From positions 1 to 8,307 of the IMG/VR virus record IMGVR_UViG_2690315922_000019: 8,307 nucleotides of DNA. One strand, 5' to 3'. The stretch comes from a virus (taxonomy: Duplodnaviria; Heunggongvirae; Uroviricota; Caudoviricetes). How positions within the stretch are numbered: position 1 is the first letter of the stretch; the number at the start of each line of letters is the position of its first letter. Of the stretch, positions 1 to 8,307 are shown piece after piece. Made by a program: the position numbers and the translations under genes. Below the pieces are notes generated by a model. It did no database searches and was not told the origin of the DNA. It was given only the letters and a program-made list of their open reading frames with translations.

Positions 1-59
1 TTAAAATTCCATTTGTATTTGATCAGAACGCTCGGTCTTGCACACCGGGCGTTTTTTAT
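1..59 (+). ncRNA. Candidate 3' end of an OOP-like antisense RNA overlapping the 3' end of cII; its start and promoter lie outside the window
   Basis: Plus-strand hairpin cgctcggt (29-36) / loop cttgcac / accgggcg (44-51) followed by the T-run ttttttat (52-59), antisense to the cII 3' end. In lambda the OOP RNA terminates inside the cII 3' end with a similar GGGCG-T6 terminator. Partial feature. Confidence 0.4.
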
Positions 60-300
60 TGGTGATTCCATCAAGCGCATACTTAAAAGCCCTGCTAATC
101 GGACTGATGTCTGATGCCATTCCGAAAGCACACAAGACCGAAGCAATAAACCTCCAGTCCGTTCTGCTTATCTTCGATTCATGACAGCCAATCATCTTTG
201 CCAGACCGCGCTGTGTAAGCGTTGACAGGTTGATGAGTAAATCTGTTTCTGCGCGATCAACGTCACGCTGTGATAGTTTGCTGTAACTTGTTTGTTCCAT
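1..300 (-). CDS. cII: cII-like transcriptional activator (99 aa)
   Basis: Complete minus-strand ORF (start codon at 298-300, stop at 1-3). The C-terminus ITNKKRPVCKTERSDQIQMEF closely resembles the lambda CII C-terminus (…ILTNKKRP…TERSEQIQMEF) as I recall it. The N-terminal half is diverged. It sits downstream of cro and nutR, as in lambda. Confidence 0.85.
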   Translation of the reverse strand: MEQTSYSKLSQRDVDRAETDLLINLSTLTQRGLAKMIGCHESKISRTDWRFIASVLCAFGMASDISPISRAFKYALDGITNKKRPVCKTERSDQIQMEF

Positions 301-310
301 TTCTTACTAT
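278..310 (+). promoter_or_regulatory. Candidate PRE-like CII-activated promoter (direct repeat TTGC-N6-TTGT flanking a -35 region, -10-like TACTAT)
   Basis: ttgc (278-281), tgtaac (282-287), ttgt (288-291), then a 17-bp spacer and tactat (305-310). This is on the strand opposite to cII, straddles the cII start codon and points toward cro/cI, matching the lambda PRE arrangement (TTGC-N6-TTGC). Confidence 0.4.
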
Positions 311-364
311 TTCCATAGGTAAATAATCACTAATACCCATCTTTCGATGAGTGCTTAATTAGTT

Positions 365-399
365 ACCGCGTTGTCGGCGGTGCAGATTGATAAAGAGCG
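365..399 (-). promoter_or_regulatory. nutR-like N-utilisation site: boxA (CGCTCTTTA) and a boxB-like hairpin
   Basis: Read on the minus strand: CGCTCTTTATCAA (plus 387-399) immediately downstream of the cro stop, a 9-nt spacer, then the hairpin ACCGC-CGACAAC-GCGGT (plus 365-381). The boxA-boxB spacing equals that of nutL. Confidence 0.55.
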
Positions 400-409
400 G
401 ATCCGCTTA

Positions 410-625
410 TTAAGCGGCTTTGTGTTCCGGCGGGAACACGTCATCAAGACTGACTTTTGCGCCTAACTTGTTTAGGCACGCAACAAGAGCACGGCATGTT
501 TTAAGGTCTGGGAAGCGACGACCAGATTCCCAATGTCCGATAGCTCCCTGTGTGCATCCAACTGCCTTAGCAAGTGTTGTTTGAGAGATATTCAGTGACT
601 CTCGATATTTTCGTAGGTTGCTCAT
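410..625 (-). CDS. cro: Cro-like HTH repressor (71 aa, XRE family)
   Basis: Minus-strand ORF MSNLRKYRESLNISQTTLAKAVGCTQGAIGHWESG…KAA with a GGAGGG ribosome-binding site just upstream of the ATG at 623-625. It is divergent from cI. The HTH recognition helix (TQGAIGHW) is nearly identical to that of the adjacent cI (TQGGIGHW). The 128-aa ORF in the track is an upstream in-frame extension lacking a ribosome-binding site. Confidence 0.75.
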   Translation of the reverse strand: MSNLRKYRESLNISQTTLAKAVGCTQGAIGHWESGRRFPDLKTCRALVACLNKLGAKVSLDDVFPPEHKAA

Positions 626-736
626 ATGCCCTCCATAGTAACCATGAAGCAATAATACGATATGTACTTTTGGAATGCAAATAAAAAATACATCTTGTGC
701 ATGGATGGTTTTAGTACAGAGCGTAATAATAAGGAT
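626..736. promoter_or_regulatory. Divergent OR-type operator/promoter region (PR for cro leftward, PRM for cI rightward)
   Basis: 111-bp AT-rich intergenic region between the divergent cro and cI starts. On the minus strand there is a candidate PR with -35 TTGCAT (plus 675-680), a 17-bp spacer and -10 TATTAT (plus 652-657). Dyad motifs TAC-N5-GTA occur at 655-668 and 713-727. Confidence 0.5.
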
Positions 737-1396
737 ATGAAAATGAAATGGTATGAACTGGCTAGATCCAGAATGAAAGAGCTCGGCATAACTCAAGAGA
801 AGTTAGCTGAAGAGCTTGGTATGACGCAGGGTGGAATTGGTCACTGGTTGCGCGGATCTCGTCATCCATCTCTTGACGAGATTGGTGTGGTGTTTAAATA
901 CCTTGGTATTGATAACGTCTCATTCAACCACGACGGTACATTTTCACCTGTTGGCGAATACTCATCTGCCCCCGTTAAAAAACAATATGAGTACCCTGTT
1001 TTTTCTCATGTTCAGGCCGGGATGTTCTCGCCTGAGCTTAGAACCTTTACCAAAGGTGATGCGGAGAGATGGGTAAGCACAACCAAAAAAGCCAGTGATT
1101 GTGCATTCTGGCTTGAAGTTGAAGGTAATTCCATGACCGCACCAACAGGCTACAAGCCAAGCTTCCCTGACGGGATGTTAATTCTGGTTGACCCTGAGCA
1201 GGCTGTCGAGCCAGGTGATTTCTGCATAGCCAGACTTGGGGGTGATGAGTTTACCTTCAAGAAACTGATCAGGGATAGCGGTCAGGTGTTCCTACAACCA
1301 CTAAACCCGCAATATCCAATGATCCCATGCAATGATAGCTGTTCCGTAGTAGGGAAAGTTATCGCCAGCCAGTGGCCTGAAGAGACATTTAGTTAA
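737..1396 (+). CDS. cI: CI-type prophage repressor; LexA/S24-like autocleaving C-terminal domain with a non-lambda N-terminal HTH
   Basis: The C-terminal ~150 aa ([21 protein letters not shown]…GNSM…FKKL…ASQWPEETF) is near-identical to the lambda CI C-terminal domain as I recall it, including the Ala-Gly cleavage site and the Ser/Lys catalytic dyad context. The N-terminus ([37 protein letters not shown]…) is an XRE-type HTH unlike lambda CI. The start is at ATG 737 or 743, after the aagga ribosome-binding site at 731-735; the ORF in the track starting at 662 is an extension. Confidence 0.9.
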
Positions 1397-1427
1397 CAGC
1401 CTCACCACTCTAAAACACACAACAATA

Positions 1428-1457
1428 ACCCGACCTTAGCGTCGGGTTTTCTTTTTC
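1428..1457 (+). terminator. Rho-independent terminator downstream of cI
   Basis: Stem cccgac (1429-1434) / loop cttagc / gtcggg (1441-1446) followed by ttttcttttt. Confidence 0.55.
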
Positions 1458-1521
1458 CAAAATATAAATCAATAAAATACAAAGTGTTATAAAAAACCAA
1501 CCACATTTAGAACATTTTGTA

Positions 1522-1550
1522 TTGACTCAATAAAGTACACATCGTACTAT
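1522..1550 (+). promoter_or_regulatory. Candidate PL promoter with an overlapping OL-type operator dyad
   Basis: TTGACT (1522-1527), a 17-bp spacer, then TACTAT (1545-1550). The dyad AGTAC-N5-GTACT (1534-1548) overlaps the spacer and -10. It lies about 45 bp upstream of nutL. Confidence 0.45.
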
Positions 1551-1596
1551 TTAGCCATCAGCAGGAAGCTGGAAGCCAAAAGGAACAGATTGGCAG

Positions 1597-1630
1597 GCTC
1601 TTTAACTTCGATGGGGCGCTGACAAAGCGC
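1597..1630 (+). promoter_or_regulatory. nutL: boxA (GCTCTTTAAC) plus a P22-type boxB (GCGCTGACAAAGCGC)
   Basis: gctctttaac at 1597-1606, a 9-nt spacer, then gcgct-gacaa-agcgc at 1616-1630, which is the P22-type boxB hairpin with a GACAA pentaloop. It sits between the candidate PL and N. Confidence 0.7.
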
Positions 1631-1749
1631 GAACAGATACCAAACGAGATGGGTTTGGCGGTGATGTGAATTGCAGCTGCAACGACAGCAACCAGAAGAT
1701 CAGCATCTGGCGCATCACCACCAAAGCCATTTCACATGAGGAAAACATC

Positions 1750-2085
1750 ATGACGGTAATCGTGTACGGAAAATCAACATTTGCAGGAAATGCCAAAACT
1801 CGCCGTCATGAGCGGCGCAGAAAGCTGGCTATCGAGCGTGATGCCATCTGCAACATCATTGATTCTATCTTCGGCACAGACAGTGAGGAGCCTGTTCAGG
1901 AAGAGCCGAGAAAGCGTTTAAGTCTTTCTGAAAAAGCGATATCACTCGGAAGCCTTCGCTGCAAGAAGGCAGAAGAAGTCGAGAGTAAACAGAATCGTAT
2001 TTACTACAGCAAGCCACGCAGTGAAATGGGTGTGACTTGTGTTGGTCGCCAGAAAATGAAATTAGGCAGCAAACCACTTATTTGA
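1750..2085 (+). CDS. N: N antiterminator (111 aa), with a P22-type arginine-rich motif and a lambda-like C-terminus
   Basis: MTVIVYGKSTFAGNAKTRRHERRRKLAIERD… matches the P22 N (gene 24) arginine-rich boxB-binding motif as I recall it. The C-terminus …YYSKPRSEMGVTCVGRQKMKLGSKPLI resembles the lambda N C-terminus (…WYSKPGERGITCSGRQKIKGKSIPLI). A gagga ribosome-binding site lies at 1738-1742. The ORF in the track starting at 1666 is an upstream extension. Confidence 0.85.
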   Translation: MTVIVYGKSTFAGNAKTRRHERRRKLAIERDAICNIIDSIFGTDSEEPVQEEPRKRLSLSEKAISLGSLRCKKAEEVESKQNRIYYSKPRSEMGVTCVGRQKMKLGSKPLI

Positions 2086-2093
2086 GGTGATAT

Positions 2094-2543
2094 ATGGAAG
2101 AACAAGCAAACAAGATTCTCGTAGAACTACTGCAAAAAGCCAGCAATGGAATAGACGCGGCTGTTTCATTTAGCCAGGCACAGATTCCTGATGTTGTTCA
2201 TCAGTTGCTAATATGGAATATGGTTGACAGTCTGATTAAAACATTAATAGCCATTCTAACAATCCCACTGGTTTTCTGGTTTATGAAGAAGCAGTGCCAA
2301 AGAGTTGAGACAGGTAAAATCGGTGATGAAGGATATTCATGGGAGAAGGGAAAACCCAAATACAGGCCGACAATGGTTTGGGATAGCAAAGGTGATATTA
2401 ATCTTCTTATCATGCCATTGGTTGGAGTTTTGACTCTGTGGGGGATTTATATTATTGGTGCAGTAACCAATATGACTTGGTTAAAAATTTGGCTTGCCCC
2501 AAAGCTTTACCTTATCGAATATGCAGCATCATTGGTTAAGTAA
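2094..2543 (+). CDS. Small two-helix membrane protein (149 aa); possible superinfection-exclusion (SieB-like) function, by position only
   Basis: ORF with a gaggtg ribosome-binding site 4 nt before the ATG, immediately after the N stop with no intervening terminator. Two hydrophobic segments (LIKTLIAILTIPLVFWFM and INLLIMPLVGVLTLWGIYIIGAV). It occupies the slot between N and cIII where lambda and P22 carry sieB and ral. I do not recognise the sequence itself. Confidence 0.6.
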   Translation: MEEQANKILVELLQKASNGIDAAVSFSQAQIPDVVHQLLIWNMVDSLIKTLIAILTIPLVFWFMKKQCQRVETGKIGDEGYSWEKGKPKYRPTMVWDSKGDINLLIMPLVGVLTLWGIYIIGAVTNMTWLKIWLAPKLYLIEYAASLVK

Positions 2544-2547
2544 TTTC

Positions 2548-2575
2548 AGGCCGCATAGTCGGCCTTTATTTTTGG
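2548..2575 (+). terminator. Rho-independent terminator after the membrane-protein gene
   Basis: Stem aggccg (2548-2553) / loop catagt / cggcct (2560-2565) followed by ttatttttgg. Confidence 0.6.
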
Positions 2576-2692
2576 CATAAACAACAGAATAAACACTGCA
2601 CTGTGTATTCATTCCAACGAGTGAATACACGGAGCAATGTCGCTCGTAACTAAACAGGAGCCGACTTGTTCTGATTATTGGAAATCTTCTTT

Positions 2693-2720
2693 GCCCTCTA
2701 ATGTGAGGGCGATTTTTTAT
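2693..2720 (+). terminator. Second rho-independent terminator (tL2-like cluster)
   Basis: Stem gccctc (2693-2698) / loop taatgt / gagggc (2705-2710) followed by gattttttat. Confidence 0.6.
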
Positions 2721-2738
2721 CTGTGAGGGTATGAATAG

Positions 2739-3107
2739 ATGTCAAACATCAAAAAATACATCATTGATTACGACTGGAAAGCATCAATAGAAATTGAAAT
2801 CGACCATGACGTAATGACAGAGGAAAAACTTCACCAGATTAATAATTTCTGGTCAGACTCTGAATACCGACTCAATAAACACGACTCTGTATTAAATGCT
2901 GTATTAATCATGCTGGCGCAACATGCTCTGCTTATAGCAATTTCAAGCGACTTAAATGCATATGGTGTTGTGTGTGAGTTCGACTGGAATGATGGAAATG
3001 GTCAGGAAGGATGGCCTCCAATGGATGGTAGCGAAGGAATAAGAATTACCGATATCGATACATCAGGAATATTTGATTCAGATGATATGGCTATCAAGGC
3101 CGCCTGA
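2739..3107 (+). CDS. Highly acidic 122-aa protein; possibly the counterpart of lambda Ea10 (by position and size), function unknown
   Basis: ORF with a gaggg ribosome-binding site 9 nt upstream. By my count it has 23 Asp+Glu against 8 Lys+Arg, with an acidic C-terminal tail (DIDTSGIFDSDDMAIKAA). It lies immediately upstream of cIII, as ea10 does in lambda. Confidence 0.65.
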   Translation: MSNIKKYIIDYDWKASIEIEIDHDVMTEEKLHQINNFWSDSEYRLNKHDSVLNAVLIMLAQHALLIAISSDLNAYGVVCEFDWNDGNGQEGWPPMDGSEGIRITDIDTSGIFDSDDMAIKAA

Positions 3108-3179
3108 GTGCGGCGTTACCGCATACCAATAACGCTTCACTCGAGGCGTTTTTCGTTATGTATAAATAAGGAGCACACC

Positions 3180-3320
3180 ATGCAATATGCCATTGCAGGG
3201 TGGCCTGTTGCTGGCTGCCCTTCCGAATCTTTACTTGAACGAATCACCCGTAAATTACGTGACGGATGGAAACGCCTTATCGACATACTTAATCAGCCAG
3301 GAGTCCCCAAAAATGGATAA
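3180..3320 (+). CDS. cIII: CIII, inhibitor of FtsH-mediated CII degradation (46 aa here; 54 aa in lambda as I recall)
   Basis: [46 protein letters not shown] matches lambda CIII as I recall it. An aaggag ribosome-binding site lies at 3168-3173. A TAA stop at 3318-3320 ends the protein 8 codons earlier than in lambda. The ORF in the track starting at 3108 is an extension. Confidence 0.85.
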   Translation: MQYAIAGWPVAGCPSESLLERITRKLRDGWKRLIDILNQPGVPKNG

Positions 3321-3456
3321 AAAACTTATGGCTATCCAGACAAAATTCACTATTGCCACTTTTATTGGCGATGAAAAGATGTTTCGTGAGGCCGTCGACG
3401 CTTATAAAAAATGGATATTAATACTGAAACTGAGATCAAGCAAAAGCATTCACTAA
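3313..3456 (+). CDS. kil: Kil (47 aa), host cell-division (FtsZ) inhibitor
   Basis: [47 protein letters not shown]. It overlaps the cIII 3' end and the first 46 nt of gam, reproducing the lambda cIII/kil/gam overlap geometry. The ORF in the track starting at 3187 is an extension. Confidence 0.8.
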
Positions 3457-3827
3457 CCCCCTTTCCTGTTTTCCTAATCAGCCCGGCATTTCGCGGGCGA
3501 TATTTTCACAGCTATTTCAGGAGTTCGGCCATGAACGCTTATTACATTCAGGATCGTCTTGAGGCTCAGAGCTGGGCGCGTCACTACCAGCAGATAGCCC
3601 GTGAAGAGAAAGAGGCAGAACTGGCAGACGACATGGAAAAAGGCCTGCCCCAGCACCTGTTTGAATCGCTATGCATCGATCATTTGCAACGCCACGGGGC
3701 CAGCAAAAAAGCCATTACCCGTGCGTTTGATGACGATGTTGAGTTTCAGGAGCGCATGGCAGAACATATCCGGTACATGGTTGAAACCATTGCTCACCAT
3801 CAGGCTGATATTGATTCAGAGGTATAA
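3411..3827 (+). CDS. gam: Gam (138 aa), RecBCD inhibitor
   Basis: [61 protein letters not shown]… is near-identical to lambda Gam as I recall it. The internal Met at 3531 corresponds to the short GamS form. Confidence 0.95.
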
Positions 3828-3832
3828 AACGG

Positions 3833-4618
3833 ATGAGTACAGCACTCGCAACGCTGGCAGGGAAGCTGGCTGAACGTGTCGGCATGGATTCTGTCGACCC
3901 ACAGGAACTGATCACCACTCTTCGCCAGACGGCATTTAAAGGTGATGCCAGCGATGCGCAGTTCATCGCATTGCTGATCGTCGCCAACCAGTACGGCCTT
4001 AATCCGTGGACGAAAGAAATTTACGCCTTTCCTGATAAGCAGAACGGCATCGTTCCGGTGGTGGGCGTCGATGGCTGGTCCCGCATCATCAATGAAAACC
4101 AGCAGTTTGATGGCATGGACTTTGAGCAGGACAATGAATCCTGCACATGCCGGATTTACCGCAAGGACCGTAATCATCCGATCTGCGTTACCGAGTGGAT
4201 GGATGAATGCCGCCGCGAACCATTCAAAACCCGCGAAGGCAGAGAAATTACGGGGCCGTGGCAGTCGCATCCCAAACGGATGTTACGGCATAAAGCCATG
4301 ATTCAGTGTGCCCGTCTGGCCTTCGGATTCGCGGGTATCTATGACAAGGATGAAGCCGAGCGCATTGTCGAAAATACCGCATACACTGCAGAACGTCAGC
4401 CGGAACGCGACATCACTCCGGTTAACGATGAAACCATGCAGGAGATTAACACTCTGCTGATTGCCCTGGACAAAACATGGGATGACGACTTATTGCCGCT
4501 CTGTTCCCAGATATTTCGCCGCGACATTCGCGCATCGTCAGAACTGACACAGGCCGAAGCAGTGAAAGCTCTTGGATTCCTGAAACAGAAAGCCTCTGAA
4601 CAGAAGGTGGCTGCATGA
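3833..4618 (+). CDS. bet: Bet (Red-beta, 261 aa), single-strand annealing recombinase
   Basis: [66 protein letters not shown]… matches lambda Bet. It starts 5 nt after the gam stop. Confidence 0.95.
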
Positions 4619-5295
4619 CACCGGACATTATCCTGCAGCGTACCGGGATCGACGTGAGAGCTGTCGAACAGGGGGATGATGCGTGGCACAAATTACGGCT
4701 CGGCGTCATCACCGCTTCAGAAGTTCACAATGTGATAGCAAAACCCCGCTCCGGAAAGAAATGGCCTGACATGAAAATGTCCTACTTCCACACCCTGCTT
4801 GCTGAGGTTTGCACCGGTGTGGCTCCGGAAGTTAACGCTAAGGCGCTGGCCTGGGGAAAACAGTACGAGAACGACGCCAGAGCCCTCTTTGAGTTCACTT
4901 CCGGCGTTAATGTTACTGAATCCCCGATCATCTATCGCGACGAAAGTATGCGCACCGCCTGCTCTCCCGATGGTTTATGCAGTGACGGCAACGGCCTTGA
5001 GCTGAAATGCCCGTTTACCTCCCGGGATTTCATGAAGTTCCGGCTCGGTGGTTTCGAGGCCATAAAATCGGCTTACATGGCCCAGGTGCAGTACAGCATG
5101 TGGGTGACGCGAAAAGATGCCTGGTACTTTGCCAACTATGACCCGCGAATGAAGCGTGAAGGCCTGCATTATGTCGTGGTTGCGCGGGATGAAAAGTACA
5201 TGGCGAGTTTTGACGAGATGGTGCCGGAGTTCATCGAAAAAATGGACGAGGCACTGGCTGAAATTGGTTTTGTATTTGGGGAGCAATGGCAATGA
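4615..5295 (+). CDS. exo: Exo (Red-alpha, 226 aa), 5'-3' dsDNA exonuclease
   Basis: [65 protein letters not shown]… matches lambda Exo. Its ATG overlaps the bet stop (ATGA). Confidence 0.95.
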
Positions 5296-5474
5296 AGCAT
5301 CCTCACGATAATATCCGGGTAGGCACGATCACTTTCGTCTACTCCGTTACAAAGCGAGGCTGGGTATTTCCCGGCCTTTCTGTTATCAGAAATCCACTGA
5401 AAGCACAGCGGCTGGCTGAGGAGATAAATAATAAACGGGGGGCTGTATGCACAAAGCATCTCCTGTTGAGTTAA
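5286..5474 (+). CDS. Small protein in the lambda orf60a position (62 aa), function unknown
   Basis: ORF overlapping the exo stop by 10 nt, in the slot immediately after exo where lambda has orf60a. Assignment is by position and size; I cannot confirm sequence identity from memory. Confidence 0.65.
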
Positions 5475-5638
5475 GAACGAGTATCGAGATGGCACATAGC
5501 CTCGCTCAAATTGGAGTCAGGTTTGTGCCAATACCAGTAGAAACAGACGAAGAATTTCATACGTTAGCCACATCCCTTTCACAAAAGCTGGAAATGATGG
5601 TGGCGAAAGCAGAAGCAGATGAGAGAGACCAGGTATGA
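5447..5638 (+). CDS. Small protein in the lambda orf63 position (63 aa), function unknown
   Basis: ORF overlapping the preceding gene by 28 nt. Its size and position correspond to lambda orf63. Confidence 0.65.
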   Translation: MHKASPVELRTSIEMAHSLAQIGVRFVPIPVETDEEFHTLATSLSQKLEMMVAKAEADERDQV

Positions 5639-5714
5639 CAACCACTGAATGCACTCTTCTGGCAGCGGGCTTCATATTCTGTGTGCTTATGCTTGCCGAT
5701 ATGGGACTTGTTCA

Positions 5715-5930
5715 ATGACACCTCAGCAGGAAAACGCCCTTCGCAGCATTGCCCGTCAGGCTAATTCTGAAATCAAAAAAGCCAGACAGCAGTTTCCGGA
5801 TAAAAACGTCGATGACATTTGCCGTAGCGTACTGAAGAAGCACCGCGAAACGGTAACGCTGATGGGATTCACACCGACTCATTTAAGTCTGGCGATCGGC
5901 ATGTTAAACGGCGTCTTTAAGGAGCGATGA
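5715..5930 (+). CDS. Small protein in the lambda orf61 position (71 aa from MTPQQ…), function unknown
   Basis: MTPQQENALRSIARQANSEIKKARQQFPDKN…. The ORF in the track starting at 5649 is an N-terminal extension. An ATG at 5715 is preceded by an ATGA-coupled micro-ORF (see findings). Confidence 0.6.
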   Translation: MTPQQENALRSIARQANSEIKKARQQFPDKNVDDICRSVLKKHRETVTLMGFTPTHLSLAIGMLNGVFKER

Positions 5931-5951
5931 ACATGAAAAGCAAAATCATCA

Positions 5952-8307: not shown

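Follow-up and report, generated by a model that had tools for sequence, protein, structure and literature searches.

A VT2-Sakai-type immunity cassette with a mosaic lambda-like CI repressor in a lambdoid prophage of probable Escherichia albertii

Here we present the immunity region of a lambdoid prophage, in which the repressor gene cI, the divergent gene for the lytic repressor Cro and the operator regions on either side of cI make up an immunity cassette that is already known, namely the type of VT2-Sakai, Stx2 phage II, the Stx1 phage AP005153, 1717 and Nil2. We put the probability at about 90% that the region is an intact lambdoid lysis/lysogeny switch of this VT2-Sakai type, with CI and Cro acting on the same six sites. 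The initial annotation of this DNA had described a hybrid immunity module, defining a specificity different from that of lambda on an otherwise lambda-like early region; its mechanism was right, the novelty it implied was wrong, and the lambda-like context was partly right. The immunity module is real but ordinary.

The window, as we call the whole stretch of 8,307 nucleotides that was analysed, is base for base positions 64-8370 of BBVO01000015.1 (GCA_001514765.1). It covers the early-left arm of a lambdoid prophage and runs opposite to the lambda map, with the following genes around the immunity region:

300-1, minus strand: cII (Pfam Phage_CII)
Downstream of the promoter PL: nutL, then N at 1750-2085
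2094-2543: an ORF with no assigned function
2555-6240: a lambda-like block, from ea10 to orf61
After 6240 and ending at 8307: a DksA-like zinc-finger gene, two small ORFs, xis and int

The description of the early region as otherwise lambda-like fits the block at 2555-6240, which is 97.3% identical to lambda in a nucleotide comparison, and fails elsewhere: in cII, xis and int the comparison matched nothing of lambda but 61 bases at the 3′ end of cII, and N and the boxB of nutL are P22-type. The N protein shares 70.7% identity with P22 N over 75 amino acids, against 56% with phage 21 N, and the boxB-L sequence GCGCTGACAAAGCGC is presumably that of P22 nutL. The exact N protein carries an Escherichia albertii annotation. 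A search of Rfam found nothing in window 1-2500, and its sole match in the window was the cIII thermoregulator. The reading frames of cI, cro, cII and N are all intact, while two other ORFs were treated as spurious, an antisense one on the minus strand (622-789) and one on the plus strand that is internal to cI (831-1076) and appears as “ORF b65” in AP005153. At the far end of the window int adjoins icd, and the host genome of the prophage is probably that of E. albertii; among complete E. coli genomes, none reached 99% identity over most of the window, the best giving 88% coverage at 96.7%.

The repressor gene and the parts of its product that matter here lie as follows:

737..1396, plus strand: cI, 219 aa from ATG 737 or 217 aa from ATG 743, with the stop codon at 1394-1396
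791-847, plus strand: helix-turn-helix (HTH) of CI, with the recognition helix TQGGIGHW at aa 30-37 (824-847)
1016-1021, plus strand: Ala-Gly cleavage site of CI, A94-G95 in VQAGMF
1124-1135, plus strand: catalytic Ser of CI in GNSM, aligned with lambda S149
1256-1267, plus strand: catalytic Lys of CI in FKKL, aligned with lambda K192

A mechanical ORF start at 662 was rejected because the homologues begin MK(MK)W, which leaves ATG 737 or ATG 743 as the start, the latter with AAGGA 8 nt upstream. The exact CI read from ATG 737 is absent from the protein collection searched, in which gene callers start the gene at about 701 (231 aa) or at 743 (217 aa), and its absence therefore says nothing about rarity. 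Pfam assigns an HTH_3 domain (E = 8e-11) and a Peptidase_S24 domain (E = 9e-29), and residues 11-218 align to the lambda repressor structure 3bdn with E = 1e-95 (phmmer), 8gmu being matched as well. With both domains, the Ala-Gly bond and the Ser/Lys dyad in place, CI belongs to the LexA/CI family of self-cleaving S24 repressors.

That the C-terminal domain of CI is essentially lambda’s is borne out: starting at YEYPVF (aa 84, window 986), the rest of the protein agrees with lambda CI at 132 of 136 residues, and window 986-1390 matches lambda 37637-37233 at 94.8% nucleotide identity. Upstream of 986, no nucleotide similarity to lambda is detectable in cI, and residues 1-83 are 19% identical to lambda CI (19 of 101 alignment columns), so that the N-terminal domain is not the lambda-like one that would contradict a hybrid. 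The companion claim, that the DNA-binding domain is not lambda’s, stands for specificity and falls for the fold. The domain has no counterpart of lambda’s N-terminal arm, its HTH is 40% identical to that of lambda CI and helix 3 begins with the same Gln; judged by sequence, it is of the same HTH_3 fold family, and what differs is the specificity residues, not the fold. Since identity to lambda switches on at 986, the two parts of the mosaic meet within the linker that connects the domains, some 10 codons upstream of the Ala-Gly cleavage site. The residues aligned with E34 and D38 of lambda’s acidic patch are both Glu, and at the position of lambda S156, which is Ser in lambda and in every relative compared, this CI has Tyr. 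An abrupt change of nucleotide identity at a single point of a draft assembly could also mean that the lambda-like half was joined on by misassembly of two co-resident prophages. We regard such a chimera as extremely improbable, for the same joint is found in about 60 complete phage genomes, with several classical records among them, and in four independent assemblies, in which window 410-1600 is base-for-base identical.

Divergent from cI lies the gene for the second regulator of the switch:

410..625, minus strand: cro, encoding a 71-aa, all-helical HTH_3 (XRE-type) lytic repressor (Pfam HTH_3, E = 4e-12)
553-530, minus strand: recognition helix of Cro, TQGAIGHW (aa 25-32)

The recognition helices of CI and Cro are identical at 7 of 8 positions (TQGGIGHW and TQGAIGHW), the near-identity that the initial annotation had noted. 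The kinship extends beyond the helix, with the N-terminal domain of CI and Cro sharing 35% identity (BLASTP E = 8e-13), and the best relative of Cro within the window is the CI N-terminal domain of its own phage; judged by sequence, the two are paralogous HTH_3 proteins. There is no alignable similarity between this Cro and lambda Cro, and its Pfam matches are HTH_3, HTH_31, HTH_19 and HTH_92 only, which places it outside the lambda/P22 Cro lineage. Its best match among solved structures is 28tn, an 82-aa “lambda repressor-like protein”, followed by the N-terminal domains of HigA and P22 C2. The exact Cro sequence occurs on at least 1000 contigs.

If CI and Cro compete for the same DNA, as their helices suggest, shared operators should flank cI, and six putative sites of 17 bp do so, three of them in the OR region at 626-736, whose edge at 626 is where the initially annotated module begins:

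653..669: putative OR1, TAATACGATATGTACTT, overlapping the −10 and spacer of PR; 15/17 to VT2-Sa OR1
686..702: putative OR2, AAATACATCTTGTGCAT, abutting the −35 of PRM; 15/17 to VT2-Sa OR2
712..728: putative OR3, TAGTACAGAGCGTAATA, overlapping PRM; 16/17 to VT2-Sa OR3
1475..1491: putative OL3, AAATACAAAGTGTTATA; 15/17 to VT2-Sa OL3
1508..1524: putative OL2, TAGAACATTTTGTATTG; 15/17 to VT2-Sa OL2
1533..1549: putative OL1, AAGTACACATCGTACTA, between the −35 and −10 of PL; 16/17 to VT2-Sa OL1

Each site consists of two half-sites with the consensus W-A-R-T-A-C-A around a central base, in which +5 A and +6 C are present in 12 of 12 half-sites and +2 A in 11 of 12. The sites are also visible as repeats, which pair 651-670 with 1532-1551 (OR1 and OL1 form an inverted repeat of 90% identity), 713-733 with both 1476-1496 and 1534-1554, and 1476-1493 with 1506-1523. 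Allowing at most one mismatch, the motif RTACRNNNYGTWNT has 15 matches against 4.6 ± 2.3 expected, and none of 200 shuffles reached 15, an enrichment that is partly circular because the pattern was derived from the same sites. Eleven of the 15 matches, among them all the exact ones, fall within the six sites, in the intergenic DNA on either side of cI. The independent support for the operators is this clustering together with the match to published lists: the VT2-Sa operators compared are those in Table S1 of PMC10742460, and the putative OR operators lie where AP005153, the record of the Stx1 phage, marks “putative” operators of its own. Two of the three pairings between Cro helix and half-site described in PMC6649833 (Gln H1 with +2 A and Ala H3 with +5 A) fit here as well, the first through the Gln and the second through the Ala of the Cro helix. 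The operators differ from lambda’s. With up to three mismatches to the lambda-type operator TATCACCGC, no site is found in 626-736 or 1450-1560, three occur elsewhere in the window at the level of chance, and conversely the motif of the window is not found in lambda OL or OR.

The operators are interleaved with three promoters, and the cI transcript has a terminator of its own:

652..681, minus strand: PR, promoter of cro-cII, TTTGCA-18-TATTAT or TTGCAT-17-TATTAT, from a consensus promoter scan
702..736, plus strand: putative PRM, the maintenance promoter of cI, with a −10 TAATAA/ATAATA at about 724-731, read from the sequence
1522..1550, plus strand: PL, promoter of N and the leftward operon, TTGACT-17-TACTAT, from the promoter scan
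1427..1448, plus strand: intrinsic terminator of the cI transcript, a hairpin and T-run from a terminator scan

PR has the position of the “putative major rightward promoter” of AP005153, and PRM, which the simple consensus scan did not pick up, corresponds to the “putative maintenance promoter for CI” of that record. OR2 is centred some 43 bp before ATG 737, the arrangement seen in lambda. The hairpin of the terminator folds at −12.4 kcal/mol (z = −4.5), and window 1419-1454 around it aligns with lambda 35834-35799, a segment that takes in the end of rexB and what follows directly downstream, and in which we take the terminator of the lambda immunity operon to lie. The observation that cI leads straight to its terminator and PL, with neither rexA nor rexB between them, is confirmed: 28 bp separate the two lambda-homologous blocks here, compared with about 1.4 kb in lambda. 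By the look of the sequence, rexAB is missing exactly, with the downstream terminator retained and the slot after cI empty.

The search of the CI N-terminal domain and Cro against phage repressors that the initial annotation had called for gave a clear answer, which is that the immunity type is that of VT2-Sakai; the operators as well as the sequence types of the CI N-terminal domain and Cro place the cassette in this group. A megablast of window 300-1700 matched 168 phage records. A CI N-terminal domain of 95% identity or more occurs in 63 phage records. In the group of VT2-Sakai (Sp5), Stx2-II, AP005153, 1717, Nil2, YYZ-2008 and 2851, the order cII-cro-OR-cI is the same as in the window. Window 392-1396 is 93.5% identical in 1717, YYZ-2008, Nil2, AP005153, Stx2 phage II, 2851 and the PA series, and Cro is 100% identical in VT2-Sakai, the Stx1 phage, 1717, 2851, the PA phages and phi458. 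The Stx phages share 96.4% identity in the CI N-terminal domain, with the same recognition helix, and 96.3% in the C-terminal domain. There are differences as well: the OR intergenic DNA is 85.6% identical, against 93-99% for the flanking genes, the spacing of OR1 and OR2 differs by 1 bp, and between cI and OL the Stx phages have additional ORFs that are missing in the window. Two other immunity types were rejected. For imm21, CI shares 36% identity with its phage 21 counterpart across 188 aa, and Cro aligns over no more than a 20-residue stretch; for imm-lambda, there is the 19% identity of the N-terminal domain, an unalignable Cro, the lack of lambda-type operators and the lack of rexAB. The Cro of phage 21 is annotated as P22-Cro-like. 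By sequence, then, the immunity type does have a specificity distinct from lambda, as claimed, and what did not hold is that this specificity is newly defined here.

The Escherichia phages Dewey, Louie and vB_EcoP-720R6/683R2 share about 97% nucleotide identity with window 410-1569, and phi458 shares about the same with window 410-1390; CI is one residue from that of Dewey and two from that of phi458. The 97% identity to Dewey continues through the terminator and OL/PL, and the slot after cI is empty there too, unlike in phi458, which has a 1047-nt ORF in it. Dewey and Louie have P22-like virion backbones, whereas in the window the cassette is flanked by lambda-like red genes and a P22-type N. 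Both are live temperate P22-like podoviruses with turbid plaques (PMC11990801), and as viable temperate phages they show that the cassette works in nature.

This bears on whether the cassette is a decaying remnant of a cryptic prophage and its cI no longer functions, as in the VT2-Sakai reference. There the gene has a nonsense codon (Smith et al. 2012, PMC3430580), which direct comparison places in frame at the Gln of TQGG, whereas the cI of the window is intact. The Ser-to-Tyr change at the lambda S156 position is unique to this CI, and the source contig begins inside the prophage just beyond cII, with the remainder of the prophage outside our view; both would suit decay. We nevertheless consider it very unlikely, given the intact frames of all four regulatory genes, the presence of an HTH, a cleavage site and both catalytic motifs, the identity of the region in four independent assemblies and the single residue that separates this CI from that of a viable temperate phage, Dewey.

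Set beside lambda itself, the intact VT2-Sakai-type switch that we favour has much of the same architecture. The hinge and C-terminal domain of CI are 97% identical as protein and 95% as nucleotide sequence, a homologous terminator follows the cI operon, three operators stand on each side, OR2 abuts the −35 of PRM and the likely transcript start is at the ATG of cI. The DNA-binding half is another matter, since the lambda half-site is TATCACCG and that of the window WARTACA, and lambda Cro has a different fold type from the HTH_3 Cro found here. Geometry differs as well: the spacings are 33 bp (OR1-OR2) and 26 bp (OR2-OR3) at OR and 25 bp and 33 bp (OL2-OL3) at OL, against 24/23 and 24/20 bp in lambda, and the empty rex slot brings OL and OR to within about 0.8 kb of each other, against 2.4 kb in lambda. 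In working principle the cassette is like that of phage 434, which has a small HTH_3 Cro paralogous to the CI N-terminal domain, with a near-identical helix, and in which CI and Cro both read shared 2-fold symmetric operators; the cro of 434 is a displaced duplicate of the DNA-binding domain of its cI (PMC6649833). The proteins and operators of 434 are nonetheless not closely related to those of the window, and 434 is not among the matches listed in phage and PDB searches with the window’s CI or Cro.

A few more distant phages indicate how the cassette was put together. In Salmonella phage SEN22, helix 3 of CI is TQGAIGHW, which is the helix of Cro in the window, and Cro is 69% identical; the same operator motif is present at OL and OR with matching OR spacing (26 and 34 bp), yet the C-terminal domain is 44% identical and not of the lambda type. 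SPN9CC and Pm34, for their part, combine this N-terminal family with lambda-type C-terminal domains, of 78% and 63% identity. Across seven related phages, helix 3 of CI and that of Cro agree at a mean of 5.1 of 8 positions within a phage compared with 2.8 of 8 between phages. These combinations and this co-variation suggest that N-terminal domain, Cro and operators move as a unit, the C-terminal domain being exchangeable at the linker. The mosaic would then have arisen by recombination in the linker, which joined such a module to a lambda-type C-terminal domain. Because the N-terminal family and the lambda-type C-terminal domain occur together in divergent lineages, lambda CI is at least as likely to be the recombinant as the CI of the window.

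From the observed anatomy, the homologies and the clustered operator motif, we infer operator occupancy and promoter control as follows. CI would be a self-cleaving repressor of the LexA/S24 family whose HTH_3 domain reads the 17-bp operators, and by analogy with lambda and 434 its dimers at OR1/OR2 and OL1/OL2 would repress PR and PL. As in lambda, CI bound at OR2 next to the −35 would activate PRM through the retained acidic patch, and CI at OR3 would shut PRM off, giving negative autoregulation. Cro would, again by analogy, bind the same six sites in a different order of preference and so drive lytic growth. The −10-like TAATAA/ATAATA at 724-731 makes it likely that the PRM transcript starts at or next to ATG 737, which would yield a leaderless cI mRNA as in lambda, while the AAGGA before ATG 743 could serve transcripts from PRE. 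Since CI is almost identical to lambda CI from the hinge onward, cleavage site and catalytic dyad included, RecA-stimulated self-cleavage, dimerisation, pairwise cooperativity and looping between OL and OR are expected as in lambda. With OR1 and OR2 spaced 33 bp apart, however, lambda-style pairwise cooperativity between these two sites cannot simply be assumed.

The repressor type has a literature of its own. Smith et al. 2012 (PMC3430580) typed the repressor as cI2c and Cro as cro4; they described a C terminus like lambda’s with an N terminus unlike it, and inferred different DNA binding. According to PMC10742460 (2023), Fattah et al. [quoted passage not shown] Going by that account, a partly positive answer may already have been published to the question whether such lysogens are immune to lambda. 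It raises the alternative that the module is functionally lambda-immune or cross-immune, its CI repressing lambda or lambda CI repressing this phage, through partial similarity of the operators or through mixed oligomers, and has no separate specificity. Lambda CI does bind all six VT2-Sa operators, with apparent KD of 3.7-6.4 uM (PMC10742460); the half-sites of the window share +2 A, +5 A and +6 C with those of lambda (TATCACCG), the Gln at the start of helix 3 is common to both repressors and their nearly identical C-terminal domains make heterodimers with lambda CI plausible. Against this, the apparent KD on lambda’s own operators is 0.2-3.1 uM, and the binding of lambda CI to the VT2-Sa sites is roughly at least 10-fold weaker than to its own OR1 and OL1 (PMC10742460). 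The N-terminal domain of CI, at 19% identity and without the arm, and a Cro unrelated to lambda Cro point the same way, as do the mutual absence of each phage’s operators from the other’s OR and OL, the different DNA binding inferred by Smith et al. and the nonsense codon in the reference VT2-Sakai cI; heterodimers, moreover, would be expected to weaken repression rather than strengthen it. On balance we think it quite unlikely that this alternative, rather than a VT2-Sakai-type switch with its own specificity, describes the region.

A related idea is compatible with a separate specificity. Given the 97% identity between this CI and lambda CI in hinge and C-terminal domain, it is conceivable that in double lysogens CI of this type forms mixed dimers, or mixed cooperative or looping assemblies, with CI of lambda immunity, though we hold this to be rather unlikely. 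If it were true, two prophages that are nominally heteroimmune would become linked in their stability and induction, and such assemblies could underlie the “cross-immunity” of VT2-Sa and lambda that Fattah et al. are said to have reported. In a similar vein, a lambda C-terminal domain acting across the 33 bp between OR1 and OR2 would be supporting cooperativity in a geometry that lambda does not use.

Published work already covers the mosaic repressor, Cro and operators, and dozens of sequenced phages carry them, the Stx2 prophage of E. coli O157:H7 Sakai among them. The cassette is a natural example of immunity specificity and the oligomerisation and cleavage domain recombining independently at the linker, a principle already known. 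It likewise follows the known principle that the position downstream of cI accommodates accessory genes: lambda has rexAB there, phi458 and VT2-Sa have other ORFs, and in the present prophage it is empty. For annotation, the analysis assigns an icd-adjacent prophage of probable E. albertii to the VT2-Sakai immunity group, and this assignment predicts which Stx and P22-like phages the lysogen should exclude.

Operator spacing on the two sides of cI differs from that of lambda, even though the C-terminal domain of CI is of the lambda cooperativity type. Measured centre-to-centre, the putative right operators are separated by 33 bp (OR1-OR2) and 26 bp (OR2-OR3) and the putative left operators by 25 bp (OL1-OL2) and 33 bp (OL2-OL3), whereas the corresponding lambda spacings are 24/23 bp at OR and 24/20 bp at OL. 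The operator motif recurs in Salmonella phage SEN22, where the OR spacings are 26/34 bp, while the C-terminal domain of its CI is not lambda-type (44% identical). Such similar geometry alongside unlike C-terminal domains argues that operator geometry travels with the DNA-binding module and not with the C-terminal domain. The regions compared for spacing were:

653-728 and 1475-1549, in the window
585-653 and 1392-1466, in the compared record L012

The regulatory DNA has also diverged further than its DNA-binding proteins, since the OR intergenic DNA (626-736) is 85.6% identical to the versions in Stx phages, the relatives with VT2-Sakai-type immunity, against 98.6% for cro and 93-98% for the 5' half of cI (compared records L001 and L004). 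Among the OR differences are one or two substitutions in each putative operator and, in the stretch separating OR1 from OR2, an indel of 1 bp. For Cro itself (410-625, minus strand), the best match among solved structures is 28tn_A, an 82-aa chain named 'lambda repressor-like protein' (E = 4.5e-17, residues 1-69 aligned), and therefore the structure of a close homologue of this Cro type may already have been solved.

In CI, residue 139 (window 1151-1153, within PTGYKPS) is Tyr, whereas the equivalent position is Ser in lambda (S156), in the Escherichia phages Dewey and phi458, and in Stx phages. The Tyr allele was found in four independent assemblies, and the residue lies near lambda P158 and S159, which are sites of dimerisation and cooperativity mutants. 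Immediately after cI, the interval from its stop codon to the terminator (window 1397-1426) acts as a slot for accessory genes in comparison with records L003, L004, L005 and L006: it is empty in the window and likewise in Dewey, but is filled by rexA-rexB in lambda, by orf22 and others in VT2-Sakai, and in phi458 by a 1047-nt ORF whose function is unknown.

Further along, the features are:

3167-3225, plus strand, Lambda_thermo, the cIII thermoregulator element (Rfam match, 88.5 bits, E = 4e-21)
6029-6250, plus strand, DksA/TraR-type C4 zinc-finger protein (phrog_54, Pfam zf-dskA_traR)
7165-8307, integrase (domains Arm-DNA-bind_1 and Phage_integrase)

The thermoregulator lies within a block that is 97% lambda-like, and lambda homology stops at the zinc-finger gene (lambda 30402, beside ea22); two short ORFs, one a DUF4222 and both of unknown function, stand between that gene and xis. 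From the end of the integrase it is about 110 bp to icd, the isocitrate dehydrogenase gene (8484-9734 of L015, the record carrying icd beside the prophage), which places the prophage at the icd locus, where phage 21 and e14 also integrate. Only 63 bp of the source contig lie beyond cII, and that assembly therefore does not show the rest of the prophage.

Directly 3' of N, on the same strand, and standing where lambda has the ral/orf28 region, is:

2094-2543, plus strand, 149-aa ORF of unknown function (phrog_3054) with hydrophobic stretches

No Pfam matches were recorded for this ORF, which may represent an exclusion moron or a membrane moron. N (1750-2085) is nearer to that of P22 (70.7% over 75 aa) than to that of phage 21 (56%) or lambda, and the boxB-L hairpin GCGCTGACAAAGCGC at 1616-1630 is preceded by a boxA-like GCTCTTTAAC (region 1596-1630). 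The antitermination module thus has a third origin, besides those of the immunity and red regions.

What the first reader, a model, noticed from the sequence alone, without database searches (positions are those of the whole stretch)
1597..2085. Mosaic antitermination module: P22-type boxB and N arginine-rich motif joined to a lambda-like N C-terminus
The nutL boxB is exactly GCGCTGACAAAGCGC and the N protein begins with the P22-type arginine-rich motif (GNAKTRRHERRRKLAIERD), yet the C-terminal third of N and all downstream recombination genes are lambda-like. The RNA-binding specificity module and its cognate RNA site have therefore moved together into a lambda-type backbone, which is a clean natural example of co-evolving protein-RNA module exchange.
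Basis: partly seen in the sequence, partly recalled or inferred. Interest (0 to 1): 0.45.

Follow-up and report, generated by a model that had tools for sequence, protein, structure and literature searches.

The report
Known mosaic phage N antiterminator gene
The prophage's N antitermination gene really is a hybrid: a P22-type RNA-binding front with matching P22-type RNA sites, joined to a phage-21-type (not lambda) tail. The same hybrid is already present in dozens of sequenced Shiga-toxin phages and E. coli genomes, so it is an ordinary example of known phage mosaicism.

Summary
The sequence features are real. nutL boxB (1616-1630) and nutR boxB (380-366, minus strand) are each identical to their P22 counterparts. 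N (1750-2085, 111 aa) shares 40/42 N-terminal residues with P22 gp24, including the whole arginine-rich motif.

N is chimeric, but the tail is phage-21/CUS-3-type, not lambda-type. Residues 74-111 match phage 21 at 36/38, CUS-3 at 37/38, lambda at 20/38 and P22 at 5/38. Lambda N shows no nucleotide similarity.

A single crossover falls in a 27-nt stretch (1941-1967, codons for SLGSLRCKK). That stretch is identical in the window, phage 21 and the fully P22-type N of E. coli phage Lambda_2G7a. 131 of 134 informative sites fit this one breakpoint.

The backbone is a phage-21-like prophage next to icd. Lambda identity of 97.3% begins only at 2555.

The hybrid is not new. The same nutL-N hybrid occurs in 52 phage records, mostly Stx phages, and in 66 of 5426 complete E. 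coli genomes. The same architecture is published for Salmonella phage L gp24.

Across 16 N loci, the RNA-binding motif and boxB always co-vary, while C-terminal types shuffle freely.

Verdict: correct in outline, wrong on the donor, already known, low interest.

The parts
366..380 (-). nutR boxB, CCGCCGACAACGCGG. It forms a 5-bp stem when flanking A381 and U365 are included, with a GACAA-containing loop.
   Evidence: Identical to P22 nutR boxB. Hairpin predicted. Lies in a 37-nt stretch, 363-399, that is 94.6% identical to P22.
389..399 (-). nutR boxA, CGCTCTTTATC, directly after the cro stop.
   Evidence: The joint with phage ev017, which has the same immunity region but a different boxB, falls here.
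1522..1550 (+). pL-like promoter: TTGACT, 17 nt, TACTAT.
   Evidence: Consensus scan. Its position matches the annotated pL of phage 21 in alignment. Function is inferred.
1553..1606 (+). Conserved pL leader ending in nutL boxA (GCTCTTTAAC, 1597-1606). This is the 5' boundary of the specificity cassette.
   Evidence: Conserved in the window, ev017, phage 21, Lambda_2G7a and P22 whatever their N type. Divergence begins right after boxA.
1616..1630 (+). nutL boxB, GCGCTGACAAAGCGC: a 5-bp stem with a GACAA pentaloop.
   Evidence: Unique exact match with 0.01 expected by chance. Identical to P22 nutL boxB. Hairpin in both the MFE and centroid folds.
1646..1733 (+). Long stable hairpin in the N leader, between boxB and the N ribosome-binding site.
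   Evidence: For the 143-nt leader 1610-1752 that contains it: -56 kcal/mol, z = -6.8, 0 of 200 shuffles as stable. The stem base is invariant in 8 P22-type leaders while the apex varies. Its role is inferred by analogy to the lambda N-leader RNase III hairpin (own knowledge).
1750..1940 (+). N codons 1-64, the P22-type part. The arginine-rich motif is residues 13-31 (nt 1786-1842), followed by the central segment.
   Evidence: Residues 1-42 match P22 at 40/42. Residues 43-60 match P22 at 5/18 but Lambda_2G7a at 17/18. Pfam PF25694 N_peptide matches residues 1-76. Nucleotides 1554-1977 are 95.3% identical to Lambda_2G7a.
1941..1967 (+). Crossover interval: 27 nt (codons SLGSLRCKK) identical in the window, the P22-type Lambda_2G7a N and phage 21 N.
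   Evidence: 131 of 134 informative sites fit one breakpoint in 1941-1967.
1968..2085 (+). N codons 74-111, the phage-21/CUS-3-type C-terminal module. It is homologous to the RNA-polymerase-binding C-terminal domain of lambda N.
   Evidence: Matches phage 21 at 36/38, CUS-3 at 37/38, lambda at 20/38 and P22 at 5/38. Nucleotides 1930-2105 are 95.5% identical to phage 21. PDB 6GOV lambda N matches at E = 1.4e-6, with the alignment strongest at the C-terminus.
2548..2575 (+). Intrinsic-terminator-like hairpin plus T-run downstream of orf149. Candidate N-suppressed terminator.
   Evidence: Consensus scan. Function is inferred.
2691..2722 (+). Second terminator-like hairpin plus T-run, upstream of ea10. 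Candidate tL.
   Evidence: Consensus scan. A terminator is annotated at the equivalent position in phage 21.

Best explanation
**What it is.** This is the N/nut early antitermination module of a phage-21-like prophage integrated next to icd.

**How it most likely works.**
- The N gene is the first gene of the pL operon.
- The P22-type arginine-rich motif (residues 13-31) binds the GACAA-loop boxB hairpins. These are transcribed from nutL (1616-1630) and nutR (380-366, minus strand).
- The adjacent boxA elements recruit host NusB/NusE.
- The C-terminal 38 residues are phage-21-type and homologous to the lambda N C-terminal domain (residues 73-107). They engage RNA polymerase, so transcription reads through the terminators downstream of N and cro.

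**History.**
- The gene is an intragenic mosaic. A specificity cassette carries nutL boxB, the leader hairpin and N codons 1-64. It is bounded on the 5' side by the universally conserved pL leader and boxA.
- On the 3' side it is bounded by a conserved 27-nt patch (1941-1967).
- The cassette is of the P22 lineage long resident in E. coli phages. Everything 3' of the patch is phage-21 lineage.
- The junction arose by homologous recombination within the shared patch. It is inherited by, or recurs in, many E. coli prophages and Stx phages.

**Shown versus inferred.** The sequence relationships, the breakpoint, the motif-boxB co-variation and the prevalence are shown. RNA binding, Nus-factor use, polymerase contact and terminator read-through are inferred from studied homologues.
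For: - boxB-L and boxB-R are identical to P22's.
- The arginine-rich motif is identical to P22 gp24.
- Segment identities: residues 1-42 match P22 at 40/42, and residues 74-111 match phage 21 at 36/38.
- Nucleotide mapping: 1554-1977 is 95.3% identical to Lambda_2G7a and 1930-2105 is 95.5% identical to phage 21. Lambda N gives nothing.
- A single breakpoint in 1941-1967 fits 131 of 134 informative sites.
- The Pfam P22-type N model matches only profile positions 1-76 of 100.
- The lambda N chain of the antitermination complex 6GOV matches at E = 1.4e-6, and the C-terminus aligns.
- Motif and boxB pair one-to-one while C-terminal types are shuffled in 16 loci.
- Phage ev017 has the same immunity region but a different nutR boxB, nutL boxB and N, with both joints at boxA.
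- The same hybrid is in 52 phage records and 66 of 5426 E. coli genomes.
- An identical protein is found on 5 independent contigs.
- Published precedent: phage L gp24 equals P22 over 75 residues, has an unrelated C-terminus and identical boxB sites, and is functionally interchangeable with P22 gp24 (PMC8022706).
- The three-region model of N, with the C-terminal domain at residues 73-107 binding RNA polymerase, is from PMC3526286.
Against: - No functional data exist for this protein.
- A NusA-binding segment cannot be recognised by sequence.
- The direction of exchange is undetermined. P22-motif N proteins of ES18, BTP1 and Cronobacter phage ENT47670 also end in ...SKPLI, so the P22/HK97-type tail may be the derived state.
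- One ancestral event cannot be told apart from recurrent crossover at the same patch.
- The terminators and promoter are consensus matches only.
Confidence: 0.9

Rival explanations
1. A P22 RNA-binding module and its boxB were joined to a lambda N C-terminus in a lambda backbone.
For: - The lambda N C-terminus is a distant homologue: 20/38 residues, and 6GOV matches at E = 1.4e-6.
- The segment from ea10 past exo (2555-6240) is 97.3% identical to lambda.
Against: - No nucleotide similarity to lambda N was found.
- The tail is 95.5% identical to phage 21 in nucleotides and 36/38 in residues.
- int, xis and the icd-adjacent site are those of phage 21. The 2555-8307 stretch is 97.2% identical to phage 21, whereas the lambda match stops at 6240.
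Confidence: 0.05
2. Not a chimera in any meaningful sense. The protein is a uniform member of one existing N lineage, that of Stx-phage and E. coli prophage N.
For: - The whole N is 92.9% identical to Stx2_EH0505 and 95.5% identical to E. coli Br_190 along its full length.
- Both relatives carry the same junction.
Against: - Those relatives are the same chimera.
- Against the prototypes the two halves have incompatible nearest relatives. Lambda_2G7a and P22 match only residues 1-73, and phage 21 and CUS-3 match only residues 61-111.
- So this reading describes the age and spread of the mosaic, not its absence.
Confidence: 0.3
3. Reversed polarity. The ...YSKP...GRQK.K..SKPLI tail is the ancestral state for P22-motif N proteins, and the P22/HK97-type tail (...LYAAGYRKSKQLTAR) is the later replacement. 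The window's N is then closer to the original arrangement than P22's own.
For: - P22-motif N proteins of ES18, BTP1 and ENT47670 all end in SKPLI.
- HK97-type N genes are followed by untranslated relics of the phage-21-type 3' end, 98-100% identical to window 2032-2099.
Against: - The window's tail is 95.5% identical to phage 21, while its front cannot be aligned with phage 21. At least one exchange between lineages is still required.
- ES18 and BTP1 tails match the window at only 16-17 of 38 residues.
Confidence: 0.35
4. The motif-boxB match to P22 reflects convergence under selection rather than shared descent or recombination.
For: Only residues 1-42 are strongly conserved with P22. Residues 43-60 are not.
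Against: Similarity extends through the non-coding leader and synonymous positions. The window is 74% identical to P22 over 1550-1875 and 95% identical to Lambda_2G7a. The spacer between boxA and boxB and the base of the leader stem are also shared.
Confidence: 0.02

Closest known systems
N of Stx-converting phages (e.g. SH2026Stx1 MG986485, Stx2_EH0505 LC616031) and of E. coli prophages (e.g. strain Br_190_kylling, WP_346719973)
   Same: They carry the same chimera with the same junction, at 92.9-95.5% protein identity. nutL boxB is identical. Br_190 also has the same nutR boxB, immunity region and orf149.
   Different: There are a few substitutions. Stx2_EH0505 has a 6-nt insertion just 3' of the crossover patch (KKSKSEE). 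The flanking genes differ in the Stx phages.
Salmonella phage L gp24, and the similar N proteins of ES18 and BTP1
   Same: They combine a P22-type N-terminal ~75 residues and P22 boxB sites with a non-P22 C-terminus. Phage L gp24 is published as functionally interchangeable with P22 gp24 (PMC8022706). The ES18 and BTP1 tails also end in SKPLI.
   Different: The ES18/BTP1 tails are a different subtype, matching the window at 16-17 of 38 residues. Their central segment is the Salmonella P22 version. The phage L sequence itself was not fetched here.
Salmonella phage P22 gp24 with P22 nutL/nutR
   Same: The arginine-rich motif is identical and residues 1-42 match at 40/42. Both boxB sequences are identical, as is the boxA-boxB spacing.
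   Different: Residues 43-60 match at 5/18 and the C-terminus at 5/38. The P22 tail is ...LYAAGHRKSKQITAR. Nucleotide identity is only about 74-85%.
Phage 21 N and CUS-3/Gally N
   Same: The C-terminal 38 residues match at 36-37 of 38. Nucleotides 1930-2105 are 95.5% identical, including 20 nt past the stop codon. Phage 21 also shares the rest of the backbone.
   Different: Both the arginine-rich motif and boxB are different. Phage 21 boxB is TCTCAACCTAACCGTTGAGA and CUS-3 boxB is CCCGCCGAAATGCGGG.
Phage lambda N (PDB 6GOV antitermination complex)
   Same: It has the same three-region architecture and position in the genome. The C-terminal polymerase-binding region is homologous, with 18/30 identities over the last 30 residues.
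   Different: The arginine-rich motif differs (MDAQTRRRERRAEKQAQWKAAN) and so does boxB (GCCCTGAAGAAGGGC). No nucleotide similarity was found in N.

Membership tests
Lambdoid N/nut processive antitermination system | Small basic protein with an N-terminal arginine-rich RNA-binding motif | tested here: met
   The protein is 111 aa. Residues 13-31 are GNAKTRRHERRRKLAIERD. Pfam PF25694 matches at E = 7e-26 and PHROG 271 'anti-termination protein N-like' at E = 2.5e-46.
Lambdoid N/nut processive antitermination system | boxA plus boxB hairpin (nut) in both early transcripts: after pL and before N, and after cro and before cII | tested here: met
   nutL is boxA 1597-1606 plus boxB 1616-1630. nutR is boxA 399-389 plus boxB 380-366 on the minus strand. 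Both hairpins fold.
Lambdoid N/nut processive antitermination system | N is the first gene of the pL operon, next to the immunity region | tested here: met
   The order is cI (740-1396), terminator, pL-like promoter (1522-1550), nutL, then N at 1750. The layout matches annotated phage 21.
Lambdoid N/nut processive antitermination system | C-terminal region homologous to the RNA-polymerase-binding domain of lambda N (residues 73-107) | tested here: met
   phmmer against PDB 6GOV chain N gives E = 1.4e-6, with high-confidence alignment of YSKP...GRQK.K..S.PLI. Identity is 20/38.
Lambdoid N/nut processive antitermination system | Central NusA-binding segment | tested here: inconclusive
   Residues 43-60 align positionally with lambda N residues ~37-51, but without significant similarity. 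Binding cannot be assessed by sequence.
Lambdoid N/nut processive antitermination system | Nus-factor-dependent read-through of downstream terminators | not testable with these tools
   Only terminator-like sites at 2548-2575 and 2691-2722 could be located.
P22 gp24-type N (Pfam PF25694 N_peptide) | P22 arginine-rich motif and a cognate GACAA-pentaloop boxB | tested here: met
   The motif and both boxB sequences are identical to P22.
P22 gp24-type N (Pfam PF25694 N_peptide) | Full-length similarity including the P22-type C-terminus (...LYAAGHRKSKQITAR) | tested here: not met
   The Pfam match stops at profile position 76 of 100. Residues 74-111 match P22 at 5/38.
Phage 21 N | Phage-21 arginine-rich motif (GTAKSRYKARRAELIAERR) and the phage-21 boxB | tested here: not met
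   Residues 1-42 match at 14/42, and the boxB is different.
Phage 21 N | Phage-21 C-terminal half | tested here: met
   Residues 74-111 match at 36/38, and nucleotides 1930-2105 are 95.5% identical.
Lambda N proper | Lambda arginine-rich motif and boxB, and close similarity of the C-terminus | tested here: not met
   Motif and boxB both differ. No nucleotide similarity was found in N, and overall protein identity is 32.7%.

The most novel reading that the evidence does not exclude
The lambdoid N gene may behave as a fixed set of exchangeable cassettes with a few preferred joints.
- The candidate joints are boxA, the 27-nt SLGSLRCKK patch, the YSKP codons, and the last ~17 codons with the stop.
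- Specificity cassettes (boxB plus arginine-rich motif) would then be swapped repeatedly against polymerase-binding tails.
- Untranslated relics of the phage-21-type 3' end lie behind the HK97-type N of HK97 and a Stx1 phage, behind the Nun-like gene of mEp235, and upstream of orf28 and ral in lambda and ev017. These would be footprints of such replacements.
- A second, weaker idea concerns the central segment (residues 43-60), which differs between the E. coli and Salmonella phage versions. It may be a host-specific NusA-contact adaptation.
- Neither idea was tested systematically here, and neither may be new to specialists.
Probability: 0.45. Interest if true: 0.3.

Novelty: already known. 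Interest (0 to 1): 0.15.

Why it matters
- It is a clean textbook illustration of two points. RNA-binding specificity in N (arginine-rich motif plus boxB) is inherited as one unit. The polymerase-binding tail is an independent, interchangeable module.
- This matches engineered N hybrids (own knowledge: Lazinski et al. 1989) and the published phage L / P22 comparison.
- It adds no new mechanism or family.
- Its practical value is for annotation. N proteins of this kind are often labelled 'hypothetical protein' in RefSeq, and nut sites are unannotated.

Tried and rejected
- **Rfam.** A permissive scan of the whole window found no nut/boxB family. The only hit was the cIII thermoregulator RF01804 at 3167-3225.
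- **NCBIfam.** There is no model for N or for orf149.
- **Leader hairpin covariation.** The conserved stem base is invariant in all 8 sequences, so it is uninformative. Only one pair showed a double change.
- **Short nut folds.** The 49-51-nt nutL and nutR segments are not more stable than shuffles (z = -0.03 and -0.46). That is expected for 5-bp hairpins, so the case for boxB rests on exact identity to P22, not on folding energy.
- **Literature.** Searches for an explicit prior description of the Stx-phage hybrid N, and for Degnan et al. 2007, found nothing in the held library. One search failed on syntax.
- **orf149 versus HK97 gp45.** No similarity.
- **Convergence** as an explanation of the P22 match was rejected because of the non-coding similarity.
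- **Not run.** The large protein-database searches and structure prediction were skipped. N is short and largely disordered, and the verdict would not change.

Full report
**Context**

The window is identical to bases 64-8370 of NCBI assembly GCA_001514765.1, contig BBVO01000015.1, where it is followed by icd. Read left to right it is the early-left arm of a lambdoid prophage:
- cII (1-300, minus strand)
- nutR
- cro (410-625, minus strand)
- cI (740-1396)
- a terminator
- a pL-like promoter (1522-1550)
- nutL
- N (1750-2085)
- orf149 (2094-2543)
- two terminator-like hairpins
- ea10, cIII, kil, gam, bet, exo
- xis (6939-7175) and int (7165-8307)

The best whole-window relatives are phage-21-like phages (Jouyvirus), at about 97% identity over 75-85% of the window. 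Phage 21 itself is 97.2% identical over 2555-8307. Lambda matches at 97.3% over 2555-6240 only.

**Checking the observation**

- GCGCTGACAAAGCGC occurs once, at 1616-1630, against 0.01 expected by chance.
- It sits 9 nt after a consensus boxA, GCTCTTTAAC, at 1597-1606.
- P22 nutL has the same boxA core, the same spacing and an identical boxB.
- On the minus strand, between cro and cII, there is a second nut site. It consists of boxA CGCTCTTTATC (399-389) and boxB CCGCCGACAACGCGG (380-366). This boxB is identical to P22 nutR boxB.
- N starts at the ATG at 1750, behind GAGGAA. The longer mechanical ORF from 1666 is an artefact of an in-frame upstream GTG.
- Residues 13-31 are identical to the P22 gp24 arginine-rich motif.

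The RNA and motif parts of the observation are therefore correct.

**Is N chimeric, and with what?**

Identity of each reference to the window's N, by segment:

| Reference | Residues 1-42 | Residues 43-60 | Residues 61-73 | Residues 74-111 |
|---|---|---|---|---|
| P22 gp24 | 40/42 | 5/18 | 7/13 | 5/38 |
| E. coli phage Lambda_2G7a (P22-type N throughout) | 41/42 | 17/18 | 13/13 | 7/38 |
| Phage 21 | 14/42 | 0/18 | 11/13 | 36/38 |
| CUS-3 | 10/42 | 0/18 | 11/13 | 37/38 |
| Lambda | 9/42 | 4/18 | 3/13 | 20/38 |

- At the nucleotide level, 1554-1977 is 95.3% identical to Lambda_2G7a and 1930-2105 is 95.5% identical to phage 21.
- Lambda N gives no hit.
- In a three-way alignment, 131 of 134 informative sites fit a single breakpoint within 1941-1967. 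This 27-nt stretch encodes SLGSLRCKK and is identical in all three sequences.
- Independently, the Pfam model of P22-type N (PF25694) matches residues 1-76 to profile positions 1-76 of 100 and then stops.
- The tail is a distant homologue of the lambda N C-terminus. The 6GOV chain N matches at E = 1.4e-6.

'Lambda-like' is thus true only at the family level. The actual lineage of the tail is phage 21/CUS-3.

**Did the RNA site and the RNA-binding motif move together?**

Three lines of evidence say yes.
- **Flanking sites.** Both nut sites are P22-type, although the immunity region between them is not P22. The only P22 hits in the window are 363-399, a weak 1104-1197, 1550-1875 and two weak ones further downstream.
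- **Comparison with phage ev017.** It shares the immunity region (5-1390, 89.9% identical) but has a different nutR boxB, a different nutL boxB and an HK97-type N. Both joints fall exactly at boxA.
- **Survey of 16 N loci.** Five motif types pair one-to-one with five boxB types. The C-terminal types are distributed across motif types, as listed here:
  - phage-21 type (...YSKPRSEMGVTCVGRQKMKLGSKPLI)
  - ES18 type
  - lambda type
  - P22/HK97 type (...LYAAGYRKSKQLTAR)
  - As examples, the phage-21 tail is found behind P22, phage-21, CUS-3 and lambda (Sf101) motifs.

The pL leader up to boxA (1553-1606) is conserved in all types. The exchangeable specificity cassette is therefore about 1607-1940, flanked by conserved sequence on both sides.

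**How it most likely works (inferred)**

By homology with lambda, P22 and H-19B N, three steps are expected.
- The motif binds the boxB hairpins in the nascent pL and pR transcripts.
- boxA recruits NusB/NusE, and a central segment contacts NusA.
- The C-terminal domain contacts RNA polymerase near the RNA exit channel. This contact gives processive read-through of terminators far from nut.

The three-region model, with the lambda C-terminal domain at residues 73-107, is from PMC3526286. The crossover lies just upstream of the segment that aligns with lambda residues 73-107, so it falls at a functional domain boundary. Candidate targets are the terminator-like hairpins at 2548-2575 and 2691-2722. 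None of this was or could be tested here.

**Is it new?**

No.
- The same nutL-N hybrid, covering at least 80% of 1590-2085, is present in 52 phage records, mostly Stx2a- and Stx1-converting phages.
- It is also present in 66 of 5426 complete E. coli genomes.
- The whole protein is 92.9-95.5% identical to those copies, which carry the same junction.
- The exact protein occurs on five independent contigs.
- The architecture is published for Salmonella phage L. Its gp24 is 96% identical to P22 gp24 over 75 residues, has an unrelated C-terminal 25-35 residues and identical boxB sites, and the two proteins are interchangeable (PMC8022706).
- A reciprocal case is published for phage epsilon34, which has a novel N-terminal 27 residues on a conserved remainder (PMC2629481).
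- The P22-type cassette here is not a recent import. It is 74-85% identical to P22 DNA but 95% identical to E. coli phages.

**Open points**

- The direction of exchange cannot be determined.
- P22-motif N proteins of ES18, BTP1 and a Cronobacter phage also end in SKPLI.
- HK97-type N genes are followed by untranslated relics of the phage-21-type 3' end.
- The P22/HK97 tail may therefore be the derived state.

**Verdict**

The phenomenon is already documented and widespread. Interest is low.

Noticed in passing
window 2032-2099; L020 (HK97) 901-965; L023 (Stx1 phage AP005153) 901-967; L022 (mEp235) 907-994; L001 (lambda) 2486-2509; L010 (ev017) 4403-4426: Other phages carry untranslated relics of a phage-21-type N 3' end. 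In HK97 and a Stx1 phage, 65-67 nt that are 98-100% identical to the window's N end follow their own HK97-type N, and the TGA stop lies inside the relic. mEp235 keeps the last 28 codons downstream of its Nun-like gene. Lambda and ev017 keep 24 nt (N stop plus the start of orf28) upstream of ral.
   Followed up: partly
window 389-399 (-) and 1553-1606 (+); L010 (ev017): Phage ev017 shares the window's immunity region (5-1390, 89.9% identical) but has a different nutR boxB, nutL boxB and N. Both mosaic joints sit at boxA. The pL leader up to boxA is conserved across five phages with different N types.
   Followed up: partly
window 1646-1733 (+): A very stable long hairpin lies in the N leader between boxB and the ribosome-binding site (for the 143-nt leader 1610-1752: -56 kcal/mol, z = -6.8). 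Its stem base is invariant in 8 P22-type leaders, while the apex varies so that the leaders span 136-213 nt. It may be an analogue of the lambda N-leader RNase III site.
   Followed up: partly
window 740-1396 (+): The cI repressor is itself an intragenic mosaic. Nucleotides 986-1390 (the peptidase S24 C-terminal domain) are 94.8% identical to lambda cI. The N-terminal HTH domain, cro and the operators are not lambda, phage 21 or P22.
   Followed up: no
window 2094-2543 (+): orf149 is a predicted membrane-type protein with no Pfam or NCBIfam hit (PHROG 3054, unknown function). It occupies the place of orf28 and ral in phage 21. It shares only its ribosome-binding site and first three codons (ATGGAAGAA) with orf28. 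It is also found in Gally, partly in CUS-3, and in E. coli prophages.
   Followed up: partly
window 1876-1929 (N residues 43-60): The central segment of P22-type N differs sharply between E. coli-phage copies (GTDSEEPVQEEPRKRLSL) and Salmonella-phage copies (GCDAPDASQEVKAKRIDR). It aligns positionally with the lambda N NusA-binding segment. Host-specific adaptation is possible but untested.
   Followed up: no
window 3167-3225 (+): The lambda cIII thermoregulator RNA element (Rfam RF01804) matches at 88.5 bits, E = 3.9e-21.
   Followed up: no
L004 (Stx2_EH0505), at the position equivalent to window ~1966: The Stx2a-phage copies of the hybrid N carry a 6-nt insertion (AAGTCA, giving KKSKSEE) just 3' of the crossover patch.
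   Followed up: no

What the first reader, a model, noticed from the sequence alone, without database searches (positions are those of the whole stretch)
2094..2543. Unrecognised two-helix membrane protein translationally adjacent to N, in the sieB/ral slot
The gene starts 8 nt after the N stop with its own ribosome-binding site and no terminator in between, so it is made whenever PL fires. The protein has a ~45-aa soluble N-terminus and two hydrophobic helices, and it is followed by two tandem terminators. In lambdoid phages this position holds superinfection-exclusion or anti-restriction cargo (sieB, ral), which is swapped frequently. The sequence does not match anything I can recall, so it may be an uncharacterised exclusion or abortive-infection determinant.
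Basis: partly seen in the sequence, partly recalled or inferred. Interest (0 to 1): 0.6.

Follow-up and report, generated by a model that had tools for sequence, protein, structure and literature searches.

The report
Uncharacterised phage membrane-hairpin protein beside N
The gene is real and makes a small two-pass inner-membrane protein together with the antiterminator N; it is not SieB but a member of a very large phage family that nobody has characterised, with fixed ends and a swappable membrane core, whose function (probably at the cell envelope during lytic growth) is still unknown.

Summary
ORF 2094-2543 (149 aa) starts 8 nt after the N stop with a strong SD. It has two hydrophobic helices and is followed by two terminator hairpins.

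It is not an orphan. It matches PHROG 3054 ("unknown function") over its full length. A profile search finds about 5,200 clusters (50% identity) of 120-180 aa single-domain relatives in phages and prophages of gamma- and beta-proteobacteria, temperate and virulent. There is no Pfam, NCBIfam, PADLOC or PDB match. It is not SieB (hhalign probability 0.07%).

The first ~45 and last ~22 residues are nearly invariant. The TM1-loop-TM2 core is hypervariable and is exchanged as a cassette: flanks are 96-100% identical in DNA and the centre is at random level. A confident AlphaFold model of a short-loop relative (pLDDT 92) is one long helical hairpin. The conserved termini pair into a stalk outside the membrane.

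The gene roams. It follows N in E. coli lambdoids, sits at the 3' end of lysis cassettes in about 20 of 83 lineages, and is scattered in early regions of virulent phages.

In this window it lies upstream of the first PL terminator and has no promoter of its own. It is therefore an immediate-early lytic gene, not a lysogen-expressed exclusion gene.

My best guess, at low confidence, is Imm-like exclusion at the envelope during lytic growth. Lysis timing and anti-defence are rivals.

The parts
1522..1550 (+). PL-like sigma-70 promoter (TTGACT-17-TACTAT) that drives N and the target gene
   Evidence: Consensus scan. Its position between the repressor gene and N fits lambdoid PL (inference).
1597..1630 (+). 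nutL-like site: boxA-like GCTCTTTAAC (1597-1606) and boxB hairpin GCGCTGACAAAGCGC (1616-1630)
   Evidence: Read directly from the sequence. The identity of the boxB sequence with P22 boxB-left is from my own knowledge and was not tested with a tool. The N arginine-rich motif GNAKTRRHERRRKLAIER is P22 gp24-like.
1750..2085 (+). Antiterminator N gene (111 aa from the ATG at 1750)
   Evidence: Pfam PF25694 N_peptide E=7.3e-26. PHROG 271 'anti-termination protein N-like' E=2.5e-46.
2082..2088 (+). Shine-Dalgarno GAGGTGA of the target gene, overlapping the N stop codon. It is part of a ~27-40 nt junction or 'boundary' sequence that travels with the gene.
   Evidence: The junction TTTGAGGTGATATATGGAAGAACAAGC recurs (<=3 mismatches) at the gene start in 88 loci, including loci with different core alleles. 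In a few loci it occurs a second time one cassette upstream. It also resembles the lambda orf28 start region.
2094..2543 (+). Target gene: 149-aa two-pass membrane protein, member of PHROG 3054
2094..2225 (+). Constant N-terminal segment (aa 1-44): acidic, helical, with family motif F26-x5-IPDVVxQLLxW41
   Evidence: Alignments A1, A2, A4, A6. DNA is 96-100% identical to Sf6 gene 34, 13KWH46 and ETEC1722 alleles. dN/dS is 0.06-0.25.
2229..2465 (+). Variable core: TM1 (aa 46-64), 39-aa W/Y/G/K-rich loop (aa 65-103), TM2 (aa 104-124)
   Evidence: Hydropathy. Random-level DNA identity to other alleles of different length. Within this core type the loop motif EGYSWxKGxPKY..T[LM][IV]W[DE]SxG is conserved from Escherichia to Pantoea. 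dN/dS is about 0.3-0.4.
2475..2540 (+). Constant C-terminal amphipathic segment (aa 128-149): WLKIWLAPKLYLIEYAASLVK, ending at a conserved C-terminal K
   Evidence: I132, A135, P136, K137, E142 and Y143 are invariant in A2. DNA is 86-100% identical across core alleles. It pairs with the N-terminal helix in the AF2 model of relative P0188.
2548..2575 (+). First intrinsic-terminator-like hairpin plus T-run, 5 nt after the stop codon. Lambda homology resumes inside it at 2555.
2603..2630 (+). Extra 12-bp perfect hairpin (GTGTATTCATTC-CAAC-GAGTGAATACAC) without a T-run, between the two terminators
   Evidence: RNA fold. Function unknown.
2691..2722 (+). Second terminator-like hairpin plus T-run. 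Homologous to the site annotated tL2A in phage Sf6.
   Evidence: Window 2478-2718 aligns to Sf6 locus 3358-3598 at 93%, where 3571-3599 is annotated tL2A.

Best explanation
SHOWN.
- The gene encodes a small inner-membrane protein of a very large, uncharacterised phage family (PHROG 3054).
- The protein is one long alpha-helical hairpin. The bend is the membrane anchor TM1-loop-TM2. This core is hypervariable and is exchanged between phages as a cassette.
- The open end is an antiparallel helical stalk outside the membrane. It is built from the nearly invariant N-terminal ~45 and C-terminal ~22 residues.
- In this prophage the gene follows N by 8 nt, has no promoter of its own, and lies upstream of the first PL terminator. 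It is therefore made with N as an immediate-early lytic product, without needing antitermination.

INFERRED (low confidence).
- It acts at the cell envelope during lytic growth as an Imm-like superinfection-exclusion factor. The conserved stalk would engage a conserved host envelope or inner-membrane component (or self-assemble) and block DNA entry by secondary phages.
- Charge bias places the stalk in the periplasm for this core type.
- The variable core would serve as anchor and perhaps as a specificity element.
- It is not a lysogen-expressed SieB-type abortive-infection protein.
For: Architecture and family:
- Full-length PHROG 3054 match, E=2.6e-63.
- 5,208 clusters at 50% identity with E<=1e-3; all of the best 150 listed are 120-180 aa and match end to end.
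- Termini are conserved and the core is variable.
- Cassette mosaicism inside the gene.

Timing:
- SD and 8-nt spacing.
- No promoter or terminator between PL and the gene. The first terminators lie after it.

Lytic-cycle role:
- Relatives occur in virulent phi92-like, N4-like and Vibrio phages, mostly in early or replication regions.

Conflict-type cargo:
- The gene sits in the lambda sieB/ral slot.
- In a metagenomic phage it lies next to a Lar restriction-alleviation gene.
- ral co-occurs with it in 30 loci, but lambda-type sieB in only 1.

Topology over 290 relatives: K+R density is 0.046 in the N-tail (net charge -3.5) against 0.158 in the loop.

Precedent, from established knowledge: T4 Imm is a small early inner-membrane protein that blocks DNA entry. 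P22 SieA is an inner-membrane exclusion protein (PMC10883804, listed).
Against: - No experiment or homology ties the family to exclusion.
- About 20 of 83 lineages carry the gene at the 3' end of a lysis cassette on the same strand. In several of these the start overlaps the i-spanin stop (L139, L146, L165, L194). That implies late expression, which is poorly suited to exclusion.
- Vibrio phage K366 carries both this gene and a gene annotated 'immunity to superinfection'.
- Topology is ambiguous for short-loop alleles. In ETEC1722 the loop is NKGDDAD.
- The conserved stalk could just as well be cytoplasmic.
- The model of the window protein itself was poor (pLDDT 66).
Confidence: 0.28

Rival explanations
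1. Lysis-timing regulator (antiholin-like or lysis-inhibition factor). The membrane hairpin would modulate holin triggering or spanin action. The early copy in lambdoid phages would pre-load the membrane with the regulator.
For: - Lysis genes are the most recurrent neighbours across 83 family lineages: Rz i-spanin PF03245, Phage_lysozyme, Peptidase_M15_4, and holins 3_1 and 3_2.
- They are upstream in every such lineage and on the same strand in all but one; no lineage has them downstream. At least 18 lineages were labelled this way, and about 2 more were found later.
- The gene start overlaps the i-spanin stop in several lineages.
- Four-gene holin-endolysin-spanin-X cassettes are inserted between tail genes (L132, L134, L102, L145).
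- Close relatives of the window protein (L079 at 89% identity, L096 and L097 at 76%) lie after lysozyme-Rz rather than after N.
- Small two-TM lysis regulators exist, for example N4 gp62 (PMC12642591).
Against: - Most lineages, about 60 of 83, are far from lysis genes. This includes virulent phages whose lysis cassettes are elsewhere.
- In this window the gene is immediate-early.
- There is no covariation between core type and lysis system. The same core occurs with SAR-endolysin, holin3_1+lysozyme and holin3_1+NNPGNIR-endolysin cassettes, while L194 and L245 share a lysis system but have different cores.
- There is no similarity to any Pfam holin family or to N4 gp62 (hhalign probability 0.08%).
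- The site after Rz/Rz1 is also a classic insertion point for unrelated accessory genes, such as bor in lambda (my own knowledge).
Confidence: 0.2
2. Anti-defence or host-takeover factor. The protein would neutralise a membrane-embedded host system, for example a defence system with a membrane sensor or effector, or an envelope stress or protease pathway, immediately after infection.
For: - Immediate-early position next to N.
- Neighbouring cargo in the same operons is host-takeover or anti-restriction: ral, Lar, cIII, kil, gam.
- The gene is conserved in virulent phages.
- A fast-evolving, cassette-swapped core is compatible with an arms race.
Against: - No match to any PADLOC model or known anti-defence family. 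No partner was identified and no neighbour is conserved.
- The most conserved parts, not the variable ones, are the likely binding surface.
- Late, spanin-coupled copies fit poorly.
Confidence: 0.15
3. Prophage-expressed superinfection-exclusion or abortive-infection determinant in the manner of SieB.
For: It occupies the slot that holds sieB in lambda. It almost never co-occurs with lambda-type sieB: 1 locus, against 30 loci with ral. A terminator directly follows the gene, as in morons.
Against: - Not homologous to SieB.
- Co-directional with PL, 8 nt after N, with no promoter-like site upstream. It should therefore be silent in a repressed prophage, whereas lambda sieB is on the opposite strand.
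- The family is conserved in obligately virulent phages.
- No promoter-like site was found upstream of the Pantoea copy either.
Confidence: 0.07

Closest known systems
PHROG 3054 ('unknown function'; called 'Phage transmembrane protein' or 'TMhelix containing protein' in UniRef and GenBank). Members include Sf6 gene 34, phi92 gp220 and Shigella phage B2 gp83.
   Same: True homology: a full-length HMM match at E=2.6e-63, the same length class, and the same N- and C-terminal motifs.
   Different: Nothing differs in kind. The window carries the 149-aa long-loop core allele. Sf6 has a 140-aa allele, and HK633, SPN9CC and ETEC1722 have a 121-aa short-loop allele. No member has an assigned function.
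Lambda/P22 SieB (Pfam PF14163)
   Same: Same genomic slot between N and the tL2 region, and also a small phage accessory protein.
   Different: No sequence or profile similarity. Lambda sieB is on the opposite strand and is expressed from the prophage (the latter from my own knowledge). This gene depends on PL.
T4 Imm (Pfam PF14373, Imm_superinfect) and P22 SieA: inner-membrane superinfection-exclusion proteins
   Same: Small, early, inner-membrane phage proteins. This is the functional analogy I favour.
   Different: No Pfam hit to PF14373 or any other family. A phage can carry both this gene and an Imm-type gene (Vibrio phage K366). The conserved stalk outside the membrane has no counterpart that I know of in Imm.
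Two-TM lysis regulators and antiholins (for example N4 gp62, PMC12642591)
   Same: Small two-TM proteins with both termini on the same side of the membrane. About a quarter of family lineages sit in lysis cassettes.
   Different: hhalign probability is 0.08% against N4 gp62. In gp62-like proteins the TM domains are conserved, whereas here the TM helices are the variable part. This copy is immediate-early and far from any lysis gene.

Membership tests
PHROG 3054 (uncharacterised phage transmembrane protein family) | Full-length match to the family HMM | tested here: met
   E=2.6e-63, residues 1-149 against profile positions 1-137 of 137.
PHROG 3054 (uncharacterised phage transmembrane protein family) | Family motifs F-x5-[IL]P[DE]V[IV]xQLLxW (N-terminal) and [IV]APK[ILV][YW]L[IL]EYAAxLxK (C-terminal) flanking two hydrophobic helices | tested here: met
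   F26, P32, V34, Q37-L39, W41, I132, A135-K137, E142 and Y143 are all present.
SieB (Pfam PF14163) | Sequence or profile similarity to SieB | tested here: not met
   No PF14163 hit at E<=1. The positive control, lambda SieB, hits at 1e-29. hhalign of A2 against lambda SieB gives probability 0.07%.
SieB (Pfam PF14163) | Own transcription unit that is active in the lysogen (opposite strand to PL in lambda) | tested here: not met
   Same strand as PL, 8 nt after N, with no promoter-like site in 1551-2093. Lambda sieB is on the opposite strand.
SieB (Pfam PF14163) | Aborts lytic growth of superinfecting phages | not testable with these tools
   Needs plating and burst assays.
T4 Imm-type superinfection immunity (Pfam PF14373) | Match to the Imm_superinfect profile | tested here: not met
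   No Pfam family matched at E<=1.
T4 Imm-type superinfection immunity (Pfam PF14373) | Blocks DNA entry of secondary phages | not testable with these tools
   Needs DNA-entry and efficiency-of-plating experiments.
Holins and antiholins (Pfam Phage_holin_* families; N4 gp62-like regulators) | Profile similarity to a described holin or antiholin family | tested here: not met
   No Pfam hit. hhalign against N4 gp62 gives probability 0.08%.
Holins and antiholins (Pfam Phage_holin_* families; N4 gp62-like regulators) | Location in the lysis cassette with late expression | tested here: not met
   Not met for this copy, which lies in the PL operon next to N. It is met for about 20 of 83 family lineages.
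Moron (autonomous accessory transcription unit in a prophage) | Own promoter upstream and terminator downstream | tested here: inconclusive
   A terminator lies directly after the gene here and in Pantoea. No sigma-70-like promoter was found upstream in either. The scan is a crude consensus search.

The most novel reading that the evidence does not exclude
PHROG 3054 could be a new, very widespread class of phage envelope factor. It would be a membrane-anchored helical stalk with an invariant 'business end' and a recombinationally swappable membrane or loop cassette. It would control traffic across the inner membrane during infection, acting as a general superinfection or lysis-inhibition sensor, or as an inhibitor of membrane-embedded defence sensors. 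That would explain why it sits either beside N or behind the spanins.
Probability: 0.15. Interest if true: 0.8.

Novelty: new variant of a known kind. Interest (0 to 1): 0.45.

Why it matters
A family with thousands of sequence clusters is conserved from lambdoid prophages of pathogenic E. coli to virulent phi92-, N4- and Vibrio-type phages. It has no Pfam model, no structure and no function. In this phage it is one of only two proteins made before N-mediated antitermination. If it controls entry of competing phages, lysis timing or a host membrane defence, it would add a common and so far invisible player to phage-phage and phage-host conflict. It would also be relevant to phage-therapy cocktails, because phi92-like and N4-like phages carry it. 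The constant-ends, swappable-core design gives a ready experimental handle through allele swaps.

Tried and rejected
- Family libraries. Pfam, NCBIfam and PADLOC scans of the protein gave nothing.
- SieB membership was rejected.
- Relation to the N4 gp62 two-TM lysis regulator was rejected.
- Structure searches.
  - The PDB sequence-profile search gave 0 hits at E<=10.
  - Foldseek against PDB gave 0 hits.
  - Foldseek against BFVD returned only uncharacterised homologues, for example in Pseudomonas phage Bjorn.
  - The afdb50 library was unavailable.
- The first AF2 model, of the window protein with a 46-sequence alignment, was poor (pLDDT 66) and was not used for inference.
- Holin-specificity hypothesis. 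I asked whether the core allele tracks the lysis system. It does not, so this was rejected.
- Conserved-neighbour search. No neighbour is conserved across the family beyond the partial lysis-cassette association.
- Literature. Searches for 'phrog_3054' and 'Sf6 gp34', and the context searches, found nothing on this family.
- Source names are only 'hypothetical' or 'Phage transmembrane protein'. The single JGI name 'NqrD' for P0147 looks like a spurious transfer.
- Rfam found no RNA family in or next to the gene.

Full report
**1. The window and the observation**

The window is the immunity and early-left region of a lambdoid prophage, with PL transcription running on the + strand. Its gene order is:
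- cII and cro-like genes on the - strand;
- a LexA-family repressor at 662-1396;
- N at 1750-2085;
- the target ORF at 2094-2543;
- ea10/DUF2528, cIII, gam, bet, exo, xis and int.

- The N stop TGA is at 2083-2085, followed by 8 nt (GGTGATAT) and then ATG at 2094.
- A GAGGTGA Shine-Dalgarno overlaps the stop.
- No terminator-like site lies between N and the ORF.
- Two terminator-like hairpins with T-runs follow, at 2548-2565 and 2691-2712.
- RNA 2540-2725 is far more structured than shuffles (z = -5.97) and holds an extra 12-bp hairpin at 2603-2630.
- Kyte-Doolittle hydropathy gives two helices, at about aa 46-64 and 104-124, after a 45-aa acidic N-terminus.

A PL-like promoter lies at 1522-1550. 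A nutL-like boxA/boxB lies at 1597-1630. Its identity with P22 boxB-left is from my own knowledge. The gene lies upstream of the first terminator, so it should be co-transcribed with N before antitermination. That makes it an immediate-early product (inference from anatomy).

**2. A real gene and a very large family**

- The protein matches PHROG 3054 ("unknown function") end to end, E=2.6e-63.
- It has no Pfam, NCBIfam or PADLOC match.
- tblastn finds it in 178 phage records:
  - Stx2a-converting phages and phages Gally and HF4s (95-96%);
  - Salmonella phage Oslo (87%);
  - HK639 (58%);
  - Sf6 gene 34 and CUS-3 (about 50%);
  - HK633 and SPN9CC (50%);
  - N4-like Schitoviridae (about 37%);
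  - many Vibrio phages (30-37%);
  - phi92-like Justusliebigvirus (28%).
- Word-seeded searches returned 497, 90 and 54 relatives. All were "hypothetical", "TMhelix containing protein" or "Phage transmembrane protein".
- An exhaustive profile search of 1.84 billion representatives found 5,208 clusters (50% identity) at E<=1e-3 and 2,393 at E<=1e-10. All of the best 150 listed are 120-180 aa and match end to end.
- Genome scans place it in Enterobacterales, Pseudomonas, Thalassotalea/Vibrio and several Betaproteobacteria.
- It occurs full-length in 130 of 5,426 complete E. coli genomes. Its ends alone occur in 114 more.
- dN/dS against 56 ungapped alleles is 0.06-0.25 in the ends and about 0.3-0.4 in the core. 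The whole gene is therefore protein-coding and under purifying selection, and the core evolves faster.

**3. Anatomy: constant ends and a swappable core**

In every alignment the first ~45 and last ~22 residues carry almost all the conservation.
- Conserved N-terminal positions: MNEQ/MEEQ at the start, F26, P32-D-V34, Q37-L-L39 and W41.
- Conserved C-terminal positions: I132, A135-P-K137, L140, E142-Y-A-A145 and a C-terminal K.
- The two TM helices and the loop vary in both sequence and length.

At the DNA level I compared the window gene with three other alleles: Sf6 gene 34, E. coli 13KWH46 and E. coli ETEC1722.
- The first ~120 nt are 96-100% identical.
- The last ~60 nt are 86-100% identical.
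- The centre is at random level (0-43%) and differs in length (149, 140 and 121 aa).

So at least three core cassettes sit between constant ends in E. coli and Shigella lambdoid phages.

Within the window's core type the loop is itself conserved from Escherichia to Pantoea (EGYSWxKGxPKY..T[LM][IV]W[DE]SxG). This shows that the core is functional.

AlphaFold2 gave two models.
- The window protein with 46 sequences was poor (pLDDT 66).
- The short-loop relative P0188 (35% identical) with 117 sequences was confident (pLDDT 91.9, pTM 0.67). It is all-helical, with helices 3-70, 75-95, 99-105 and 107-119.

For topology, over 290 relatives the N-tail has a K+R density of 0.046 and a net charge of -3.5. 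The loop has a K+R density of 0.158. By the positive-inside rule this favours termini-out and loop-in for long-loop alleles such as this one. Short-loop alleles are ambiguous. Topology therefore remains an inference.

**4. Genomic behaviour: a roaming single-gene cassette**

In lambda the N-to-ea10 interval holds sieB (opposite strand), orf28 and ral.
- Window 2555-3243 is 98.5% identical to the lambda DNA that starts right after ral.
- The second terminator is homologous to Sf6 tL2A.
- The SD/start junction resembles the lambda orf28 start and a second site in Sf6, where "boundary sequences" are annotated.
- That junction travels with the gene in 88 loci, whatever the core allele.
- Among close relatives the distance to N ranges from direct adjacency to about 1 kb of other small ORFs.
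- ral co-occurs in 30 loci, lambda-type sieB in only 1.

I fetched 230 loci from IMG/VR, called ORFs and clustered the neighbours. There are 83 family lineages at 80% identity. The most recurrent neighbours are lysis genes:
- Rz i-spanin PF03245;
- Phage_lysozyme;
- Peptidase_M15_4;
- holins 3_1 and 3_2.

These lysis genes lie upstream in every such lineage and on the same strand in all but one. At least 18 lineages, plus about 2 found later, have the order holin-endolysin-spanin-X. Other points:
- Several starts overlap the i-spanin stop.
- Some form four-gene cassettes inserted between tail genes.
- Even close relatives of the window protein (L079 at 89% identity, L096 and L097 at 76%, Pantoea P0110 at 63%) sit behind the spanins rather than behind N.
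- Only 7 lineages are next to N, cIII or RecT, although these hold most of the sampled loci.
- The remaining ~60 lineages have heterogeneous neighbours: replication, nucleotide metabolism, connectors and tail genes.
- Core type does not track the lysis system.

**5. What it is not**

- It is not SieB. There is no PF14163 hit, while lambda SieB scores 1e-29. hhalign probability is 0.07%.
- It is not related to the N4 two-TM lysis regulator gp62.
- It has no relative among solved structures.
- No paper in the held library mentions the family.

**6. Interpretation**

The following points are shown:
- a real, immediate-early, PL-dependent gene;
- a two-pass membrane helical hairpin with an invariant stalk and a cassette-swapped core;
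- membership of a very large uncharacterised phage family that behaves as a free-standing accessory gene in both temperate and virulent phages.

The function is inferred, with these confidences:
- Lytic-cycle envelope role of the Imm type, blocking secondary infection through the conserved stalk: 0.28. This rests on early timing, the conflict-gene slot, presence in virulent phages and precedent.
- Lysis-timing regulator: 0.20. This is supported by the lysis-cassette association. It is weakened by the majority of contexts, by the lack of covariation and by this copy's timing.
- Anti-defence or host-takeover factor: 0.15.
It is least likely for this copy because there is no promoter, the gene is co-directional with PL, and homologues occur in virulent phages.

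**7. Verdict**

The gene is catalogued but entirely uncharacterised, and it resembles known small phage membrane accessory proteins only in kind. Interest is moderate at 0.45. It is not a surprise in category. It is, however, a large blind spot with an unusual constant-ends, variable-core design and clear experiments to run.

Noticed in passing
window 3167-3225 (+): Rfam RF01804, the lambda cIII thermoregulator element: 88.5 bits, E=3.9e-21, a full-length model match at the start of the cIII gene.
   Followed up: no
window 2603-2630 (+): A perfect 12-bp hairpin (GTGTATTCATTC-CAAC-GAGTGAATACAC) without a T-run lies between the two terminators. The whole 2540-2725 RNA folds with z = -5.97. It could be a processing or protein-binding site. 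It lies in DNA shared at 98.5% with the lambda region downstream of ral.
   Followed up: partly
window 2069-2105; L001 2644-2683 and 2992-3124; L019, L063, L075, L076 (second copies ~330-390 nt upstream): The ~30-40 nt SD/start junction of the gene recurs at other cassette starts in early-left operons and resembles the lambda orf28 start. It looks like the 'boundary sequences' annotated in Sf6 and is probably a recombination joint for cassette exchange.
   Followed up: partly
L002 (phage HK633, JQ086377.1) 3001-3366: HK633 carries an intact 121-aa family member (short-loop allele). The record annotates only its last 58 codons (HK633_044) plus an overlapping ORF (HK633_045). This is probably a mis-annotation.
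   Followed up: yes
window 1427-1448 (both strands): A symmetric GC-rich hairpin just after the repressor gene scores as a terminator on both strands. It may be a bidirectional terminator between the immunity region and PL.
   Followed up: no
window 2094-2738 compared with lambda (L248): This prophage has no ral and no sieB between N and ea10. The single membrane-protein gene replaces the whole lambda sieB-orf28-ral segment.
   Followed up: yes
L005 (Vibrio phage K366) 3001-3405: Here the family gene is a lone + strand gene inside a - strand tail-morphogenesis block, a moron-like placement. The same phage also has a gene annotated 'immunity to superinfection' at 266-460.
   Followed up: no
window 6029-6250 (+): A small ORF (73 aa) has a C4 zinc-finger motif (CCECGDPI...CRTCASCQ) that looks like a TraR/DksA-type protein. 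This is read from the translation only and was not scanned.
   Followed up: no
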